Source: an uncultured bacterium (lineage in GTDB: Bacteria; Verrucomicrobiota; Lentisphaeria; Victivallales; UBA1829). From it: a stretch of DNA of 64,000 nucleotides. Of the stretch, positions 1-64,000 are shown piece after piece. Location: contig CADCMR010000001.1 of NCBI GenBank assembly GCA_902802585.1, positions 3,223 through 67,222 on the forward strand, given 5' to 3'. The position numbers and the translations under genes were made by a program. Positions within the stretch are counted from its first letter, which is position 1, and each line of letters opens with the position of its first letter. The notes under the pieces were generated by a model. It did no database searches and was not told where the DNA came from. It worked only from the letters and a program-made list of their open reading frames with translations.

Positions 1-1363
1 CCGGCTGGGCGAACACGCGTCCGTAGGGCAGGTACACGCCCTGTTCCTTCCACTGGTCGTCCTTCAGCGCGGTCAGCTTCAGCGTCAGGACGCCGTCCGC
101 CTCCAAGGAGCGCTCCAGCTTGAGCGTCTGTCCGGTTTTCGGCTCAATGGCGGCGCGCATGGCGGGGTCGCCGTAGAACGCCACCACGTCGCGGTCGTAG
201 AGCAGCCCGAGCGCTTCCCTCTGTTCCTCCGAGTCCTTGAACCGGAGCCCGCGCAGGGAGTTCCCTGCGGTGCGCTGGAAGGTATCGTAGTCGGCGGTGT
301 TGAGCGTGACGCGGTTCCAGTCATGCTTGACCAGGTTCTCCACGATCCAGGAGTTCGTGAAGTGGAACGCTTCGTTGAACGAATAGTATCCGGGGTAGTC
401 GGTCAGCATCCCCTGCGCCGTCCAGCCCTGCCGCCCGAACCACGTCTCGATCGTGTAGCCCATGAGCTGGTATACGCCGAACGAATGGATCATGGCGGTC
501 GCCATGCAGGAATCCTGGCCGTGCGGGATGTTCCCGATCAGGCAGTTGCCGGCGGCGCACCAGATTTTCGGCGTCATGTCCTTGAACTCGGTCACGCGGC
601 CCTTCGTGTCGCGCGCGGCGAGTCCGCCCTTCCGGTCGATCAGGTACATGTTCGGGCTCAGGTAGCCGCTTGCCCAGTCGTGTTCGGAGGCGTGCCCGGA
701 GGTCATCATGATCTGGAATCCGCCGCCCTTTACGAGCTTGAGGAACTGCTCGGTGAAGTCCTTGTCGGCGCGCGTCTTTTCGTTGTCGTATTTCTTCGCC
801 GGATCGGTGATGCGGAGGTTGGTCTCCTGCGTCTCATCGAAGCTGTAGCAGCGCCGCATGAGCGAATGGTGGAACCCGCCGACCATGTCGAGCGCGTCGG
901 TGATGTCGATCGGCCCCTTGAACTCCGCCACGCGTTTGATGTCCGGGACGTCGTATCCGGTGATGATGCCCCAGAAGGTGTCGACGTACGGATCGGGCAG
1001 GATTTCGCGCGTCATGCGGGAGATTTCGCCCGTGAACTGGCGTCCGGCGAGCTCCTTCGGCGTCACGAAGCAGGTGTAGTACGGGAGCATTTCCTGAAGA
1101 CCGGGCAGCACCTCGCGGACATCCTTCTGGTACGTGAAGACTTTCGGACCGAGCGCGGCGTGTTTGGTCTTGAGCGCCTGAACCGCTGGATCCAGCTCGG
1201 GGTGGTCCGCCGGAACCACGATGGCGTAGCCGGGCGCTTTCGTCTGTGCCGTCGGACGGGCAGGGCGCTGGCGCTCTCCGCGGACCGTCGCGGAATGGAC
1301 CGCCGGAATGAGCGCGGCGGCGAGCAGAATAGCAGAAAGGAGTGGGATAAGTCGTGTTTTCAT
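1..1363 (-). CDS. Secreted protein, possible clan CD (C25/gingipain-like) cysteine peptidase; runs off the window start
   Basis: Not in the ORF track (no stop in window). Manual translation from ATG at 1363: MKTRLIPLLSAILLAAALIPAVHSA (signal peptide), then IMMTSGHASEH, IWCAAGNCLIG and VAFYGDPAM. GGAG RBS upstream. The ORF is well supported; the function is tentative. Confidence 0.6.
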   Translation of the reverse strand, partial: MKTRLIPLLSAILLAAALIPAVHSATVRGERQRPARPTAQTKAPGYAIVVPADHPELDPAVQALKTKHAALGPKVFTYQKDVREVLPGLQEMLPYYTCFVTPKELAGRQFTGEISRMTREILPDPYVDTFWGIITGYDVPDIKRVAEFKGPIDITDALDMVGGFHHSLMRRCYSFDETQETNLRITDPAKKYDNEKTRADKDFTEQFLKLVKGGGFQIMMTSGHASEHDWASGYLSPNMYLIDRKGGLAARDTKGRVTEFKDMTPKIWCAAGNCLIGNIPHGQDSCMATAMIHSFGVYQLMGYTIETWFGRQGWTAQGMLTDYPGYYSFNEAFHFTNSWIVENLVKHDWNRVTLNTADYDTFQRTAGNSLRGLRFKDSEEQREALGLLYDRDVVAFYGDPAMRAAIEPKTGQTLKLERSLEADGVLTLKLTALKDDQWKEQGVYLPYGRVFAQP

Positions 1364-1467
1364 GATGCCGGGGACTCCATGTGGAAACAGGCGCGTTCCC
1401 ACCTCAAAACGAAGTTGGGATATGTCCTGTATGTGATCAAAGATTGGTGGATTGCGGAACAGAAGGG

Positions 1468-2271
1468 TCAGTCCTCGTCCCCGTCGCGACGGTGCCCGAG
1501 GAAGAACCGGTACATCGCGCGGAGGAAGGGATTCTTAGGAAGGTCTTCGTCGTAGTCGTCGCTGATGATGGGAATCTCAAGCGGCTGTTCGTTCGCGAGA
1601 AGGCGTTTCGGGTTTTCCTCGAAGAGGATATTCGCGGTCTCCTCGCCGTAGTGTTCCATGATGAACTTTTTGCACTCGGTCTGGCGGAACGCGCGCGAGG
1701 TGGAGTGGGCATCGGAGGCGATGTAGTGGCACAGACCGTGGTCCAGCAGGTCAAGCGAGAACTTCTGGCAGCCGCGCCCGAAATCGCCGAGGATCGAGGC
1801 CGCCGTGAGCTGCATCGTGTAGCCGGCGTTGTAGATGTGGTGCACGTGGTCCCAGCTCTGGAAGAGGCGCTCGGGGTGCGCACAGATCGGATGGAATCCG
1901 GCGGAATGCGTGGAACGGCTGATGGCGTCGACGGAGGAGTCCATGCGGCTGCGGACGAAGTCGATGAGCATAAAGCTTGTCCCCGCGAGCCCCACGGCGT
2001 TTTCGTCCACCTGGAAGAGCTGGGGCAGGTTGTATTCGAGACCGCGGAGAAGCCTGATGCCGTATTCCGCCGCTTTCTCTTCGGTCGCGGCACGGATCTC
2101 GTCCATGCGTTTGATCTGGTCTCCGGCGGGCTGTTTCCCGTGCGGCGTGCAGATGATCGTGTCGATGCCGTCGGCCTGGGCGAGCTCGAACATCTTGACC
2201 GTCTCTTCCATGTCGGGCGAACCGTCGTCGCCGGGCACATTCGGCAGGATATGGCAGTGAATATCAATCAT
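1468..2271 (-). CDS. PHP-family tyrosine-protein phosphatase (CpsB/CapC/YwqE-like)
   Basis: MIDIHCHILP, TPH, HPER and ASDAHS motifs; directly downstream of a BY-kinase. Confidence 0.9.
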   Translation of the reverse strand: MIDIHCHILPNVPGDDGSPDMEETVKMFELAQADGIDTIICTPHGKQPAGDQIKRMDEIRAATEEKAAEYGIRLLRGLEYNLPQLFQVDENAVGLAGTSFMLIDFVRSRMDSSVDAISRSTHSAGFHPICAHPERLFQSWDHVHHIYNAGYTMQLTAASILGDFGRGCQKFSLDLLDHGLCHYIASDAHSTSRAFRQTECKKFIMEHYGEETANILFEENPKRLLANEQPLEIPIISDDYDEDLPKNPFLRAMYRFFLGHRRDGDED

Positions 2272-2318
2272 GGTTCAAACTCGGGGCGTTGTCTGTTGAT
2301 TGGATAATTGCCTGCGTC

Positions 2319-3998
2319 TTATTTGTCTTTCTTCTCTTTGTCGGAGTCGGTGCCCTCGGGCACGGCAGGCGACATGAGGGAGATGGTGCTTTCCTCTTTG
2401 GTGAGGACGGGTTCGGGACCTTTGCCTTTTTTCTTTTTCGACCTGTGGCTGTATCCGTAGCCATAGCCGTAACCATAGCCGTAACCATAGCCGTATCCGT
2501 AGCTGCCGTATCCGTAGCCGCCGTATTTCTTGCCGTAGCCATACCCGTAGCCATACCCGTATCCGTACCCGTAGCCATATCCGTAGGCTCCGGAGGACTG
2601 CGCGAACTGGTTCAGGATGATGCCGGAGATGTTGAGCTTGAGCTCTTTCAGGCGACCGACGAGGAGTTTCAGGGAACTGAGCGAGGTCTTGCGGGCGTTG
2701 ACCACGACAATGATGTCGTCGACCAGCTTGCCCAGCACGAGCGCGTCGGCGAGGATGGTCGCCGGCGGCGTGTCGATGATGATGTAGTCGTAGTCCTTTG
2801 CCTTTTCCGCTACGAATCCGCTGTCGGCGAACACTTCGATCAGGCGGAGCGGGTTCGGCGGGATCGGTCCGGGGGGAATCACATCGAGCTTGGTGCCGCT
2901 GATGCCGCGATGGACGACCTCGTCAAAGGTCTTTTTCCCGACGATGTAGTCGACCAGACCGACGGAGTGCGCCAGTCCGAAGTAGTCCGCGGAGTCGCCC
3001 TTGCGGATGTCGGCGTGGATCATGAGCACTTTCTTGTCCTTTTCCGCGAGGAGGAGGGAGAGATAGCTGGAAAGGAGAGTTTTACCTTCGTTCGGGGTGG
3101 AGCTGGTGACCATGATGACGTGAGCAGAATCCTTCTTCGGGCGCGAATACTGCAGGTTGGTCAGCAGGATCTGGAAGTCTTCGTAGAAGCTGTTGAAATT
3201 GTACGTGGTCTTGTCGTTCATCGCCACGTTCATCTTCTTGTCGTTGCGGTAAGCTTTGCGGCGTTTCAGTCGGACCATCGTGCCGAGCAGCGGGACCTGG
3301 AGCTCCTTGGTGATCTGGTCGGTCGAGGTGATGTGGTCACGCAGCATGGCGAAGAGTGTGAACATGCCGAAAAGGAACGCGCTGGAGAAGATGAACGCCA
3401 CGCCGGCCTTGAAGACGGGGCGGTTGCTGACCGGTCTTTCCTGGGGTTGCGGGACGTCGATGTTCCTGAGCTTGGAGATGCCGAGTTGCGATTTGATGGT
3501 GTCGAGGAAGACTTCATTGGTCACCGTGGCGGCGGCAAGCGCCATTTCCCTGGATTCGGAGAAGAAGGAACAGTCGATGAAGTGAGTTTTGCGGCTGAGC
3601 GTGATCTGCTTGGTGTAAGGGATTCCCTCAAGCGTCAGTTCGGGATATTCCAGGCTGAGCTGTGTCTTCACGCGGTCCGTCACGTAGCGGCTTGACATCA
3701 TCTTTTCATAGTCGTTCAGCATCTTGTCCGCCACGACCAGATCGCGGTCGATCATGTTCACTGTCTGAAGCTGTTCGCTGGTCCTGGACGTGGAAGACGT
3801 TGTGCCGGAGTCATCCGAGCTGCCCGCGTAGTCCCACGCGAACAGGGAGAAGTCCACGCGGTAGACCGGTTTCGCCACATATTTGAGGTAGACGAATGTG
3901 ATAGCGGCGCAGAAAATCCCGAACGCCAGCACATACTGATAGCGGCGTTTGAAAATACCCCACAAAAACGGGAAGTCGACATCACTTGGTTTGCGCAT
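2319..3998 (-). CDS. Bacterial tyrosine kinase (Wzc/CpsCD-type) with Wzz-like membrane domain and expanded Tyr cluster
   Basis: Two TM segments around a short periplasmic domain; Walker A SSTPNEGKT, A' variant IHADIR, Walker B IIIDTPP; C-terminal (YG)n tail. Confidence 0.9.
   Translation of the reverse strand: MRKPSDVDFPFLWGIFKRRYQYVLAFGIFCAAITFVYLKYVAKPVYRVDFSLFAWDYAGSSDDSGTTSSTSRTSEQLQTVNMIDRDLVVADKMLNDYEKMMSSRYVTDRVKTQLSLEYPELTLEGIPYTKQITLSRKTHFIDCSFFSESREMALAAATVTNEVFLDTIKSQLGISKLRNIDVPQPQERPVSNRPVFKAGVAFIFSSAFLFGMFTLFAMLRDHITSTDQITKELQVPLLGTMVRLKRRKAYRNDKKMNVAMNDKTTYNFNSFYEDFQILLTNLQYSRPKKDSAHVIMVTSSTPNEGKTLLSSYLSLLLAEKDKKVLMIHADIRKGDSADYFGLAHSVGLVDYIVGKKTFDEVVHRGISGTKLDVIPPGPIPPNPLRLIEVFADSGFVAEKAKDYDYIIIDTPPATILADALVLGKLVDDIIVVVNARKTSLSSLKLLVGRLKELKLNISGIILNQFAQSSGAYGYGYGYGYGYGYGYGYGKKYGGYGYGSYGYGYGYGYGYGYGYGYSHRSKKKKGKGPEPVLTKEESTISLMSPAVPEGTDSDKEKKDK
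2451..2586 (-). repeat. Coding (Tyr-Gly)n dipeptide repeat, 21 Tyr
   Basis: TAC/TAT-GGN hexamer run encoding (YG)9-KK-YGGYGYGS-(YG)8-Y. Confidence 0.95.
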
Positions 3999-4053
3999 TG
4001 TTGGAAAACCCTTTCAGGCTGTTTTATGGCATGTGAAAAAAGCTGTTTATATT

Positions 4054-4082
4054 AATATAACGCGCGCATGATGTTTTTTCAA
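4054..4082 (-). promoter_or_regulatory. Sigma70-type promoter of the kinase/phosphatase operon
   Basis: TTGAAA-17nt-TATATT on the minus strand. Confidence 0.6.
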
Positions 4083-4179
4083 GTATTCCGCGAACTTATT
4101 TGTGGAAAATAAGGTGAAAACGCGCTAGTCTTCCACCATCGCTGGATTCGCGGTTTTGTCCGGACGGACGGAATGGTTC

Positions 4180-4887
4180 TTATGCTTCCGGATCGTACAG
4201 GAAAAATGAACAATTGTCGCATTGCACCAGATTCCCGTTTTTCGCTTCCATCACGGTCTGCGGAGAATTCTTCATGTTGCAGTTCGAACAGCTCCCGTTG
4301 CGGATGGTTCCAACCGGACTGCCCTTGCCCGAGGCAAGCAGCCTGCGGTAGGGCTCCAGATAGATCGGCACGACGTTTTTCGCGAGTTCGGCGGACTTTT
4401 CTTCCTTTTCCGCGATTTCCTTCGCGATCGCTTCCTTGAGGGAATCCAGCTCGCGGACTTCCGCCTGGACTGTCCGGCCCGTTGCCTTGTAGGTGCGCTC
4501 CGCCTTTGCCAGCAGCTTGTCGGCAGCCTCCTGTTCGTCCATGAGTTCGATCTCGCGCGTTTCGGAGTCGGAGATATTCTTCTTCGCGGTTTCGATTTCC
4601 GCGAGGATGGCGTTGTATTCGTTGATTTTCTTGACCGAGGTGGACTTGATCATCAGCGCCTGAAGGTTCTCCTGCGCCGCCTTCGTGGCGGCCGCCTGCT
4701 GCTTGACCGCCTGCTCGACTTTCAGCTTGTTCTGCTTCGCCTTTTCCAGCCCTTTGCGCACGACATCGAACTCCGCGACGAGCGCGGCGCGTTCGCGCGG
4801 GATGGACATGAGCCGTGTCTTGAGTTCGCGGATGCGCAGGTCTTCCGCCTGCAGGATCAGCAGATCCTTGATCGCCTGTTTCACCAT
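4180..4887 (-). CDS. Coiled-coil protein with C4 zinc ribbon (DUF164/CT398-like)
   Basis: Long coiled coil followed by C-terminal CSNC...CDNC. Confidence 0.85.
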   Translation of the reverse strand: MVKQAIKDLLILQAEDLRIRELKTRLMSIPRERAALVAEFDVVRKGLEKAKQNKLKVEQAVKQQAAATKAAQENLQALMIKSTSVKKINEYNAILAEIETAKKNISDSETREIELMDEQEAADKLLAKAERTYKATGRTVQAEVRELDSLKEAIAKEIAEKEEKSAELAKNVVPIYLEPYRRLLASGKGSPVGTIRNGSCSNCNMKNSPQTVMEAKNGNLVQCDNCSFFLYDPEA

Positions 4888-4917
4888 AGTTCAGTCTCCT
4901 GTTTGTGTTTTTTCACT

Positions 4918-4945
4918 AATATAGCCGTCCTTTTCCCAACATCAA
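4918..4945 (-). promoter_or_regulatory. Sigma70-type promoter
   Basis: TTGATG-16nt-TATATT upstream of the zinc-ribbon gene. Confidence 0.5.
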
Positions 4946-4986
4946 GCGGAAAAGAAAAAGTTTTGACGATTTTTCTTTTGCTCCAT

Positions 4987-5020
4987 AAAAAAAACGCGCC
5001 TCCGGCGAGGAAGGCGCGTT
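4987..5020 (-). terminator. Intrinsic terminator after nfo
   Basis: AACGCGCCT/AGGCGCGTT stem followed by a T-tract on the minus strand. Confidence 0.75.
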
Positions 5021-5052
5021 CTGGATCGTTGAATTGTGCTTTTCCGGCAGGT

Positions 5053-5889
5053 TCAGCGCGCTTCGGATGCCCTCATCCGGGCAATCTCCGCCGCGTAGCC
5101 GTCCAGCTCGTTCGGCGTTTCGAGCTCAATCGGGAGACCACGTACCGGTTCCAGCGATACGAAGCGTGCGAGAGCCTCGAATCCGATCTCGCCCTCGTCG
5201 AGCCTCGCGTGGCGGTCCTTGTGCGACCCGAACGGCATCATGGAGTCGTTCAGGTGAATGGCTTTCAGACGGTCGAGCCCGACGATCCGGTCGAACTCCT
5301 CCAGCACGGCTTCCGGCTCGTTCACGATGTCGTATCCGGCGCAGAAGACGTGGCAGGTATCCAGGCAGACGCCAAGCAGGTCGCCGTATTTGGAACGCGA
5401 CATGATTTCCGACAGTTCTTCGAATCTTGAACCGACCTCGGATCCCTTGCCGGACATCGTTTCCAGCAGCACCACCGGTTTCAAGTCCCGGTCCATGACC
5501 AGGTCCAGCGTCTCCGCGATCAGCTCAATGCCGCGTTCGACCCCCTGTCCGACATGGCTGCCCGGATGGAAGTTGTAGTAGACGCGGTCCACAGGGAACC
5601 GATCCAGCAACTCCAGGTCGCTGCGCATGACCTCCCGCGCGAACCGCAGGGTGTTTTCAACAGCCGCGCATGGGTTCAACGTGTACGGGGCGTGCGCGAC
5701 CGCGGGCGCGAAATCGTGTTCGCGCAGAAAAACGCCGAGTTCGGCGAGTTCCTCGTCCGGCGGAACGCGTCCCGATCCGCCGCGCGGATTGCGCGTGAAA
5801 AACTGGAACGTGTCGGCGCCTACGGCAAGCGCGTCCGCGCAGAGCTGGCGGTAGCCGCCCGCCACGGACAAATGACAGCCTATGTGCAT
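5053..5889 (-). CDS. nfo: Endonuclease IV (AP endonuclease)
   Basis: MHIGCHLS, FTRNPR, HAPY, FHPGSH, LETMSGKGSE, CLDTCH, HLNDS, DRHA motifs; start moved to MHIG. Confidence 0.95.
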   Translation of the reverse strand: MHIGCHLSVAGGYRQLCADALAVGADTFQFFTRNPRGGSGRVPPDEELAELGVFLREHDFAPAVAHAPYTLNPCAAVENTLRFAREVMRSDLELLDRFPVDRVYYNFHPGSHVGQGVERGIELIAETLDLVMDRDLKPVVLLETMSGKGSEVGSRFEELSEIMSRSKYGDLLGVCLDTCHVFCAGYDIVNEPEAVLEEFDRIVGLDRLKAIHLNDSMMPFGSHKDRHARLDEGEIGFEALARFVSLEPVRGLPIELETPNELDGYAAEIARMRASEAR

Positions 5890-5934
5890 GATTACCGGTC
5901 CTTTTTGAAAAAACATCCTGTTTCGGAAAGCGTC

Positions 5935-5974
5935 AAAAAAACGGAAGACAGCGGGATGAACCGCCGTCTTCCGT
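5935..5974 (-). terminator. Intrinsic terminator after the pilin-like gene
   Basis: ACGGAAGAC/GTCTTCCGT stem with T-tract on the minus strand. Confidence 0.75.
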
Positions 5975-6028
5975 GAATACTCATTTCATGCGGTGGGGAC
6001 ACCGCATGAATTCAAGCTTCAAACAAGA

Positions 6029-6625
6029 TTATTTGAACTTGTAATCGGGAGTCGCGGGAGAACCTTCGACCTTGAGGTCCTTCGTGACTTTCCACCAGCC
6101 GTTGGTGTCGCCGGAACCGGCACTGTTCGCAACGCCGACGGAACCGTCGCCGCGGACGAAACGACCGGTGGAGCTGTGGTTGTCAGCGCCGTCAGCGCAG
6201 ACCGGGGAGATGGTGGCGTTGCCGCCCATGAGGGCGTCGACCCAGTTGTAGGAGACGTTGGAGGAGTCGAGAACCTTGTTCGGCTGCGCGGTGGTCATGC
6301 CGCCCTTGGAGGGGCAGAGGAAGCCCTTCGGGTCGGTCAGGAGATCCTGGGAGCGGAGGAGGTCGAGGTCCTGATAGCTGTTGCCGGCCATCCATTTCGG
6401 CTTCGGGCTCTTGCCGGTCTGGGTGGTGGGATAGTAGTCATCATAGCTCATGGCATACTGGAAGAAGGCTTTGCCGATCTGGGAAAGCTTGCTGGTGCAG
6501 TCTGCCTGTTTGGCTTTTTCCTTGGCCTGGTTGAGGGCGGGGAGGAGCATGCCGGCGAGGATGGCGATGATCGCGATCACGACGAGGAGCTCGATCAGGG
6601 TGAAGCCTTTGTCTTTTTGTTTCAT
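6029..6625 (-). CDS. PVC-type prepilin-like protein (N-methylation motif, H-X9-DG domain)
   Basis: [26 protein letters not shown]; C-terminal [12 protein letters not shown]. Confidence 0.85.
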
Positions 6626-6703
6626 GATTTTGTGTCCTTTATGGTTGGTTGTGAAACAAGAATGTTAAACGAAATTGTATGTCTTTGGAAAATTGCACCT
6701 ATT

Positions 6704-6732
6704 ATTATACCTCATGTTGCGAAAAATGACAA
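6704..6732 (-). promoter_or_regulatory. Sigma70-type promoter of the pilin-like gene
   Basis: TTGTCA-17nt-TATAAT. Confidence 0.65.
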
Positions 6733-6784
6733 GAGGAAAAGTATCGAAATGGCGATTTTTTTTGAAAAAAAGGGGATTTTTCCT

Positions 6785-7438
6785 TTATTCTCCATTATTT
6801 GCATCCATGATAGTTCTTTTTAGCGCATCCATCGACGCGCAGACCGCGTCCGGTCGGATTTTGTCCGGCGCGCCGTATCCCCAGTTGCAGTACGCGGTGC
6901 GGAATCCGGCGGCGTGACCCGAGTCGATGTCCGTCCAGTTGTCGCCGACCATCCACGATCCGGCGGCGTCCGTGCCAGTCTTTTCCAAAATATGACGCAA
7001 AGCATCTGGTTCGGGTTTCAGCGGGAATCCGGAATCGGCGCCGACCACGGCGGAGAAAAGCGTGTCGATGCCGAGCCCTTTCAAAATAAAACATGTGGAG
7101 CCGTAGGGCTTGTTCGTGAAGACGGCGAGACGGAATCCGGCGGCTTTTAATGCGTCCAGCGTTTCCGGGACGCCGGGATAGAGACGCGTTTCGTCGATGA
7201 GATGCGTGTCGTATTCGTGGCGGTACCGCCGGAACGCCTCGTCCGGATCAATGCCGGGCGTATCCGCCAGCGCCCGCGCCACCAGGACACGCGCGCCGTT
7301 GCCGACCATGCGGACGACGGATTCGCGCGGGAGTTCTTTCAGCCCGAAGGAAACGCGCATACGGTTGACGGCGGCTCCGATGTCCGCGGCGGAGTCGATC
7401 AGCGTGCCGTCCATGTCGAACGCGACGACGGCGTTCAC
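6785..7438 (-). CDS. gph: HAD-family hydrolase, phosphoglycolate phosphatase-like
   Basis: FDMDGTLIDS, LYPGV, KPEP and MVGD motifs; start overlaps the tsaD stop. Confidence 0.8.
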   Translation of the reverse strand: MNAVVAFDMDGTLIDSAADIGAAVNRMRVSFGLKELPRESVVRMVGNGARVLVARALADTPGIDPDEAFRRYRHEYDTHLIDETRLYPGVPETLDALKAAGFRLAVFTNKPYGSTCFILKGLGIDTLFSAVVGADSGFPLKPEPDALRHILEKTGTDAAGSWMVGDNWTDIDSGHAAGFRTAYCNWGYGAPDKIRPDAVCASMDALKRTIMDANNGE

Positions 7439-8523
7439 GGCTGAACCTTGTCGAACCAGATCGGGATGGTCTGGTTGAGCGGCAGGCGCGCCTGCGCGTC
7501 AAGTTCCGGCTCCGCGACCACGCCGCGTTTCCAGTAATGCCAGCCCAGTCCGCCGACCATGGCGGCATTGTCCGTGCAGTATTTTTTGAGCGGGAGAACA
7601 GCACGGTAGCGGGCGGGGACGGTTGCCTGAAAGCGTTCGCGCAGCGCGCCGTTGCAGGCGACGCCGCCGGCGAGCACGATGGAGCGGACGTTGAAATATT
7701 GCGCGGCGTCGAACGCCTTCCGGCAGAGCACGTCCACGATCGCCTCCTGATAGGACGCGAGGATGTCGAACAGCACCTGGTCGCGGATGTTCTCCACGCC
7801 GCCGAGGTTTTTCACGTGGTAGAGCAGCGCGGTCTTCACGCCGCTGAAACTGAAGTGGAAGCGGTTTTCCGGCGCAACGGGCTTGCCGGACGACGGCGTC
7901 AGAGAACGCGGGAAGTTCACCGCGTGCGGGTCGCCGTTCTTCGCGAGGCGTTCGATCACCGGACCGCCGGGGTAGCCGAGGTCCAGGATCTTCGCCGCCT
8001 TGTCGAACGCTTCGCCCGCGGCGTCGTCGAGCGTGGTCCCGGCGAGCGTCATCTTTCCGTCGCTTCCGACCACGACCAGCGCGGTATGGCCGCCGGAGAC
8101 GACCACGGCGAGCATCGGGAAGAGGTCCGGGTCGCCGAAGACGATGGAATCCTGTTCGAGGAACGCACCGTAGATGTGCGCGGAGAAATGGTTGATCGGG
8201 ATCAGCGGCAGGTTGTGCGAGGCGGCGATTCCCTTGGCGAAATTGAGCCCGACGAGCAGCGCCGGGATCAGACCGGGCGCGTGCGTCACCGCCACTGCGT
8301 CGAGGTCGTCGAGCGTCACGCCCGCCGACTTCAGCGCCTCGTCCAGCGTGGGGCAGACGGCAGTCAGGTGGGCGCGTGCGGCGAGTTCCGGGATGACGCC
8401 GCCGTACGGGGCGTGTTTTGCGATTTGGGACGCCACGGCGTTGGACAGGACCTTTTTTCCGTCCTCCACGACCGCCACGGCGGTTTCGTCGCAGCTGGAT
8501 TCGATTCCCAGAATCAGGCTCAT
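7435..8523 (-). CDS. tsaD: tRNA N6-threonylcarbamoyltransferase TsaD
   Basis: ILGIESSCDET, PELAARAH, HFSAH, VSGGHT, DDAAGEAFDK, CTDNAAM. Confidence 0.97.
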   Translation of the reverse strand: MSLILGIESSCDETAVAVVEDGKKVLSNAVASQIAKHAPYGGVIPELAARAHLTAVCPTLDEALKSAGVTLDDLDAVAVTHAPGLIPALLVGLNFAKGIAASHNLPLIPINHFSAHIYGAFLEQDSIVFGDPDLFPMLAVVVSGGHTALVVVGSDGKMTLAGTTLDDAAGEAFDKAAKILDLGYPGGPVIERLAKNGDPHAVNFPRSLTPSSGKPVAPENRFHFSFSGVKTALLYHVKNLGGVENIRDQVLFDILASYQEAIVDVLCRKAFDAAQYFNVRSIVLAGGVACNGALRERFQATVPARYRAVLPLKKYCTDNAAMVGGLGWHYWKRGVVAEPELDAQARLPLNQTIPIWFDKVQP

Positions 8524-8578
8524 ATTTGTCTGCCTCGCGTTATTCCAATATGATTATTTTGTTCACATGCAATCAATT

Positions 8579-8607
8579 AATATAGCATTTGCCGAGGCGG
8601 AAATCAA
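8579..8607 (-). promoter_or_regulatory. Sigma70-type promoter of tsaD-gph
   Basis: TTGATT-17nt-TATATT with extended -10 TG. Confidence 0.6.
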
Positions 8608-8654
8608 GCCGGAACGCGAAAAAGCGCGCGGAATCCGACGTTCCATGCGAAGGT

Positions 8655-9140
8655 TCAGTCCGCCGCGTCCGTTGTCGATGCCGGGCTGGAAACTGTTTCC
8701 GTCTGTGCCGAAGCGTCCGCTGTCTGCTGCTTGAACAGGAATCCGTAGGGGATCAGAATCAGGATTGCCAGTACGGTGATCGAAAGTGCGCGCAAGACCG
8801 GAACGGGCAGACCGAAAAGCGGCGGGCGGTTCTGTTCGATGCGCTCTGCGGAATCGTCCCACAGCAGGCCGGGCAGGACGCCCGCAATTCCCGCCAGAAT
8901 TTCAATCCATGTTCCGGCGCTGGAGTCGTTCAGCCAGTCCGCCGCGCCTCCGAAGCCCGGCAGGCACAGGAGCACGAACATCAGCGCCGGGACGGTGCAG
9001 AGCGTGCCCCAGAGCATCAGCCATGGGAGAAGCGAACGGTATTCCTTCCGCACGGTACGGCGCAGGATCGCCGCCGCGGGGATCGAGATCAATGCCAGCA
9101 GCAGTGTCGGGAGAAGGCTCGGATGAAAAGGCAGGTCCAT
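8655..9140 (-). CDS. Hypothetical integral membrane protein (about 4 TM)
   Basis: Four hydrophobic segments; same strand as its neighbours. Confidence 0.6.
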   Translation of the reverse strand: MDLPFHPSLLPTLLLALISIPAAAILRRTVRKEYRSLLPWLMLWGTLCTVPALMFVLLCLPGFGGAADWLNDSSAGTWIEILAGIAGVLPGLLWDDSAERIEQNRPPLFGLPVPVLRALSITVLAILILIPYGFLFKQQTADASAQTETVSSPASTTDAAD

Positions 9141-9179
9141 GGTCTGGTTCGGTCGGGGCGGAACAATTTAAAAATAAGT

Positions 9180-9220
9180 GAGGCGGCAGGGAAAAAGGGA
9201 GGGTAAAACCCTGCTGCCTC
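9180..9220. terminator. Stem-loop downstream of the cstA-AKR gene, possible terminator
   Basis: GAGGCGGCAGGG / CCCTGCTGCCTC inverted repeat (12 bp, one G-T pair). Confidence 0.4.
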
Positions 9221-9378
9221 AGGAGTGCGGATTCTGGAATGATGCCCCGGTGCGATATCGAAGACCGGGACATTCTGCTATATACTTTACGCTTTTATTG
9301 TGAAAAAATCAAGTCGCTTTCAGGAAAAAGCGGAAAAAACGCGCCCCGTCGGGAAACGGAGCGCGGGATGGATGCGGC

Positions 9379-11892
9379 TTATTTCAGGATCGCGTCGATC
9401 TCCGCGAGTTCCTCCGCTGTGAACGTGGAATTCCTGTCCAGACCGTCCAGCACGTCGTTGATCTGGCTGATGCGGCTGGCGCCGACGAGCGCCGACGCGA
9501 CGGTGTCCTGACGCAGCACCCAGGCGGTCGTCATGGCGGCCAGGCTCTGTCCGCGTTTCCGCGCAAGTTCGTTCAGCTTTCTGATCATCTCCAGCCTCTC
9601 CGGCGTGAGCGCTTCCGGCTTCAGGAACACTCTGCGCGTCATGCGGGAGTCTTCCGGGATGCCGTCCAGATAGCGGTTCGTGAGCAGACCCTGCGCCATC
9701 GGCGAGAAGATGATGCCGCCGACGCCGAATTCCTTCATCACGTCGAACGTGCCGTCCTTTTCGCATCTGCGGTCGAACATGTTGTAGCGCACCTGATGGA
9801 GCACGACCGGCGTCTTGAGTTCGCGCAGGATGGTGAACGCCTCGCGGGCGCGTTCAGGCGAGTAGTTCGAGATGCCGACGTAGAGGGCGCGTCCGGACCG
9901 CACGATCTGGTCGAGCGCGAGCATGGATTCCTCGACGGGGGTATTCGGGTCCATGCGGTGGTGGTAGAAGATGTCGACGTAGTCGAGGCCTAGGCGCTTC
10001 AGGCTCTGGTCGCAGCTGGCGATCAGGTATTTGCGGCTGCCGTGATCGCCGTAGGGGCCGGGCCACATGGTGTAGCCTGCCTTGGTGGAGATGACCAGCT
10101 CATCGCGCAGTTTGCCGGTGAAGTCGGCCTTCAGGATCTTTCCGAACGCCTCTTCCGCGCTGCCTGCCGGCGGTCCGTAGTTGTTCGCCAGGTCGAAGTG
10201 CGTGATGCCGTGGTCGAACGCGTCCCAGACCATGGAGTGCGCGTTGTCGAAATTGTCTTTTGCGCCGAAATTATGCCAGAGACCGAGCGAGACCTTCGGC
10301 AGCTGGAGACCGGTGTTGCCGCAGTGGCGGAATTCCATGTCGGTATACCGTTCTGCCGCAGGGGTGTAGTCGATCAGCGGATCCGGCTTCCTGCCCTGGC
10401 GTACAACGAAAATGGCGAATGCCACTGCGGTTAAAAAACCGATCACGACGGAAACGTTGTACGGCAGACCGCCGTTGCGGGTGAAGAAGAAAAGACCGTC
10501 GGGCTGCCCGATTTTCCTGGACGTCCAGCAGATGAACGTGACGACAACGGCGGTCATGAACATGCCGGGGATCAGGGTGATCAGCGAACCGATTTTCTTT
10601 CCCCTGCGGAGCAGCCACACGGTGCCCGCCATCAGCGTGGTGGCGGCGAGCACCTGGTTGCCCCAGGCGAAGTAGTTCCAGAGCTTGTTGAACGACTTGG
10701 CGTCGGTGTTGGACCAGTAGAGCAGGGCGGCGACGAGGACGATCAGCGGCAGGCAGGTCAGGAAACGCGGCAGAAAACTCTGCTGCGGGATATGGAGCAT
10801 TTCCGAAAGGCTCAGGCGCGTGCTGCGGAGCGCGGTGTCGCCGCTGGTCACGGCGAGGATCACGACCGCCAGCACGGTGACCGTGCCCATCCAGGTGCCG
10901 AGGAAATGCGTGGTGATCTCGCAGAGCACCACCGGACCGCTCTTGCTCATGAATTCCGGCTTCAGGTTGTAGATGGCGAGACCGCCGACCGCCCAGATCA
11001 TGGCGATGATGCCTTCCAGGATCATCATGCCGTAGAAGTCACTCCTCGCCTCGCGTTCGGACTTCATCGTGCGGGCGATGATCGGCGACTGCGTGGCGTG
11101 GAACCCGGAGATGATGCCGCACGCGATGGTCACGAAGAGCAGGGGGAAGACCGGCGAGGTGTCGGGGTTGAACTTGTGGAGCTGGAACGCCTTGCTTTCC
11201 TGCATGATGCTCGGTTCCTTGAAGCCGGCGACGAGGAGCGCGACGAAAATGGCGAGGGTGCCGACCAGGAGCATGAGGCCGAAGAGCGGATAGACCTTGC
11301 CGATGATCTTGTCGACCGGGAACATCGTGGCGATGACGTAGTAGCAGAAAATGGCGACGACAGCCACCCAGAAGAAGTTTTCGGGCTGGATTGAGGCGGC
11401 GGCGTCCGGATCGGCCGGCGTGGTGAAATCCTGCAGCGTCGTGTTGATGAGGTTGGCGGGGACGTTGATGAAGACGGCGACCACGAGCAGGAGCAGGATC
11501 ACCATGAACCACTGGAAGAAGACGTTGTATCCCATGCCGAGGTTCTTATGCACGATCTTCGGCAGGTTCGCGCCCTTGTCGCGGATCGACATCATGCCCG
11601 CCGCCATGTCGTGCACCGCGCCCATGAGGACGCATCCGACCGGAATGATCGCCAGGGCGATGACGCCGAACTTGATACCGAGGATCACGCCGATCACCGG
11701 GCCGATGCCGGCGATGTTCAGCAGCTGGATGAGCATGTTCTTCCAGCGCGGGAGCGTCACATAGTCCGTGCCGTCGGCGAGCTTCACCGCGGGCGTCTCG
11801 CGGTCGTCCGGACCGAAAATCTTTTCCACCAGTTTTCCGTACAGGAAGTACCCGAGTACCAGGAACGCGATGCCGCCGAGAAAGAGTAACAT
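9379..11892 (-). CDS. Fusion: CstA-family transporter (N-terminal ~500 aa) + YghZ/MgrA-like aldo-keto reductase (C-terminal ~330 aa)
   Basis: CstA motifs (IAGIGPVIG, GAVHD, FVTIACGIISGFHATQSP, EGIIA, TSGDTALRS, LWNYFAWGNQ) in frame with AKR motifs (LPKVSLGLWHN, HFDLANNYG, ISTKAG, FYHHR, YVGISNY, SPMAQGLLT); no stop between them. Confidence 0.9.
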   Translation of the reverse strand: MLLFLGGIAFLVLGYFLYGKLVEKIFGPDDRETPAVKLADGTDYVTLPRWKNMLIQLLNIAGIGPVIGVILGIKFGVIALAIIPVGCVLMGAVHDMAAGMMSIRDKGANLPKIVHKNLGMGYNVFFQWFMVILLLLVVAVFINVPANLINTTLQDFTTPADPDAAASIQPENFFWVAVVAIFCYYVIATMFPVDKIIGKVYPLFGLMLLVGTLAIFVALLVAGFKEPSIMQESKAFQLHKFNPDTSPVFPLLFVTIACGIISGFHATQSPIIARTMKSEREARSDFYGMMILEGIIAMIWAVGGLAIYNLKPEFMSKSGPVVLCEITTHFLGTWMGTVTVLAVVILAVTSGDTALRSTRLSLSEMLHIPQQSFLPRFLTCLPLIVLVAALLYWSNTDAKSFNKLWNYFAWGNQVLAATTLMAGTVWLLRRGKKIGSLITLIPGMFMTAVVVTFICWTSRKIGQPDGLFFFTRNGGLPYNVSVVIGFLTAVAFAIFVVRQGRKPDPLIDYTPAAERYTDMEFRHCGNTGLQLPKVSLGLWHNFGAKDNFDNAHSMVWDAFDHGITHFDLANNYGPPAGSAEEAFGKILKADFTGKLRDELVISTKAGYTMWPGPYGDHGSRKYLIASCDQSLKRLGLDYVDIFYHHRMDPNTPVEESMLALDQIVRSGRALYVGISNYSPERAREAFTILRELKTPVVLHQVRYNMFDRRCEKDGTFDVMKEFGVGGIIFSPMAQGLLTNRYLDGIPEDSRMTRRVFLKPEALTPERLEMIRKLNELARKRGQSLAAMTTAWVLRQDTVASALVGASRISQINDVLDGLDRNSTFTAEELAEIDAILK

Positions 11893-11934
11893 GACAATGC
11901 CTCATGGGATTGAAACCGGCGGGAACCGTGTTAT

Positions 11935-12098
11935 GGGCACCTCTATTCATTGGTTTTCGGTGGCTTTTCGCATCCGGGCAAAGTCCAATTGGTAAGATTT
12001 TCGGTGGTTACCTTCAGGTAGCCACGCTCAAATCTTCCTGCATTGTCTTGTTTGCCCAGCTGCTGAAAATCCATCCGCCTGAATGAATAGAGATACCC
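11935..12098. ncRNA. 164-nt rod-like inverted-repeat element in the cstA leader (structured RNA or MITE candidate)
   Basis: Nested complementary pairs: 11935-11951/12082-12098 (15/17), 11976-11982/12051-12057, 11994-12000/12030-12036, 12004-12012/12017-12025. The structure is seen directly; its identity is unknown. Confidence 0.45.
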
Positions 12099-12164
12099 TT
12101 CGGGGCGGGGGCGCCGGCCGCGGAAAATGCCGCGAATGTTGTTTTATTGCGTTTGTAATATGAT

Positions 12165-12192
12165 ATTATAGCATGATTCTTGCGCATTTCAA
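12165..12192 (-). promoter_or_regulatory. Sigma70-type promoter for the cstA-AKR leader
   Basis: TTGAAA-16nt-TATAAT with extended -10 TG. Confidence 0.7.
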
Positions 12193-12278
12193 GCGAAAAC
12201 CGCAAGAAAGAACGCACGGATGTGCGCGGGATGGATGAAAAACGGCGGGCAGGGGGCGGAGTGGATGCGTGGCGCGGT

Positions 12279-13625
12279 TCAGGACACGAGCACGGCGTCC
12301 TGGAGATAGATTTCGCGGGAGAACGGCTCGAATTTGAGAAGTTCGGCCTCGAAGACGACCGTTTTTCCCTTCATTGCGTCCAGAGTGCCGCGGAGAGCGG
12401 GCGGGAACGCCGCGACCGCCTTGATCTGGACCGGTGCGGATCCCTGTGAAATCCTGCAGATCAGGAACGTCGCCTTGATGCCTTTCTGCGAGCCGAACAC
12501 GAAGTCCATGCTGAACGGCATGCTCGTCTGGAGTTCGCCGCTCCAGCGCACGCGGCGACCTTTCATCGCGTCGAACGCGGCGCGTTCCTCCATGCCGGGG
12601 AATGCTTTGGCGAACAGCGCGGAACAGACGGATTCGGCGGTCAGGCTGTCATCGGCGGCGGGTCTCCGGGGCTCCTTGGGCTGCCGCGCCGGGGCGGGAG
12701 CGCCTTTTTGCGCGGATGAAACGGAACTCCGCACGACGCCGGATTTCAGCGTGTCGGACGCGCCTGTGCGCTTCACCTCGGGCGAGATGCGGATGACGGC
12801 CGTGCGCTGGGATTCCATCGAGGAACCCGACGGGAGCGGGATCCTGGATGTTTTCGATGCGGGAGATTTTTCAACCTGGATCGGTGCGTAGCGTTTGGGC
12901 GCGTCTGGCTCCTCTTCCTGAGCGGCGGCGGTGAAATCCTCCGGTACGGCGAGCAGGTCTTTTTTCTGCGCGGTCTGCAGGTCCGGCATCGGCTCGGACG
13001 AGGGGGATTCCAGCGCATTCGCGATCGCCGCCATGCGGCTGATGACCGTGACGTCCGGGGCCGAGGCGCGGAGCCGCACGGATACGCCCTCGTTGTTGAA
13101 CATCCCGGCAGGGAAGAGGCGGATGAGATTGAGCACGGCGGAACGGTTCGACGGTGTGTCCAGGAACCGGTCGAACGCCTCCTCGGATTCCGCGGAGCAG
13201 TAAAAATCAGGTTCCTGTGAGGAGAAAAACATTTTCGATGGATAGATCGGGTGTCCGTCCAGGATGCGCGCGGCGATCGATTCGAGGTCGCGGACCACGC
13301 AGACGTTGAATCCCGGCGCGTTTCGGAACGCCACGAAATAGCGGACGTAGTTGCGTCCGAACCGTTTGATTGTGACCGCATGACCGGAGAACCTGCCGGT
13401 GATGGCGGCGTCCTTCCCGTCCGGGGCGGCGCCGGGCTCGTATGTGCAGGCGAGCTGTTCCGCCGCCTCGCGCCACTGTTCCTCCAGGTCGGCCTGTGCC
13501 GCGGGGGCGTCTTCTCCGTCGGACCCGTCGCGGATCGCCTTGTTTGCCTTGCGGAAGCTCGCGACGACGGATTTCCAGATGAAAATGCCGATCAGGATGG
13601 CGACGATTTTGAACAGGAAAGGCAT
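12279..13625 (-). CDS. Hypothetical membrane-anchored protein with low-complexity linker and possible C-terminal OB-like domain
   Basis: N-terminal TM helix, Pro/Ala/Ser-rich middle, C-terminal KGRRVRWSGEL...VVFEAEL beta-rich region. Confidence 0.6.
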   Translation of the reverse strand: MPFLFKIVAILIGIFIWKSVVASFRKANKAIRDGSDGEDAPAAQADLEEQWREAAEQLACTYEPGAAPDGKDAAITGRFSGHAVTIKRFGRNYVRYFVAFRNAPGFNVCVVRDLESIAARILDGHPIYPSKMFFSSQEPDFYCSAESEEAFDRFLDTPSNRSAVLNLIRLFPAGMFNNEGVSVRLRASAPDVTVISRMAAIANALESPSSEPMPDLQTAQKKDLLAVPEDFTAAAQEEEPDAPKRYAPIQVEKSPASKTSRIPLPSGSSMESQRTAVIRISPEVKRTGASDTLKSGVVRSSVSSAQKGAPAPARQPKEPRRPAADDSLTAESVCSALFAKAFPGMEERAAFDAMKGRRVRWSGELQTSMPFSMDFVFGSQKGIKATFLICRISQGSAPVQIKAVAAFPPALRGTLDAMKGKTVVFEAELLKFEPFSREIYLQDAVLVS

Positions 13626-13665
13626 GGGCGGTCACTCTTTCCGGCGGAACTCCGGTCAGGTCCGG

Positions 13666-14559
13666 TCAGGCGGTTTTCAGCGCCGCGCGGCAGGCGCGGA
13701 GCGTGTTCTTCATGAGCATGGCGATGGTCATGGGACCGACGCCGCCGGGGACCGGGGTGATGAGCGAGGCTTTCTCCGCGACGGAGTCGAAATCGACGTC
13801 TCCGACGAGGCGGCAGCCGTTCTTGGCGGCCGGGTCGGGGATACGGTTGATGCCTACGTCGACGACGACGGCGCCTTCCTTCACCTGGTCGCCCTTCAGG
13901 AAGCGCGGGATGCCGAGCGCGGCGACGATGATGTCCGCCTGGAGCGTAACGGCGGCGAGGTCGCGGGTGTGGGAGTGGCAGACGGTGACGGTGGCGTCGC
14001 CGAACGGGGCTTTTGCGGCGAGCATGGCTGCCATTGGCTTGCCGACGATGTTGGATCGTCCGAGCACGACGGCGTTTTTGCCGCGCGTGACGACGCCGGA
14101 GCGTTCCAGCAGAACGGTCACGCCCCACGGGGTGCAGGGCAGGAATCCGGAGAAGTCGCCGAGCATCATGCGGCCGACGTTCGCCGGGTGGAAGCAGTCG
14201 ACGTCCTTTGCCGGGTCGATGGCGAGCACGACGCTGCGTTCATTGATCTGCTTTGGGACGGGGGACTGGACGAGGATGCCGTGGATGGACGGATCGGCGT
14301 TGAGCTTCGCGATGATCGCGAGCAGGTCGGCTTCGGTGGTGTCCGCGGGGAGCACGATCTTTTCGGAACGGATGCCCAGCTCGGCGCATTTCTTCGCCTT
14401 GCGGGAGACGTAGACCTGGGACGCCGGGTCTTCCCCGACGAGTATGACTGCGAGCGCGGGCTGGATGCCGTATTTTGCGACGATCTCCGCGACTTCGGCG
14501 GCGGTCTCGACGTTGACCGCCTTGGATATCTCGTTGCCGTTGATGAGGTTGGCGGACAT
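13666..14559 (-). CDS. folD: Methylenetetrahydrofolate dehydrogenase/cyclohydrolase
   Basis: [49 protein letters not shown]. Confidence 0.97.
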
Positions 14560-14565
14560 GGGCGG

Positions 14566-15096
14566 TCACTCCTTTCCGGCTTTGCCGGCGTCTTCTTTTT
14601 TCGTGTCTTTGGTTTCGGTTTCCGGCACGGACGCGGGCTTGAGCTTGGAAATGGCGTCGTCTCTCCTGCGCAGTTCGTGATTGAGCTCGACCATGGACGG
14701 TTTGTTCTCAAGCAGCGAGGCAAGTCTTCTGCTCAGCTCCATGATCTCCTCATGAAGCTTTTTCGCCGCTTCATCCTCCTTCAGGAGGCGTTTGCGTTCG
14801 TCCTGGATCTTCTGAACGATTTCGGTGCGTTCCTTGAGAAGGGCTTCCGCTTTCTCCGGATCGGCGAACTCGGAGGGATCGCGGTCCGCGCTGTAGATGC
14901 GGGTCAGTACGGTTTCGGCGGATTTGGATGTTGTCGCGGCGGCAGGCTTGGCTGCCTCGGCTGGTTTCGCTGTTGTCGTCGAAACGGCGGGTTTCGCGGT
15001 TGTCGTCGCGGGCGTCGCCGCCGGTTTTGCCGCCGCGGCGGATACCGCCGCCGTCATGGCGAAAAGCAGAAGAAAGCAGATTCGTTTCATGGTCAT
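14566..15096 (-). CDS. Hypothetical secreted coiled-coil protein
   Basis: Signal peptide, Ala/Thr/Pro-rich linker, charged coiled coil; TTGCAT-16-TATATT promoter at 15156-15183. Confidence 0.6.
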   Translation of the reverse strand: MTMKRICFLLLFAMTAAVSAAAAKPAATPATTTAKPAVSTTTAKPAEAAKPAAATTSKSAETVLTRIYSADRDPSEFADPEKAEALLKERTEIVQKIQDERKRLLKEDEAAKKLHEEIMELSRRLASLLENKPSMVELNHELRRRDDAISKLKPASVPETETKDTKKEDAGKAGKE

Positions 15097-15303
15097 GCAC
15101 CGGGAAAAGAGTTAGGCGCGTCGTTTTGCGGCGCGGGAAAAAAAATACGCAGTTAAATATAGATTTGAAACGCGAGAATGCAAACGCCAAAGTGAAAACA
15201 CGGGCGAAAAAGGCGGAAAAAAAGGATGAAAGCGTTTGAAAAGGACGTGCCGATGTGCTAATGTATTGTGATAAAACAAACGCATCAATAGGAGACTTGC
15301 GCC

Positions 15304-15888
15304 ATGAGAACCGCGGAAATCGAACGCAATACGAACGAAACCTCCATCTTCGTGAAATGGAATCTTGACGGTACGGGAAAAGGCGATATCCAGACCGGAA
15401 TCCCGTTCATGGACCACATGCTGGCGCTTTTCGCCCGGCACGGCGGATTCGACCTCACAGTCCGCGCGTCCGGCGACCTGGACGTGGACTGCCATCACAC
15501 GATGGAGGACATCGGACTGACCATGGGGCGCGCGTTGACGCAGGCGCTCGGCGCGAAGGAAGGCATCCGGCGATACGGGAGTTTCCTCCTGCCGATGGAC
15601 GAATCCCTCGCGCTGGTCGCGATCGACCTCTCCGGGCGGCCGTTTCTGGTCTACGACGTCGAGCCGCCCGCGGCATACATCAAGGACCTGGATACCGCGC
15701 TCTTCAAGGAGTTCTTCCAGGCGTTTTCGGTGAAGGGCGGCATCACGCTCCACATCCGCATGCTCTCCTCGGGCGAGGTGCACCACGTGTTCGAGGCGGT
15801 TTTCAAGGGGCTGTCCCGCGCGCTGTCCGAGGCGGTTTCCCTGGATCCCCGCGTGGAAGGCGTGCCCTCCACGAAGGGCGTCCTGTAA
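15304..15888 (+). CDS. hisB: Imidazoleglycerol-phosphate dehydratase
   Basis: RNTNET, TGIPFMDHML, DCHHTMED, LPMDE, HHVFEAVFK, PSTKG. Confidence 0.97.
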   Translation: MRTAEIERNTNETSIFVKWNLDGTGKGDIQTGIPFMDHMLALFARHGGFDLTVRASGDLDVDCHHTMEDIGLTMGRALTQALGAKEGIRRYGSFLLPMDESLALVAIDLSGRPFLVYDVEPPAAYIKDLDTALFKEFFQAFSVKGGITLHIRMLSSGEVHHVFEAVFKGLSRALSEAVSLDPRVEGVPSTKGVL

Positions 15889-15938
15889 TCTCGTCTTCCT
15901 CCTCAATCCGAACTTGTTTTTGAACGGACTACCTCGCC

Positions 15939-17315
15939 ATGGATGACGAACAGGGCAGTCTTTTTTCGGCGTTCCTGAAGTCGCCGCTCGCCGACCGGAT
16001 GCGTCCGCGCACGCTCGAAGAGGTGGTCGGACAGGACCATCTGCTGGGGCCGGACGCCCCGTTGCGCCGCATGATCGAAAGCGGCCGCCTGAGCAGCTTC
16101 ATCCTGTGGGGACCGCCCGGCTGCGGCAAGACTACGATCGCCCGCATCATGGCGCACACCACCAGCATGCACTTCGTGGCGCTCTCCGCCGTGTTCTCCG
16201 GTATCGCCGAACTCCGCAAGGCGTTCGACGAGGCGGCGAAACGCCGCGCGGCGGGACAGGGCACGCTGCTGTTCGTCGACGAAATTCACCGTTTCAACCG
16301 CGCCCAGCAGGACGGCTTCCTGCCGTTCGTGGAAAACGGCACGGTCACGCTGGTCGGCGCGACCACGGAGAACCCGTCGTTCGAGCTGAACAGCGCTCTG
16401 CTCTCCCGGTGCAAGGTCTTCGTGATGAAGCCGCTGGACGAAGCCGCGCTGGACAAGATCATGACGCGCGCCGAGGAGCTGTCCGGGATGCCGCTGCCGT
16501 TGTCCGCTGAGGCGCGGAAGACGCTGCCCGGGCTCGCCGACGGCGACGGGCGCTACCTCATCAACCTCATGGAATCCGTCTACGACCTCGCCGCCGAGGG
16601 CGAGGAGATCGATTCCAAACGCCTTTCCCTGCTGGTCCGCCAGCGCGCCCCGGTCTACGACAAGGACCGCGAGGGGCATTACAATCTCATCAGCGCGCTC
16701 CATAAATCCCTGCGCGGATCCGACGTGGACGCCGCGCTGTACTGGGCGGCGCGCATGATCGAGGGCGGCGAGGACCCGCTTTACCTCCTGCGGCGGCTCA
16801 CGCGGTTTTCCATGGAGGACGTGAGCCTCGCGGATCCGAACGCACTCCAGGTGGCGGTGTCCTGCTGGGACACCTACGAACGCCTCGGATCGCCCGAGGG
16901 CGACATCGCCATCGCCGAACTCGTGATCTACCTGGCGACCGCGCCGAAGTCGAACAGCGCGTACGTGGCGTGGGGCAGCGCCCTGCGCGCTGCAAAGAAG
17001 TATTCCTCGCTCATGCCGCCCGCGCATATCCTGAACGCCCCGACGAAGCTCATGAAGGAACTCGGCTACGGGCACGGCTACCAGTACGACCAGGACCTCC
17101 CCGACGCGTTCTCCGGACAGAATTATTTCCCCGACGGCATGCCGCGCACGAAACTTTACAATCCGCCGGATCGAGGATTCGAGCGCGAAATCCGCAAACG
17201 CCTGGACTACTGGGACCGTCTGCGCCGCGAGAAACAGGCGCAGATGAAACGCGACCATGCGCCCGGCGCCGAGCCGGAACCGCCGCCCGCCCCGGAAGAT
17301 AAAGAGGGCAAGTAA
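15939..17315 (+). CDS. rarA: Replication-associated recombination protein A (AAA+)
   Basis: PLADRMRPRTL, GPPGCGKT, FVDEIHRFN, ATTENPSF, ISALHKSLRGSD, APKSN. Confidence 0.95.
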   Translation: MDDEQGSLFSAFLKSPLADRMRPRTLEEVVGQDHLLGPDAPLRRMIESGRLSSFILWGPPGCGKTTIARIMAHTTSMHFVALSAVFSGIAELRKAFDEAAKRRAAGQGTLLFVDEIHRFNRAQQDGFLPFVENGTVTLVGATTENPSFELNSALLSRCKVFVMKPLDEAALDKIMTRAEELSGMPLPLSAEARKTLPGLADGDGRYLINLMESVYDLAAEGEEIDSKRLSLLVRQRAPVYDKDREGHYNLISALHKSLRGSDVDAALYWAARMIEGGEDPLYLLRRLTRFSMEDVSLADPNALQVAVSCWDTYERLGSPEGDIAIAELVIYLATAPKSNSAYVAWGSALRAAKKYSSLMPPAHILNAPTKLMKELGYGHGYQYDQDLPDAFSGQNYFPDGMPRTKLYNPPDRGFEREIRKRLDYWDRLRREKQAQMKRDHAPGAEPEPPPAPEDKEGK

Positions 17316-17368
17316 GCCGAGTTTGTTTATCATCCGAATCGAATAAGCTTTTAGAAAAGAGGTAAATA

Positions 17369-18973
17369 ATGTGGCCGTTCTCTGAAATAAACAGACTTCG
17401 GGAGGAGAATGAATCGTTAAAAAGGCGTATCCGTTCTCTTGAAGCCTCGCTCCAGCAAAAAGAAGGTCTGATTTCTTGCCTGCATGACGAGCAGAAAGTA
17501 ACAAATGAGAAGCTGATCGTGGCCGAATCTGACAGAAAGATGCTAAAAGAGAATCTTGATGTGGCAGAATATGATGTTGATACGCTGAATAAAGACCTTT
17601 ATTTCTTTAGGAATGTAGAAGTTACGCCAGAATTTTTATCTATTGAGGAAAACATAAGAAACCGTAAACAGTTTGTTTTTGTTCATGGTGGTGCAGGAAC
17701 AGGGAAATCAACCCTAATCCAATGGCTAAAAAACAGAGAGTTGATTCATGTAGTGCTTGCTCCAACAGGTTTGACCGCCTTGAATGTAGGAGGCATGACG
17801 ATTCATAAGGCTTTCGGTTTTCGTCCACAAGTGATTTTTCCAAAAGGCGGAATAACAGGAAGTTTGCCAAGCGAATTCTTAAATACCTTAATCAATCTAA
17901 AAAGAAAGAACATTGCCACAATCTGCATTGACGAAATCTCAATGGTACGTGCGGACTTGTTGGATGCTATTGATCTTTCTTTGAAAAACGCATTTAATAC
18001 GACAGCCCCATTCGGTGGCTTTCAAATGCTTTTCGTCGGCGATTTGTTTCAGTTGCCCCCTATTGTGAAACAGGATAAAAATGATCCAAATTCTATAAAC
18101 CCAAAGCCTTTTTTTAATCCGAATGATAAAAATTATCCCGGTAATACTCAGGGGTGGAGAAGCCCGTGGTTCTTTGATTCGGATGTAATATCAAAGTGTT
18201 CTAATTACCAAAATACGCTAAAAATTAACCTTAAAAAGGTATACCGTCAGGCTGGGGAAAAAGAATTTGTTGAGATATTAAATCAACTTCGCAGATATGA
18301 AAACAGAGCGAAAAACGCTAATAGATTGAATGAATTGTTTTCTGAAAACGAAAGAAAAGAAAACAGTGTAATAATAGTCGGAAAAAATCAACAAGCAGAT
18401 GAATATAATCAAGAACGTCTTCATATGCTTCAAACCCAATCAAGCATTTTTATCGGAATGAAAGATGGAACTTTTTCTGATCCAAAATCTTCCCCGCCTT
18501 TACCTGTTCCGGAAAAAATAGAACTAAAAATAGGGGAGTTTGTGATAGTTGTCGCAAATGATAGAGATAAACGCTATGTTAATGGGACCACAGCGTTTAT
18601 TACACGTTTTGGAGCTAAAGGAGAAGTCTATGTCAAAAATAAGAATGGAGAATTTGATGTACAAAAAAATGTTTGGGCGGATCATGATATTATTTGGAAT
18701 AATCATCGAAAATGCTTTGAGGATATTGAAGTCGGACATTATTCACAAATTCCACTTATTCCGGGTTATGCAATAACATGCCATAAGGCACAAGGAAAAA
18801 CTTTGGATAAGGTATTTGTTGATGTGGAACAGGCATTTGCTCCTGGGCAGATGTATGTTGCTTTAAGTCGGACGCGTTCCCCAAAAGACATTACGATGGC
18901 ACGGGATTTGACTGATGCAGATTTTAGGACGGATCCCCGTCTTTCGGAACTGGTTGGTCAGGGAAAAATATAA
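17369..18973 (+). CDS. PIF1/RecD-like superfamily 1B helicase with N-terminal coiled coil; AT-rich
   Basis: GGAGTGKST, APTGLTA, TIHK, IDEISMV, GDLFQLPP, YRQ, YAITCHKAQGKTL, YVALSR; visibly lower GC than the flanks. Confidence 0.88.
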   Translation: MWPFSEINRLREENESLKRRIRSLEASLQQKEGLISCLHDEQKVTNEKLIVAESDRKMLKENLDVAEYDVDTLNKDLYFFRNVEVTPEFLSIEENIRNRKQFVFVHGGAGTGKSTLIQWLKNRELIHVVLAPTGLTALNVGGMTIHKAFGFRPQVIFPKGGITGSLPSEFLNTLINLKRKNIATICIDEISMVRADLLDAIDLSLKNAFNTTAPFGGFQMLFVGDLFQLPPIVKQDKNDPNSINPKPFFNPNDKNYPGNTQGWRSPWFFDSDVISKCSNYQNTLKINLKKVYRQAGEKEFVEILNQLRRYENRAKNANRLNELFSENERKENSVIIVGKNQQADEYNQERLHMLQTQSSIFIGMKDGTFSDPKSSPPLPVPEKIELKIGEFVIVVANDRDKRYVNGTTAFITRFGAKGEVYVKNKNGEFDVQKNVWADHDIIWNNHRKCFEDIEVGHYSQIPLIPGYAITCHKAQGKTLDKVFVDVEQAFAPGQMYVALSRTRSPKDITMARDLTDADFRTDPRLSELVGQGKI

Positions 18974-19128
18974 TATGATCCTGCGAAAATGAGATAAGGC
19001 GGATTCGAATCCTTCCGTTCCCTCGGATCAGCTTAATCGTTGAACACAATAACTCCTCTTTAAGACCATCAAAGAAACATAGTCTGGCACAATTCCGAAA
19101 GAAATAATAAGTTTTTTCAGATTGCCGC

Positions 19129-19162
19129 TTGAAAACATGACGCATCACGTTATATTATACGT
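19129..19162 (+). promoter_or_regulatory. higBA promoter with overlapping imperfect palindrome (probable HigA operator)
   Basis: TTGAAA at 19129; TATATT/TATTAT at 19151-19158 inside the imperfect palindrome ACGTTATATTATACGT. Confidence 0.5.
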
Positions 19163-19177
19163 TGTGGAGAATAAACC

Positions 19178-19453
19178 ATGATAAAGAGTTTCAAAGACAA
19201 AGAAGCGGAAAAGATCTATAACGGCCTGCGGTCGGCTAAACTGCCCGGAACAATTCAGGATACCGCCCGCCGTCGTTTCAAGTATTTGAACAATGCTGTG
19301 GACTTGGAGGATTTGCGTGTGCCGCCGAGCAATCACTTCGAAGCATTGAGCGGCAGACCCGGAGTTTACAGCATACGGATCAACAACCAATGGCGCATAA
19401 CGTTCTCTTGGAACGACGGCGCGGAAAACGTCAGAATCGAAGATTACCACTAA
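19178..19453 (+). CDS. higB: RelE-fold toxin HigB (killer-protein type)
   Basis: MIKSFKDK...LRVPPSNHFEAL...YSIRINNQWRITF. Confidence 0.9.
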   Translation: MIKSFKDKEAEKIYNGLRSAKLPGTIQDTARRRFKYLNNAVDLEDLRVPPSNHFEALSGRPGVYSIRINNQWRITFSWNDGAENVRIEDYH

Positions 19454-19466
19454 CGGAGGCACAACT

Positions 19467-19799
19467 ATGGCAAATGAAGAACAATACCTGAAACCCGTAC
19501 ATCCCGGTGAAATATTGCTTGAAGATTTCATGAAGCCTCTTAATCTTTCGCAAAACAGACTGGCGCGGGAAATCGGCGTACCGCCGCGCCGGATCAACGA
19601 AATCATACACGGCAAACGCGCCGTAACCGCGGATACCGCCATGCGGCTAAGCCGTTTTTTCGGCACTTCCGCGCAGGTCTGGATCAATCTGCAGGCGGAA
19701 TACGAGTTGGATTGCGTGATCTACCGGGAGCGCATAGAGGGGCGGCACACGTTCGACTTTATTAAGGCCTTCAAGCCGGTTGCCGCCGCCATGCTGTAA
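19467..19799 (+). CDS. higA: HTH antitoxin HigA
   Basis: HPGEILLEDF, LAREIGV...INEIIHGKRAVTADTAMRL, WINLQ. Confidence 0.92.
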   Translation: MANEEQYLKPVHPGEILLEDFMKPLNLSQNRLAREIGVPPRRINEIIHGKRAVTADTAMRLSRFFGTSAQVWINLQAEYELDCVIYRERIEGRHTFDFIKAFKPVAAAML

Positions 19800-19801
19800 C
19801 G

Positions 19802-21340
19802 TCAGGCCTTCCGGTCGAGGGCGCGGTAGCCGATTGCCTCGAAGAGGTGTTCGCGGCGGATGTTCTCGGAACCTGCGAGGTCGGCGATGGTGCGCGCGAC
19901 GCGGAGGATGCGGTCATAGGCGCGCGCCGACAATCCGAATTCATTGATCGCGTGGCGGATCATGGTCTGGAGCTGGGGATCCAGCACGCAGTATCTCGTG
20001 AGCTGGGCGGGTCCCATCATGGCGTTGCATCGCACGCGGCTGTCGCGTCCGTAACGGCGCGTCTGGACTTCGCGTGCCGCGATGCACCTGGCACGGATGA
20101 CTGCGCTGGATTCCGCCGGACGCGTCGAGACAAGCTCGTCGTCGGACAGCGCCTCCACGTTCACATGCAGGTCGATGCGGTCGAGCAGCGGACCGGAAAT
20201 CTTCGCGCGGTACTGCTGAATCTGGAGCGAACGGCAGGAACAGCGGTGGCGGTGGTCGCCGAGGTGACCGCAGGGACACGGGTTCATGGCGGCGATGAGG
20301 AGGAAACGGCATGGGAAGACGAAACTGCCCGCGGCGCGGCTGATGGAGACCTCGCCGTTTTCGAGCGGCTGGCGGAGCACTTCGAGCGTGCTGCGCTTGA
20401 ACTCGGGGAGTTCGTCGAGGAAGAGCACGCCGTTGTGGGCGAGGCTGATTTCGCCGGGCTGGGGATTGGTGCCGCCGCCGATGAGCCCGGCGTCGCTGAC
20501 CGTGTGGTGCGGCGCGCGGAAGGGCCGTCTGCGGAGAAGCGGCGTATCGGACGGGAGCAGCCCGAGCACGGAATGGATCTTGCTCGTTTCGAGCGTCTCC
20601 TCCTCGGTCATGGGCGGCAGGATGCCGGGCATGCGCTGGGCGAGCATGCTTTTGCCGGAGCCGGGCGGTCCGATGAAGATCACGTTGTGTCCGCCAGCGG
20701 CGGCGATCTCAAGCGCGCGTTTTGCCGCCGCCTGCCCCTTGACCTCGGCGAAATCCGGGATGCCGTCCCAGTCCGGCTCCAGGAACACCGCGCCGTCGTT
20801 ATTCGAGAGCGGGAGGAGTTCGCCGGAGAGGGCGCGGATGGCGTCGGTGAGAGAATGGACCGCGAACACGCGGATGTGCGGCAGCACGGTCGCCGCCTCG
20901 CGGGCGTTTGCCGCGGGGACGATCAATGTACGGATCTCCGGCATCTGCCGTGCGAGGAGCGCGGCGGGCAGGACGCCCTTCACCGCGCGCACGGAACTGT
21001 CGAGCGCGAGTTCGCCGAGGATCATGGCGTCTTCGAGCGTCTCCTTCGGGAACGCTCCGGCGGCGGAGGCGAGCGCCAATGCGATCGGCAGGTCGAACGC
21101 CGTGCCTTCCTTGCGGATGTCGCCGGGCGCGAGGTTCACGAGCGTGAATCCCTCGGGATGCCGCAGTCCGGCGGCGTAAAGCGCGCTGCGGATGCGTTCC
21201 TTGCTTTCGCGGACCGCCGCGTCGGGCAGCCCCACGATGGAAACATTGACTCCTTCGCCCGCGCCGGACGCGTGGACTTCAATCTCGACCGCGACCGCGT
21301 CGATGCCGATGAGCGTGGCGGAGTATGTTCCCGTGAGCAT
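19802..21340 (-). CDS. comM: YifB/ComM Mg-chelatase-related ATPase
   Basis: [71 protein letters not shown]. Confidence 0.95.
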
Positions 21341-21343
21341 AAG

Positions 21344-22120
21344 TCAGCTCTCTTTCGCCTCGGTTTTGTCCGCCTCGGCGGCTTCCGGCGCTTTCTTCTT
21401 CGAGCCCATGATCTTCCGGTGGACCATGATGTAGCCGACGAACAGCACGGCGCATCCGGCGAAAATCCACAAGTAGTGCTCCTGGATGATTGCCTTGCCT
21501 TTTTCGATCATTTCGAGGTAAGTCATGTCGCCGGTGGCGTGCCCGAACCACACACCGAGCACGGTCAGCACCGCCGTCCACAGACCCGCGCCGAGCGCGG
21601 TGAAGAGCGTGAACCGGAAAAGGTTCATGTGGGAGAGGCCGGCGGGGATGGAGATGAGCTGGCGGATGGCGGGGAGCAGGCGGGAGATGAACGTGACGAC
21701 CTCGCCGTATTCGCGGAAGATCTCCTCCGCGCGGTCCAGCGACTGCTCGGACATCAGGATGAACTTGCCGTATTTCCTCAGCAGCGTGTGGAGCACGGGG
21801 CGCCCGAGCCATTTCGACAGGAAGTAGTTGATGTACGCGCCCGCCATGGATCCGCTCAGACCGACCGCGATCACGATCACCACGTCCAGCACGTGCGACG
21901 GCGTCAGCGGATAGCGCCAGATCAGGAATCCGGCGGGGATCATAACGACCTCGCTGGGGAACGGGATGAACGAGCTTTCGATGGTCATGAAGAGGGAGAT
22001 GAAAAAGAAGAAGAGCAGCGGCGCCGTGTGGGCGAACGATGCGAAGTATTCGATGTGGCTGGCGAGCGTTTCTGTCATGGAGGACCTTTCTGTCGTGGCT
22101 ATTTTTCGGTTTTTTCGCAT
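21344..22120 (-). CDS. DedA-family membrane protein
   Basis: ESSFIPFPSEVVM, SRLLPAIRQLISIPAG; start could be the second Met (MTETL). Confidence 0.9.
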   Translation of the reverse strand: MRKNRKIATTERSSMTETLASHIEYFASFAHTAPLLFFFFISLFMTIESSFIPFPSEVVMIPAGFLIWRYPLTPSHVLDVVIVIAVGLSGSMAGAYINYFLSKWLGRPVLHTLLRKYGKFILMSEQSLDRAEEIFREYGEVVTFISRLLPAIRQLISIPAGLSHMNLFRFTLFTALGAGLWTAVLTVLGVWFGHATGDMTYLEMIEKGKAIIQEHYLWIFAGCAVLFVGYIMVHRKIMGSKKKAPEAAEADKTEAKES

Positions 22121-22286
22121 CCGCCGGGCGTTTTGTACTGGAATTTTTTGCGGAAGATGCTATAATTTTAGAATGCGGTTTTTCCTCCGGGGGATTCCGC
22201 CGGAAAAAATGGATTCTAATAATGTACCCGCGGAATCCTCATTTTTCCAGTGTTTTTTTCTTTTTTTTGCTGACTTTGGAGAAAAA

Positions 22287-23180
22287 ATGTATCCCATCGC
22301 GTTTCACATCGGAAATTTCGCCGTCCACTGGTACGGCATTTTCATCGGCATCGGTTTTCTGGCGTCGTTCGGTCTGCTCATGAAGATCAGGCAGTACGCC
22401 AGGCTCACGGCGGACCAGATCTACAACATCGCCATGATCGCGCTCTTCGCGGGCGTGATCGGCGCGAGGATCTTTTATGTGGCGCAGTTCTGGGAACAGT
22501 TTTCCGGGCGCGGTCTCCTGGCGATCCTGAACGTCCACGAGGGCGGTCTCGTCTTCTACGGCGGGTTCATTCTGGCGTTCATCGCCGAATGCCTCTACGC
22601 CAAATGGCCGACCGTGCGGCGTCTGCTCGGACTGAAGGAAAAACAGCCTGCCGACGGCTCTGAGCCGCGCAAGGACATCAGCATCCTCGCGCTGCTCGAT
22701 ATTCTCGGACCCGCCATGGCGCTCGCCCACGCGTTCGGCCGCATCAGCTGTTTCATGCAGGGCTGCTGCTTCGGCAAGCCCGCTCCGAAGGGGTTCCCGT
22801 TCGCCGTGTGCTTCCCGCACGAATCCGGGGCGGCGGCGCGTTATCCCTCGCTCCTGTCGGACTGTTCCGAGCCGGTCTACCCTGTCCAGCTCTTCGAGTC
22901 CGCCGGAAACATCCTGATGTGCGTCGTGCTGCTCCTGCTGCTGCGGAAACGCAAATACGCCGGGACGGTCGGCGGCGTCTACCTGATCCTCTACGGCGTG
23001 ATGCGCTTCCTGATCGAATTTATGCGAGGAGACCACACCGATTCCATCCTCGGTCTCACGCCGTCGCAGTTCATCGCGGTCGCGATCGCCATCCCCGGCG
23101 GCGTCATCGTCACCTGCGCGGCGCGCTCACTCGGCCGCAAACAGGAAAAGAAATCTGCCGGGGAGTCCGCCGATGCCTGA
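22287..23180 (+). CDS. lgt: Prolipoprotein diacylglyceryl transferase
   Basis: MYPIAF...VHWYG, GARIFYV, GGLVFYGG, GRISCFMQGCCFG, YPVQLFES, RFLIEFMRGD; start chosen after the GGAG RBS. Confidence 0.93.
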   Translation: MYPIAFHIGNFAVHWYGIFIGIGFLASFGLLMKIRQYARLTADQIYNIAMIALFAGVIGARIFYVAQFWEQFSGRGLLAILNVHEGGLVFYGGFILAFIAECLYAKWPTVRRLLGLKEKQPADGSEPRKDISILALLDILGPAMALAHAFGRISCFMQGCCFGKPAPKGFPFAVCFPHESGAAARYPSLLSDCSEPVYPVQLFESAGNILMCVVLLLLLRKRKYAGTVGGVYLILYGVMRFLIEFMRGDHTDSILGLTPSQFIAVAIAIPGGVIVTCAARSLGRKQEKKSAGESADA

Positions 23181-24129
23181 CGAAACCGAAAACAGCGAAG
23201 CCTACGAGTTCACGCTCGGCGAACTCGACGCGGACGAACGAATCGACCAGGTGCTGGCGGCATACTGCCCCGACCTCTCGCGGACGCATATCCAGAAGCT
23301 CATCCGCGACGGCAAGCTCACGGTCAACGGCAAGGTCTGCGACCTGCCGCGCCTCAAATTCCCCGCCGGGTCCGTTGCCCGCCTCACCGACACGCTTCCC
23401 CCCGTGCCGGACCGTGCCGAGGGTGAGGACATCCCGCTGGACGTGATCTTCGAAGACGACGTGCTGCTGGTCATCAACAAGCCCGCGGGCATGGTGGTGC
23501 ATCCGGCGGCGGGCAACTGGCACGGGACCGTGGTGAACGCCGTGCTCGGGCGCGAACCCGGGCTCGACGACGAGGATTTCGACGCCATGCGGCCCGGCAT
23601 CGTGCACAGGCTCGACAAGGACACCAGCGGCGCGCTGATCATCGCCAAGACGCCGAAGGCGCTCCGCAAGCTTGCGAAGTCGTTCGCCGACCGCGACGTG
23701 CAGAAGACCTACCTCGCCATCGTGCACGGCTGGCCGTCGCCCGACGTGAACGTGGTCAACGCCCCCATCATGCGCCACCCGGACCACAAGCGCATGGCGA
23801 TCGCGCGTTCGGGGCAGGGACGCGAGGCGGTCACCACGTGGAAGGTCATCCGCAAGGGGCTCTGGGACGGCCGCAAGGTCGCTGTCATGGAGATGCACCC
23901 CCACACCGGTCGCACCCATCAGATCCGCGTCCACCTGTCGTACAAGGATTACCCGATTGTCGGCGACAAGCTCTACAACCGCGGGCGCTCCTCGCCGGCG
24001 CCGCGCCAGATGCTTCACGCGCGCAGGATTTCCTTCCCGCACCCTGTGACCGGCGAACGCATGACGGTCGAAGCGCCGATCCCGGACGATTTCCTCGCGA
24101 TCATCCAGGCGTTCCAGGAAGCAAAATAA
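23173..24129 (+). CDS. rluD: RluA-family 23S rRNA pseudouridine synthase (RluD-like)
   Basis: N-terminal S4 domain, NKPAGMVVHP, HRLDKDTSG, TGRTHQIRVH. Confidence 0.9.
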   Translation: MPDETENSEAYEFTLGELDADERIDQVLAAYCPDLSRTHIQKLIRDGKLTVNGKVCDLPRLKFPAGSVARLTDTLPPVPDRAEGEDIPLDVIFEDDVLLVINKPAGMVVHPAAGNWHGTVVNAVLGREPGLDDEDFDAMRPGIVHRLDKDTSGALIIAKTPKALRKLAKSFADRDVQKTYLAIVHGWPSPDVNVVNAPIMRHPDHKRMAIARSGQGREAVTTWKVIRKGLWDGRKVAVMEMHPHTGRTHQIRVHLSYKDYPIVGDKLYNRGRSSPAPRQMLHARRISFPHPVTGERMTVEAPIPDDFLAIIQAFQEAK

Positions 24130-24131
24130 CC

Positions 24132-25628
24132 ATGCCGCGTCCTCGTCCGACCAGACGTGTTTTGAATATAGACGACCTCGAACCGCTCTGCGCCGCCGCG
24201 CTCACGCCGTTCCGCAAACGCGACGGCATCTACTACACGCCGCGACCAGTCGCCGAACGCATCGTATCCGCCGCGCTGGACGCACATCCCGGACTGAACC
24301 GAAAAAACGTGCCGAATCTGTGCATCATCGACCCCGCGTGCGGCTGCGGCGCGTTCCTCGCCGCCGCCATGCGCATCCTGCATGACCGGTTCGGTGTGCT
24401 GCCCCAGCCGGAAAACATCTGCGGAATTGAACTCCAGCCGCTCGCCGCCGAGGTCGCCGCGCTGCGTCTGCGCTGGCTTTATATGAGTTTGACCGGGACG
24501 CCCGGCGCGCCGCGCATCGTCTGTGCCGACGCATTGAACAAAAAAGTGTTCCCGGCAGGCTCGTTCGACCTCGTGCTCGGCAATCCGCCGTTCGTGCCGG
24601 TGGACACGATCCCCGAAAAGGACAAAAGCCGTCTTCGCAAACAGTATCGCTTCACGAACGGACGCTTCAACCTCTTTTCGCTCTTCATCGAGCTTGGCGC
24701 GAAACTGGCGCGCGAGGGGGGCGTGTGCGGCTGGCTCGCCCCGGATCGTCTGCTGCTCAATACGCAGGGGGTCGCCATGCGTCGCTGGCTCCTGACCGAA
24801 CAGCGCCTGGTCTCCGCCTCGTCGCTGCCGCCGGGGCTTTTCGGGAAGGCCGTGGTGGATTCCGCCGCGGTGATTTTCCGGCGCGAACCCATGCCGCCCG
24901 GCGGATGCGTGTGCATCGATGACGCCGGGGACGTGCCCGCCGCCGACATCCTCGCGTTCCCGGGGTGCCGCATCGTCGCCGGACTCTGCGCGGACGGCGC
25001 GTTCCTGCGGACGGTCCGGGCGCACAGTGTTCCGCTCGGTGAGATCGCCGACGTGCGCGACGGCGTGATCCAGGGCGCGGTCGGCAAAGAGCTTTTCGTG
25101 AGCTCACCGGAACGCGCCGCGAATCCGAAGCCGCTCCTCACCGGGCGCGACGTCGTCCGCATGAAGATCTTGCCCGCCGCCCGCTGGATCGACTACGATC
25201 CGCCGCGCATGGCGGCGCTCGAAGCCGCCCGCGTCGGGACCCGTCCGCCCGGACTGCGGATGCGCACGCCGGACGTCTTCGAGCGTCCGAAGATCCTGTC
25301 GCGCCAGACCGCCGACCGGATTGTCGCCGCCTGCGATTCCGTCGGGAAATATTATTACGCGAACACCCTGCACGGCACCGTGCCGCGTCCGGGGACTTAT
25401 TCGCTTCATTTTCTGGCGGCGGTCATGAACAGCGCGACCGTCGACCGCTGGTACCGGCTCGTCGCTTCGGAGTCCGGCAAGCCGTTTCCGCAGGTCAAGA
25501 TCGTGATCCTGAAACGCCTGCCCGTCTGTCGCGCCACCCGCCGTGAACAGTGCGCCGTGCTGCGTGCGCTGCGCCATGGCGGACCGACCGCGGCGGAACG
25601 TCTGATCGAACGCCTCTACGGACTGTGA
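24132..25628 (+). CDS. N6-adenine DNA methyltransferase (TaqI/Eco57I-like), no cognate endonuclease nearby
   Basis: GIYYTP, motif I IIDPACGCGAFL, GIEL, FDLVLGNPPF, TaqI-C-like tail (PKILSRQT, LAAVMNS); starts 2 nt after the rluD stop. Confidence 0.85.
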   Translation: MPRPRPTRRVLNIDDLEPLCAAALTPFRKRDGIYYTPRPVAERIVSAALDAHPGLNRKNVPNLCIIDPACGCGAFLAAAMRILHDRFGVLPQPENICGIELQPLAAEVAALRLRWLYMSLTGTPGAPRIVCADALNKKVFPAGSFDLVLGNPPFVPVDTIPEKDKSRLRKQYRFTNGRFNLFSLFIELGAKLAREGGVCGWLAPDRLLLNTQGVAMRRWLLTEQRLVSASSLPPGLFGKAVVDSAAVIFRREPMPPGGCVCIDDAGDVPAADILAFPGCRIVAGLCADGAFLRTVRAHSVPLGEIADVRDGVIQGAVGKELFVSSPERAANPKPLLTGRDVVRMKILPAARWIDYDPPRMAALEAARVGTRPPGLRMRTPDVFERPKILSRQTADRIVAACDSVGKYYYANTLHGTVPRPGTYSLHFLAAVMNSATVDRWYRLVASESGKPFPQVKIVILKRLPVCRATRREQCAVLRALRHGGPTAAERLIERLYGL

Positions 25629-25687
25629 ATTGTCAGCCGTTCTTTCCGTTTTTCTGATTTTTTTATTAGAAATATCCGGCTTTCGGT

Positions 25688-25716
25688 TTGCATTGTTTCT
25701 CCTCGCGGACTATATT
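25688..25716 (+). promoter_or_regulatory. Sigma70-type promoter
   Basis: TTGCAT-17nt-TATATT. Confidence 0.6.
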
Positions 25717-25771
25717 ATTACCGTGTATTCTTTACCATTTTCCGATTGTTCATTTTGAGGAGCCTGACGCC

Positions 25772-27076
25772 ATGAGCAGTGATACCGACCAGAAGCAAGC
25801 CGAACCTTCCGCGGTTTCTCCCGCGCCGAACCCGAATCCGGCGGAGAATCCGGCACCCGCCGCCCCGGAGTACGCCCCCGGTTCCGTGGAAGCCCGCCTG
25901 CTGGCGTTGGACGGTCCGGCGTCGAAGAAGGCGCTGCACGATTCCCGGACGCTGAAACACCTCGGCGCCCTGTATTATGTGCTTGCCGTATTTTTTGTGT
26001 TTTTGGAAATGGGGTTGTTCGCGGTGCCGCATCTGCCCGGTTTCCCGCCGACCATGAAGGTCGCGATCGTAATCCTGACCTGGCTGCTGCTCCCGCTCGC
26101 CGTGATTCTGCCGTCGTTCGGCGTGGCGCTTCGGACGCAGCGCTCGACCGCGGCGCAATGGCTTTTCCGCATCGTGGCGATCATCGGGATCGTCGGCGGC
26201 GTGCTGCAGATGATCACAAGCGTCCGGCAGGCGAATATCGGCGGCTTCATCGGCGAACTTGTTTCGGTGCTGATCTGCATCCGTCTGTGCGTCATCACGT
26301 ACAACGGCGTCCTGTTCGGAAAGAACGCCCCGTCGCACAACCAGCTGGGCTATGTCCGCTCGAAGTGGAAAGTCGGGGAGAAGCCGGAACACATCCCTGA
26401 ACACAAACACAAGCCGCCGAGCTACGCCAAACCGTGTTTCTACATCGCGTTTCTGATTCTTCCGTACAGCCTGTGGCATCTCGGCCTGGGGATTCTCGAC
26501 CAGGTGGAATATTCCAGGGCGCAGGAATACTACGAGGCGGGTCAGACGCTGTTCGCCGAGGCGGGCCAGGCGACGAATCCGCAGACCGCCATCGGGAAAT
26601 ATGCCGAGGCTTATTTCAATTTCAAGCGCGCGGCCTCCGATCCGAAGAACGAGGACGTCCATGTGTACCTCGGTCTCTGTGCGGCGCGCGGACTCGGCTG
26701 CGCGCAGGACTACGGCGAGGCGTTCAAACAGCTGACCATGCACCAGACCGCCACGAACTACTTCCCCGATGCCGAATACGAGCTCGGGATGCTTTACCTC
26801 TACGGTCGCGGCACCACGCGTGACGTCAAGCAGGCCGCGATCCTGCTCAAGGACGCCGCCGCGAAGGGGCAGCGCGACGCAAAGGCGCTCCTCGGCTACG
26901 ACATGAGCGACCTGGACGCGGTCGGCAACGAGGTTGAGGGCGCGGAAACGTCCTACACCGAGCCGGACTACGGCGGACTGACCGTCGAGCAGTACCTGGA
27001 AAAGAAGATCAACGACGAAGCCATCCGCAACGCCGGAAAAGACGCCCCTGAGGAAGCCGAATCCGCGGAGAAATGA
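25772..27076 (+). CDS. Membrane protein with C-terminal Sel1-like repeats
   Basis: About 5 TM segments, then LGLCAARGLGCAQDYGEA and AEYELGMLYLYGRGTTRDVKQA; start after the GAGG RBS. Confidence 0.8.
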   Translation: MSSDTDQKQAEPSAVSPAPNPNPAENPAPAAPEYAPGSVEARLLALDGPASKKALHDSRTLKHLGALYYVLAVFFVFLEMGLFAVPHLPGFPPTMKVAIVILTWLLLPLAVILPSFGVALRTQRSTAAQWLFRIVAIIGIVGGVLQMITSVRQANIGGFIGELVSVLICIRLCVITYNGVLFGKNAPSHNQLGYVRSKWKVGEKPEHIPEHKHKPPSYAKPCFYIAFLILPYSLWHLGLGILDQVEYSRAQEYYEAGQTLFAEAGQATNPQTAIGKYAEAYFNFKRAASDPKNEDVHVYLGLCAARGLGCAQDYGEAFKQLTMHQTATNYFPDAEYELGMLYLYGRGTTRDVKQAAILLKDAAAKGQRDAKALLGYDMSDLDAVGNEVEGAETSYTEPDYGGLTVEQYLEKKINDEAIRNAGKDAPEEAESAEK

Positions 27077-27102
27077 TTCCGCGCCAAACCCTTTTTCAGT
27101 TC

Positions 27103-27142
27103 AAAAAAAGGTGCCCGCGTACAGAATAGACTGCTGCGGGCA
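27103..27142 (-). terminator. Terminator between convergent genes
   Basis: TGCCCGC/GCGGGCA stem next to an A7 tract. Confidence 0.5.
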
Positions 27143-27168
27143 TCGGTGTCTTTAAAGTGGTATTTTTT

Positions 27169-28884
27169 TCAGAAGAAGAACGCCTGTGAGGGGTCGGCGG
27201 GGATCTGCTTGAGTACGTCCGGGTGCTTCACGGACACTTTGCCGTCCTTCACCGTGACCTCGATCGGGCCGAGCGGGGTCGGCTGGCGGTAGAACCCGCC
27301 TTTCAGCACGTCCAGGTCCGGTTCCACACAGAACTTCGCGAAGCCCGGCGCGAGCGGACGGATGCCGAAGAGACGCCGCGCGACGATGTTTGCCGGGGCG
27401 GTCGACCACGAGTGGTTCCAGTCCTGGTTCGGCTTCACGGAGTTGTCCCACGCCTCCATGGTCACGGTCGCGCCCGCGCGGAGCATGTTGTGCCAGCTTC
27501 GGAGGTCGTGCGAGGTCATCAGCTCCATGGCGTGCGCGCCGAGTCCGAGCTCGAAACATGCGTCGAGCAGATACTGCGCGCCGTACGCGCTGCACGCCAT
27601 GCCCTTTCCCTTCAGAAACTCGGCAACAGCGGGCTTCTCAGCCTCGCGGACGACGCCGGTGCAGACGGCGGCCATTTGGGCGTGGACGGAGTGGTGTTTC
27701 GAGCCGGGGGAATCGACGAAGAGTTTGCCGTCGAACATGGCTTCATGCAGACGGTCGTTCAGCGCGGCGGCTTCCGCGCGGTACTGCGCCGCCTCGACCG
27801 CGTGCCCGGACTGCTCCGCCAGGTACGCCATGTCCAGCAGCGCGAGGTGCCGGAACGCGTTCGGCACGAAGTTCACGTCCTTCATCTCGTAGCCGTCGCG
27901 TTCCCCCTCGGGCCAGTCTACGATGTCGCGGACGCCCTGCGGCAGGCGTTTCGCGGTCAGGAAACCGCGTTCGTCCAGGCTGCCGGAGAGCAGGAAGGGC
28001 TTGAGGCGGGCGTACCAGCCGCGCACGGTCTCGGTGTCGCCGCTGTACAGCAGATAGGCTTTCATCAGCTCGGGCATCAGCAGGTGCCATTCGGTCGGCC
28101 AGGTGGGGTTGTCGAGCGACCATTCGATCGAGGCGCGGCAGGCGGCATAGTTCGCATCCACGGCGAAATGGCTGAGCGCGGTGACGTAGCTGTCCGCCTC
28201 GTATGGCATGCGCTCGCGGTTGCCGTCGATGTACAGCCCGAACGGGACGCACGCCTTCACGGAATATTTGCAGAACTCCCATACGCGGGTGAGCTCCGGA
28301 TCGCCGAATTTGAACTCGGACGCGCCGTCGTCGAACTCGGGGAAATGCGCCACGCGGACGACCTTCACGACCTCGACGCCGTCCGGATTGCGCGTTTCGA
28401 TGTAGCGGAACGGCGCGATCTCGGGCGTCTGCGGACGCGACATCCCGCCGTACGGATTCTTGTGCGGCGGAAACTTCATCAGGTAGTCGGCGGTGCCGGG
28501 CTTCACGGTCAGCGTTTCTTTGTAACAGATCCGCGAGCCGCCCGGATTCTCCTCGAGCCTGCCGTCCTGCTTCAGGACTTCGCCAACCAGCACTTCGAGC
28601 TTGCTTTCTTTTTCCGAGGTCAACGTCAGGACCAGGTGGCAGTAGGCGTCGCGCCCGAAATCCAGCACGCGGACCGATTCGCCGAACACGCGCGATGTTT
28701 CCGGCGTCTGCTCGACGAGCACGCTTTTCGCCTCGGCAGGCACGGCGGGGAAGATCACGACCGTGTTCTCCTCGTCTATGCTCATTTCGACGCATCCGCA
28801 GAGGACGGACGCGGACAGGGCGGTCCCGAGCAGAATGGCGGATCCCGCGAGGCGGGCTGTGAGCATGTGGATTATTTGGATCAT
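27169..28884 (-). CDS. Alpha-L-rhamnosidase-like glycoside hydrolase (GH78), possible lipoprotein
   Basis: VLDFGR, FRYIE, IDGNRERMPYEAD, DWP, TMEAWD, WNHSWSTAP; VLCGC lipobox-like signal. Confidence 0.8.
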   Translation of the reverse strand: MIQIIHMLTARLAGSAILLGTALSASVLCGCVEMSIDEENTVVIFPAVPAEAKSVLVEQTPETSRVFGESVRVLDFGRDAYCHLVLTLTSEKESKLEVLVGEVLKQDGRLEENPGGSRICYKETLTVKPGTADYLMKFPPHKNPYGGMSRPQTPEIAPFRYIETRNPDGVEVVKVVRVAHFPEFDDGASEFKFGDPELTRVWEFCKYSVKACVPFGLYIDGNRERMPYEADSYVTALSHFAVDANYAACRASIEWSLDNPTWPTEWHLLMPELMKAYLLYSGDTETVRGWYARLKPFLLSGSLDERGFLTAKRLPQGVRDIVDWPEGERDGYEMKDVNFVPNAFRHLALLDMAYLAEQSGHAVEAAQYRAEAAALNDRLHEAMFDGKLFVDSPGSKHHSVHAQMAAVCTGVVREAEKPAVAEFLKGKGMACSAYGAQYLLDACFELGLGAHAMELMTSHDLRSWHNMLRAGATVTMEAWDNSVKPNQDWNHSWSTAPANIVARRLFGIRPLAPGFAKFCVEPDLDVLKGGFYRQPTPLGPIEVTVKDGKVSVKHPDVLKQIPADPSQAFFF

Positions 28885-28904
28885 ACCGTTTTTCTGGAAA
28901 AGTC

Positions 28905-30053
28905 TCAGGCCTCGATGCCCGCGCCGTCGCCGATGGAGCAGATGAACGTGGCGGCGTCGATACCGGTCTGGGACTTGTAGGCGGTCTTGAGGCGTTCAGC
29001 GTAGGATTCCGCCTTGTCGATCTCGACCAGGTGGATGGAGATGCCGCCGAAGCCGCCGCCGGAGAGGCGCGCGCCGAGGCAGCCGGGGATGGACTTGGAG
29101 AGTTCGACGAGGACGTCGAGCTCGGGGCAGCTGTTCTCGAAGTTTACGCGGGAGCTTTCATGGCTTTCGTAGAGGAGCTGTCCGAATCCGGCGATGTCGT
29201 CCTTGCCGAGGCAGTCCACGGCGCGGAAGACGCGTTCGTCCTCGCCGACCACGTGCTTGGCGCGGAGGTAGTCGATGTGGTCCATGTCGCCCTTGCAGTC
29301 TTCGAGGAGCTCGCTGGAGACGTCGCGGAGGGTCTTGATCTCGGGGTGCGTCTTCTTGATCGCGGCGGTGGCGTTCTCGCAGCTCACGCGGCGCTGGTTG
29401 TAGGCGGAGTCGACGAGGTTGTGTTTCACCATGGAGTTCGCCACGACGAACACGTAGCCGGAGGGCATATCGACGTTCTTCAGGACCTCGACCGTGCGGA
29501 AGTCGCAGAGGATGAAGGAGTCCTTCTTGCCGAAGAGCGAGCTGAACTGGTCGAGCAGGCCGCTGTTCAGTCCGAGGAACTTGTTTTCGACCGCCTGTCC
29601 GACGCGTGCCCAGTCGGCGAGCGGGAGCTCAATGCCGTAGATGGTCTTCAGCGCGAAGGCGAAGGACATTTCGAGGGCGGCGGAACTGCTCATGCCGGCG
29701 GAAAGCGGGACCTGGCTGTCGAGTACGGCGTCGAACGCACCGAACTTGATGCCGCGGCGCTTGAGGTCGACGAGCAGACCCTTGATGTAGTTGCGCCAGT
29801 CGCCCTTCACCGGCGTGTCGATGTCGTTCAAGTCGAGTTCCTGGTCCTTACCGTGCTCGCAGATGTTGCACTTCGTGCCGTCCGCCGGGCTCATGGCAAA
29901 GCAGGTGTGCTGACTCACGGCGCAGCTCAGTACGAAGCCTTCGTTGTAGTCGGTGTGGTTGCCGAGGATTTCGAGGCGGCCGGGGGCGAAGGAGCAGACC
30001 GCGGGTTCTTTTCCGTAGCGGGCGATAAATTGTTCGCGGACACTGGTACTCAT
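28905..30053 (-). CDS. galK: Galactokinase (GHMP kinase)
   Basis: APGRLEILGNHTDYNEGFVL, PLSAGMSSSAALE, GLLDQF, GARLSGGGFGG. Confidence 0.93.
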   Translation of the reverse strand: MSTSVREQFIARYGKEPAVCSFAPGRLEILGNHTDYNEGFVLSCAVSQHTCFAMSPADGTKCNICEHGKDQELDLNDIDTPVKGDWRNYIKGLLVDLKRRGIKFGAFDAVLDSQVPLSAGMSSSAALEMSFAFALKTIYGIELPLADWARVGQAVENKFLGLNSGLLDQFSSLFGKKDSFILCDFRTVEVLKNVDMPSGYVFVVANSMVKHNLVDSAYNQRRVSCENATAAIKKTHPEIKTLRDVSSELLEDCKGDMDHIDYLRAKHVVGEDERVFRAVDCLGKDDIAGFGQLLYESHESSRVNFENSCPELDVLVELSKSIPGCLGARLSGGGFGGISIHLVEIDKAESYAERLKTAYKSQTGIDAATFICSIGDGAGIEA

Positions 30054-30105
30054 GGGGGAGGGGTTCCTTTCTGATGGGATGAATAAAATAGAATTGCGGT
30101 TTCCG

Positions 30106-30139
30106 GTGATACAGTATCACGCGCATTCCGAATTGTCAA
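30106..30139 (-). promoter_or_regulatory. galK operon promoter with palindromic operator over the -10
   Basis: TTGACA (30134-30139)-17nt-TACTGT (30111-30116); perfect palindrome GTGATAC-A-GTATCAC at 30106-30120. Confidence 0.65.
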
Positions 30140-30248
30140 GCGCGTTTTCCATTTTTCGGCGGATTTCCGGCGCGCGCGGGACGGAAAAAACGGGGACGCA
30201 ACGTGAAAGAAACGTGGAATGCGTCGAGGCGGCGGGGGGCGCGGAAGC

Positions 30249-31568
30249 TCACTCGCGGTCGACGCGGACGCGCGGATCGACCCAGGCATACGCCACGTCG
30301 GTGAGGAGGTTGATGACGATGAAGAGGATCGCGCCGAGCAGGACGAGCGCCTTCAGCATGGAGAGGTCGGAGCTGTTCAGAGCGTTCACCCCCTCGTAGC
30401 CCAGCCCGGGGATGCCGAAGAAGCTTTCCAGCAGCAGGCTGCCCGTGAACAGAAACGGCAGTTCTGTCGAGGCGCGTGTGATGATTGGAACGAGGGCATT
30501 CCGGAGCAGGTGGACGCCGTACACGCGAACCGGAGCCGCTCCCTTCGCCGAGGCGGTCCGGATGTACTCGCGGCGGATCTCGTCGAGGAAGACGGTCCGG
30601 TAGAAGCGCACGCCGCCGCCCGTGCCGGACACGACGCCGATGATGACGGGCAGTGCGAGGCAGCGGGGGCTGTCCCAGCCCCACACGGGGAAGAGGTTCA
30701 GATAGTACGCCAGGAACCATTGCCCGAGGATGATGAGCACGAGGTAGCTGACGCTCATTCCGGCGACGGACAGCACCACGATCGCGCGGTCCAGGATGCG
30801 GTCCTGAAATGCGCAGGAGACCATCGCCAGCACGATGCCGAGCAGGAGTTCGCCGAAGAAAATCGGGAGCATGATCATAAGGGACGGCACCATGCCGCGC
30901 CACAGCTTGCCGCGGATGGATTCGTGCGTGAGGAGCGTGTTGCCGAAATTGAAGAAGGTCACGTATGGAAAGCGCGAGGAGAACGTGACGAGCTCCTTCA
31001 GGGAGTCCAGCGCCTGCGAGTCGTACCACGCGCGGTTCGGACGCTCGAATCCGGCGCGGACCAGCGCGCAACCGGCGTCAAGCCCCGTGACCGTGAGCTC
31101 GTCTAAGGCGTCCGCCAGCTCAAGCGCGGTCTCGCCTGACGTAAGCTCGACTTCCTGTCCCGCCACGCGGAAACGTCCCGAGCCGGAGAGGACGATGCGG
31201 TTTTTCGATTCTTTGTTGACGAACTGGCGTTTGAAGACGGCTGTGCCGGTTCCGAGTAGCAACCCGTTTTGTCCTGCGGCTTTTTCCGGGTCAACGTCTT
31301 TCAGTTCGATTCCGGGGAACTCGGCATGTCCGCCGGTGAAATCGGCGGCGGGGTACAGCTCGGTGACGCGCCACAAGCCGAAAAACAGCGGCTTGTCGCA
31401 GCCCATGGAATCGCGCATCGCCTCGACATCGGCGGCGGTCGGGTTCTTGCCGAGCAGAACGGCGGTCGGATCGCCCGCGGACACCCGGAAGAGGATGAAC
31501 GTGACGACCATGATCCCGAGCAGGATCCAGAGGGAGTAGAGGATGCGTTTGACGATGTACCGGCCCAT
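30249..31568 (-). CDS. Peptide/nickel ABC transporter permease (OppB/DppB-like) with a large extracytoplasmic insertion
   Basis: MGRYIVKRIL, PGDP-like AGDP, EAA loop REYIRTASAKG...HLLRNALVPI, LLTDVAYAWVDPRVR. Confidence 0.88.
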   Translation of the reverse strand: MGRYIVKRILYSLWILLGIMVVTFILFRVSAGDPTAVLLGKNPTAADVEAMRDSMGCDKPLFFGLWRVTELYPAADFTGGHAEFPGIELKDVDPEKAAGQNGLLLGTGTAVFKRQFVNKESKNRIVLSGSGRFRVAGQEVELTSGETALELADALDELTVTGLDAGCALVRAGFERPNRAWYDSQALDSLKELVTFSSRFPYVTFFNFGNTLLTHESIRGKLWRGMVPSLMIMLPIFFGELLLGIVLAMVSCAFQDRILDRAIVVLSVAGMSVSYLVLIILGQWFLAYYLNLFPVWGWDSPRCLALPVIIGVVSGTGGGVRFYRTVFLDEIRREYIRTASAKGAAPVRVYGVHLLRNALVPIITRASTELPFLFTGSLLLESFFGIPGLGYEGVNALNSSDLSMLKALVLLGAILFIVINLLTDVAYAWVDPRVRVDRE

Positions 31569-31589
31569 TCGGACAGCCTCGCGTCGGGG

Positions 31590-32357
31590 TCAGCGCCGGG
31601 GTGCGGGTTTGCGCCCGAAGACTGCCATGACCGCCTGCAGGTCCGCCCATGCGTCTTTCTTCGCCGGGGGATTGCGCAGGAGGAACGCCGGATGGTAGGT
31701 CGGCATGACGGGGATGCCGTTGTAGTCCAGCCAGTGCCCGCGGAGCCGCATGATGCCTTTGAGGTTGAAGAGGTACAGGAGCGGCACCGCGCCGAGCAGT
31801 ACGATTACCTTCGGATTCACCATTGCGATCTGGCGTTTCAGGTACGGCATACACGCCGCCGCCTCGTCGTCGGCGGGATTGCGGTTTCCCGGCGGGCGGC
31901 ATTTCACGATGTTCGCGATGCAAGTCTCGGTCTTGCGGTCGAACGTCATGGCGGCGATCATGCGGGACAGCAGTTCACCCGCGCGCCCCACGAACGGCAC
32001 GCCGGTGGCGTCCTCGTCCGCGCCGGGGCCTTCGCCGATGAACATCAGCTCGGCGTGCGGATTGCCGTCCGCGAAGACCATGTTGGTGCGGGTGCGACCG
32101 AGGCCGCACTTCATGCAGGCGGCGCATTCGGTGCGCAGGGATTCCCATTCGGGCATATCGGGCGCGTAGGCGGGCGGAACGCCCTGAATGTCCTGCGCGG
32201 GGGCGGCAGCCTGGGCTTGGGGGCGTGCGGCGGCTTTCGGGGGGATGGGATTGAAGAAAACGCGCAGAGTCTCTTCGTTCATGGATGTGTCGGCTCCGGT
32301 CTTTTCGCCTGTTTTCAGGCATTGGATGATCTCGTCGAAGATGTCTGGTTTTCTCAT
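31590..32357 (-). CDS. Uracil-DNA glycosylase, family 4
   Basis: [45 protein letters not shown]; start moved to MRKPD; TTGAAA-17-TATTTT promoter upstream. Confidence 0.92.
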
Positions 32358-32476
32358 GATGCAGTCCTGTTCCGTCCGCTGTTTGCGTTTTGATTGTATA
32401 AAATACATCCGGCGAAAACGTTTTTCAAGCCGTTTTTTGCAGGAAAACACCCCCTTTTTGTTCTTTTTTTGCTCAA

Positions 32477-32803
32477 CCTCGCGTGCGCACACACAAGTTT
32501 CAGTAAAAACAGTACCTTTTACTGAAACTTGAGGAAAATCCTGTCTTTACTCCTCCTTCTTTCCTTTCAAAATGCGTTTTCCCGGCACTTGCGACCAAAG
32601 ACAAACTATTTACACCAGCCGCATCATCACGGATCATCAGCCTCGCATGCGCACACACAAGTTTCAGTAAAAACAGTACCTTCTACTGAAACTTGATGGA
32701 AAATCCTGTCTTTACTCCTCCTTCTTTCCTTTCAAAATGCGTTTTCCCGGCACTTACGACCAAAGACAAACTGTTTACACCAGCTGCATCTTCACGGACA
32801 GCA
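32477..32803. repeat. Head-to-tail tandem duplication of a 164-bp unit containing a 15-bp palindrome
   Basis: Copy 1 at 32477-32640 and copy 2 from 32641, near identical; CAAGTTTCAGTAAAA-8nt-TTTTACTGAAACTTG at 32494-32531 (one mismatch in copy 2). Confidence 0.95.
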
Positions 32804-33239
32804 GGATGCGCTCCGGATCCGTGCTGTACAGACAGTCGTTACAATCCGTATTTGCCTCCGGTTTGCAGCCGTGCCGGAGCCATTGGCGGAACTCCGTGTC
32901 GGCGGATGTCTCGTGCTGGCGCAGCCAGTCGGAACAGAAGAGCAGTGTTTCGCGTGAGTCAGCCTTGCTCAGAAAATTCTGAAACCTCCGGTGCGCGCGC
33001 CAGTGCGGCTCGAATTCGATGTAGCGCGTGCGGATCATCATCAGCTCCTCCTGTTCGGAGAGGTCGTGCAGATGGTCCTTGTGCCGGGTAAGCTCCACGC
33101 CGAATCCCGCCTGAAGCGGATTGCACAGCACTGCGAACGCCGCCAGCTCGCGGCGTTCCTCGTCGAGCTCACGGAGCACGCGGGCATAATCGCGGACGTC
33201 CCGCGGATCGACGCCGCGCACAGAATGTGTGTAAATCAT
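32775..33239 (-). CDS. Hypothetical protein
   Basis: AAGGAGG RBS and its own promoter-like region upstream; Cys-rich C-terminus (C-x7-C-x2-C). Confidence 0.65.
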   Translation of the reverse strand: MIYTHSVRGVDPRDVRDYARVLRELDEERRELAAFAVLCNPLQAGFGVELTRHKDHLHDLSEQEELMMIRTRYIEFEPHWRAHRRFQNFLSKADSRETLLFCSDWLRQHETSADTEFRQWLRHGCKPEANTDCNDCLYSTDPERILLSVKMQLV

Positions 33240-33325
33240 AAAACCCTCCTTGTTTTTGAACCGCTTTTGCGGTTCCCCCTTGTTTTATAAATATGCCACG
33301 ACCGGGCGGAAAAATCAAGCGCCGG

Positions 33326-34435
33326 TCAGGATTCCTCCTCGGGATTTTTCAGGAAATCCTCCACCACGAGTTTGCTGTGCGCCAGAAAGAGCGGGTCGAG
33401 CAGCAGGTCCAGGTCGCCTTCCATGAGCGCGGGGAGGTTGAAGACGGAGACCACGCCGAAGCGGTGGTCCGTGACGCGATTCTGCGGGAAATTGTAGGTG
33501 CGGATGCGTTCGCTGCGGTCGCCTGTCCCGACCTGGAGTCGTTTGCTGGCGGCCTGCTTCGCGGCCTCTTCGCTGCGCTGGATTTCCAGCAGGCGGCTTT
33601 TCAGGATGCGCAGCGCGATCTCGCGGTTGCGGATCTGGGAGCGTTCCTGCTGGCTCGCCACGACCAGCCCGCTCGGGATGTGCCGGATGCGGACGGCGGA
33701 ATCGGTCCGGTTCACGTTCTGGCCGCCGGGTCCGGAGGAACGGAACGTGGAGACTTCGAGGTCTTCCGGGCGGATCGCGATGTCGTCGATTTCGCTGGCT
33801 TCCGGCAGGACGGAGACGGTCACGGTCGAGGTGTGGATGCGGCCGCCGGACTCCGTGACGGGGATGCGCTGGACGCGGTGGACGCCGCTTTCGTATTTCA
33901 TGCGGGAGAAGATGTCCTCGCCGGAGAGGGAGAACATCACGCCCTTGAGGCCGCCGAGCTCGGAATCCGACTGCTCCATTACTTCGCATTTCCAGCCGCG
34001 TTTCTCCGCGTAATGGACGTACATGCGGAAGAGGTCGCCCGCGAAGAGCGCCGCCTCCTCGCCGCCCGCCGCCGGCTTGATTTCCACGATGGCGTCGCGG
34101 GAGTCCGCCTTGTCCGGCGGCACGAGCAGCATCATCAGCGCCTGTTCCGCCTCGGTCGCGGTCGTTTCCTGTTCGGCGAGATCGGTTTCGATGAGCGCAC
34201 GGAATTCGGGATCATGTTCGGATTCCAGCAGTCCGCGGTTTTCCTGTTCGGCGCTCAGCGCCCCGGTCCACCTGTCGTACGCGGCAAAAATCCCCTCCAG
34301 GCGCTGGTTTTCGCGGGCGAGCATGGAGGCGCGGGCGGGCACGGCGTAGACGCCGGGATCGGACAGCTCAATCTGGAGCTTTTCGTGCCTGGCCTTGAAC
34401 TGTTCGATCTGACGCGTGAAATCTTCCGGGCGCAT
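33326..34435 (-). CDS. prfA: Peptide chain release factor 1
   Basis: GGEEAALF, YESGVHRVQRIPVTE (PxT), GPGGQNVN, RSERIRTYNFPQNRVTDHR. Confidence 0.97.
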   Translation of the reverse strand: MRPEDFTRQIEQFKARHEKLQIELSDPGVYAVPARASMLARENQRLEGIFAAYDRWTGALSAEQENRGLLESEHDPEFRALIETDLAEQETTATEAEQALMMLLVPPDKADSRDAIVEIKPAAGGEEAALFAGDLFRMYVHYAEKRGWKCEVMEQSDSELGGLKGVMFSLSGEDIFSRMKYESGVHRVQRIPVTESGGRIHTSTVTVSVLPEASEIDDIAIRPEDLEVSTFRSSGPGGQNVNRTDSAVRIRHIPSGLVVASQQERSQIRNREIALRILKSRLLEIQRSEEAAKQAASKRLQVGTGDRSERIRTYNFPQNRVTDHRFGVVSVFNLPALMEGDLDLLLDPLFLAHSKLVVEDFLKNPEEES

Positions 34436-34466
34436 GTGGCTGTTCAGGTTCTGTTCAATTCATTCC

Positions 34467-34510
34467 AAAAAACAAGCCCGGTCTCCGTTCAACAAAGCGG
34501 GAGCCGGGCT
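34467..34510 (-). terminator. Terminator between rpmE and prfA
   Basis: AGCCCGG-TCTCC / GGAG-CCGGGCT stem with T-tract on the minus strand. Confidence 0.55.
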
Positions 34511-34572
34511 GGCTGATCCGGCGGGCGTCCTCTGGGAAGAACCGCCGGTTCCGTCCGATCGGAAAAACTGAA

Positions 34573-34779
34573 TTACTTGGCGGGCTTCTGGTAGCGGCGG
34601 CGGAATTTCTCAACGCGACCGGCGACGTCGACCAGTTTCTGCTTGCCGGTGATGAACGGGTGGCATTCGGCGCAGATACCGACTTTCTGCTCTTTACGGG
34701 TGGAGTAGATGTCCCAGACTTTGCCGCAGGCGCAGATGACCTTCGCCGGACCATACGCGGGATGGATGGAATCTTTCAT
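34573..34779 (-). CDS. rpmE: 50S ribosomal protein L31 (zinc-binding type)
   Basis: MKDSIHPAY, CACG, CAECHPF, GRVEKFRRRY. Confidence 0.97.
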   Translation of the reverse strand: MKDSIHPAYGPAKVICACGKVWDIYSTRKEQKVGICAECHPFITGKQKLVDVAGRVEKFRRRYQKPAK

Positions 34780-34856
34780 TTTTAACCTCATATATGTTGG
34801 ATTTGTATTTGATTTCCGGGAAAACCGCGCTATTTTAAAGCAACACGGCAATTTAT

Positions 34857-34884
34857 AATATACACCAACATGCGGAAAATGCAA
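34857..34884 (-). promoter_or_regulatory. rpmE promoter
   Basis: TTGCAT-16nt-TATATT with TG. Confidence 0.6.
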
Positions 34885-34996
34885 CTTCTTTTCGGAGAAA
34901 CCTGACCTTTTTTCTTCGCGGATGCGCCGTCCCGCCTCAAGCGCGACGGGCTGTATTCGCATAACCATCCCTTAGAACAAACATTTCACTCCATCC

Positions 34997-36385
34997 ATGT
35001 CTTCCGAAAAAAACAGATTTCGCAGCCGTATCGCTCTGGTCTTCCTTTTCGCGCTCACGATCCGCATCCTGTGTGCCTGGCCCGCGCTCTGGTCATTTTT
35101 CATGGGTGACGGTGGCATGGAATCCTTCATGCGGCCGGACTCCGCGACCTATTATTTCCCGGCAAGAGCCTTTGTGGAAACCGGGAAGTTGACCTTGGAT
35201 GTCGGTTCCGATTTCCCCGCGGTGCAGCGTCCGCCCGGGTATATCTTCTTTCTGGTGGTGCTGATTTCCCTGTCATGCCCCCCGATCATCGGATGTCTGG
35301 TGGACGCGCTGACGGTTTTCCCCGTGGCGCTGGCGGGGCGGAGGCTTGCCGGACGCCGTGCGGGCTTCTGGGCGGCGGTCCTGTACGCGCTGAACCTGAC
35401 CGCGCTGGCGAATGCGCCGCTGATTCTTGCTGATTCCCTGCTCGGATTCCTCTGCGCATGGCAGGTGTTTTTCTTCGTCCGGGCGTGGCGCACGAAACGC
35501 CTCTCCGATTTCCTCATCGGCACGGTGTTCGCCGCTGCCGCGACCCTCACGAAGCCGGTCAATCTCCCCGTTCTGCTCCTGATCCCGTTTGTCCTGGCAC
35601 TGGTCCTGATGCGTCCATGGCGGAAAGCCGCGTTCGCCGCCGTGCTGGCGGTTCTTGTTTCCTGCGTGATGCTCGTGCCGTGGATGCTCCGCAACCAGTC
35701 CGTCGGCGCGGGTTTCGTGCTTGACCGGAACTCCGGCCTCACGGCGCTTCATAATACAGCCGCGATCCTCGCCCGAGTGAACGGTACGGACGGCGACACG
35801 GAACGTGCCGCGCTTGAGGCTGAAGCCGAGACGGCGTTTGCCGGGAAGCCGGAACAATACGCGAATCTGCTTGAGCTGAAGATGGCGGAGGACGACTGGT
35901 ATCTGGCACGCTACAAAAAGGTGATTTTCGAGCATCCCGGCGCGACCGCCGCGACGCATCTTTTCCAGGTTTGGATTCTGCTTCCCGACCTGCCGGATTT
36001 CCTTCAGAATCTCGGGTTGCGGACCGGAGAACGCGGTACGCTGGCGGTTTTACGGAAGGACGGACCGATGGCGGCGTTCCGGCACTATATGGACGGGAGT
36101 TACGCGGCGGCGTTTCTCGCGGTGCCGTTCCTGCTGGCGACGGGTGTGCTCTACGCGCTGACAGCGGCGGGGGTATGGATTTACCTGAGGCGGCGCAGAT
36201 GGACCGTCCTGACGCTGTTCGCGGTGTTTGTGCTGTACTATCTGGCGGCGCCGGGTCCGGTGCTGATGCCGCGCTACCAGATCCCCGCGCTGCCGTTCGC
36301 GTGCGCCATGGCGGGGGCGGTCATTTCAGTCTGTGGTATTCGCAGATGGCGAAAACGTCGGTCATGCCGGCGATGTAATCCGTGA
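34997..36385 (+). CDS. GT-C fold membrane glycosyltransferase (ArnT/PMT family-like)
   Basis: Polytopic; first loop PDSATYY and RPPGY, ADSL, LTKP, WMLRN, PRY. Confidence 0.75.
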   Translation: MSSEKNRFRSRIALVFLFALTIRILCAWPALWSFFMGDGGMESFMRPDSATYYFPARAFVETGKLTLDVGSDFPAVQRPPGYIFFLVVLISLSCPPIIGCLVDALTVFPVALAGRRLAGRRAGFWAAVLYALNLTALANAPLILADSLLGFLCAWQVFFFVRAWRTKRLSDFLIGTVFAAAATLTKPVNLPVLLLIPFVLALVLMRPWRKAAFAAVLAVLVSCVMLVPWMLRNQSVGAGFVLDRNSGLTALHNTAAILARVNGTDGDTERAALEAEAETAFAGKPEQYANLLELKMAEDDWYLARYKKVIFEHPGATAATHLFQVWILLPDLPDFLQNLGLRTGERGTLAVLRKDGPMAAFRHYMDGSYAAAFLAVPFLLATGVLYALTAAGVWIYLRRRRWTVLTLFAVFVLYYLAAPGPVLMPRYQIPALPFACAMAGAVISVCGIRRWRKRRSCRRCNP

Positions 36386-37460
36386 CTGCCCTGTGGATGC
36401 CGTCGGCTTCCATGCGGCGGCGGACCTGGCTGCCCGCGAGCTCGGGGTGTTTCACGAAGGTGTCGAACAGGAACGACATGCGGTCCTTCGACAGCTGGTT
36501 GAGCTTGTTGAGCTCCTGCGAGAAATACAGGTTTTCGTACAGGAAGATCCTGAGCTCGCTGGTCAGCACCTGGAATTCCTGGCTCCACGCGATCAGCGTC
36601 ATGCCCTTTGACGGGGCATCGCCGGGCGCTTTCACGCCGGACGCGTCGATCAGTTTCGCGGAGGTTTCGATGGCATCGCCGACCATGCGGTTGATGAGGG
36701 CGCGCACGGTGTAGGTCAGGAATTTGCCGTCGCCGCGCTTCAGCCCGAGCGACTTCGTTTCCTCTGCCGCCATGCGCCAGATCGCGATACCGTCCAGCAT
36801 GTCCTCCGTGATGATCCCGGAGTCCAGCCCGTCGTCGACGTCGTGCCCGTAGTAAGTGAGGTCGTCGGCGAGGTCGGCGACCTGCGCCTCCAGGCACGGG
36901 GCAGGGGCGAGCTCTACGCCGTCGAGCACGGGCGGATGAAGCGGCGAACGGTGCTTGATGAGACCGGCGCGGGTCTCCCATGTGAGGTTGATACCGTCGT
37001 AGGCGGGGTATTTTTTCTCCAGCAGGTCGACTACGCGGATCGCCTGAAGATTGTGGTCGAATCCGCCATGCCCCTCCATCAGGCTGTGCAGGGCGCGTTC
37101 CCCGGCGTGCCCGAACGGCGTATGCCCGAGGTCGTGCGCGAGCGCGATCGCCTCCGTGAGGTCCTCGTTCAGACCGAGGCTCCGGGCGATCGTCCGCGCG
37201 ATGCCCGCCACCTCGATCGTATGCGTGAGGCGGTTCCGCAGATGGTCGCCGGTCGTGCTCAGGAAGACCTGCGTTTTGTATTCGAGCCGCCGGAACGCCT
37301 GGCTGTGCAGGATGCGGTCGCGGTCGCGCTGGAATTCGGTCCGGTAGGGGTGGGGCGTTTCAGGGTAATGCCGCCCGCGGAGCGCGCCGGCATGGACGGC
37401 GTACGGCGCGAGGATCTTGTCCTCAATGTCGCATAGGAACTGCTGGGTGCGCGCGCTCAT
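36321..37460 (-). CDS. dgt: Deoxyguanosinetriphosphate triphosphohydrolase (HD domain)
   Basis: RTEFQRDRDRI, FRRLEYKTQV, RNRLTHT, HDLGHTPFGHAGE, DYIAGMTD; start moved to MSART. Confidence 0.93.
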   Translation of the reverse strand: MSARTQQFLCDIEDKILAPYAVHAGALRGRHYPETPHPYRTEFQRDRDRILHSQAFRRLEYKTQVFLSTTGDHLRNRLTHTIEVAGIARTIARSLGLNEDLTEAIALAHDLGHTPFGHAGERALHSLMEGHGGFDHNLQAIRVVDLLEKKYPAYDGINLTWETRAGLIKHRSPLHPPVLDGVELAPAPCLEAQVADLADDLTYYGHDVDDGLDSGIITEDMLDGIAIWRMAAEETKSLGLKRGDGKFLTYTVRALINRMVGDAIETSAKLIDASGVKAPGDAPSKGMTLIAWSQEFQVLTSELRIFLYENLYFSQELNKLNQLSKDRMSFLFDTFVKHPELAGSQVRRRMEADGIHRAVTDYIAGMTDVFAICEYHRLK

Positions 37461-37467
37461 GGTGGGG

Positions 37468-38670
37468 TCACAGCTTGGTCTGGTCGAGGTGCTGGGCGAC
37501 CTTGTCCTTGAGCCTCTGGAAGAAGCCCGGATCGTTCTCGGCGTTGATGGTGAAGTTCGGTCCGGAACCATTGTCCTTCGCGCCGCCGCCGTCGGGCTGG
37601 AACGCCGCCGCGTATGCCTTCAGCGCCTCGCGCTGGGCGTCGGTGAGCTTGCGCGGGACGTCGACCGTAATCCTCACATGGTGGTTGCCAAAGACGCCGG
37701 GGCGCACGCGCACCGGCATTCCCTTCCCCTTCAGCGTTAGCATGTCGCCGTTCTGGGTTCCGGCGGGGATCGTCAGCTCGGCGTCGCCGTGCACGGTCGG
37801 GATGGTGACCGTGCCGCCCAGCGCCGCCACGGGGAACGGGATATGGTATTCGGCGTAGATGTCCTCGTCCTCGCGCTGGAAACGCTTGTCGGGGCGGACC
37901 TGGATCATGATGTACAGGTCGCCGTTCGCGCCGCCGCGCAGTCCGGGCTCGCCCTCGCCGTTCACGCGCATCCGGTTTCCGGTGTCGATGCCGGCGGGGA
38001 TGTGGACCTCGATGGCGCGATGGACACTGACCTTGCCCGCGCCGTTGCATTTGGCGCACTTGTGAGCGATCTTCTGTCCGGTTCCGTGGCAGACAGGGCA
38101 TTCGTGCATCATGGTGAAGAAGCCCTGGGAGACGCCGACCTGTCCGCTGCCCTTGCAGCGGTCGCAGCGTTCCGGCTTCGTGCCGTCGGCGCATCCCGAT
38201 CCGTTGCACGCGGTGCAGAGACCGGGGCGGTTGAATTCAATCTTTTTCGTGACGCCCTTGAACGCCTCGTCCAGGGTGATTCCGAGGTTGTAGCGCAGGT
38301 CCGCGCCTCCCTGCGGACCGTTCGGATCGCGCCTGCGTCCACCGAAGAAGGACTCGAAGCCGCCGCCTCCACCTCCGCCGAAGAACTGGTTGAAGATGTC
38401 GAAGGGGTCGCCGGAGAATCCGCCACCGCCGCCGTTTCCGTTCGCGGCGTCCTCGCCGTACTGGTCGTAGATCTGGCGTTTTTCCTTGTTTCCGAGGATT
38501 TCGTAGGCGTGGGAGAGCTTCTTGAACTTCTCCTCGGCGTCCTTGTCGCCGGGGTTCTTGTCCGGGTGGTATTTCACCGCCAGGCGCCGGTACGCCTTTT
38601 TGATGGTCTCCTCGTCGGCGTCGGGCGAGATCTCTAGTAGCTCATAAAGTTCGGTGTGTCGTGCTGGCAT
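37468..38670 (-). CDS. dnaJ: Chaperone DnaJ
   Basis: J domain with HPD, G/F-rich region, four CxxCxGxG repeats. Confidence 0.97.
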   Translation of the reverse strand: MPARHTELYELLEISPDADEETIKKAYRRLAVKYHPDKNPGDKDAEEKFKKLSHAYEILGNKEKRQIYDQYGEDAANGNGGGGGFSGDPFDIFNQFFGGGGGGGFESFFGGRRRDPNGPQGGADLRYNLGITLDEAFKGVTKKIEFNRPGLCTACNGSGCADGTKPERCDRCKGSGQVGVSQGFFTMMHECPVCHGTGQKIAHKCAKCNGAGKVSVHRAIEVHIPAGIDTGNRMRVNGEGEPGLRGGANGDLYIMIQVRPDKRFQREDEDIYAEYHIPFPVAALGGTVTIPTVHGDAELTIPAGTQNGDMLTLKGKGMPVRVRPGVFGNHHVRITVDVPRKLTDAQREALKAYAAAFQPDGGGAKDNGSGPNFTINAENDPGFFQRLKDKVAQHLDQTKL

Positions 38671-38711
38671 GGGGGGAGTGCCTTCCGTTCTCAGTTCTTC
38701 GTCGGGTCAGT

Positions 38712-40613
38712 TCAGTTCCTGTTCAGGCCGTCGGTCATTAGTTTCGCTGTCCTGCGTGCGAACGCGGCGGGGTCGGGCAATTCGGAGCCTTCGCAGAGAA
38801 GTGCCTGGTCGTACAGCATGGCGGCGTAGTCCGTCAGCACGGCGCTGCCGGGTTCCGCCTCGTATTTCTTCGCCATCGCCTGGATCAGCGGGGCGTCGGG
38901 GTTGAGTTCGAGGATACGCTTCACTTCCGGCGCTTCCTGCTTCATCGCCTTCATCAGGCGCTGCATGTTCACGGACGGGTCGGTCTCGTCGCCTACGAGG
39001 CAGCAGACGCTTTCTGTGAGGCGGGCGGAGAACCGTACGTCCTTCACCTGGTTTTCGAGCGTCTTCTTCAGGAATTCGAGCAGGGACTTGTTCTGTTCGG
39101 CGGCTTCCTGCGTCTTCTTCTCAAGCTCCTTCTGAACGGGCTCGTCGAGCTTCAGGTCGCTCTTGGAGACGGACACGATGTCCTTTTCCGCGTATTTGCC
39201 GATGCCGTTGATGACGAATTCGTCGACCGGGTCGAGCAGGTACAGCACGTCGAGCTTCTGCTGGCGGAAGAGCTCCAGCTGCGGGGAGTGGTCCACGGCG
39301 GCGCGGGATTCGCCGGTGATGAAGTAGATCGCCTTCTGCGTGGGCGGCATGGCGTCGGAGTATTCCTTCAGCGACACAAGCTTGCCGGGTTCGCCGTTCA
39401 TGGTTTCGAAGAGCAGCAGGTTCTGGAGTTTCTCGCGGTTTTCCCAGTCGCTGTACGCGCCTTCCTTGATGAGGCGGCTGAATTCGCCATAGAATTTCTC
39501 GTATGTCGCGCGGTCCTTCTCCATCATGGTCTGGAGCTCGGAGAACACGCGTTTCACGATCGCCTTCGAGATGCGCTTGATCTGCGGATTGTCCTGCAGC
39601 GTCTCGCGGGAGATGTTCAGCGGCAGGTCGCTCGAATCGACCACGCCGGACACGAAGCCGTTCATGTAGTCGGGCAGCAGGCCGGGGCATTCGTCGGTGA
39701 TGAAGACGCGCTTCACGTACAGGCTCAGCGTCTTTTTGCCGCGGACGCCGAACTGGTACTGGAACGGGAGCTTGGCGGCGAGGAAGAGCAGCGCTTTGAA
39801 TTCGGACGCGCCCTCGGCGGAGAAGACGATGCGTTTCAGCGGCGCTTCGTAATCGCCGGAGAGGTGCGAATAGAAACTCTTGTATTCGTCCTCGGTGACC
39901 TCGGATTCGGGGCGCAGCCAGATCGCCTTCATGGTGTTCAGCGTCTCGTCCTCGATGACGTCCTTGCCGTCCTTGTCCTTGGTCTTGTGCGCCATTCTGA
40001 TGGGGTATTCGATGAAGTCGGAGTATTTACGCACCACGGACGAGACGGTCCAGTATTCGAGGTATTCCTTGAAGTCTTCCTTCAAATGCAGGGTAACGGT
40101 CGTGCCGGGGGCGTCCTTCTCCGCCTCGTTTACGGTGAACGTGTCGACGCCTTCGGATTCCCACAGGTACGCCTGGTCCTCGCCCGCCTTCTTCGACAGC
40201 ACGGACACCTTGTCGGCTGCCATGAACGCTGCGTAGAAACCGACGCCGAACTGTCCGATGAGCTCGGGCGCGGTCGCGGGGTTCTCCTCCTGCGCCTTTT
40301 TCAGCTCGGCGAGGAATCCGCGCGAACCGGAGTGCGCGATGGTGCCGAGGTTTTCGACGAGCTCGTCCTTCGTCATGCCGATGCCGTTATCGGAGATCGC
40401 CAGCGTGCGTGCGGCCTCGTCGGCGGTGATGCGGATTTCGCCCTCGCTGGCGAGTTCGGGGCGGGTCAGCGCCAGGAAACGCCGTTTGTCGAGCGCGTCG
40501 GCGGCGTTCGCGATCAGCTCGCGCAGGAAGATTTCCCTGTTCGAGTAGATCGAGTTGATCATCATGTTGAGCAGTTCTTTGACTTCGGCTTTGAATTGGA
40601 TATGTCTGGACAT
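38712..40613 (-). CDS. htpG: Hsp90 chaperone HtpG
   Basis: IFLRELIANAAD, DNGIGM, GTIAHSG, IGQFGVGFY, LNISRE. Confidence 0.97.
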   Translation of the reverse strand: MSRHIQFKAEVKELLNMMINSIYSNREIFLRELIANAADALDKRRFLALTRPELASEGEIRITADEAARTLAISDNGIGMTKDELVENLGTIAHSGSRGFLAELKKAQEENPATAPELIGQFGVGFYAAFMAADKVSVLSKKAGEDQAYLWESEGVDTFTVNEAEKDAPGTTVTLHLKEDFKEYLEYWTVSSVVRKYSDFIEYPIRMAHKTKDKDGKDVIEDETLNTMKAIWLRPESEVTEDEYKSFYSHLSGDYEAPLKRIVFSAEGASEFKALLFLAAKLPFQYQFGVRGKKTLSLYVKRVFITDECPGLLPDYMNGFVSGVVDSSDLPLNISRETLQDNPQIKRISKAIVKRVFSELQTMMEKDRATYEKFYGEFSRLIKEGAYSDWENREKLQNLLLFETMNGEPGKLVSLKEYSDAMPPTQKAIYFITGESRAAVDHSPQLELFRQQKLDVLYLLDPVDEFVINGIGKYAEKDIVSVSKSDLKLDEPVQKELEKKTQEAAEQNKSLLEFLKKTLENQVKDVRFSARLTESVCCLVGDETDPSVNMQRLMKAMKQEAPEVKRILELNPDAPLIQAMAKKYEAEPGSAVLTDYAAMLYDQALLCEGSELPDPAAFARRTAKLMTDGLNRN

Positions 40614-40705
40614 GACTCTGTCTCCTTCTGTTTATGTTTTCAGTTGTTCTTTTGTTCTTGTCCGCTTGCGGAGCGGCGGACTATTTCAGTGGAGGGCTTT
40701 CCCTC

Positions 40706-40969
40706 TTACTTCTTCGCCGCTTTCCTGGCGGGCTTGGTGGACGCCGACGGTTTTTTGCTGGTCGGATTGCCCAGGCTCGCGTTGGCGCCCTTGTAATCGT
40801 TGCAGTAGAATCCTGATCCGACGAAGATCACGCCGGACCCCGCGCCGATCTTGCGTTTCAGCGCATCCTTGCCGCATTCCGGGCATGTTTTCAGGTGGTC
40901 TTCGGTCATCTGCTGGAATTTTTCAAACTCGTATCCGCAGTTCTTGCAGACATATTCATATGTGGGCAT
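40706..40969 (-). CDS. FmdB-family zinc-ribbon protein
   Basis: MPTYEYVCKNCG...CPECG...FVGSGFYCND. Confidence 0.9.
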   Translation of the reverse strand: MPTYEYVCKNCGYEFEKFQQMTEDHLKTCPECGKDALKRKIGAGSGVIFVGSGFYCNDYKGANASLGNPTSKKPSASTKPARKAAKK

Positions 40970-41073
40970 GTCGACTTGTCCTTGTTGTTCCACGGCTGTG
41001 CCGCATGGGATGTGCTTCCGGCGGCACGCAGTCGTGTTGAGGGGTTGTTTGTGTTGTTTTCGACTTGTTTCCA

Positions 41074-41089
41074 AGCATACTTTGTGCCA
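41074..41089 (-). promoter_or_regulatory. Candidate sigma54 (-24/-12) promoter for fmdB-htpG-dnaJ-dgt
   Basis: TGGCAC-AAAGT-ATGCT with exact GG-N10-GC spacing. Confidence 0.5.
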
Positions 41090-41335
41090 AATCGCCGCAC
41101 TTGGCGCTCCCGCCTCGAATCCGCCGGGGAGTGCCTGCCGTTTGTTCTGTGTCGTGCGACATTCTGTCTCATCCCCGTGCCAAAGTGTGCCGTCAATGCG
41201 GTTTTTCCGCGTCCATGCTTTTTTCTAGGCTTTTTTCGACGTTTTTCTCATTTTCCGCTAAGAATTCAGTCTTTTCTTCGTCAAATTTTACAGGAATAAA
41301 TAATAAAACAATCTAATATATACAAGGAGCAAACC

Positions 41336-42997
41336 ATGAAAAACAACCGGTTCAAATCTCTTTGGGGCGTGCTGCTGGGCCTCGTCCTGCTCGCCGCGAT
41401 CCCGTTCACCGCATCCGCACAATCCATGACGTCCGCTGCGCCAGGACCGGACGATCCCGCGCCGGACGACCCGGAGAATGCGGTTGTCACCATTAAAGCG
41501 GGATTCAACGGCAGAGGCCGGTTTATCTTTGAAGGGGACAAGATCCAGTACTGGCATATCTATGATAGAATTCCGTCCCGCGTGACCGTCAACGGCAAGC
41601 CCTGGAATGACTTGCGGATGCCGTTCGAGCTCGGTTTCACCCCCGATTTTCAGACGGCGGAGCTTGTGGAACAATCACTCGGCGGCAAGAGCGCCCGGAC
41701 GATCGACAAAATCGAGCTGACGCGGGACGAAAAACAGATCCGGATGATGATCCTGCACGATGAACCGTCGACCGTCATGGCGCGGGTGAAGATGAAAAAA
41801 CAGCAGAAGCGGACGGAACCGGCGAAGACCGCGGCGCAGACGGACGGGAATGTCCTGATTCTGACCGGAACCCTCCACGGAAGCACGACATTTTTACTGC
41901 GTCCGGACAGCATCGAGTTTGCTCCGAACAAGGAGAGCACGAACGGATACCGCGAACGTGATAATAAAGCGGCTTTCCCGACCGATGTGACCGTCAACGG
42001 CAAACCATGGAGCGATCTCAATCCCAATTTCCCGTTTGACCTGGATTTCGTGTCGGATTTCTCCAAGGCGAAGATCGTGGAAACGTCCGCGAACGTCCGG
42101 TGCAATCTTCGGTCGGATTACGAGCTCGCGAACAACATTCTTTTCGACCGTCCGTTCGACCGCACCACGGAACTTCTGATCAGTTCGTTCCCGAGCGCGG
42201 TCCCCGTTCCGTTCAGCGTCAGGATCGTCGCCGAAAAGACGCCCGCGGATTACGAGGCGCGCATCATACGCCGTCGCGACACCCAGCGCGAGAAACAGCG
42301 CCGGAACAGCCTGACGCAGAGGTACCGGAGCAATCGCCGCAATCTGTCCGAAAGCGAGATCGCGGAGGTCGAACAGTGGAACAAGGAGACCATGGCGGAC
42401 ACGTGGAGCCGCGACCCGGACGATTTGACGGACGGAAAAGAGCTTCCCCCTCTTGCCGGGGGCGGAGCCGCCGCGTTCCGCCAGGAGGAAAGACCGGAAA
42501 ACGAGGTCACGATCACGATCGAGGCACTGGTCGATTTCAACGCCGGATTCCGTTTCACGGGGAACCGGATCAACTTCGATGCCTGGCCGAACATGGGGCG
42601 TTATCCGAGCAATGTCAAGATCAACGGCAAACCGTGGAAGAATCTGCGGATGGCGTTTCCCATGGACTATGCTGTCGACCTGGACTCCGTACCCGTGACC
42701 TTACTGGACTCGGAATACTATCAGTATGATGTCTCGAAAGACCGTTCATCGTTCACCGTACGGGTCCGGAATCACGGTCCGAGGGAGGAGCAGATCACGA
42801 TACGGCTCAAGGCTTTGAAGTCGGACAAGCCGCTCACCAACGAGCAGATGTACCCCGGCGGCATCCCGCTGCCCCCGGAAGCGATGTCGTCGCCCGAAGC
42901 GTTTGAAAACTTCTGGAAGAACCTCATGCAGCCGCGTTCCGGTACTTCCCCGAGTTCGGGGACCCCGCCTGCACGAGATGACAGCCCCGGCAGATGA
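41336..42997 (+). CDS. Secreted hypothetical protein with three internally repeated domains
   Basis: Signal peptide; three copies of P-x2-V-x-[VI]NGKPW-x2-L...F (41588, 41993, 42620); AAGGAG RBS. Confidence 0.8.
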   Translation: MKNNRFKSLWGVLLGLVLLAAIPFTASAQSMTSAAPGPDDPAPDDPENAVVTIKAGFNGRGRFIFEGDKIQYWHIYDRIPSRVTVNGKPWNDLRMPFELGFTPDFQTAELVEQSLGGKSARTIDKIELTRDEKQIRMMILHDEPSTVMARVKMKKQQKRTEPAKTAAQTDGNVLILTGTLHGSTTFLLRPDSIEFAPNKESTNGYRERDNKAAFPTDVTVNGKPWSDLNPNFPFDLDFVSDFSKAKIVETSANVRCNLRSDYELANNILFDRPFDRTTELLISSFPSAVPVPFSVRIVAEKTPADYEARIIRRRDTQREKQRRNSLTQRYRSNRRNLSESEIAEVEQWNKETMADTWSRDPDDLTDGKELPPLAGGGAAAFRQEERPENEVTITIEALVDFNAGFRFTGNRINFDAWPNMGRYPSNVKINGKPWKNLRMAFPMDYAVDLDSVPVTLLDSEYYQYDVSKDRSSFTVRVRNHGPREEQITIRLKALKSDKPLTNEQMYPGGIPLPPEAMSSPEAFENFWKNLMQPRSGTSPSSGTPPARDDSPGR

Positions 42998-43020
42998 AAC
43001 CGGTATCTCCCCGAGTTCGG

Positions 43021-43206
43021 GGACTCGGCGGAATGGCGTTCAGCAGACCGGGAGGGGCGCGACTGCGTGAACCTGATCGTTCCTTGTGCCGGACACGATT
43101 TGCCGCAGTCGTTTGTTCATGATCGGATTCTGTGTGGTTTGGACAATCCCGGACTCCTCCTCCCCAGCGAGGTCAATTCGACCTCTTCCATTCATCGCGG
43201 GCTCCA
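43021..43206. ncRNA. Structured intergenic RNA candidate (~185 nt)
   Basis: Nested stems: 43028-43036/43188-43198, G-rich 43048-43057 with C-rich 43156-43165, 43060-43067/43104-43111, hairpin 43169-43185; followed by GGCT..AGCC-T-tract on the plus strand. Confidence 0.35.
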
Positions 43207-43333
43207 TGCTTGAAAGCCTTTTTTGGACTTTTTTTTGCTTTTTAGTTTGAAAAATAGAGTATGGCGGAGTAATGTATTAATAATACTACCTTCAAGCTTT
43301 CGCCCCGCTCTGTTTTTCTCAGAAAGGAATCCG

Positions 43334-43867
43334 ATGATGAATTTCCGCCGGTCCACGCTCGCCGCGTTCTGCCTTATGGCGCTCTGCCTTACTTCCGCCT
43401 GCACCAAGAAGATCGACGGCTCCTCCATGGAGAATTTCTACCTGTCTTCCGGTGAAGTCACGAAGACGATCAAGGGGGAAGACCGCCAGATGGAGTTCGC
43501 CAACGGACTGGATATGATCCTGTTTTATTCCAACAACTCGTACGAAGCCGTCTCCCATCTGAACGGACTGACCGCGGACGAGGTCTTTGAACGGATTCAG
43601 GATATCCGCGACAGCAAGCCCAGAATCGACGCCTCCCGTAAGGAGCGTTATTCCACGTCTCTTTCCGACGTCCTGAAGAGTATCCCGGGAGAAGCAAACC
43701 GCGAACTCCTGGTTTCCCGGATGACGCAGTACGGATTCTATCCTTGGAACAACAGGAACATGACGAACATCCGCTCGCTCGACGGCATGAACGCATTCGA
43801 GATCAGCAAGAAGATCAGCGATATCCGCAAGACCGAAGATCCGACCAAGATGGACGAGAAGAAATAA
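43334..43867 (+). CDS. Lipoprotein with a tandemly duplicated small domain
   Basis: Lipobox LTSAC; two repeats (K/R)ID(G/A)S...L(N/D)G(L/M)(T/N)A-x-E...I-x-DIR. Confidence 0.75.
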   Translation: MMNFRRSTLAAFCLMALCLTSACTKKIDGSSMENFYLSSGEVTKTIKGEDRQMEFANGLDMILFYSNNSYEAVSHLNGLTADEVFERIQDIRDSKPRIDASRKERYSTSLSDVLKSIPGEANRELLVSRMTQYGFYPWNNRNMTNIRSLDGMNAFEISKKISDIRKTEDPTKMDEKK

Positions 43868-43941
43868 GCTGTTGTTTTTGCATCCACCGCTTATCCCGCC
43901 TTCGTGCGGAGCGCGGAAGAAACAATTCGGCAAGCAATACG

Positions 43942-43973
43942 GCGACCGGCTTTTCCCCGGTCGCTTTCTTTTT
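43942..43973 (+). terminator. Intrinsic terminator after the lipoprotein gene
   Basis: GCGACCGG/CCGGTCGC stem followed by TTTCTTTTT. Confidence 0.75.
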
Positions 43974-44112
43974 CGGGGGATCAGCACTCCGCCTGACATG
44001 GTGTCAGGCGAATGAATCTATCCCCTTATGGATAGGTGTTTTATAGAACTTATTGGTCTTATAAGACATATTCTTCCTGTCCCCCACGTAATGGATATCT
44101 TTCTCGGGCATG

Positions 44113-44139
44113 AAAAAGCCGCCCCGGACTGAGGCGGCT
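44113..44139 (-). terminator. Intrinsic terminator after the second pilin-like gene
   Basis: AGCCGCC/GGCGGCT stem with T-tract on the minus strand. Confidence 0.7.
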
Positions 44140-44186
44140 GAGTGTTTCCTGAGAGGATTTGCGGCGTGCGCCGCGAAACCCGACGA

Positions 44187-45119
44187 TCAGTTGTCGTCGG
44201 TGGGGTCGATCGTCCACATGTTGTGGTCGGGAGCGTCGTAAATGGTTTCGTGTCCCTGACGGATCGTCGCGCCGGGGTGCATCATGGCGACGTGTCCGTC
44301 GCAGAAGAGGTAGTTCCAGCTGTGGTTGTGGAGGGATCTCGGGGACATGTAGTCGGACTTCGGGATCTTGTTTTCAGAAGCTACGCGGAAGTCTCTGCCG
44401 CCCTGGTCGACGCCCCATTCCGCGTAGATGCCGAGCGTCTGCGTGCAGGCGGCGGACATGGCGCTGTAGGTGGCGGTGACGAATCCGAGGTCGCCGCGGG
44501 TCATGGGCGCCCACTCGGCGAGGAGGATGGTGCGTGTCGGCATGGGAACCATGGTCTTTCTTGTGGCCTTGAACGGATTATTGATCCATGCAAGGGTTCT
44601 GCCGTCCGAGCCGGAGGCGTGGCTCATGCCGAAGGAGCGGAGCGGGAATTCATCCTTCGCGCCGGAATAACGCGGAATGTTGTCGGCCGGGCAGGCGAAG
44701 ATTTTGATGCTCTGGAATTTTGAGCCTTTCTTCCGGATGCTCTGGTCCGGCGTGCCGCTGGTGCCGAGTTTCTCGACAACGTCTTTCATGTTCGGGAGAT
44801 AGGCGATGAGGGCGCGGTCCCAGTAGGAGTCGCAGGAAATGCCGCCGGAATAGTCATATTTGAACGAGGCTTTGCCGGTGGCGGGCATGTAATACTGCGT
44901 GTCGTTCGAGTACATCATGGCGAGCGTGCCGAGCTGCTTGGCGCTGTTCGTGCAGCCCGCCGCCATCGCGGACTTGCGGGCGGACTGAAGCGCGGGCAGG
45001 AGCATTGCGGCGAGGATGCCGATGATTGCCACCACGATCAGGAGTTCGATCAGGGTGAATTCATGTCTGGTGCGTGTTTCTTGAGCTGGGGCGAGGCGGG
45101 ATACGGTCTCGTGTTTCAT
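44187..45119 (-). CDS. PVC-type prepilin-like protein (H-X9-DG domain)
   Basis: [27 protein letters not shown]; CPAD; [14 protein letters not shown]. Confidence 0.85.
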
Positions 45120-45495
45120 GGCGCGGCTCCTGGTTGGAAAAGAAAACAGATGAATGATTTATATGCGGCTGGTCGAACGGCGGACCGGCATGTTTCGTCA
45201 ATCCGTTAGTATATAATACACTCATGAAAACAAAAAATCAAGCGGCTGAAACAAAAAAAAGCGACAATCGTTTCGAAAACTGAATAAACGAAAGAAACTA
45301 AAGGAAATGACTGAAGAATCCGGAACCGGCAGCCGCGTTCCTCCCGAGCATGTCTTTGTATGTTCCCGCGTAATCATCCCGCCTCGATATGTGTCGATCT
45401 CCCTCTTGAAATCTCAAAAATGCAAAACGAAACGGTTCAAAAATGCAAAATGGAGCTCAATATTGAGAGTTGCGAAGGTTGGAAGACGGGGCGTA

Positions 45496-45531
45496 AAAGA
45501 ACCCCGGCGGCCTTGTTTCGGGCTGCCGGGG
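45496..45531 (-). terminator. Terminator after tpiA
   Basis: CCCCGGCGGCC/GGCTGCCGGGG stem flanked by A/T tracts. Confidence 0.65.
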
Positions 45532-45568
45532 CAAAAAAAACAACACAGCTTTGTGAAAACTGCCGGGA

Positions 45569-46333
45569 TCAGGCGTTCAGGGCGTTCTGGATGAGCGCGG
45601 TGAAGGAGTCTGCCTTGAGGGCCGCGCCGCCGATGAGGCCGCCGTCGATGTCCTGCTTGGAGACGAGGGCTCCGGAGTTTTCGGCCTTCATGCTGCCGCC
45701 GTACTGGACGACGATGTCCTGCGCCTTGTCGCCGTAGAGGGCGGTCAGGACGGAGCGGATGAAGGCGTGGGTTTCCTGCGCGACGTCGGGCGTGGCGGTC
45801 TTGCCGGTGCCGATCGCCCAGACGGGCTCGTAAGCGATGGTGATCGCGTCCATGTCGGCCGCGGAGATGTCGGCGAACGCGCCGCGGATCTGCTTTTCGA
45901 GGACGGTGTTGGTGACGCCGCCTTCACGTTCGGCGAGGGTTTCGCCGATGCAGACGATGGGCTTCAGACCGTACTTGAGGGCGGCCTTGATCCGCTGGTT
46001 GACGGTCTCGTCAGTCTCGCCGAAATACTGGCGGCGTTCGCTGTGACCGATGATGACGTATTCGACGCCGATTTCCTTCAGCATCGCGCCGGAGATTTCT
46101 CCGGTGTACGCGCCGTTGTCGGCCCAGTGGATGTTCTGGGCGCCGACCTTGACGTTGGATCCCTTGAGGATCTCGACGGCGGTGGCGAGGCTGGTGAAGG
46201 TGGGGCAGACGGCGATTTCGCACTTGCCGGCGAACTGGGCGAGGGAGGCTTTCAGGGCGGAAGCAAGCTCGGCGGTCTCGGCCGCGGTCTTGTTCATCTT
46301 CCAGTTGCCCGCGATAAAGATTTTGCGTGCCAT
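45569..46333 (-). CDS. tpiA: Triosephosphate isomerase
   Basis: [45 protein letters not shown]. Confidence 0.98.
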
Positions 46334-46413
46334 GGTAAATGGTATCCTGTGGTGTGCGGGCGTCCGGCCCGGTTCGAGAAAAACGACCGGACGCGTCCGC
46401 AGGGGGGTGATTC

Positions 46414-47658
46414 TTACTTGTCGGAGAGGGCGACCACGCCGGGGAGGTCCTTGCCTTCGAGGAACTCGAGGGAAGCGCCGCCGCCGGTGGAGATGTGGGT
46501 CATCTTGGAGGCGAGGCCGCTCTTGTTGACAGCCGCGACGGAGTCGCCGCCGCCGATGATGGTGGTGGCGCCGGAGTCGGCGACCGCCTGGCAGACGCCC
46601 ATGGTGCCGTTGGCGAAGTTGGACATTTCAAAGCAACCCATCGGGCCGTTCCAGACGACGGTCTTCGCGCCCTTGATGGCGTTGGCGTAGAGTTCGATGG
46701 TCTTGGGACCGATGTCAAGCGCCATCCAGCCTTCCGGGATGTCGTCGGAGACGGTCTGGATGTTCGCGTCGTTGGAGAAGGCGTCGGCGGCGAGGTTGTC
46801 GACGGGGAGGAGGAACTGGACGTTGAGCTCTTTCGCCTTGGCGATCATGTCGCGGGCGTACTGGAGCTGGTCGTCCTCGCAGAGGGACTTGCCGATATTG
46901 TGACCCTGCGCCTTCAGGAAGGTGTATGCCATGCCGCCGCCGATGATCAGGGTGTTGACCTTGGTCAGGAGGTTGTTCACGACCGCGAGCTTGTCGGAGA
47001 CCTTCGCGCCGCCGAGGATGGCGACGAACGGACGGACCGGGTTGTTGACGGCGTTGCCGAGGAACGCGATTTCCTTTTCCATGAGGAAACCGGCGACGGA
47101 GGTGCCGATGTACTTGGTGATGACGGCGGTGGAGGCGTGGGCGCGGTGGGCGGAGCCAAACGCGTCGTTGCAGTAGATGTCGCCGTAGGAAGCGAACTTC
47201 TTCGCGAGCTCTTTCTGCTTTTCCTTGAGCTCGGCCTTCTTCGCCTTGAACTCTTCGTCGCTCTGGCCTTCCTTCTGTTTGAGCTTGCCCTGTTCTTCCT
47301 TGTAGAAGCGGGTATTCTCAAGCATCACGACGTCGCCGGGCTTCATCGCCTTGACGATGTCGTCGGCGTTGGCGCAGTCGGGCGCGAAGGTGACGGGCTT
47401 GCCGAGCATCTTGGAGAGGTATTCGGCGACCGGCTTGAGGCTGAAATCGGCCTCGTAGCCCTTTTCGGCGGGACGGCCGAGGTGGCTCATGAGAACGAGG
47501 CTGCCGCCCTGTTCGAGGACGTACTGGATGGAGGGCAGGGCGCCCTTGATGCGGGTGTCGTCTTTGATGACGCCTTCCTTGATGGGCACGTTGAAGTCGA
47601 CGCGCATGACGACGCGTTTGCCTTTGAGATTGACGTCGCGAAGGGTTTTCTTATTCAT
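46414..47658 (-). CDS. pgk: Phosphoglycerate kinase
   Basis: [47 protein letters not shown]; start moved to MNKKT. Confidence 0.98.
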
Positions 47659-47707
47659 GGAAAAACTCCGTTTTGTGTGAAAGTGAAGAGGAAAGATGTC
47701 TGATCGG

Positions 47708-47743
47708 AAAAAAGCGGGACGGGCGGAATGCCGCCCGCCCCGC
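47708..47743 (-). terminator. Terminator-like hairpin between gap and pgk
   Basis: GCGGG-A-CGGGCGG / CCGCCCG-C-CCCGC stem with T6 on the minus strand. Confidence 0.65.
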
Positions 47744-47774
47744 GGGATTTCAAGCAATGATTCTTGAAAATGGA

Positions 47775-48806
<1,032 letters not shown>

Positions 48807-48846
48807 TTAAGGCTGGGAATGGTTTTCAAAAAGTTCAAATGCTATA

Positions 48847-48874
48847 AATATAGCACGCTTTTAGAAATTTACAA
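48847..48874 (-). promoter_or_regulatory. gap operon promoter
   Basis: TTGTAA-16nt-TATATT with TG. Confidence 0.6.
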
Positions 48875-48949
48875 GCTAAAAGGGATAAATTCGATAAAAA
48901 AATATCGGATTGCGCCTCGCGCGTGAGATAAAATGAGGGAAAGATGACT

Positions 48950-49252
48950 CCGGACCGTCCGCTTTTGTCCGTCGACCGTTGTCCCCGACGACTCAAAACT
49001 CTGTCTCCTGCGCTGGCTCCACCGTGCTCTCGCGCAGCAGAGCACAACTTCAGTGGAGACCCAGCCTCCCGCGTCTGTGCGGACAACGAATGCTTCTTCT
49101 TAATACCATTTGCCGTTCGCGTCTCAGCGGTCATTGATGCCATTCCCCAAAAAACTGCTGTTTGCGTCACGCGGTCATGAGAAAACTGTCGAGCGTGAGC
49201 GAGTTTTCCGAGGCGGCAGAGCCGCCCCCAGCAACGCGTGGACGCAAACGCG
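48950..49252. repeat. Left palindromic (REP-like) cluster and left arm of the inverted repeat flanking the adhesin gene
   Basis: Nested hairpins (GTGCTCT/AGAGCAC, CTCCAC/GTGGAG, CGTTGTCC/GGACAACG); blocks 49111-49121, 49182-49217 and 49224-49252 are reverse complements of blocks at 53207-53345. Confidence 0.8.
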
Positions 49253-49277
49253 TACTTCCCGACAAGGTATCAGGCTG

Positions 49278-52200
49278 TTACAGGCTTGCGAGGATGCCCT
49301 TGCCGGATTCCTCGAAGATGCGTTCCGAGGTAGCGTCAAAGAACGCGCCTATGCCGGACAACGCGGCGAACTGATCGGAACCGTCGTCACCGAGCTTGAG
49401 CGTGACCCTGTCCGCCGCGATGCCGGAGACCGTGACGCTGTTGTCGCCGTCGGTGTAGGTCAGCGTGGAAGCGTCCCACTTCGATTCGTCGCCCGATGCG
49501 AACCACAACGTGACCTTGCCGGTGGCGAGTTGTTCGACGGTATCAGTACCCCAGTTCTCGCCGAACGTGAAGATATCTTCTCCACCGCCACCGTGCAAGC
49601 GGTCATTTCCAATGCCACCAGCGATCACATCGTTGCCGGAGGCACCGACAATGCGATCGTTTCCTGCATCACCGAACAAGAGATTGCCGCCCTTGTTTGC
49701 CCAGATGACGTCGTTTCCGTCGCCGCCACGAATCGTGAGGCCATCGCCGACGTATTCGAAGCGCTGGCTGGTCATGTCAACGATATCATCGCCGAAGCCG
49801 GCACGGATTTCGTCAATCCGGGCGATGCGCGCCTGCTGTTCCGCGATCGAACCCGGCAGGTCGGTATAGATGTCGTCCACGAAGAGCGAGTCGCCGTTCT
49901 CATCGTCGCTCATCAGCAGGATGTTCGTGTCGTCCGAACCTTCGATGATGTCCGCGAGTTTGTTTTTGCCGTAGAGCCCGGCGTATTCATTGGTCCCGCC
50001 CCAATCGCCGATGGATCCGGCGTGCTGCGCCAGATAGCCGGATTCCCAGGTGCCGACGGCGTTCGCGAAAAACACGTCCGCGTTGCCGTCCGCGTCGGAT
50101 TTGACGAGCTGCGGCGCATCGCCCGTTTCCTCGGAAACGATGGGATCGCCGGTCAGCCATTCGTCGCTGTCTTCCTGCTTGACGCGCATCTGATAGGTCC
50201 CGCCCGGCATGCGGAAGGCGTCGAGCGAAGGCGTCGTGACCGCAAATGTGATGATATGTTCGAAATTGTCCGCGCTGTATTCCACGGTGTACGGCTTGAA
50301 CCCGGACACGGTGAACGCTTCTCCGGCGGTCACGGCCGATTCGTTGCCCGCGAAGTCAACCGCCTGCACGCTCCAGCTGTAGTCGCCGAAATCGGCGTTG
50401 TTCAGTACATAATTCGTATTGCTCGTCCTGACAGTGAACTCCTGCTCGTCGAGCGAGTACGTCACGACATACTCCTTCACACCGGAGGAATCGTCCATGC
50501 TCACGTCCCAGACCAGGGCGACCTTTTGCCCCGACACGATCGTGTCCAGCCCGGCAGGTGCCGTGGGCGCCACGTTGTCAATATTCGTGACCGTACAGCT
50601 TGCGATTTCGGATTCGTTGCCTGCTGTGTCGATCGCCTTGAAAAAGACGGTACCATTTTCGTAAAAGGTCACGCCACCGTCAGGATAATCCAACCACAAC
50701 CCGTTGTCCCCGAGTTTATAGAGAGAGGTCGCCACATCGACGTCGTCCGCGAATTCGGCGGTCACGGTCACGGATTTTGCGGGGCCCGTGGTACTCGCCA
50801 CGACATTGCTGATGACGGGGGCCGTTGTGTCAATATTCCCGAACGTGATTTCCGCAGTTCCGGTATTCCCTGCGGCATCGGTCGCCTGGAAATGATACGT
50901 TCCGTTAGACTTGACTTCAAAAGACCCGGTATATTCCGTCAACTCGGAATCCCCGATGCGATAGTATATTTTGCTGCCGTCATCCACGGTTGCGGTCAAT
51001 GTGCTCTTCTGAAGCGGCGTCCGGTTGTCGCCGGCAAGCGTGACCACAGGTTTGATCTTATCAATGTTCGTGACCTCGTAACTTGCCTCGGCGGTGTTCT
51101 CCGAGGTATCGACTGCCTTGAAATACACGGTCGTGTTTTCGGTCACGGTTATACCGTTTTTATAATCCGTCCAGGTTCCGTTTCCCCCGATCTTGTACTG
51201 CGAGGAAGCCAGCTCCACATTGTCGGAGAAGGTCGCGGTCACGATAACGTCCTGGTTGGTGGGCTCAGTGATGCTGGCCGTGATGTCGCTGATGGTCGGT
51301 GCGGTCGTGTCAGGTGCTTGCACAACCAATAATAAGGTCGATTCGTTCAAATTCAGAGAGTATTTGGTATCATTGACAATGATGGTTTCCCCGGGAGTGA
51401 GCGTACCGAGCGATTCCACATTGTTCTGAACAGTAATAGTTTGGTTGAATCCTTCCGCGCCCTCTGCAAGTACGTAGATGCCCCTCTCCTGAGTGTCGGA
51501 AACCGTGAGTCCATAGATTACAGAGCCTTGAATCTTAATGCGCGAGAGATCATTGACTCTCGCTTCTGCACCTGAAGTGAGCTCGGAAATGTCGAAGGTG
51601 ATCCTTGCCCCGCTGAACATTGATACAACAGCTCCATCTTCAATCGTTGTTTGTCCCATGATCCCGCCGCCGGAACTGATCAGAAAAGAACCTCCGGATC
51701 TGACAGTTGTGTTATTTGCGCGGCCAATGGCATCGACAATGACACAACCTCCTGAACTGATCATTGTGTTATTCAACCTGCCACCATAAATGATACCTTT
51801 GGTTCCACTCGCTAATACTTTTCCTCCATAGTACACTGTCGTATCGTTCGCCGTGCCACCAGAGTAAACGATACAGGAACCTCCAGAACTAATAATTGTA
51901 CTGTTCGCGATGCCGCTAACATTTACTTTTAATTCGCCTCCATAGCTGATAACGGTATTATTTACTGTTCCCTCGACATCCATCCAACTATCTGATTTGA
52001 CTGTAGTGTTGTTTGCTATACCGTGGGAAAGGACAGAAAAAAAAGTGCTTGAACTGACCGTGATGTCGGTTGCTGTGCCGCCGGATTCAATAGTAAGATT
52101 GGCAGGGCCATCCGGGGTGCCTATGACAGTGGTGCTGGTCACCACTCCGCCGCTTGAAATAAAGCAACTCCCGCCGTTGACGGTATAATTTGACACGATG

Positions 52201-52616
52201 CCATCTTTGATCTCGAAAACTGAACTGCCGGAAGTGCCGGTAATATAGGTGTCTTTCGCCACGTAGAAGATCAGACGTGCTCCAGAGCTAACTCTAATAT
52301 CGGTAGCCGTTCCTCCGCTGGAGACATAAAATAAGCCTTTGGAGTTGACCGTAGTATTGTTTGCTATTCCCCCGGAGAAAATATGCATTTCTCCACAGAA
52401 ATTGACCTTGGTGATATTAGCCGTGCCGCCGCTGGAGACATACATGTAGCCGGCTGAATTAATTGTAGTACTAAGAACGGTGCCGTTGTCTTTGACATAG
52501 AGAATGCCTCTGGAATTGAGCGTGGTACTGTTTGCCCCACCACCACTGTGAACCGTCATGGAATCGTATTGTAGCGTCCACCCACTAGCAACATCACCAT
52601 CTGTAACATACCACAT
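49278..52616 (-). CDS. Large surface protein: AIDA-like repeats + Ig-like/FN3 repeats + C-terminal RTX Ca-binding nonapeptides
   Basis: Many xSGGxAxxTxV repeats; repeated DTTAP/DKIKP Ig-like units; FN3-like APTAPAGL; GGDGNDVI, GDAGNDRI, GGIGNDRL; no signal peptide; start moved to MWYVT after the AAAGGAG RBS. Confidence 0.85.
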   Translation of the reverse strand: MWYVTDGDVASGWTLQYDSMTVHSGGGANSTTLNSRGILYVKDNGTVLSTTINSAGYMYVSSGGTANITKVNFCGEMHIFSGGIANNTTVNSKGLFYVSSGGTATDIRVSSGARLIFYVAKDTYITGTSGSSVFEIKDGIVSNYTVNGGSCFISSGGVVTSTTVIGTPDGPANLTIESGGTATDITVSSSTFFSVLSHGIANNTTVKSDSWMDVEGTVNNTVISYGGELKVNVSGIANSTIISSGGSCIVYSGGTANDTTVYYGGKVLASGTKGIIYGGRLNNTMISSGGCVIVDAIGRANNTTVRSGGSFLISSGGGIMGQTTIEDGAVVSMFSGARITFDISELTSGAEARVNDLSRIKIQGSVIYGLTVSDTQERGIYVLAEGAEGFNQTITVQNNVESLGTLTPGETIIVNDTKYSLNLNESTLLLVVQAPDTTAPTISDITASITEPTNQDVIVTATFSDNVELASSQYKIGGNGTWTDYKNGITVTENTTVYFKAVDTSENTAEASYEVTNIDKIKPVVTLAGDNRTPLQKSTLTATVDDGSKIYYRIGDSELTEYTGSFEVKSNGTYHFQATDAAGNTGTAEITFGNIDTTAPVISNVVASTTGPAKSVTVTAEFADDVDVATSLYKLGDNGLWLDYPDGGVTFYENGTVFFKAIDTAGNESEIASCTVTNIDNVAPTAPAGLDTIVSGQKVALVWDVSMDDSSGVKEYVVTYSLDEQEFTVRTSNTNYVLNNADFGDYSWSVQAVDFAGNESAVTAGEAFTVSGFKPYTVEYSADNFEHIITFAVTTPSLDAFRMPGGTYQMRVKQEDSDEWLTGDPIVSEETGDAPQLVKSDADGNADVFFANAVGTWESGYLAQHAGSIGDWGGTNEYAGLYGKNKLADIIEGSDDTNILLMSDDENGDSLFVDDIYTDLPGSIAEQQARIARIDEIRAGFGDDIVDMTSQRFEYVGDGLTIRGGDGNDVIWANKGGNLLFGDAGNDRIVGASGNDVIAGGIGNDRLHGGGGEDIFTFGENWGTDTVEQLATGKVTLWFASGDESKWDASTLTYTDGDNSVTVSGIAADRVTLKLGDDGSDQFAALSGIGAFFDATSERIFEESGKGILASL

Positions 52617-52888
52617 ATCAAGTTCTCCTTTTGTTGTTGAGTTGTTTTCGTTTGGCTTAAAAATGAAGAGAAAAGACTTGTTGTCGGACACAACAAGCCA
52701 TCATGAAGGTCAGGTTCGAGGATGCACAAGAATGATTGTCTGAGATTGTGACGCGAAGATAGACGTGATTTGCCGGAAGAATAGTATTCCGGCTACGACG
52801 TATAGGAGAATAATGTCGGGACAATCAGACAAAAACATTGGCGAATCTCGGCTGGATGATTCCTGAGCACGAGGAAACGCCTGAGCAT

Positions 52889-52930
52889 AAAAAAGCCGGA
52901 CGCTACCCCGTGCGTGAACGTGTAGGTCCG
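52889..52930 (-). terminator. Possible leader terminator upstream of the adhesin gene
   Basis: CGGAC/GTCCG plus CTAC/GTAG imperfect stem followed by T6 on the minus strand, about 270 nt before the ATG. Confidence 0.35.
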
Positions 52931-53206
52931 ACCAAGAACCCGATTCAGAGACGACAGAGAAACGTCCAGCAAGGCATGAGGATACAATGCTCCTGCTGGT
53001 ATTTCTTTCTCGGAATCAAAAGAATCTTTAGAAAACTTGTTCGGTTCACACGTTCTTTTGATGAAATAACCGATGTAATGAGCTCGAAACCAGATTCCTG
53101 TAGGTCAGGAAAGGGATTCCAAACAACAATTTACATGCGATTAAGAATATTTCAAGCCCTTTTCCTTCTTTTTTGAGATATTTGCCTCTTTTGAGGAGAA
53201 ACTAGG

Positions 53207-53345
53207 ACGCGATGCGTCCCCGCGTTGCTGGGGGCACCGCAGGCGGTGTTGAGGTAGTGTCCGGCTCCGCTCGGACACGAGTTTGCGCCGCCTCGGAAAG
53301 CTCGCTACGCTCGACAGATTTTATTGCCGCGAAGCGCGAACGGCA
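53207..53345. repeat. Right arm of the inverted repeat flanking the adhesin gene
   Basis: 53207-53235, 53287-53322 and 53335-53345 match the left arm in reverse complement; the 51-bp insert holds hairpins CACCGC/GCGGTG and GTGTCCG/CGGACAC. Confidence 0.8.
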
Positions 53346-53466
53346 GAGGGTTGGCAGATACGGCGAATGTGACGGATAGGGCGAATGGGGACACCTTATT
53401 CTATCTCACTTGCCTCATGCGCCTTATCTCCCAAGGGGGGCGGGGTGGCCTTGATCGCCGGGAGGC

Positions 53467-54726
53467 TTACTTCGAGGTCAGGCGTTTCGCGGCGTCGCGG
53501 GCTTCGGCGACGATCTCCTCCTCGCCGTCGACGTGCCCGCCGCGCATCAGGATGCGTCCGTCGCAGATGAGCATGTCGATGCAGGAGCTGTCCGCGGCGT
53601 AGACCATGTCGGAGACGATGTTGAACCCGGGGACGAGGTTGTGGTTGTTCAGGTCGACGAGGATGCAGTCGGCGAGGCGACCCTCCTCGATCAAGCCCGC
53701 GTCGATGCCGAACGCCTCGGCTCCGGAGCGCGTGGCGGCGCGGAAGACGTCCGCCGCCTTCACCGCCTTCGGATCGCCGGTGAGGTCCTTCCCGCGGAGG
53801 GCGGCGGTCTTCATTTCGCCGATCATGGAGAGGGAATTGTTGGAGGACGCGCCGTCGGTGCCGAGCGCCCAGCGGCACTTATTGAAGAGCGCGGCGCTGT
53901 CGTAGCGGAAATGGCCGGAGACGAGCTTCATGTTCGAGACGGGCATGTGGACGAGCACGGAACGGCGTTCGGCGAGCAGCTCGATGTCCTCGTCGGTGAG
54001 GAACACGGAGTGCGCGAGGACGGTCCTGTCCGTGAGGATGCCGCAGCTGTCGACGTAGGCGGTCGGGGACATACCGTGCTGCTCCATGCAGTCGTCGAAC
54101 TCCTTTTTCGTCTCGGCGAGGTGCGTATGGATCATGAGGCCGTACTTTTTCGCCGTGTCCGCCACATCGCGCAGGATATCCTCGGTGGTTGTGTAGATCG
54201 CGTGCGGCGCGACGGCGATCTGGATACGGTCGGAAAGGTTGTCGCGGTTCTCCAGCAGCCAGTCGTTGTCGAGCATGGGGAGGAACGCCGGATTGCCCAT
54301 GGTCTGGCGCAGGATGCCGATGCAGGCGCGGACGCCCATTTCCTCGGCGGCGCGGACGACCTGGCGGCCCCGCCAGTACATGTCGTTGAAGAAGACGGTG
54401 CCGGACTTGATCATTTCGAGGATGGCGAGGCGCGTCCCGGCGTAGACGTCTTCGTTGGTGAGGCGCGCCTCGACGGGCCAGATGTGGTTGCTGAGCCAGT
54501 CGAAGAGGTCAAGGTCGTCGGCGAATCCGCGCAGGAGGGACATGGCGGCGTGGGTGTGTGCGTTGTAGAAAGCGGGGAGGATCGCCATCGCGCCGTGGGC
54601 GTCGAGGGTCTCGTCGGCGGGTTCGGCGGGCGCGGACTGGGAGATGCTTGTGAACCGGTTTCCGTCGATGCGGACGTTGACCGTGGAACCGTTAAGGACG
54701 ACATTGCGGAGGAGGATGCTTGACAT
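53467..54726 (-). CDS. mtaD: Amidohydrolase, MTA/S-adenosylhomocysteine deaminase-like
   Basis: NAHTH, MSLLRGFADDLDLFDWL...IWPVE, FNDMY, APHAIYT, HTHLAET, LGTDGASSNN. Confidence 0.8.
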   Translation of the reverse strand: MSSILLRNVVLNGSTVNVRIDGNRFTSISQSAPAEPADETLDAHGAMAILPAFYNAHTHAAMSLLRGFADDLDLFDWLSNHIWPVEARLTNEDVYAGTRLAILEMIKSGTVFFNDMYWRGRQVVRAAEEMGVRACIGILRQTMGNPAFLPMLDNDWLLENRDNLSDRIQIAVAPHAIYTTTEDILRDVADTAKKYGLMIHTHLAETKKEFDDCMEQHGMSPTAYVDSCGILTDRTVLAHSVFLTDEDIELLAERRSVLVHMPVSNMKLVSGHFRYDSAALFNKCRWALGTDGASSNNSLSMIGEMKTAALRGKDLTGDPKAVKAADVFRAATRSGAEAFGIDAGLIEEGRLADCILVDLNNHNLVPGFNIVSDMVYAADSSCIDMLICDGRILMRGGHVDGEEEIVAEARDAAKRLTSK

Positions 54727-54782
54727 GATCTGTGACCTGTTTTCGGGTTGAATGGTTCGGATGAACGGGATTGCTTGTGGCG

Positions 54783-55820
54783 TCAGAGCCCCATCGCGTC
54801 GATTTCGGCGTTGATGACGCCCGCGGCGCGGACGTCGGCGAGGATGAAGTCTTCGACATGCGCGGCCGGCATCAGGATTCCGGATTTGGCGGTGCCGCGC
54901 AGGAGTTCGATGATGCCGGCGTTGTAAAGCGCCAGAGTCGGGTCGATGTAGCGCGTGGATGTGGGCTCGGCGAGCATGAAGTTGACCGGACGCTTTTCGT
55001 TGACGACGCGCTCCGGCGGGACGTCCTCGCCGAATTCGTCGCCTGCGCCCATGTTGACCAGCAGCGCGCCGCTGTCGAGCAGGAGCTGCGCATACGGCGC
55101 GAGCGCGTCGCGGATGCCCGTGGCGGAGATCACGATGCTGACGCCGTCCAGGAGCGCCGGAGTGAAGACGCGGCCCTGCGCCGGATCGACGATCCTGACG
55201 GTCGCGCCCGCCCTCGTCAGGGCGTATTCGATGCCGCGTCCGACGCGTCCGTGCCCGAAGAGCAGGACGGTCTTTCCGGCGGGATCGGCTCCGATGTGGC
55301 GAAGCCCGCGCAGACAGCCGTCGCCGGTGCCGAGCACGGTTTCGATGGACTTGATGCGTCCGGAGTCCGCCGCGAAAACGGGCTTGTCCGGCGGGTTGGT
55401 TTCATAGATGTGCACGCCGGAACGGGTGAGCTCACAATAGCCAAGCCGAACGGGAATGTCGCGGTTCAGTGCGCTGCAGTCGAGCACGGCGTCGAACGGT
55501 CCGGACGCGGCGGCTTCTTCCGCGCCGTGGCAGGTCGCGACGCCGATCCCGTCGAGGAAAGCGGGGATCGCCGGATCGTATCCGAGTTCGTCGGAATATA
55601 CGACCGCGAGTTCGGCGCCCGCCTCAAGCAGCGCGGCGTACTGCGCCAGGGTGTTCAGAAAGAGCGGTGTGCCGCAGAGGACGCGGAGTCCGTCCATCGG
55701 ACGGTCCGCGTGCCAGCGTTTCGCCTGTGCGGCGAGCGCAGGGTAGTCGCGTGCCGGATCAAGCTCAGGCGCGAGCGTCGCGGCGATCGCCTGGATTTGT
55801 GCGGCGCGGTCCGGTGTCAT
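54783..55820 (-). CDS. Divergent adenosylhomocysteinase-like NAD-binding protein
   Basis: AHCY-like layout: YPAL...PMDGLRV, ELTRSG, DSGRIKS, Rossmann GKTVLLFGHGRVGRG, ISATG, LVNMG, EKRPVN; start overlaps the cysS stop. Confidence 0.7.
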   Translation of the reverse strand: MTPDRAAQIQAIAATLAPELDPARDYPALAAQAKRWHADRPMDGLRVLCGTPLFLNTLAQYAALLEAGAELAVVYSDELGYDPAIPAFLDGIGVATCHGAEEAAASGPFDAVLDCSALNRDIPVRLGYCELTRSGVHIYETNPPDKPVFAADSGRIKSIETVLGTGDGCLRGLRHIGADPAGKTVLLFGHGRVGRGIEYALTRAGATVRIVDPAQGRVFTPALLDGVSIVISATGIRDALAPYAQLLLDSGALLVNMGAGDEFGEDVPPERVVNEKRPVNFMLAEPTSTRYIDPTLALYNAGIIELLRGTAKSGILMPAAHVEDFILADVRAAGVINAEIDAMGL

Positions 55821-57238
55821 AATTTGGAAAGTTCCGGTCCGGCGGGCGTGTCCTTCACCGCCCAGCCCGCGGCGTTGATCTGCGCTCGGATTGCGTCAGC
55901 GGCGGCGAAGTCCTTCGCCTTTTTCGCCTCGGCGCGTTTCTGCGCGAGTTCCAGGATTTCCGCAGGGACGTCCTGTTTCGGTGCGTTGGCGACCTCCAGC
56001 GCGGAATCGACGTCGAGGAACGCCAGCACACGGTCGAAATCGCGGTACTGGTCGAGCAGGACGTTCGCGGCGTCGCGTCCGATGCCCTTGCCGAGGAGCG
56101 CGTTGACTTCATGCGTGAACTTATGGACGGCGGCGAGCGCCTCCGCGATGTTCAGGTCGTCGGCGAGTCCGTCGGCGAACTTCCCGCGCGCGGCTTCCGC
56201 GGCGGCTTTCGCCTCGGCGAGAAGCGCGTCGCCGGCGGGGACCGTGTTCAGGCGCGCAAAGAGCGTATGGAATTTCTTCAGGGCGGACCGCGCCGTTCCG
56301 AGGGCATCCGGGTCGAAATTGAGCTTGGAGCGGTAATGCGTGCCGAGCAGAAGATAGCGGATCTCTGCACCGGACCAGCCTTTTGCCGTGAGGTCGCGCA
56401 GCGTGTAGAAGTTGCCGAGCGACTTCGACATCTTCTGCCCCTTGATCGTGAGGTGTTCGCAGTGGAGCCAGTAATTCACGAACTTGCACCCGTTGGCGGA
56501 TTCGCTCTGCGCGATCTCGTCCTCGTGGTGCGGGAACATATTGTCGACGCCGCCGGTATGGATGTCGAACGTGAGCCCGAGGTATTTGCGGCTCATGGCG
56601 GAGCATTCGAGGTGCCAGCCGGGGCGGCCGGGTCCCCACGGGCTGTCCCAGCGCACGTCGCCGTCGTTTTCGTCCCAGGCTTTCCAGAGGGCGAAATCCG
56701 CCACGGAGTCCTTGGCGTACTCGTCGCTGCGGACGCGGTCGCCGATGCGCTGGTTTTCGAAGTCGAGCTTGACCAGCTGACCGTAGTTTTTGCATTTCTC
56801 GATGGAGAAATAGATGGAGCCGTCGTCGGACTGGTACGCATAGCCCTTGTCCATCAGCTGCCGGATCATGTCGAGCATTTCCGGGATGTGCGCTGTGGCT
56901 TCCGGGTAGTGTTCCGCGGGTTCGACGCGGAGCGTGCGGAGGTCTTCGAAGAACGCATCCTTGTATTTGCGCGTGAAAACCTGGAGCGGCAGCCCGGCGG
57001 CGCGCGAATCGCGGATGGTCTTGTCGTCGACGTCGGTCAGGTTCATGACCTGTGTGACCTTGATGCCATGGTATTCCAGCGTGCGGCGGAGGAGGTCCTC
57101 GAAGAGATATGCGCGGAAATTCCCGATGTGGGCGTAGTTATAGACCGTAGGACCGCAGGTGTACATCCCGGCGAATCCCTCGCGGATCGGGGTGAATTCG
57201 GTCATGCGGCGTCCGAGCGTATTGAAAAAACGGATCAT
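55817..57238 (-). CDS. cysS: Cysteine--tRNA ligase
   Basis: [53 protein letters not shown]; start moved to MIRFF. Confidence 0.97.
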
Positions 57239-57284
57239 GGTTCCTTCTCCTTGTTTATTGCATTCCGGGAAAACATTATCTTTT

Positions 57285-57368
57285 AATATACTCCATGCCG
57301 GGGAAGAATGCAAGGCGATCCAAATTAATCATGACCTCCTTGATTTTGGAAGAAACCGCGGATATATT
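57285..57368. promoter_or_regulatory. Divergent promoters for cysS (-) and the flippase (+)
   Basis: Minus: TTGCAT-17-TATATT (57313 to 57285); plus: TTGATT-17-TATATT (57340-57368). Confidence 0.6.
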
Positions 57369-57425
57369 ATATTGTCCGTATTTTTCGGAAAAGCTAATCC
57401 GAACCAATGAAAGGTCTCCCCGTTC

Positions 57426-58967
57426 ATGCAAGTCTCCGTCGCCAAAAACACCGCCACAAATTATCTTGTGATCCTGATCCGGACATTTCAGGGGCTGCTG
57501 GTCACGCGGTGGATGGTCGGTTTCCTCGGCGACAGCGGATACGGTCTGTGGACGTTGCTCTGGACGTTCTTCGGATATGCGCTGCTGATGGATTTCGGCG
57601 TCGGCATCGCCGGACAGAAATACACCTCGCATGAACTCTTCAAGCGTGACATCCGGCACTACAATTCCATCATTTCGATGATATTCACGTTCCATTCGCT
57701 GATGACGCTTCTGATCCTTCTTGGCGTGTTCATTGCGTCGTTTTTCCTGGAAAAGCTGTTCAATGTCCACGATCCTGAGCAGCTGGCGTACTGCCGGAAA
57801 TGCTTCTTTGTTTTTTCCATCGGTTCTGCCCTGATCTTTCCTCTCTGCCTGTTTTCCGAGCTCATGGTCGGACTTCACAAAATCTATATCAAAAACTATA
57901 TCGACTGCGGGTTCCGGATCTGCGAGCTGGTCGGTTTCCTGATCATCCTGAAACTCGGCGGGGGGCTGTACGAAATCATCTGGTTTGTTATTATCCTGAT
58001 GGCTGTGGAACGGAGTTTCACCGGTTTCTGCGTGTCCAGGTATATTCCCGGCTTCCGTCTGCGGTTTCATCTGTTTGACCGGCAGGTGTTCCACGAGGTG
58101 TTCGGTTTTTCGAGCGGCACATATTTTGTGTCGCTGGCGAGGCTGTTGCGAACCCAGACGCGCAATCCGATCATCAGCAGATATTGCGGGCTTGGTTCCG
58201 TCGGCATCCTGCAATTATCCTCCCGTCTGTCCGGACTGTGCAACCAGGCGATCAGCCAGTATAATGCCAATGTCCGTCCCGTTACGGCACAGCTGTATCA
58301 TCGCGGACGGTTCCGCATGTTGCGGTGTTTTATTATAAAATCCATGCAGTGGAACATGTTCATGTGCTGCCTGTTTATTATTCCCGCGTTCTTTCTCCGG
58401 GACGAAGCGATTGTAGCGTTGTTCAAAAAAGAGATTACCCCTCTGATTCATACATTGAGCTTTTTCTCGTTGCTTGGTACATTCAATTGGCTTGTCGTCA
58501 CGCAAATCCCGTCGTCCGTGCTGCTGATGTGCGAAAAACATCACCTTCACGCCTGGACTTCCATGGCCGAGGCTCTGGTCGTGGTTTTTCTGAACATTCT
58601 GTTTCTCCGTGCCGGAACCAGTATCATCTGCGTTGAAGTCATTTCTTTTTGTGCGAGTGTCGTTCTGTTTTTCGTCGTCCGGTATCCCGTCATGCAGAAA
58701 CTGATTCACGGCAATGCGCTGCACGACCTGTGGAGCATTTATGTCCCGTCTCTGCTGGCTTCGGTGCCCGCGGCTGTTGCATTGTTTTTTTGTAAGAAGC
58801 TTCTGCTTGGACATGTCCATGAGTTTCTGCTTTGCGCCGTCTGCGGGATTGTCTATGCCGTCATTTATGCGGCAACCGCATGGCATTTCCTGATCGGTCG
58901 GACGAAGAAAGAGCTTTGGAAACGCCGCGTGATGACCCGTGTGCGGAAACACCTGTTAAAAGCCTGA
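57426..58967 (+). CDS. Wzx/MOP-family oligosaccharide flippase
   Basis: About 12-14 TM segments; LGDSGYGLW, DFGVGIA, GFSSGTYF; lower GC than the core genes. Confidence 0.85.
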   Translation: MQVSVAKNTATNYLVILIRTFQGLLVTRWMVGFLGDSGYGLWTLLWTFFGYALLMDFGVGIAGQKYTSHELFKRDIRHYNSIISMIFTFHSLMTLLILLGVFIASFFLEKLFNVHDPEQLAYCRKCFFVFSIGSALIFPLCLFSELMVGLHKIYIKNYIDCGFRICELVGFLIILKLGGGLYEIIWFVIILMAVERSFTGFCVSRYIPGFRLRFHLFDRQVFHEVFGFSSGTYFVSLARLLRTQTRNPIISRYCGLGSVGILQLSSRLSGLCNQAISQYNANVRPVTAQLYHRGRFRMLRCFIIKSMQWNMFMCCLFIIPAFFLRDEAIVALFKKEITPLIHTLSFFSLLGTFNWLVVTQIPSSVLLMCEKHHLHAWTSMAEALVVVFLNILFLRAGTSIICVEVISFCASVVLFFVVRYPVMQKLIHGNALHDLWSIYVPSLLASVPAAVALFFCKKLLLGHVHEFLLCAVCGIVYAVIYAATAWHFLIGRTKKELWKRRVMTRVRKHLLKA

Positions 58968-59569
58968 GTTTTTTCTGCAGCGGCACCGCGATTCATGTTT
59001 TTTCGTAAAAGAGCGATACGTTAGCTTTTCGGTAATAGGTTCTGTTGCAAATACCCAATGGCAAGAATAATTTCCTTCATTCTTCCATGCAGAAAAAAAG
59101 TGACGCATCTGTTCGTAATGGAACGAGCGAGGAATCGAAAATGGCCTAATAATTATAACATCGAATGCTGCAATAATCCAAGCCTTCCTTGAGCAGACAA
59201 TGAACAACACGTTTTTTATGAGGTTAAATGACACTTTTTTGTTTTGGATGGCATATTGGGATGCGACTGCCAAAAGTCAGAAGCAAGCTTTTTTTCGACA
59301 GATTTGTTGCCAGTCTTGAGCATGGCCCTAGTGGATAATTCTGCGGTTTTTTGGACTTCACGGACTTTTGGCAGTTCTGTCTATTTGCTCTTGCATTCCA
59401 CAGATATCCCATATTTTTTTGAAAACTTGACAAAAAGAGAACCCATGCTACCTTATTCTCTGCTACAAGACGGAGGCAGACATGATCAAGATTGCCGCCA
59501 TGGAGACTTTTTTTGATTTTTATGAGATATCTGCGCTTGCATTCAAAAAACATTTTTTTTATTTTTTTC

Positions 59570-59597
59570 TTGAAAAAAAGATATGTTGTGATATATT
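59570..59597 (+). promoter_or_regulatory. Promoter of the GT8 gene
   Basis: TTGAAA-16nt-TATATT with TG. Confidence 0.55.
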
Positions 59598-59671
59598 AAC
59601 CATCGAAAAGACTCCACCTCCTGAAAGGCCTCCCGCGGAACAAAGAACAGAAAAGAATTCGTTTTGATGTT

Positions 59672-60574
59672 ATGAAAACAAAGATAGTTTATATCTTGAT
59701 TTGCGATCAAGATGATTCATTTGCGGCAATTCAGGCGGTTTCGTTGTACACCCTGAGAAAAAAGCATGGGAAAGATGATACGAGTGTTTTAACCGTCATG
59801 GATTCATCCACGTATCGGATATTGGAACAAATCAAATCACCAATTCTTTCGGAATCAGCACCTGTAATCGTTGATATCCCGCCGGAATATAACCAGATGC
59901 AGAAGTCCCGGTATCTTAAAACAAGGCTGCGTGAAATTGTGCAGGGGGACTTTCTCTTTATTGACGGAGACACTCTGATAGCGGATCGTTTAGACGAAAT
60001 AGACCGGATGGATCAGAATACGGATATTGCGGCGGTGTCTGATGGACACGAGGAGACCCGTAATGTCGGAGCAATAGACAAGATGCCCGAGAAATGCCGG
60101 AAAGCCGGTTTTTCCAATCTGGATAACGAGCATTGTTTTAATAGCGGTGTTCTGTTTGTCCGCGATACTCCGGTGGCGCATGATTTTTTCAGGACGTGGC
60201 ATGATTGCTGGAAGCAGTCGCTTGCCAACGGCGTCCATTTCGACCAGCCTGCCATGTGGGAAGCGAACAGGATCATGGGACATCCCGTTCAGGAGTTTTC
60301 CGGCGTTTGGAATTGCCAGTTTTACACGAAGAAAAGAGAAAACTACAACCGTTACGTCAAAGAATCGAAAATACTGCACTATTACAGGACATTCTATCAT
60401 GGACGTCTTCTGTTATCCATAATTGATCAGGTAAGCAAGACCGGAAAAGTGAATTTCAAGAGCGCAGTGTTTTTACAGTGGCCGCGGACCATCGTTTATA
60501 TTATGCATCTGTCCATGTTCAAAGCGAAACTGCGGGATAGCTTTATCTCGGGCATAAGATCTCATCGAAAATAG
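59672..60574 (+). CDS. Glycosyltransferase family 8-like
   Basis: FLFIDGDT (DxD), FNSGVL, DQPAM, WNCQ, ILHY; AT-rich. Confidence 0.85.
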   Translation: MKTKIVYILICDQDDSFAAIQAVSLYTLRKKHGKDDTSVLTVMDSSTYRILEQIKSPILSESAPVIVDIPPEYNQMQKSRYLKTRLREIVQGDFLFIDGDTLIADRLDEIDRMDQNTDIAAVSDGHEETRNVGAIDKMPEKCRKAGFSNLDNEHCFNSGVLFVRDTPVAHDFFRTWHDCWKQSLANGVHFDQPAMWEANRIMGHPVQEFSGVWNCQFYTKKRENYNRYVKESKILHYYRTFYHGRLLLSIIDQVSKTGKVNFKSAVFLQWPRTIVYIMHLSMFKAKLRDSFISGIRSHRK

Positions 60575-60779
60575 TATGCCTGCGCATCCTGAACTGAAAC
60601 GCCCGAATCTTTACGATGACCACAAGGGGCGGTCAGATATATTCGGTACTGTTTATTGGGGACCGACGTTTCTTCGCATCCATGCAAATTCCAAGATGGA
60701 GAATTTGTTTGCCTGTCTGTTGAAAATCAATTTGTCCGGTTCAAAAGATAGATATCCCCATAAGCCTGTTGACGGCGGC

Positions 60780-60811
60780 AAAAAAAGTGCCGGAGCGTAC
60801 TGCCCGGCACT
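60780..60811 (-). terminator. Intrinsic terminator
   Basis: AGTGCCGG/CCGGCACT stem with T7 on the minus strand. Confidence 0.75.
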
Positions 60812-60834
60812 GTTGAGATGGAGACGGTGTCTCT

Positions 60835-61455
60835 TCAGGTACTGTGAAGCAGATCCCGGAATTCATTCGACGCGTCGTGCATGGTGCGTACGAATTCTCC
60901 GATCGTGGCGTCCTCTTCCGGCGTGAGGTGCTGTTCCACGATGCCGCTGAAGAACGTCTGTTCCGCCGCGTCCGAGAACCGGTCGAAGTCGTCGCGGATG
61001 CGGTCGAGTTCCTCCGGCGGTATTTCATGGATGTTCTCCCTCATCATGTCGAGTCCGCTCCGCACGAAAAGCGTCGTCTGGTGCATCTGATCGTTCACTC
61101 GAGCGCGCTCATGGGGAGCCAGGGCGCGGTATTCCGCCAGGCCTTTCACCAGTTCCTCTTCGAACTCCTCCTGCGTCGGCACGTGACCGAACTCGTCGCC
61201 GTCGGGCAGCAGACGGGTCATGTCGCCGCGCCTGCCGTCGTGGAAACCGCCTCCACCACCTCCGCCGCGTCTTCCGCGTCGGCGCGGACGGTCCTGGTTC
61301 GGTTGTTTTTCTTCCTGGACCTCCTCGACCGCGGCCGTTTCGGTCTGCGGCTTCCGGTTGCGCGCGTTGATCGTGAGGATGACGGCGGTGGCGGCGGATA
61401 TGACGCAGACGCAAAGACCCAGCGAATACAATGCGGTTCTGGTTTTCTGATTCAT
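60835..61455 (-). CDS. Hypothetical membrane-anchored protein
   Basis: N-terminal TM helix, RRRGRRGGGGGG linker, acidic helical C-terminus. Confidence 0.65.
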   Translation of the reverse strand: MNQKTRTALYSLGLCVCVISAATAVILTINARNRKPQTETAAVEEVQEEKQPNQDRPRRRGRRGGGGGGGFHDGRRGDMTRLLPDGDEFGHVPTQEEFEEELVKGLAEYRALAPHERARVNDQMHQTTLFVRSGLDMMRENIHEIPPEELDRIRDDFDRFSDAAEQTFFSGIVEQHLTPEEDATIGEFVRTMHDASNEFRDLLHST

Positions 61456-61487
61456 CTGTGAACCCCTTCCGATAGACAAGCAGCTTA

Positions 61488-62294
61488 TTATTTCGGTAAT
61501 CCAGTAAATATAGCATCTCCCGCATATATTTCAAGCGGCGATTCGCTGTTTTTGTATGTTTTTACGGAAACATCCACGCCCGGAAGCTCGCCGGGCCGGC
61601 TTTCTTGAGAGCCCGGAGAGGACTCCTGTTCCTGGCGGCTGCCACGGTCCGCGCTGAGCAGATCCGGCGCAAAAAACATCACATCCCTGGAGAGCTCGAA
61701 GATGTCGTCGGCGAGGAAGAAAAGCAGGAAGATCAGGAAGATCGTGACGCCCTTGGCAAATTCGGAATGGACATTCCTCAGGCGCGGCACGTATTCCGTC
61801 AGTGCGTTCCAGCCGTCGAGGCCGGGGACCGGGAGCAGGTTGAAGATGCACAGGAAAAGGTTGAAGACGCCCAGCAGAAGAAAAAGGATCAGAATCGATT
61901 CCCCGGCGGCTTCGTTTTCGACCAGGTTCCAGATACGCGTCGACAGGAACCCGAAGAAGAAAAAACCGATCAGGAAGAGCCCGAAATTCGTCGCGGGTCC
62001 CGCCAGCGCGACGATCGCCGGGGCATGGCGGTTCCTTGCCCGCAGGGCTCCCGGATTGACCGGAACGGCTCCCCAGGCGAATCCGAGCAGCAGGAACATG
62101 ATGATGGACATCGGTCCCATCTGCTTCAGCGGGTTCAGTGTCAGGTGGCCGCGGTCGGCGGCGGTCGTGTCGCCGAATTTCAGAGCGGTCCAGGCGTGGA
62201 AGAACTCATGGAGGCAGATGGAGAAGATCACGACGAGGGCATGAATGAGGAAGAGCCTTGTATTCGTGAACGCCGAAAAAAGAAAGATTTCCAT
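61488..62294 (-). CDS. Site-2 protease (peptidase M50)
   Basis: CLHEFFH (HExxH), LAGPATN, FNLLPVPGLDG (NPDG motif); start moved to MEIFL. Confidence 0.9.
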   Translation of the reverse strand: MEIFLFSAFTNTRLFLIHALVVIFSICLHEFFHAWTALKFGDTTAADRGHLTLNPLKQMGPMSIIMFLLLGFAWGAVPVNPGALRARNRHAPAIVALAGPATNFGLFLIGFFFFGFLSTRIWNLVENEAAGESILILFLLLGVFNLFLCIFNLLPVPGLDGWNALTEYVPRLRNVHSEFAKGVTIFLIFLLFFLADDIFELSRDVMFFAPDLLSADRGSRQEQESSPGSQESRPGELPGVDVSVKTYKNSESPLEIYAGDAIFTGLPK

Positions 62295-62307
62295 TGCTCG
62301 TGGTTCC

Positions 62308-63207
62308 TTATGCTTGTCTGGCGGGGATGATCTCGACCGGTTCGCCGAGCCGGTAGGAGCATTTCGGGTGTTCGTGCCCGAACGCCACACCTGTGTATAC
62401 AGGCTTTCCGGTCTGTGCGGCGAAATCCCGCAGCAGACGCCGGATCTGGGGTTTCGGACCGCATTTTGTGAAGTACCCGAAGACGACCGCGCGAACCTGT
62501 GCGATGATTCCCGCCTGGACCAGGTGCGTCAAGTGGCGGTCCAGCACGCGCGCCTCCTCGTGGACATCCTCCAGCGCGAGTACAGCGCCGTTCAGCGGCG
62601 GCATCCACGGCGTGCCGCAGAGCGTAGTCATGACCGTGAGGTTGGAGAGCACGAGCGGACCGGTGATCGCTGAACCGGCGGGGCTTCCCTCGACCGGGAC
62701 GAGACGGAGTTTGCGCGGCGCGGTGCGCTTCCGCAGGACGGTTCGGAACGATTCCTTCGCCTTGGGACGCTTCATCGCGTCGGGCAGACCGTCCGCCATC
62801 GGCGCGCAGACCGGGATCCCGGCGTGTTCCGCGAGCATGGCGAGGTGGAGTGCGGAGATGTCGCTGTAGCCGTAGACCGGCAGATTGCGTTTACGGAGCA
62901 GATCGAAGTCGAGCTCCGGCAGGATGTGCGCGCTGCCGAAACCGCCGCGCGTGCAGAGGATGAGGTCGACGCGCGGGTCGTTCAGCAGCGCGTGGAAATC
63001 CGCCAGACGCGACTCCGGCGTGCCGCAGCAGTATTTCATCGGTCCTCGTTTGAGCGCGCCCGGCGCGAGCACGGTCTTCACGCTGCAGACGTTCTCCAGA
63101 TAACGCCGCGCCTCGTCGATCCGGGCGGTGTCGGGCAGACTGGCGGGCGAGGTCAGACCGACGGTTCGGACGGATGCGGGGAAGAGGCGTTCCGGTTTTG
63201 CGGGCAT
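62308..63207 (-). CDS. LD-carboxypeptidase (peptidase S66, LdcA/MccF family)
   Basis: TSPAS, RGGFGS, GYSDIS, LEDVHE, FGHEHP; start moved to MPAKP. Confidence 0.9.
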   Translation of the reverse strand: MPAKPERLFPASVRTVGLTSPASLPDTARIDEARRYLENVCSVKTVLAPGALKRGPMKYCCGTPESRLADFHALLNDPRVDLILCTRGGFGSAHILPELDFDLLRKRNLPVYGYSDISALHLAMLAEHAGIPVCAPMADGLPDAMKRPKAKESFRTVLRKRTAPRKLRLVPVEGSPAGSAITGPLVLSNLTVMTTLCGTPWMPPLNGAVLALEDVHEEARVLDRHLTHLVQAGIIAQVRAVVFGYFTKCGPKPQIRRLLRDFAAQTGKPVYTGVAFGHEHPKCSYRLGEPVEIIPARQA

Positions 63208-63337
63208 GATGGGAGATCCTTTGTACATGTGGGTAAAAAACTGAAAGATACTATAGTCTGTCCGCGGGTGTTTTGCAACCCGGCCCAGCGCTTTTTCAGC
63301 AAAAAACACGCCGGATTCCGGTTTCCGCGCGTCCTGG

Positions 63338-64000
63338 TCAGAGCAGGCGCGGCGTGGTCTCGGGGAACACGATTTCGCCATCGCGCTCCACGGCGCGTTC
63401 GAGTTTGGCGAAAAGCTGGTTTTTCCCGCGGTTCTTGAGGCAGTCCAGGTCGCCGATGATCACGAGCTCGCTGCGGCAGCGCGTGTATGCCACGTTGATG
63501 CGGTTGGCGTTGTCCGTGAACCCGATCCCGTGCCGTTCGCTGCTCCGCACGTAGGAGATGATCACCGCCTCGCTCTCGCCGCCCTGGAAACTGTCCACGG
63601 TCGCGATATTCTTCAGCAGGAAGCGGTTCCAGCGATCCGTCGCGAACCGGCTGGCGAAGAGGTCCGAAAACGTCTTCCGCAACAGCACGATCTGGCGGCG
63701 GTACGGGCTGATGACCGTGATGTCCTCCAGTTCGTAACGGGTCAGCAACGACTGGAACGTCTCGGCGGCGAGCCGGACCTCGCCCGGATTCCAGATGCCG
63801 GGGCGGCCGTTCTCGTAGACGAACTTCTCCGCCCGCTTCTTGAGCGGCAGGCGCGAGGTCGAGATGAACTGGAGCGTGGACTTCGGGAACTGTTGTTCGC
63901 GTTCGCCCGGCGGAAGCTTGTAGTAGTCGGCGTCCGGGTTCGGCAGGAGTTCGGCGTTGTAGAACATCGTGGACGCGAAACGCAGGAGGCGCGGGTTGCG
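63338..64000 (-). CDS. Superfamily 1 (Upf1/DNA2-like) helicase, C-terminal part; runs off the window end
   Basis: Open frame to 64000 (RNPRLLRFASTMFY), VISPYRRQ, TVDSFQGGE, NRINVAYTRCR. Confidence 0.88.
   Translation of the reverse strand, partial: RNPRLLRFASTMFYNAELLPNPDADYYKLPPGEREQQFPKSTLQFISTSRLPLKKRAEKFVYENGRPGIWNPGEVRLAAETFQSLLTRYELEDITVISPYRRQIVLLRKTFSDLFASRFATDRWNRFLLKNIATVDSFQGGESEAVIISYVRSSERHGIGFTDNANRINVAYTRCRSELVIIGDLDCLKNRGKNQLFAKLERAVERDGEIVFPETTPRLL

Follow-up and report, generated by a model that had tools for sequence, protein, structure and literature searches.

Organization of the locus

A single 837-residue open reading frame in the 64-kb window (the whole 64,000-nucleotide stretch of DNA analyzed) joins a ~500-aa CstA-family membrane domain through an 8-residue linker to a complete YghZ-type (AKR14) aldo-keto reductase (AKR; Table 1). 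The initial annotation had placed the two domains in one frame, and Pfam confirms this: CstA (PF02554) matches as three separate segments of the N-terminal half, scoring 181.1 bits (cutoff 27), and Aldo_ket_red (PF00248) covers residues 534–836 with 241.2 bits (cutoff 24). The junction reads as it was quoted there, ...FVVRQGRKPDPLID followed directly by YTPAAERYTDMEFRHCG..., at residues 498–525 of the protein, and the peptide stretch spanning it is ...QGRKPDPLIDYTPAAER.... In a PDB sequence search the AKR part (residues 509–836) aligns to residues 3–328 of 5t79, so this half starts roughly at residue 3 of a native free-standing enzyme, in agreement with the earlier description of a native N-terminus without its first methionine. 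No Shine-Dalgarno-like motif was found before the internal Met519 (gcagaacggtataccgacATG), also as described, and the true start codon is preceded by GAGG. No paralogues were found within the window.

The gene has a sigma-70-type promoter-like site, a 5' leader, and a terminator-like hairpin beyond its stop codon. The promoter block (CTTGAAA...ATGCTATAATAT) is invariant in 13 of 13 aligned loci, fused and split, and the leader core is nearly invariant across the same loci, against a coding dS of ~0.3. The predicted leader hairpins are likewise invariant with almost no covariation; because covariation is uninformative for invariant hairpins, their structure is unproven. A riboswitch in the leader was considered and rejected, there being no Rfam match even at an E value of 10. 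The leader of the window is interrupted by a MITE-like element with terminal inverted repeats GGGTATCTCTATTCATT / AATGAATAGAGGTGCCC, which is predicted to fold as one hairpin (-75.9 kcal/mol, z = -9.35). It is present as a single copy in the window, and among the 13 aligned loci is otherwise found only in L009 and L016.

Table 1. Coordinates of features at the cstA–AKR fusion locus (window positions).
Feature	Coordinates	Strand	Remarks
Sigma-70-type promoter-like site	12165..12192	-	TTGAAA-16 nt-TATAAT, extended TG; 11/12 consensus positions
5' leader	11893..12164	-	Conserved ~100-nt core, two predicted GC-rich hairpins, insertion in window
MITE-like palindromic insertion	11935..12098	-	~164 nt; inside loop of second leader hairpin
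Ribosome-binding site GAGG	11900..11903	-	7 nt upstream of ATG; conserved in 13-locus alignment
CstA–AKR fusion CDS	9379..11892	-	Single 837-aa ORF, ATG start, stop codon included
CstA-family carrier domain	10393..11892	-	Residues 1–500; Pfam CstA, AF2 and Foldseek
Linker RKPDPLID	10369..10392	-	Residues 501–508; length invariant in all fused sequences
YghZ-type (AKR14) reductase domain	9382..10368	-	Residues 509–837; PDB, TM and NCBIfam comparisons
Catalytic tetrad codon span	9958..10194	-	D567 10194..10192, Y572 10179..10177, K604 10083..10081, H645 9960..9958
Intrinsic-terminator-like hairpin and T run	9340..9365	-	11 pairs (8 G-C), 14 nt past stop

The carrier domain

The carrier half has hundreds of CstA-only homologues (56–83% identity), and its assignment to the CstA family in the initial annotation holds at the level of Pfam. 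It nonetheless scores far below the cutoff of the E. coli-type CstA equivalog model (NCBIfam NF011590; 67.6 bits against 1188), and by this measure is not an orthologue of the 701-aa, 18-helix E. coli protein; at ~500 aa it is the short form of the family. Because the two are not orthologous, assigning pyruvate or peptides as the substrate, as had been carried over from CstA and BtsT, is unsafe.

There is no sequence match in PDB to a solved CstA structure, and the fold matches are to distant LeuT-fold carriers only. The AF2 model of the carrier alone is of high confidence (pLDDT 90.8, pTM 0.91), contains broken helices at residues 49–75 and 248–273, and is matched by Foldseek to SGLT2, KimA, LeuT, Nramp and ApcT (TM 0.5–0.57, probability 1.0); as modelled, the domain has a LeuT/APC-type secondary-carrier fold with ~13 helices. 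The placement of the broken helices in the LeuT fold, together with a positive-inside bias (predicted inside loops carry 14 Lys/Arg, outside loops 7), suggests that the N-terminus lies outside the cell and the C-terminus inside.

The reductase domain

The closest PDB sequence matches of the AKR half are 3erp and 5t79 (E value 3e-127) and YghZ/AKR14A1 (1e-118), and structural alignment with AKR14A1 and other solved AKRs gives TM scores of 0.92–0.96 at 52–58% identity, in keeping with the (alpha/beta)8 barrel of the superfamily. The Asp-Tyr-Lys-His tetrad (D567, Y572, K604 and H645), reported earlier as intact, is invariant across 57 aligned AKR sequences, and the cofactor-site residues examined in the alignment are invariant or nearly so. 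As the active and cofactor sites are unchanged from those of free-standing AKR14 enzymes, the AKR half has most likely remained a functional carbonyl reductase. It scores just below the cutoff of the L-glyceraldehyde-3-phosphate reductase model (NCBIfam NF007388; 429.7 bits against 448), near a split-gene relative (426.5) and the free Victivallis vadensis protein (435.8), and the cutoff is passed by Anaerolineae and Terrimonas proteins (466 and 482). Free AKR14 enzymes have eight chains per crystal entry in PDB, and a related AKR is a D4 octamer.

The domain had also been called Kv-beta-like. Some resemblance is evident, since Kv-beta2 aligns at ~33% identity with a TM score of ~0.90, but the Kv_beta family model (TIGR01293) gives only 175 bits against a cutoff of 365.4, and by sequence comparison Kv-beta is a far more distant relative of the AKR half than YghZ/AKR14.

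Distribution of the fusion

The fusion is represented in more than 20 protein clusters, and both Pfam domains are present together in 16 of 837–840 aa and four of ~1010 aa. In nine GTDB species representatives (L007–L015) the CstA and AKR matches abut in frame, and full-length fused ORFs of 837–1011 aa are read through in L006 and L008–L015; the hosts are uncultured rumen Victivallales/Lentisphaeria. An exhaustive search of 1.84 billion 50%-identity representatives returned only one that spans both domains. No AKR gene was found near cstA in any of 69 cstA loci at ≤68% identity (with flanks of up to 5 kb, some shorter), nor was the adjacency found at the Kiritimatiellia locus L005. Both the fusion and the cstA–AKR linkage thus appear to be confined to one clade by the sequences compared, and because of this restriction the partnership is not general to the family.

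Several other proteins were considered as independent fusions and rejected: in P0123, an AKR, the N-terminal segment is duplicated, probably through an assembly artefact; the AKRs P0166, P0245, P0219, P0221 and P0172 carry seemingly spurious extra sequence upstream; and P0153 and P0199 have CstA attached to unrelated regions. The architecture had been thought undescribed, and no description of it was found in the literature searched, although fusion proteins are already present in NCBI nr. They are annotated there just as 'aldo/keto reductase', a label for the 837-aa proteins that misses a carrier domain of 500 residues.

Origin from a two-gene operon

At five loci (L001–L004 and L016) cstA is followed directly by a separate AKR gene, and these split loci share with the fused ones the gene order FolD, an unknown 450-aa protein, and cstA. 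The promoter and leader upstream of the fused genes are also those upstream of the split genes (13 loci). The stop and start codons of the split genes overlap as GTGA in L001 and L016 and are 5 nt apart in L003. What lies between the two domains in these relatives, a hydrophilic CstA tail (18–30 residues), a stop codon and the start codon of the AKR, is replaced by the linker in the fused proteins. In both the CstA tree and the AKR tree the fused genes are monophyletic with the split clade as their sister, and dN/dS among the fused genes is 0.24 for CstA and 0.20 for AKR (at dS ~0.3), values that indicate purifying selection on both halves.

The fusion is a genuine, inherited single-chain protein that arose once, as follows from the monophyly of the fused genes in both trees and the invariant length of the linker. 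A sequencing or assembly error, or a pseudogene-type loss of a stop codon in one genome, would be the trivial explanation; close relatives do carry two separate genes, and the databases contain faulty entries (P0035 has a frameshift, and the end of P0029 is junk). The identical in-frame junction occurs, however, in independent ENA, NCBI, JGI and Logan assemblies and in the nine species representatives, the junction is a deletion rather than a point change, and both halves are under selection. The probability of an artefact is therefore negligible, and recurrence in the nine representatives and more than 20 clusters, with purifying selection, excludes the lost stop codon or assembly error that had been raised as a concern. 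Close relatives with a stop codon and separate genes had been expected to speak against a fusion, and the sister clade indeed has both; because the fused state is monophyletic and stable, this clade reveals how the fusion originated and does not refute it.

The ancestral state, in a rumen Victivallales lineage, was a two-gene operon encoding a short CstA-family carrier and then a YghZ-type AKR, whose overlapping codons (GTGA) or 5-nt gap would fit coupled translation. A single in-frame deletion took out the hydrophilic tail of the carrier, its stop codon and the start codon of the reductase, so that eight residues now tether the last membrane helix to residue three of the native enzyme. Since then the fused gene has diversified into at least nine species-level lineages.

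Proposed coupling of import and reduction

We favor the interpretation that this inherited fusion from a split operon acts as a transport–metabolism couple, in which import is combined with reduction by the tethered enzyme, and assign it a probability of roughly 0.5. As the LeuT-fold carrier is predicted to end in the cytoplasm, the reductase would lie directly beneath its inner face, with NADPH at hand. The carrier would import a small carbonyl or 2-oxo compound, for which a pyruvate-like molecule is a guess from the only characterized relatives, and the tethered AKR would reduce the imported compound, or a reactive aldehyde accompanying it, at the point of entry. AKRs are not, to our knowledge, known to reduce pyruvate itself. 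Fusion would bring a fixed 1:1 stoichiometry and proximity without new chemistry. That the halves began as overlapping genes of one operon supports a functional link between them. Proximity is probably the most that is gained, since the N-terminal hairpin of AKRs in general closes the barrel end opposite the active site, which makes a direct tunnel from carrier to active site unlikely.

Some further observations touch on coupling. In its favor, the AKR has an intact tetrad and the fold of AKR14A1, and its NCBIfam score equals that of its split and free Victivallis orthologues; precedents are E. coli CstA with its YbdD partner and the SulP carriers linked to carbonic anhydrase (see below). On the other side are the lack of orthology to E. 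coli CstA, the restriction of the linkage to one clade, the lack of a new surface on the AKR and of a defined inter-domain contact in the model, and the eight chains per crystal entry of free AKR14 enzymes and the octamer of a related AKR, which may be hard to square with a membrane-tethered form.

The two halves could instead be co-regulated but independent proteins, joined by a harmless deletion that at most ensures their co-expression. Sister clades differ in whether the genes are split or fused, yet their domains are near-identical and their dN/dS values similar; the cstA–AKR adjacency is young as well as clade-restricted, the AKR is essentially as in free-standing orthologues, and genes whose stop and start codons overlap are easily fused by accident. 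The invariant promoter and leader shared by both states and the overlapping codons nevertheless predate the fusion, and point to selection for joint expression before it occurred. Moreover, the fused gene has persisted through diversification into at least nine species-level lineages, in which it has neither reverted nor altered the length of its linker, and membrane anchoring of a normally soluble, multi-subunit enzyme would probably carry a cost if it served no purpose. We consider a fusion without mechanistic coupling unlikely, though a serious alternative to coupled import and reduction.

Possible domain contact and redox control

In the AF2 model of the full fusion, pTM falls to 0.62 from 0.91 for the carrier alone and pLDDT is below 50 at residues 506–508, so that, as modelled, the linker is flexible and the orientation of the domains undefined. 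The linked AKRs differ from 37 free-standing AKR14s by one clade-specific substitution; because there is only one, no docking surface appears to have evolved on the AKR. The CstA half has twelve such substitutions, eight of them in its cytoplasmic half. A co-evolved interface was rejected on the basis of the single AKR change and a CstA pattern that is not compelling.

These data also bear on the proposal of a redox-gated carrier, in which the AKR would serve mainly as an NADPH/NADP+ sensor controlling transport, as a covalent bacterial counterpart of Kv-alpha/Kv-beta. AKR14 enzymes are among the closest bacterial relatives of Kv-beta (AKR6), with the similarity to Kv-beta2 given above, the very short tether of fixed length keeps the AKR against the carrier, and a regulatory nucleotide is bound by the cytoplasmic domain of KimA, another LeuT-fold carrier and one of the top fold matches. 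Cofactor-driven allostery is also possible in oligomeric AKRs (PMC10923870). Against this are the low Kv_beta score, the single AKR substitution, and the undefined orientation across a linker modelled as disordered; in addition, the split sister clade keeps the same AKR with no tether, and with a disordered carrier tail of 20–30 residues. The retained tetrad does not help to decide, as most of it is also conserved in Kv-beta. The gating mechanism suggested in the initial annotation gains no support from these results; redox control of the carrier is improbable, and an AKR that is a sensor gating the LeuT-fold carrier rather than mainly a metabolic enzyme is quite improbable.

Comparison with known systems

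A stable fusion derived from overlapping genes that were transcribed together can be read as a natural 'Rosetta stone', suggesting that in these rumen bacteria both halves act on the same process. Both families are only partly understood: several substrates have been proposed for YghZ-type AKRs, and for short CstA carriers none is established. The fusion provides a single-gene construct for finding which compound is imported and reduced.

BtsT, like CstA (TC 2.A.114), is a specific pyruvate/H+ symporter. E. coli CstA is likewise a specific pyruvate/H+ symporter of 701 aa with 18 predicted helices (PMC7730263), and CstA-dependent pyruvate uptake requires the small protein YbdD (PMC5847655). The fusion resembles E. 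coli CstA and BtsT in its PF02554 domain, in being a predicted secondary carrier, and in having a co-encoded partner protein, as CstA has in YbdD. Its carrier is smaller, however, at ~500 aa and ~13 helices, and its partner is a covalently attached 329-aa enzyme instead of a small protein.

YghZ-type AKRs are soluble enzymes that use NADPH to reduce methylglyoxal, L-glyceraldehyde 3-phosphate and other carbonyls. The fusion AKR has the same Y-x-P-x3-R-Y N-terminal segment, tetrad and cofactor residues as YghZ/AKR14A1, the STM3165-type enzyme of Salmonella (3erp, 5t79) and Cbei_3974 (6hg6), but whereas those are free in the cytoplasm, it is tethered by eight residues to a membrane carrier.

KimA is a LeuT-fold K+ importer whose C-terminal cytoplasmic domain binds c-di-AMP. 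Its arrangement is similar, in that a cytoplasmic domain which binds a nucleotide follows the LeuT-fold carrier at the C-terminal end, but that domain is regulatory and has no enzyme fold, and at 12% identity there is no sequence kinship beyond the fold.

SulP carriers, as Felce and Saier (2004) are cited in PMC6458275, are juxtaposed to, and sometimes fused with, carbonic anhydrase. So far as that citation describes it, the pattern is the same, with carrier and enzyme genes adjacent in some genomes and fused in others, and it is read there as an enzyme acting on the transported species. The CstA–AKR pair likewise consists of adjacent co-oriented genes in relatives that are fused in a monophyletic subset, although the carrier and enzyme families are different, and the linking chemistry is obvious for SulP (bicarbonate/CO2) but not here.

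Finally, the fusion recalls Kv-beta (AKR6) on Kv1, in that an AKR-fold NADPH-binding protein is predicted to lie beneath a membrane transport protein. If the AKR controls the carrier, the fusion would offer a bacterial model of the way in which AKRs of the Kv-beta type communicate with membrane proteins; a true redox sensor would be the first prokaryotic, covalently linked counterpart of Kv-alpha/Kv-beta, and would suggest that redox sensing in this AKR branch is older than its recruitment by eukaryotic channels. The two systems differ in their means of association, which for Kv-beta is non-covalent and through the T1 domain, whereas the fusion has no T1 and a covalent tether, and in their membrane partners, which are a channel in Kv1 and a LeuT-fold carrier in the fusion.

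The fusion gene and its recurrence

The initial annotation had claimed an in-frame fusion of a CstA transporter to a Kv-beta-like, YghZ-type aldo-keto reductase (AKR). We confirm a single ORF joining a CstA-family carrier (residues 1-500) to a YghZ-type AKR (residues 509-837), with Pfam matches to CstA (PF02554, 181 bits) in the N-terminal half and, at residues 534-836, to Aldo_ket_red (PF00248, 241 bits). The junction text quoted there lies at residues 498-525; the near-complete native AKR N-terminus it described is borne out by a PDB alignment that starts with the third residue of 5t79, and its statement that the internal Met lacks a ribosome binding site also holds, since no Shine-Dalgarno-like motif is seen before Met519 and GAGG lies 7 nt 5' of the true start codon. 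NCBI records of such fusions (MBR2963411.1, MBR4717760.1, MBR4254286.1) are titled 'aldo/keto reductase', and such names reflect its C-terminal third only.

Features of the fusion gene and its surroundings in the window
Feature	Coordinates	Strand	Remarks
CstA-AKR fusion	9379..11892	-	single ORF, 837 aa
Variable-insertion loop of carrier	~11374..11442	-	residues ~151-173; predicted periplasmic
Near-consensus promoter-like site	12192..12165	-	5' of fusion gene
Strong terminator-like hairpin	9365..9340	-	3' of fusion gene
Region of leader core and promoter	11893..12192	-	core ~100 nt
MITE-like palindromic element	11935..12098	-	~164 nt, terminal inverted repeats; inside fusion-gene leader
448-aa protein	12279..13625	-	flanked by FolD and cstA in all related loci

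A lost stop codon, the possibility raised at the outset, and an assembly error are both excluded by recurrence. A search of 5.8 billion proteins yielded 16 clusters of 837-840 aa (86-93% identity) and four further clusters of ~1010 aa, all with both Pfam domains and originating from ENA, NCBI, JGI and Logan assemblies. In nine rumen Victivallales/Lentisphaeria GTDB representatives (one genome per species; loci L007-L015) the AKR match begins exactly where the CstA match ends, in frame; the L007 sequence stops 19 residues into the AKR, and in L006 and L008-L015 ORFs of 837-1011 aa read through without interruption. The junction QG(R/K/Q)KPDPLIDY has constant length in all 22 fused sequences, with synonymous changes in its codon alignment. 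Comparison of the fused genes with one another (dS ~0.3) gives a dN/dS of 0.24 in the carrier half and 0.20 in the reductase half, showing that both remain under selection.

Origin and distribution

The closest carrier-only relatives (proteins P0022 and P0032, 77-82% identity) share the synteny of the window (FolD, an uncharacterised ~450-aa protein, cstA) and are followed directly by a separate AKR gene of 324-334 aa. At two split loci, L001 and L016, the AKR can be read from an in-frame GTG that shares bases with the cstA stop codon (GTGA); the product starts VSSSAYSPSPARY… in L001 and VSFNAYTPSPTRY… in L016. At L003 the AKR GTG lies 5 nt past the cstA TAA. These spacings are consistent with translational coupling. 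Before fusing, cstA and the AKR gene were co-transcribed, their stop and start codons overlapping or near-abutting. Split carriers end in a hydrophilic tail of 18-30 residues; the fused genes have no such tail, cstA stop codon or AKR start codon, and pass from QGRKP, common to the split carriers, to DPLID-Y. The fusion thus arose by in-frame deletion rather than point mutation. Because the two frames differ in the GTGA-overlap loci, a simple stop-codon change could not fuse the genes there. In neighbour-joining trees of both domains all fused genes form one clade, with three split loci as sister and the 1011-aa form basal within it, which indicates a single fusion event. The carrier and reductase trees conflict within this clade, L008 joining L009 in the former and L012/L013 in the latter, suggesting inter-strain recombination or chimeric metagenome bins.

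A HMMER search covered 1.84 billion representatives at 50% identity; among the best 150 listed, P0015 alone spans residues 1-837, and every other top match is carrier-only or AKR-only. With that cut, a fusion involving a far more divergent carrier (for example of the E. coli type) may have escaped notice. Odd-length matches inspected as further fusions lacked the architecture. No AKR gene was found near cstA in L005 or, with flanks up to 5 kb, at 69 cstA loci of 56-68% identity from Kiritimatiellia, other Victivallales and others, and the nearest AKR relatives outside the clade are free-standing Victivallis vadensis enzymes (67% identity). The linkage is young and limited to one clade.

Two other CstA-family proteins carry C-terminal additions unrelated to AKR, a long second hydrophobic, transporter-like region in P0153 (1033 aa) and a Lys-rich extension in P0199 (761 aa), so C-terminal fusion may be recurrent in this family. 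Two database relatives, P0035 and P0029, are defective records: P0035 enters another reading frame after ~residue 368, and P0029 is apparently chimeric, with a divergent N-terminal part and an unrelated tail at its end (…GRASCRERVYSGV).

Expression signals and the upstream gene

In an alignment of the upstream regions of 13 loci (A3), fused and split, the promoter block is invariant and the leader core nearly so, despite coding dS of ~0.3. The core contains a pair of GC-rich hairpins, with TTTC after the second, and could be an attenuator or operator; it has no Rfam match, and the 13-locus alignment offers no covariation to test the hairpins. The MITE-like element is predicted to form one hairpin (-75.9 kcal/mol, z = -9.35) and also occurs at ~4790-4955 in both L009 and L016. 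Two fused lineages and a split one have it at an identical position and ten other loci lack it, which implies repeated gain or loss, or recombination. The 448-aa protein has a hydrophobic N-terminal helix, a low-complexity middle region and no Pfam match; its counterparts are called at 455-482 aa. A terminator-like hairpin and the promoter block separate its gene from the fusion gene.

The two halves

Modelled alone (pLDDT 90.8, pTM 0.91), the carrier has a LeuT/APC fold, with best matches to SGLT2, KimA, LeuT, Nramp and ApcT at TM 0.5-0.57. If broken helices 49-75 and 248-273 are taken to correspond to LeuT TM1 and TM6, the fold would comprise twelve helices preceded by an additional N-terminal one, with an external N-terminus and a cytoplasmic C-terminus, in modest agreement with loop charges (14 Lys/Arg inside versus 7 outside). 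The reductase would then be cytoplasmic, ~8 residues past the last helix, and this topology would keep it beneath the carrier's inner face. The carrier matches the Pfam CstA model and lies far below the equivalog cutoff for the pyruvate/H+ symporter of E. coli (67.6 bits versus 1188), so the substrate of E. coli CstA, a pyruvate/H+ symporter of narrow specificity (PMC7730263), is not transferable. In relatives (P0017-P0020, P0025-P0027, P0030 and P0032, including ~1010-aa fused and several split forms) the variable loop holds Ala/Glu/Lys-rich, repeat-like insertions of tens of residues up to ~170 aa.

The segment 509-836 aligns over its full length with YghZ-type enzymes of known structure (3erp and 5t79, E 3e-127; AKR14A1, 3n6q, 1e-118), Kv-beta2 reaching only ~1e-47. 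In the AlphaFold2 model the AKR half superimposes on AKR14A1, STM3165 and Cbei_3974 at TM 0.92-0.96 and on Kv-beta2 at ~0.90. Across 57 aligned AKR sequences there is little or no variation in the intact Asp-Tyr-Lys-His tetrad noted initially (D567/Y572/K604/H645) or in the canonical cofactor-site residues checked; the catalytic machinery is untouched. The fused AKR scores 429.7 bits against the NCBIfam model for L-glyceraldehyde-3-phosphate reductase (cutoff 448), comparable to a split relative (426.5) and a free Victivallis enzyme (435.8), and falls below the Kv_beta cutoff (175 versus 365).

Proposed coupling of carrier and reductase

We infer that carrier and reductase act on one process. 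Most economically, the carrier would import a compound and the tethered reductase would reduce, at the point of entry, either the imported carbonyl itself or an associated reactive aldehyde. A Kv-beta-like redox gate, proposed initially, is improbable. Fusion without mechanistic coupling is somewhat less doubtful, though still unlikely. The full-length model is confident within domains (mean pLDDT 84.8) and predicts no inter-domain interface; with residues 506-508 below pLDDT 50 and a pTM of 0.62, relative domain orientation is undefined. A single clade-specific position, L732M, sets the linked AKRs apart from 37 free AKR14s. This one change, the lack of a predicted interface and the young, one-clade linkage argue against any strong claim.

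The architecture was not found described in the literature searched; both domain families, and carrier-enzyme fusion in general, are already known. The fusion is limited to a single narrow lineage, and so far there is no sign of an unusual mechanism. It offers a clean, well-dated and directly testable Rosetta-stone connection from a CstA carrier of the short form to a reductase of the YghZ type. Free AKR14s have eight chains per crystal entry and a related AKR assembles as a D4 octamer (PMC9427786), an arrangement that a membrane-tethered AKR would have to accommodate; this too weighs against any strong claim. Precedents are E. coli CstA with YbdD (PMC5847655) for a carrier and partner, and SulP carriers adjacent or fused to carbonic anhydrase (PMC6458275) for a carrier-enzyme link.

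What the first reader, a model, noticed from the sequence alone, without database searches (positions are those of the whole stretch)
48950..53345. Adhesin gene bracketed by multi-block inverted repeats and GCTNCGC-loop hairpins: candidate non-autonomous mobile or invertible cassette
Seen: three collinear blocks match in reverse complement across about 4 kb: 49111-49121/53335-53345 (11 bp exact), 49182-49217/53287-53322 (~36 bp, few differences) and 49224-49252/53207-53235 (~29 bp, few differences). Both ends carry hairpins with related loops (GCTGCGC, GCTCCGC, GCTACGC). The enclosed DNA has one RTX adhesin gene plus an AT-rich leader, between gap and mtaD, with no recombinase or transposase. 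Known: REP/REPIN and MITE pairs can be mobilised in trans, and inverted repeats support inversion. Inference: a family of palindromic elements that captures, shuffles or inverts surface-protein genes, a possible undescribed diversification system.
Basis: partly seen in the sequence, partly recalled or inferred. Interest (0 to 1): 0.65.

Follow-up and report, generated by a model that had tools for sequence, protein, structure and literature searches.

The report
Repeat-bracketed adhesin gene cassette
The inverted repeats around this adhesin gene are real: they belong to a family of ~115-bp hairpin-rich repeats that bracket many kinds of accessory genes in rumen Victivallales bacteria, at a chromosomal site that is empty or holds other genes in related strains, but nothing shows inversion or any special tie to adhesins.

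Summary
Inverted copies of a ~115-bp modular repeat (boxes A, B, a GGCGGC hairpin, box C) flank a 1112-aa AIDA/RTX adhesin gene between mtaD and gap. These are the only two copies in the 64-kb window.

- The repeat is a lineage-specific family found in at least 8 rumen Victivallales/Lentisphaeria MAGs.
- At 11 independent sites, an upstream sense copy and a downstream inverted copy bracket one or two co-oriented accessory genes. Cargo includes restriction-modification methylases, a nuclease, Sel1, TM2 and ankyrin proteins, and adhesins.
- The mtaD-gap site is polymorphic. It is empty in 11 contigs, holds five adhesin alleles, and holds unrelated cargo in others.
- Homology between alleles breaks inside the arm.

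Not supported:
- Inversion: every adhesin allele has the same orientation.
- Adhesin specificity.
- The arms as cassette ends: they lie 115 and 133 bp inside the indel, and there is no target duplication.

Best reading: a Neisseria NIME/minimal-mobile-element-like cassette site, exchanged by homologous recombination. Mobilisation in trans is not excluded.

By-product: the "AT-rich leader" holds a promoter plus a ~240-nt structured RNA with strong covariation and its own terminator. It is absent from Rfam and sits upstream of diverse genes.

The parts
53467..54726 (-). mtaD-like amidohydrolase, the conserved upstream flank of the cassette site
   Evidence: Pfam Amidohydro_1, E 3.5e-61. It is 89-92% identical in 20+ related contigs whatever follows it.
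53353..53466 (-). Outer upstream mosaic segment. It begins with a GCCTCCCGGCG palindromic motif right after the mtaD stop codon, followed by module 'M0' (GATAAGGCGCATGAGGCAAGTGAGATAGAATAAGGTGTCCCCATTCGCCCTATCCGTCACATTCGCCGTATC). It belongs to the insertion but lies outside the inverted repeat.
   Evidence: Absent from empty sites. Shared with L060 (95%) and L002 (92%), and found at an unrelated locus, L015 (85%).
53204..53352 (-). Right (upstream, sense) arm. Order: box A TGCCGTTCGCGCTTCGCGGCAA, box B CTGTCGAGCGTAGCGAGCTTTCC, the GGCGGC hairpin interrupted by a ~50-bp insertion (53236-53286), box C CCCCAGCAACGCGGGGACGCATCGCGTCC, then a T-rich tail.
   Evidence: nhmmer E 7.5e-19 against a profile of 19 copies. 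The box C hairpin plus T run is flagged as terminator-like.
53257..53278 (.). H1-type hairpin GTGTCCG-GCTCCGCT-CGGACAC, nested in the loop of the arm's GGCGGC hairpin
   Evidence: The same insertion variant occurs in the downstream arm of L060. H1 stems covary between copies while the loop AGCGNAGC stays constant.
53128..53155 (-). Sigma-70-like promoter TTGAAA-16-TAAATT. It is conserved as TTGATT-16-TAAATT in the other copies.
   Evidence: and the alignment.
52880..53122 (-). Conserved structured leader RNA (~240 nt) that ends in a hairpin plus T7 terminator
   Evidence: 73-81% identical in 14 other loci. Several copies have stops in all frames. 63 pairs are predicted, 22 with compensatory changes; 94.9% of cells pair against 84.4% in shuffles (0 of 500 as high) and 32-49% when slid. 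No Rfam hit. Metatranscriptome contigs cover 52858-53096 only.
52675..52699 (-). Second terminator-like hairpin (10 pairs plus a T run), about 60 nt before the adhesin ATG
   Evidence: Consensus match only.
49278..52616 (-). Cargo: a 1112-aa AIDA-repeat / CHB_HEX_C_1 / RTX protein. It has no autotransporter barrel, so it is probably a type I secretion substrate. The gene is a mosaic of a low-GC variable 5' part and a conserved 3' part.
   Evidence: Pfam. 852 homologues at E<=1e-20, named AIDA repeat-containing protein in Lentisphaeria. GC is 43-50% in 51400-52900, against 58-62% in the 3' part and 60-68% in the flanks. DNA homology to alleles L002 and L113 starts only at 50585 and 50522.
49146..49257 (+). 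Left (downstream, inverted) arm: box A (49155-49178), box B, hairpin GGCGGCAGAGCCGCC, and box C with a degenerate final hairpin. It starts about 20 nt after the adhesin stop codon.
   Evidence: nhmmer E 1.7e-27; inverted-repeat pairs I1, I2, I9.
49105..49135 (+). Extra outer box A copy (ACCATTTGCCGTTCGCGTCTCAGCGGTCA).
   Evidence: pair I7. Tandem box A arrays with a ~57-bp period are common in other loci.
48977..49104 (.). Outer downstream mosaic segment with hairpin H1 (49024-49045) and hairpin H2 (GGAGACCCAGCCTCC, 49055-49069). It belongs to the insertion but lies outside the inverted repeat.
   Evidence: Absent from empty sites. The H2-H1 module is inverted relative to L002 and L047 at the same position (score 32 inverted against 14 direct; shuffle maximum 25).
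47775..48776 (-). gap (GAPDH), the conserved downstream flank. Its promoter region (48777 to about 48970) is shared by all alleles.
   Evidence: Pfam; alignment.

Best explanation
The two arms are copies of a lineage-specific intergenic mosaic repeat of rumen Victivallales (Lentisphaerota). The unit is about 115 bp: box A, box B, a GC hairpin whose stem covaries, and box C with a second hairpin and a T run. Other small hairpin modules (H1, H2, M0) are often found with it. The repeat is a standard frame around accessory genes. A sense copy sits upstream, usually fused to a promoter and often to a ~240-nt structured leader RNA. An inverted copy sits downstream. Cargo always reads from the first to the second. 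The adhesin gene is one such framed cassette, lying in the mtaD-gap intergenic region. That site is empty in many related strains and holds other adhesin alleles or unrelated cargo in others. Shown: the family, the polar bracket architecture, the site polymorphism, homology breakpoints inside the arm and inside the adhesin gene, and the structured RNA. Inferred: cassettes are gained, lost and swapped by homologous recombination of imported DNA, as in Neisseria minimal mobile elements flanked by NIME arrays. The conserved flanking genes and the shared repeats serve as portable homology, and no cassette-encoded enzyme is involved. Also inferred: the arms act in transcription. The upstream copy would stop incoming transcription before the cassette's own promoter, and the downstream GC hairpins would end or stabilise the cargo mRNA. 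The cassette is not an invertible switch.
For: Family: an exact 22-mer of box C occurs in 17 places in 8 rumen Victivallales/Lentisphaeria MAGs, up to 5 per MAG, all with the same A-B-hairpin-C order. It is absent from about 500 kb of more distant relatives and from viral contigs. Bracket: inverted partners with C ends facing inward around co-oriented genes occur at 11 independent sites plus 5 alleles of this site. Cargo is diverse. Site polymorphism: 11 empty contigs, one remnant, 5 adhesin alleles, plus ankyrin, a 315-aa unknown and an FkbH/MBOAT operon. Recombination signature: window and L060 are 95.5% identical from mtaD through M0, A and B, and homology stops at 53291 inside the arm. L002 and L113 share only the 3' 1.4 kb of the adhesin gene plus the downstream arm. 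Transcription: the box C hairpin plus T run is terminator-like, and a promoter follows it. Hairpin stems covary between copies (GGCGGC/GCCGCC, GGCGCGC/GCGCGCC, GGCTCGC/GCGAGCC). Precedent: NIME arrays and a REP2 promoter repeat flank pilC1, which is present or absent between meningococcal strains, and this source gives the definition of a minimal mobile element (PMC3898611).
Against: Homologous recombination is inferred only from breakpoint positions; no transfer event was observed. In many loci the upstream neighbour is transcribed divergently, so an upstream terminator role cannot explain every sense copy. The strict polarity, and a distinct downstream subtype at other sites (ending CCCAGCGAAGCGG without the last hairpin), look more designed than a passive homology patch and would also suit recognition sites of a recombinase. 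L002 carries a significant 23-bp direct repeat at its cassette ends, which homologous recombination does not predict. Copy number per complete genome is unknown.
Confidence: 0.55

Rival explanations
1. The framed unit is a non-autonomous mobile cassette moved in trans. A host-encoded site-specific recombinase or transposase would recognise the inverted arms or a sub-motif such as the GC hairpin, as XerC/D moves pdif modules in Acinetobacter plasmids or a RAYT moves REPINs.
For: There is a polar, inverted bracket around single genes of unrelated function at many sites in several genomes. One back-to-back arm pair has no cargo (L019). Hairpin stems covary. Allele breakpoints and a nested insertion fall at the GGCGGC hairpin. 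L002 has a 23-bp direct repeat at its cassette ends. A small H2-H1 module is found in either orientation at the same place. dif modules are a precedent for genes framed by inverted sites with no enzyme inside (PMC6449649, PMC7399989).
Against: In the window the arms lie 115 and 133 bp inside the indel, and there is no significant direct repeat. Some cassettes at this very site lack one arm: L047 has no upstream arm, and L005 and L115 have no downstream arm. No identical cassette was seen at two different sites. No candidate enzyme was identified. There are no copies in viral contigs.
Confidence: 0.2
2. The inverted arms make the adhesin segment invertible, as a phase or antigenic switch.
For: Inverted repeats of 20-36 bp at 93-96% identity, about 4 kb apart, are a possible substrate for inversion.
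Against: The promoter and leader lie inside the arms with the gene, so flipping the whole unit would not switch expression. Every adhesin allele at the site has the same orientation in 10 assemblies. The source run's contigs are collinear. No recombinase lies in or beside the cassette. The same bracket surrounds RM and housekeeping-like cargo.
Confidence: 0.03
3. The two arms are unrelated, independent insertions of an abundant REP-like repeat that happen to lie on either side of the gene. The pairing has no meaning.
For: The family is dispersed and palindrome-rich, so copies in either orientation are expected.
Against: There are only two copies in 64 kb, and both are at this gene. The same inward-facing, cargo-polar pairing recurs at 11 other sites. 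Empty sites lack both arms together.
Confidence: 0.05
4. The arms are purely regulatory RNA or DNA elements (bidirectional terminators, insulators, mRNA stabilisers) that are selected wherever accessory genes sit. They play no part in gene movement.
For: The box C hairpin plus T run is terminator-like. A runs before box A give T runs on the other strand. RNA contigs cover the arm region at high depth.
Against: This does not explain why homology between alleles breaks inside the arm, or why the arms are absent from the other ~50 genes of the window. Sense copies often face a divergent neighbour.
Confidence: 0.15

Closest known systems
Neisseria intergenic mosaic elements (NIME: RS units plus dRS3) with the REP2/CREN promoter repeat around pilC1, and minimal mobile elements (MME)
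   Same: Arrays of short modular repeats flank a surface-adhesin gene that is present or absent between strains. A repeat carrying a promoter sits upstream. The site lies between two conserved genes and holds different whole-gene cassettes in different strains with no mobility gene inside (PMC3898611; here).
   Different: The phylum and the sequences are unrelated. Here the repeat unit is ~115 bp with a fixed A-B-hairpin-C order, and it is used as a strictly polar inverted pair. Cargo is mostly not surface protein. A 240-nt structured leader RNA accompanies the promoter. No phage integrase target like dRS3 is known.
REP / BIME elements and REPIN-RAYT systems of Proteobacteria
   Same: Extragenic GC-rich imperfect palindromes occur in mosaic clusters and in both orientations. 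Stems covary. Roles in termination or mRNA stability are plausible.
   Different: REPs are 20-40 nt with a conserved GTAG end and occur in hundreds of copies, mostly between convergent genes. No RAYT was identified here, and gene-bracketing by polar pairs is not a REP feature.
pdif (Xer) modules of Acinetobacter plasmids
   Same: Discrete accessory-gene modules are framed by inversely oriented recombination sites, with the enzyme encoded elsewhere (PMC6449649, PMC7399989).
   Different: pdif sites are 28-bp XerC/XerD sites on plasmids. Here the arms are ~115 bp, chromosomal, with no recognisable dif-like core, and movement has not been shown.
MITEs / Correia elements and MITE-flanked composite units
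   Same: Non-coding units with inverted ends that can carry promoters and terminators, with mobilisation in trans proposed.
   Different: No target-site duplication is seen in the window. The ends of the inserted DNA do not coincide with the arms. The arms are not the two ends of one small element but two whole copies.
RTX/T1SS adhesins with AIDA-type passenger repeats
   Same: The cargo protein has AIDA strand-loop-strand repeats and C-terminal RTX nonapeptides.
   Different: It is not an autotransporter, because no beta-barrel translocator domain was found. It belongs to a very large Lentisphaeria-specific expansion.

Membership tests
Minimal mobile element (MME) | [quoted passage not shown] | tested here: met
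   The mtaD-gap site is empty in 11 contigs. Elsewhere it holds 5 adhesin alleles, an ankyrin gene, a 315-aa unknown, or an FkbH/MBOAT operon.
Minimal mobile element (MME) | No mobility gene inside; incorporation by homologous recombination alone | tested here: inconclusive
   The window cassette has no recombinase or transposase domain. Breakpoints inside the arm and inside the gene fit homologous recombination, but the mechanism was not observed.
REP/REPIN-RAYT | Short extragenic imperfect palindromes in many copies per genome | tested here: inconclusive
   GC hairpins with covarying stems are present. There are 2 copies in this 64 kb and up to 5 exact box C matches per MAG. No whole-genome count was possible.
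REP/REPIN-RAYT | A cognate RAYT (Y1 transposase) gene flanked by the repeats | not testable with these tools
MITE / composite transposon | Terminal inverted repeats at the exact ends of the inserted DNA, with a target-site duplication | tested here: not met
   The indel ends 115 and 133 bp outside the arms. The window's flanking direct-repeat score is matched by 223 of 500 shuffles. Only L002 shows a 23-bp direct repeat.
Invertible DNA segment (inverton / shufflon) | Both orientations present in a population or among strains | tested here: not met
   All 10 assemblies have one orientation. The source-run contigs are collinear. Raw reads were not available, so rare flipping is untested.
Invertible DNA segment (inverton / shufflon) | The invertase lies nearby, and the promoter or coding end lies outside the flipped segment so that inversion changes expression | tested here: not met
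   There is no recombinase in or next to the cassette. The promoter and leader lie inside the arms.
Integron gene cassette | Promoterless ORF plus one attC, arrayed in one orientation next to intI | tested here: not met
   The arms are inverted pairs, the cassette has its own promoter, and no integrase is adjacent.
pdif / Xer module | 28-bp XerC-spacer-XerD sites in inverse orientation at the module ends | not tested
   No dif consensus for this lineage was available.
Autotransporter (type Va) adhesin | C-terminal beta-barrel translocator domain | tested here: not met
   Pfam finds AIDA, CHB_HEX_C_1 and HemolysinCabind only.
RTX / type I secretion substrate | Ca-binding nonapeptide repeats near the C terminus and no N-terminal signal peptide | tested here: met
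   HemolysinCabind at residues 1016-1044 of the 1137-aa ORF. The N terminus MWYVTDGDVASGW has no signal-like segment. A T1SS partner was not sought.
Any Rfam 15 family (for the leader RNA) | Covariance-model match | tested here: not met
   No hit at E<=1 in 48700-53600. No hit at E<=0.1 in six other copies. Nothing reached gathering score in the window.

The most novel reading that the evidence does not exclude
Rumen Victivallales carry a previously undescribed cassette system. Accessory genes of any function would be packaged between a left arm (the ABC repeat with a promoter and a dedicated ~240-nt structured leader RNA) and an inverted right arm. A chromosomally encoded recombinase would recognise the covarying GC hairpins and move or swap these units between chromosomal hot spots. 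The shared leader RNA, with its terminator, would put all cassettes under one attenuation or antitermination signal.
Probability: 0.2. Interest if true: 0.8.

Novelty: new variant of a known kind. Interest (0 to 1): 0.6.

Why it matters
Lentisphaerota/Victivallales are common gut and rumen bacteria, known almost only from MAGs. No repeat families, cassette sites or regulatory RNAs have been described for them: no paper in the library held 'Victivallales' together with 'repetitive' and 'intergenic'. This locus shows how they vary surface and defence genes: through framed cassettes at hot spots between housekeeping genes. It also gives a concrete signature, the ABC repeat pair, for finding accessory genes in fragmented assemblies. 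The structured leader RNA has strong covariation, its own promoter and terminator, and sits before adhesins, Sel1/zinc-ribbon proteins and an acyltransferase operon. It is a testable candidate for a new cis-regulatory RNA class.

Tried and rejected
- **Target-site duplication or att-like direct repeat at the window cassette ends.** The local alignment score of 14 was equalled by 223 of 500 shuffles, so this was rejected for the window. An apparent similarity between module M0 and the gap-upstream region failed the same test. A 23-bp repeat is significant only in L002.
- **The conserved stretch after the right arm as a small protein gene.** Rejected. Several copies have stops in every frame, and conserved 'peptides' shift frame between copies.
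- **Rfam identity for the arms or the leader.** None found. There is no tRNA in the window that could serve as an integration target.
- **Phage origin.** Neither box C nor a leader motif occurs in IMG/VR viral contigs.
- **Read-level test for inversion or excision.** Only Logan contigs exist for the runs that hold the locus. The 'joints' listed are short hairpin modules from other repeat copies, so the test is uninformative for rare events.
- **Each arm folded as one RNA.** Not more stable than shuffles (z = -1.8 and -1.1). The signal lies in the individual hairpins, not in one long structure.
- **attC-like reading of the unit.** The GTT...AAC polarity is the reverse of R''/R', and the pairs are inverted rather than arrayed, so this was dropped.
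- **Adhesin association.** tblastn finds adhesin homologues near only 3 of 17 copies. Of four paralogue loci inspected, one has both arms, one has the upstream arm plus leader, one has the leader only, and one has nothing.

Full report
**Observation.**
- The three inverted blocks are present at the stated coordinates. Chance expectation in the window is 0.03 or less, against 2 observed for each.
- A profile built from 19 copies finds exactly two matches in the 64 kb: 53352-53204 on the minus strand and 49146-49257 on the plus strand.
- The two 7-bp-stem hairpins with GCTNCGC loops (49024-49045 and 53257-53278) are the only such hairpins in the window.
- All genes here are on the minus strand: pgk, gap (47775-48776), a 1112-aa AIDA / CHB_HEX_C_1 / RTX protein (49278-52616) and an mtaD-like amidohydrolase (53467-54726). 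No recombinase domain is present.

**What the arms are.**
- An exact search for a 22-mer of the innermost block found 17 copies in eight rumen Victivallales/Lentisphaeria MAGs, plus two chance hits in Planctomycetota genes.
- All 17 share one modular unit of about 115 bp:
  - box A (TGCCGTTCGCGYCTCGCGGT, often repeated in tandem every ~57 bp);
  - an A-rich spacer;
  - box B (TGYCGAGCGNRAGCGAG);
  - a GC hairpin whose stem differs between copies but stays complementary (GGCGGC/GCCGCC, GGCGCGC/GCGCGCC, GGCTCGC/GCGAGCC);
  - CCCAGCAACGCG, a second hairpin (GGACGCNNCGCGTCC) and a T run.
- Other small modules travel with the unit: H1 hairpins (GTGCTTG-AGCGNAGC-CAAGCAC, with covarying stems), H2 hairpins, and a 70-bp module M0.
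- In the window the right arm has an H1 hairpin inserted into the loop of its GC hairpin.
- The repeat is absent from about 500 kb of DNA around mtaD homologues of more distant bacteria and from viral contigs.
- The window is identical to a bovine rumen metagenome scaffold (L010).

**The bracket is general, and it is not about adhesins.**
- In nearly every locus with enough sequence, a second, inverted copy lies 0.7-4 kb from the first. The C ends face inward and the enclosed gene always reads from the sense copy to the inverted one.
- Cargo at the 11 independent sites includes two N6-methylase restriction-modification genes, a PD-(D/E)XK nuclease, Sel1/zinc-ribbon proteins, a TM2 protein and several unknowns.
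- Only 3 of the 17 copies are near an adhesin homologue.
- Adhesin paralogues elsewhere have both arms, one arm, only the leader, or nothing.

**The site is a cassette hot spot.**
- Contigs encoding the same GAPDH, or a 82-92% identical mtaD, show several states.
- mtaD is followed directly by gap (166-253 bp) in 11 contigs. One contig has a 468-bp remnant with a solitary box A.
- There are five adhesin alleles: window/L010, L002-type, L005-type, L029 and L113.
- Unrelated cargo also occurs: an ankyrin-repeat protein (L047), a 315-aa unknown (L060) and an FkbH-MBOAT operon (L032).
- Homology to empty sites breaks right after the mtaD stop codon (53466) and at about 48971-48980. The inserted DNA therefore includes 115 and 133 bp of further mosaic modules outside the arms.
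- The window shows no significant flanking direct repeat; L002 has a 23-bp one.
- Window and L060 are 95.5% identical from mtaD through M0, box A and box B, and diverge at 53291 inside the arm. L002 and L113 share only the 3' 1.4 kb of the adhesin gene plus the downstream arm. This matches the GC drop in the 5' part of the gene.
- The H2-H1 module beside the left arm is inverted relative to L002 and L047.
- All adhesin alleles have the same orientation as gap. The source run's contigs are collinear with the window, but only contigs were available.

**The leader.**
- Directly after the right arm lies a sigma-70-like promoter (53155-53128). It is followed by about 240 nt (53122-52880) that is 73-81% identical in 14 other loci.
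- The stretch is not coding.
- It folds into a conserved structure of 63 pairs. Of these, 22 show compensatory changes. 94.9% of cells pair, against 84.4% in shuffles (0 of 500 as high) and 32-49% when the pairing partners are slid.
- It ends in a hairpin plus a run of seven T. No Rfam family matches it.
- A rumen metatranscriptome has contigs over 52858-53096 but none over the promoter or over the 370 nt downstream. This fits a discrete transcript, with the caveats that the data are contigs and paralogues exist.
- Every copy has a co-oriented ORF 40-300 nt downstream: four adhesins, several Sel1/zinc-ribbon proteins, TM2, FkbH and others.
- A second terminator-like hairpin precedes the adhesin ATG.

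**Mechanism.**
- The best-supported reading is a Victivallales counterpart of the meningococcal arrangement. There, NIME repeat arrays and a promoter-bearing REP2 repeat flank pilC1, and minimal mobile elements are swapped between conserved genes by homologous recombination (PMC3898611).
- Shown: the family, the polar bracket, the polymorphism, the breakpoints inside arms and gene, and the structured RNA.
- Inferred: exchange by homologous recombination, and transcriptional roles of the arms.
- The strict polarity, the covarying hairpins, the cargo-less arm pair in L019 and the L002 direct repeat keep alive a trans-acting recombinase model like pdif modules. I give that model about 0.2.
- Inversion is unlikely, because the promoter lies inside the arms and only one orientation was seen.

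**Verdict.** It is wrong on adhesin specificity and inversion. I rate it a new variant of a known kind, with an unlisted structured RNA as a by-product.

Noticed in passing
window 52880-53122 (minus strand); also L014, L017, L018, L020, L022, L025, L027, L028, L029, L031, L032, L111, L115: A ~240-nt conserved RNA with its own promoter and terminator and strong covariation (22 of 63 pairs compensatory). It is not in Rfam and lies upstream of diverse genes. It may be a new leader/attenuator or a small RNA.
   Followed up: yes
window 32473-32800: A 165-bp tandem duplication (92-96% identical) in an intergenic region. Each copy holds a perfect hairpin (AAGTTTCAGTAAAA...TTTTACTGAAACTT). No Rfam or tRNA match.
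   Followed up: partly
window 2443-2592: Nine tandem 12-bp units (CCGTAGCCATAG-like). This is probably a coding Tyr-Gly repeat on the other strand. Not examined.
   Followed up: no
window 6534-6604 and 44989-45059: A 71-nt stretch that is 85% identical between two distant genes. It probably encodes the shared hydrophobic N-terminal (prepilin-type) segment of paralogous proteins.
   Followed up: no
window 51400-52900: The 5' third of the adhesin gene and its leader have 43-50% GC, against 60-68% in the flanking genes. The 19-aa (57-bp) AIDA repeats lie here. DNA homology to other alleles is lost in exactly this part.
   Followed up: partly
L111 9363-10733: A 456-aa tyrosine recombinase (Phage_integrase) gene lies convergent to a 1758-aa adhesin paralogue, immediately after it. 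That paralogue has the leader RNA but no ABC arms.
   Followed up: no
L019 4446-4874: Arm copies sit back to back (sense, then three inverted) with no gene between them. This could be an empty frame or a scar of cargo loss.
   Followed up: no
L002 1517-1540 and 5138-5161: A 23-bp direct repeat, GACAANNNCGNACCGCCCGGCGG, lies at both ends of the L002 cassette (0 of 500 shuffles as good). The palindromic core CCGCCCGGCGG also follows the mtaD stop codon in most occupied alleles.
   Followed up: partly
window 48895-48925 and all alleles: An invariant palindrome, CCGATATTTTTTTATCG, lies upstream of the gap promoter in every strain, empty or occupied. It is probably an operator for a glycolytic regulator.
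   Followed up: no
L014 7314-7370: A sub-threshold match to the fluoride riboswitch (24.5 bits against a gathering score of 34; E 0.012).
   Followed up: no

Follow-up and report, generated by a model that had tools for sequence, protein, structure and literature searches.

Every cell has to dispose of SAH, MTA and 5'-deoxyadenosine, which accumulate as inhibitory by-products, and three routes are known for SAH: the SAH hydrolase (SAHH), MTAN/LuxS, and a deaminase combined with an S-inosylhomocysteine (SIH) hydrolase, SIHH. The specificity of SAHH versus SIHH is set at the same fingerprint position, which reads HxTxE in the former and HxExK in the latter (PMC10978960). Some deaminase-bearing bacteria, e.g. 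Streptomyces, must metabolise SIH by an unknown enzyme (Koeppl et al. 2024, PMC10978960).

The window analyzed here is a stretch of 64,000 nt of DNA from a rumen Lentisphaeria bacterium, in which a widely conserved gene pair encoding an AHCY-like protein and a deaminase lies directly after the gene for cysteine-tRNA ligase. A sequence-only reading of this DNA had put forward a deaminase-first bacterial route as a candidate undescribed pathway; such a route for SAH has already been described in Thermotoga maritima (PMC10978960), and the new element is the second, AHCY-like enzyme. Literature searches directed at a named bacterial AHCY-like family, at an Akkermansia adenosylhomocysteinase and at the deaminase family yielded nothing on the family of this second enzyme.

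Gene order and expression

The three genes are all encoded on the minus strand, in the order cysS, AHCY-like gene, amidohydrolase gene:

55817..57238, minus strand: cysS, cysteine--tRNA ligase, 473 aa with its start at ATG 57238
54783..55820, minus strand: AHCY-like ORF, predicted AHCY-fold NAD-binding protein of an unnamed family, 345 aa
54727..54782, minus strand: spacer separating the AHCY-like from the deaminase gene, 56 nt
53467..54726, minus strand: predicted nucleoside deaminase of the amidohydrolase superfamily, 419 aa
53204..53225, minus strand: weak terminator-like hairpin from a consensus scan, some 240 nt past the stop codon of the deaminase gene

The cysS product scores 458 bits against TIGR00435 (cutoff 340), matches PF01406 with an E-value of 3e-106 and contains both the HIGN and the KMSKS motif; the mechanical open reading frame extends further, to a TTG at 57313. 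The stop codon of cysS and the start codon of the AHCY-like gene share the sequence ATGA, and this 4-nt overlap, the 56-nt gap to the deaminase and the order of the genes are as first read. All three genes are expressed in a rumen metatranscriptome, with contigs bridging both junctions; the joint 54727/54783, across the spacer, is bridged by a contig of a related strain. A consensus scan found no promoter-like or terminator-like site within the 56-nt spacer. Just past the deaminase stop at 53467, in the bin 53308-53461, the read depth of the metatranscriptome is 0, and the hairpin at 53204..53225 is a possible end of the operon, in a scan that yielded no more terminator-like hairpins than shuffled sequences did. 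No SAH, SAM or other riboswitch was detected upstream of the operon or in nine loci with a stand-alone gene, the search yielding merely two tRNAs and one sub-threshold chance match.

A separate family with the AHCY fold

The AlphaFold2 model of the AHCY-like protein has a pLDDT of 93.1, and its top 50 Foldseek matches in the PDB are all SAHH or SIHH structures (TMq 0.62-0.78, 14-20% identity). Alignment of the family profile to human AHCY with hhalign gives a probability of 99.7 and an E-value of 4e-25. The protein is thus predicted by modeling to have two domains in the AHCY fold, one of them a Rossmann domain for NAD. On this sequence every Pfam and NCBIfam model stays below its cutoff: TIGR00936 scores 28.9 bits (cutoff 497.6), PF00670 scores 19.3 (cutoff 27) and PF05221 has no match, and there are weak matches to the NAD domains of FolD, shikimate dehydrogenase and 2-hydroxyacid dehydrogenases. 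The names given to such proteins in public records are limited to "NAD(P)-dependent oxidoreductase", "adenosylhomocysteinase" and "hypothetical"; the first is the NCBI name and the second is assigned automatically by JGI and UniProt.

The hhalign alignment of the family profile was also used to map individual residues onto human AHCY, in a sequence that agrees with PDB 1LI4 at 432/432 residues. The elements associated with NAD binding and with Lys186 are kept: the Rossmann GxGxxG is GHGRVGRG (189-196), the acidic residue after β2 is D212, Lys186 corresponds to Lys157 within DSGRIKS, and Asp190 has an acidic equivalent in Glu160, all four features being 100% conserved in 132 cluster representatives. 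Elsewhere, His55 is Pro52 (GTPLF), Asp131 is Cys115 (LDCSA), Glu156 is Leu131 (ELTRSG) and His301 is Ala259 (GAGD), with Ala259-Gly260 at the position of the His301-Phe302 gate, and these replacements are conserved family-wide. In AHCY the replaced residues serve C4'/C5' chemistry, water activation and the homocysteine channel, whereas Lys186 and Asp190 serve 3'-OH oxidation. The nucleobase fingerprint is PxFxN (T-P-L-F-L-N-T), which matches neither HxTxE(Q) of SAHH nor HxExK of SIHH. The equivalent of His353 depends on the alignment, being Asp293 in the global hhalign result and Thr287 in a gap-free reading. The family can be recognized by TPxFxNT (50-57), D114-C115, E130-L131-T132, K157, E160, GHGRVGRG (189-196) and D212, followed towards the C-terminus by D261-E262, N280-F281 and P286-T287, or in short by the invariant signature D-C, E-L-T, K..E, D-E, N-F, P-T. 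No exchange occurs at Lys157, Glu160, Cys115 or the NAD motif even where overall identity is down to 40%. With 345 aa against 432 aa in human AHCY, the protein lacks the C-terminal tail. The residue changes that had been read by eye in the first inspection of the sequence are thereby confirmed, as is the short C-terminal region, and the suspicion that this is no canonical SAHH or SIHH is borne out by the replaced residues and the failure of the curated models. By these sequence measures, the AHCY-like protein is placed in a family of its own that has no name as yet.

Adenine-type residues (PxTxE, HxTxS) are retained in sister subfamilies, which have no adjoining deaminase and are fused to, or encoded beside, histidine kinases, the fused relatives being N-terminal input domains of PAS-HisKA-HATPase kinases. 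The occurrence of sensor-kinase input domains among many relatives suggests ligand binding rather than turnover and thereby counts against the catalytic role proposed below.

The adjoining deaminase

The deaminase matches PF01979 with an E-value of 3.5e-61 and contains H57-x-H59, WPVE86, H175, H202-x-x-E205, H239 and D291. Its best solved relatives are the MTA/SAH deaminase 4F0R (E 2.5e-68), 4GBD, and Tm0936 (1P1M/2PLM, E 2e-49). H57/H59, H202/E205, H239 and D291 line up with 4F0R, and the segment DWLSNHIWPVE86 aligns with DWLTNYIWPTE of that protein, placing Glu86 at the ribose-binding glutamate. The residue that binds the ribose diol is, we assume, Glu84 in Tm0936 numbering. The sequence thus assigns the enzyme to the group of MTA/SAH/5'-deoxyadenosine deaminases (cog0402), with all catalytic residues present. 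Since it falls below every NCBIfam equivalog cutoff, with scores of 387 for PRK06038 (cutoff 609), 287 for the 5'-deoxyadenosine deaminase model PRK07228 (cutoff 522) and 213 for the MTA/SAH deaminase model PRK15493 (cutoff 779), it forms a separate, related clade. The arginines that bind the homocysteine carboxylate, and with it bear on the preference for SAH versus MTA/5'-dA, map ambiguously onto its sequence.

Distribution and gene neighborhood

At least 452 species genomes encode a member of the AHCY-like family, among them those of rumen and gut Lentisphaeria, Victivallis vadensis, Akkermansia glycaniphila and other Akkermansiaceae, Kiritimatiellia, Rikenellaceae and freshwater Nanopelagicales; Akkermansia muciniphila is not among the matches. 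Gene neighborhoods were compared in 82 loci from several phyla (80 species genomes and two metagenome or Logan contigs), with genes called by an ORF caller seeded with tblastn anchors. In 59 of them the deaminase gene follows directly downstream in the same orientation; in 2 Bacteroidota loci it is convergent with the AHCY-like gene, and one Akkermansia locus has it at a distance of 3 kb. About a quarter of the loci have no adjacent deaminase. It also follows the gene of a distant family member, P0170, and no other neighbor is conserved. This arrangement is far beyond chance. Pairwise identities of the AHCY-like protein and of the deaminase are correlated (r = 0.87). In two Actinomycetota MAG loci, L040 and L062, the pair is about as close to that of Victivallis as is the Lentisphaeria pair of the window, which suggests that the two genes have been transferred as a unit; close homologues are labelled Candidatus Nanopelagicales. 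When human AHCY and the E. coli proteins MtnN and LuxS were searched by tblastn against the window and loci L001-L086 (~1.2 Mb), only the AHCY-like genes were matched, a negative that carries no information because chance alone would give <1 match.

Two expectations drawn from the window, a deaminase of the MTA/SAH/5'-deoxyadenosine type and its linkage to the AHCY-like gene in other genomes, therefore hold, the former through its relatives 4F0R, 4GBD and Tm0936. A third, a connection of the pair to cysS and sulfur amino-acid metabolism, does not: cysS is linked in 20 of the 82 loci, all within one Lentisphaeria clade, and we reject a functional link on these grounds. Elsewhere the gene upstream is murE/murF, queC or a sulfatase gene, the latter overlapping the AHCY-like gene by 4 nt in four Akkermansia loci.

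Proposed function and alternatives

We tentatively favor a two-enzyme housekeeping module, formed by the AHCY-like protein and the deaminase, that would remove or recycle 5'-substituted adenosines arising as SAM by-products, a reading that we hold to be possible rather than probable. In its favor are the conserved pairing and correlated divergence of the two proteins, the complete motif set of the deaminase, the invariant NAD site and Lys/acid pair, the missing deaminase beside the adenine-type subfamilies, the expression of all three genes, and the published cases of specificity set at this fingerprint position and of deaminase-bearing bacteria in need of another SIH enzyme. Co-transcription with cysS in the Lentisphaeria lineage would be happenstance. 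In the first step, well supported by homology, the amidohydrolase would deaminate SAH, MTA and/or 5'-deoxyadenosine to the inosine analogues. In the second, more conjectural step, the AHCY-like protein, with NAD tightly bound, would use Lys157/Glu160 to oxidize the 3'-OH of the deaminated thioether nucleoside, which would be SIH and possibly 5'-methylthioinosine (MTI). Oxidation at C3' would make the C4' hydrogen acidic, leading to elimination of the 5'-thiol and addition of water, with inosine and homocysteine (or methanethiol) as products. Cys115, at the Asp131 position, and Asp261-Glu262, at the His301-Phe302 gate, would assume the acid/base and water-activating roles of His55, Asp131 and His301, and the pocket would accommodate hypoxanthine through the exchange of xTxE for FxN in the fingerprint, so that the protein would work as an SIH hydrolase though it lies outside the SAHH/SIHH family. 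A bolder version, which we regard as doubtful, would make this protein the founding example of an AHCY-superfamily enzyme family that acts with NAD and a Lys/Glu/Cys triad on deaminated SAM by-products and is the "missing" bacterial SIH/MTI enzyme, with the adenine-type paralogues as adenosine- or SAH-sensing input domains of kinases.

Against the favored reading stand the loci that have no adjacent deaminase, the replacement of four residues held to be important in AHCY (His55, Asp131, Glu156, His301) and the loss of both the His-Phe gate and the C-terminal tail, owing to which AHCY-type hydrolysis may be impossible. The same module could also carry out other chemistry: after NAD-dependent 3'-oxidation, elimination of the nucleobase, as in a GH4-like redox-assisted nucleosidase, or some other processing of 5'-deoxyinosine or MTI, serving mainly the disposal of 5'-deoxyadenosine in anaerobes rich in radical-SAM enzymes. 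Retention of the residues for 3'-OH oxidation together with loss of those acting on C5' and water would fit this, as would the presence of a 5'-deoxyadenosine deaminase model among the deaminase's nearest NCBIfam matches. Sulfatase maturation in sulfatase-rich gut anaerobes uses radical SAM; the host taxa Lentisphaeria, Kiritimatiellia, Akkermansiaceae and Rikenellaceae are of this kind, and the four Akkermansia overlaps with a sulfatase gene point the same way. Sulfatase adjacency is, however, limited to that one genus, freshwater Nanopelagicales carry the pair too, and no nucleosidase of this kind with an AHCY fold is known to us, so that we consider this unlikely.

Similarly unlikely, in our estimate, is a non-catalytic role, in which the AHCY-like protein, as a pseudoenzyme comparable to AHCYL1/IRBIT, would bind a nucleoside or NAD(H), sense SAH or inosine derivatives and modulate the deaminase or another target. 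The kinase-associated relatives and the loss of the catalytic His and Asp residues of AHCY speak for it, yet the deaminase-linked proteins are stand-alone and have no output domain, their genes sit in housekeeping operons, and invariance of Lys157, Glu160, Cys115 and the NAD motif at such low overall identity is typical of an active site.

The two enzymes might also work in the reverse order, with SAH split by the AHCY-like enzyme into adenosine and homocysteine and the deaminase pulling the reaction forward. The SAHH equilibrium favors synthesis, so that adenosine would have to be removed, and relatives among the MTA/SAH deaminases also accept adenosine; PDB 4F0S, the same protein as 4F0R, presumably holds inosine. 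The AHCY-like gene stands first in the operon, but gene order does not reveal reaction order, and the adenine-binding HxTxE becomes PxFxN precisely in the deaminase-linked subfamily, the subfamilies that keep xTxE having no deaminase. We regard this order, too, as unlikely.

An ordinary divergent SAH hydrolase of the canonical methyl cycle, as the automatic JGI/UniProt name implies and with which fold and cofactor site agree, is very improbable in view of the sub-cutoff TIGR00936 and PF00670 scores and the absence of HxTxE, Asp131, Glu156, the gate and the tail. Hardly more credible is an unrelated NAD-dependent oxidoreductase that merely happens to adjoin the deaminase, as the NCBI name and the weak dehydrogenase and FolD matches might suggest, given adjacency across phyla in three arrangements, correlated divergence, exclusively SAHH top structural matches and the retained ribose-binding Lys/acid pair.

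Comparison with known systems

Under the favored reading of a deaminase-first module, the AHCY-like family offers a concrete, testable candidate for the unidentified SIH-degrading enzyme, and automatic "adenosylhomocysteinase" labels may conceal real gaps when the metabolism of gut bacteria is reconstructed. The family illustrates how the AHCY scaffold can be rewired, an invariant Cys standing where Asp131 would be, and its members fused to kinases suggest that there is a class of cytoplasmic sensor domains, for nucleosides or linked to NAD, that has yet to be described.

With SAHH/AHCY the family shares the two-domain fold, at a Foldseek E-value of about 1e-16, the GxGxxG NAD site with its acidic residue after β2, and equivalents of Thr157, Lys186 and Asp190 (the latter two Lys157 and Glu160). 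It differs in His55→Pro, Thr57→Phe, Glu59→Asn, Asp131→Cys, Glu156→Leu and His301-Phe302→Ala-Gly/Glu, in being about 60-90 residues shorter, without the C-terminal tail, and in its own invariants D110, Y139, R171, D261-E262, F281, P286-T287 and D293. AHCYL1/IRBIT (3MTG, 3GVP), which are eukaryotic and non-catalytic, likewise employ the AHCY fold for binding or regulation, as the kinase-fused members may do; they are, however, close AHCY paralogues with an N-terminal regulatory region, whereas the bacterial family is an old, separate branch with its own strongly conserved pocket.

The deaminase aligns end to end with MtaD (Tm0936, Cv1032 4F0R), DadD and the P. aeruginosa MTA deaminase (4GBD), and keeps HxH, H, HxxE, H and D as well as the WPxE glutamate. 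It differs from them in its partner, an AHCY-like protein taking the place of a canonical SAHH or purine nucleoside phosphorylase; the P. aeruginosa enzyme pairs with an MTI phosphorylase.

A further parallel is to the SIHH systems, for which we considered the archaeal 7R3A (deposited as Methanococcus maripaludis), T. maritima SAHH (5TOV/3X2E) and the DadD or Tm0936 deaminase. The proposed logic is the same, with an MTA/SAH-type deaminase acting first and an enzyme of the AHCY fold then taking up the product, and the nucleobase fingerprint is changed at the same position. A DadD/MtaD-type deaminase, expected in a genome alongside an SIHH, is encoded directly after the AHCY-like gene both in the window and at the 59 loci described above. 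SIHHs are nevertheless true members of the SAHH family, of about 405-435 aa, with HxExK and all catalytic His and Asp residues kept, whereas the family described here has PxFxN and a rewired catalytic set, and close adjacency to the deaminase is the rule.

Operon structure and expression

Three closely spaced genes on the minus strand make up the operon.

Genes of the operon
55817-57238, minus strand: cysS (TIGR00435, 458 bits; HIGN and KMSKS motifs)
54783-55820, minus strand: AHCY-like ORF, 345 aa
53467-54726, minus strand: amidohydrolase (deaminase), 419 aa

The cysS stop and the AHCY-like start share the sequence ATGA, a gap of 56 nt separates the AHCY-like gene from the deaminase gene, and an Rfam search in and around the operon returned no riboswitch and no other Rfam element. 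The organism comes from the bovine gut/rumen, and its nearest relatives are rumen Lentisphaeria/Victivallales MAGs. In one rumen metatranscriptome, contigs of related strains span all three genes and cross both gene junctions, with a depth of approximately zero on either flank; all three are therefore expressed, probably as a single transcript. On the downstream side of the deaminase gene, 775 nt (52692-53466) contain no genes and gave no match in an Rfam search; within them, the bin 53154-53307 has a metatranscriptome depth of ~194, next to a neighbouring bin at 0.

The remainder of the window is ordinary chromosome (tsaD, folD, pgk, tpiA, dnaJ, htpG, prfB, lgt, galK). Just downstream of the operon, a 1137-aa repeat protein (49278-52691, minus strand) contains AIDA-type adhesin repeats, Ig/FN3-like repeats and C-terminal RTX calcium-binding nonapeptides. 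The segment 57426-60574 (plus strand) is low in GC (~45% versus ~60% elsewhere); with genes for a GT8 glycosyltransferase and a Wzx-like polysaccharide flippase, it may be a glycan locus gained by horizontal transfer. A second low-GC stretch (18001-20000, 44.8%), otherwise unannotated, holds two small ORFs of 91 and 110 aa whose size and arrangement resemble those of a toxin-antitoxin or HTH pair. At 24132-25628 (plus strand) an Eco57I/TaqI-like N6-adenine DNA methyltransferase, a type II restriction-modification component, lies among housekeeping genes.

The AHCY-like protein: fold, residues and family

No Pfam or NCBIfam model reached its cutoff with the AHCY-like protein, the best sub-cutoff matches being AdoHcyase_NAD (19.3 bits, cutoff 27) and TIGR00936 (28.9 bits, cutoff 497.6). 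The AlphaFold2 model, for which 19 homologues served as input, is confident (pLDDT 93.1, pTM 0.89), and all of its top 50 PDB matches in Foldseek are SAH or SIH hydrolases (E 2e-16 to 2e-13, TMq 0.62-0.78, identity 14-20%). The family profile (132 sequences) matches human AHCY, represented by a sequence identical to PDB 1LI4, with a probability of 99.7 and an E-value of 4e-25.

Human AHCY positions and their counterparts in the AHCY-like protein, from the profile alignment
His55: Pro52, replaced
Thr57: Phe54, replaced
Glu59: Asn56, replaced
Asp131: Cys115, replaced
Glu156: Leu131, replaced
Thr157: Thr132, kept
Lys186: Lys157, kept
Asp190: Glu160, kept (acidic)
GxGxxG: GHGRVGRG, kept
Acidic residue after beta-2: Asp212, kept
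His301-Phe302 gate: Ala259-Gly260, replaced

This alignment bears out the residue mapping of the sequence-only reading and the AHCY C-terminal tail is absent, so that reading was right in its observations on all points that could be checked (gene order, overlap, spacer and residues). Among 132 representatives of the family, K157 and E160 are each 100% conserved, and D110, D114, C115 (93%), E130-L131-T132, Y139, D152, R171, the Rossmann glycines, D/E212, D261-E262, N280-F281, P286-T287 and D293 are near-invariant, a pattern that points to a working ligand or active site unlike that of AHCY. A decaying copy would not be expected to show such a pattern.

Close homologues of the same length number in the hundreds, and scanning each GTDB species by a single representative genome brought up 452 stretches that contain relatives. 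The hosts comprise Lentisphaeria/Victivallales (including the cultured Victivallis vadensis), Kiritimatiellaeota, Rikenellaceae/Alistipes, Akkermansia glycaniphila, many Akkermansia sp. MAGs and Actinomycetota MAGs; close homologues of the actinomycetotal proteins carry the label Candidatus Nanopelagicales. When 1.8 billion cluster representatives were searched exhaustively with a profile, 1266 matched, and 298 of these matches fell below 1e-30. In public records the family goes by nothing more specific than "NAD(P)-dependent oxidoreductase", an automatic "adenosylhomocysteinase" or "hypothetical protein", and a literature search for it found no publication.

Linkage to the deaminase

Gene calls were compared across 82 distinct loci, 80 of them from species genomes and two from metagenome or Logan contigs. 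An MTA/SAH-type amidohydrolase is the immediate downstream, same-strand neighbour of the AHCY-like gene in 59 of them, is a convergently oriented neighbour in two Bacteroidota loci, and lies 3 kb downstream in one Akkermansia locus (L057); several of the remaining loci without an adjacent deaminase stop at a contig edge. The pairing seen in the window thus recurs in other genomes, and no other consistent neighbour family of the AHCY-like gene was found in the 82 loci. Only 20 loci, every one from Lentisphaeria, have cysS upstream of the pair; this link is therefore lineage-specific and lends no support to the connection to sulfur amino-acid metabolism made in the sequence-only reading. In other lineages murE/murF or queC takes the upstream place or, in Akkermansia, a sulfatase gene, with rplS downstream of the AHCY-like gene in Akkermansia. 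At four Akkermansia sp. MAG loci (L057 604-3470, L078, L081 and L084) the sulfatase gene overlaps the AHCY-like gene by 4 nt, and a membrane protein and rplS follow.

Pairwise identities of the AHCY-like protein and of the deaminase correlate (r = 0.87). To the Victivallis pair, the Actinomycetota pairs (52%/59% identity for the two proteins) are roughly as close as the window's own pair is (46%/54%), which suggests that the two genes travel as a unit. A distant pair (L098 1-7783) is flanked upstream by a PAS-repeat protein of >2300 aa and downstream by a single-domain response regulator.

The deaminase itself matches Amidohydro_1 (E 3.5e-61). Among proteins of solved structure its best matches are 4F0R, an MTA/SAH deaminase from Chromobacterium (E 2.5e-68), 4GBD from Pseudomonas and Tm0936 from Thermotoga (E 2e-49). 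It has the metal and catalytic residues (H57/H59, H202/E205, H239, D291) and, within WPVE86, the Glu that binds ribose. Because it falls under every NCBIfam equivalog cutoff, it is a distinct clade inside the MTA/SAH/5'-deoxyadenosine deaminase group.

Subfamilies and the nucleobase fingerprint

Three groups can be told apart in the family by the residues found where SAHH has its nucleobase fingerprint. The TPxFxNT group, the window's type, accounts for 69 of the 132 cluster representatives, and it is to this group, one distant member included, that deaminase adjacency belongs. Among three examined members of the PxT/SxE group, one adjoins a PAS histidine kinase gene and none has a deaminase nearby; the xHxTxS group consists of N-terminal domains fused to PAS-HisKA-HATPase sensor kinases. 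A TPxFxN variant with K133 and D161 adjoins ABC_sub_bind (PF04392) genes, with a downstream HATPase_c (kinase ATPase-domain) protein in one of two examined loci.

HxTxE characterizes SAH-preferring and HxExK SIH-preferring hydrolases (Koeppl et al. 2024, PMC10978960), so this position sets base preference. An adenine nucleoside is therefore the probable ligand of those branches of the AHCY-like family in which Thr and Glu are kept. In the branch linked to the deaminase exactly those residues are altered, which is consistent with a deaminated (hypoxanthine) ligand.

Distant kinase-linked members (proteins P0220, P0230, P0235, P0236, P0244, P0250 and P0262; loci L090 4773-7820 and L097 5001-8019) form the N-terminal domain of a PAS-HisKA-HATPase(-REC-Hpt) sensor kinase or are encoded directly upstream of one, still have His and Thr where AHCY has them in HxTxE, and look like an undescribed cytoplasmic sensor domain. 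Further fusions (P0223, P0246, P0252, P0238) involve DUF3293, Dabb plus an OTU-like protease, DUF218 and DUF6829. One distant stand-alone member (L093 1507-6002) has as neighbours an SDR gene and a metNIQ-like methionine ABC transporter that is divergently transcribed; another (L092 3320-6068) comes after a LysE-family exporter and a LysR regulator.

Possible function and relation to known routes

We tentatively propose, as a possibility that falls somewhat short of an even chance, that the two enzymes together form a housekeeping module which deals with SAM by-products. Deamination would yield S-inosylhomocysteine and/or methylthioinosine; in the NAD-bound AHCY-like protein, Lys157 and Glu160 would then support 3'-OH oxidation, followed by elimination of the 5'-thiol and rehydration, with Cys115 and the acidic pair Asp261/Glu262 standing in for Asp131, His55 and His301. 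The analysis establishes the fold and the cofactor motif, which residues are retained or replaced, and the linkage and expression of the genes; we infer the substrate, the order of steps and the roles of Cys115 and the acidic pair.

The same two genes could act in the opposite order, SAH being cleaved first and the deaminase then pulling the equilibrium, a scheme to be weighed against the altered fingerprint. Another redox-assisted reaction, such as base elimination from 5'-deoxyinosine or MTI, gains from the fact that many host taxa are sulfatase-rich anaerobes with a high 5'-deoxyadenosine output. Kinase fusions of relatives suggest that the AHCY-like protein might be a non-catalytic sensor. 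A plain divergent SAHH would account for the fold; however, the protein is not a member of SAHH/SIHH, since it scores under the cutoffs of the curated models and departs from them in the fingerprint and at four catalytic positions. An adjacency without meaning is hard to reconcile with its recurrence across genomes.

In its logic the pair is like the deaminase plus SIHH route present in Methanocaldococcus and in the bacterium Thermotoga maritima (PMC10978960); since the latter already has it, a bacterial deaminase-first route, put forward as undescribed from the sequence alone, is in itself not new. What the pair represents is an uncharacterised branch of the AHCY superfamily partnered with a deaminase of known type. 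Streptomyces makes SIH, yet its SAHHs do not cleave it, so that another enzyme must exist (PMC10978960). Among the collected relatives the AHCY-like family was not found in Streptomyces; outside that genus, it is a concrete candidate for an SIH-handling role of that kind.
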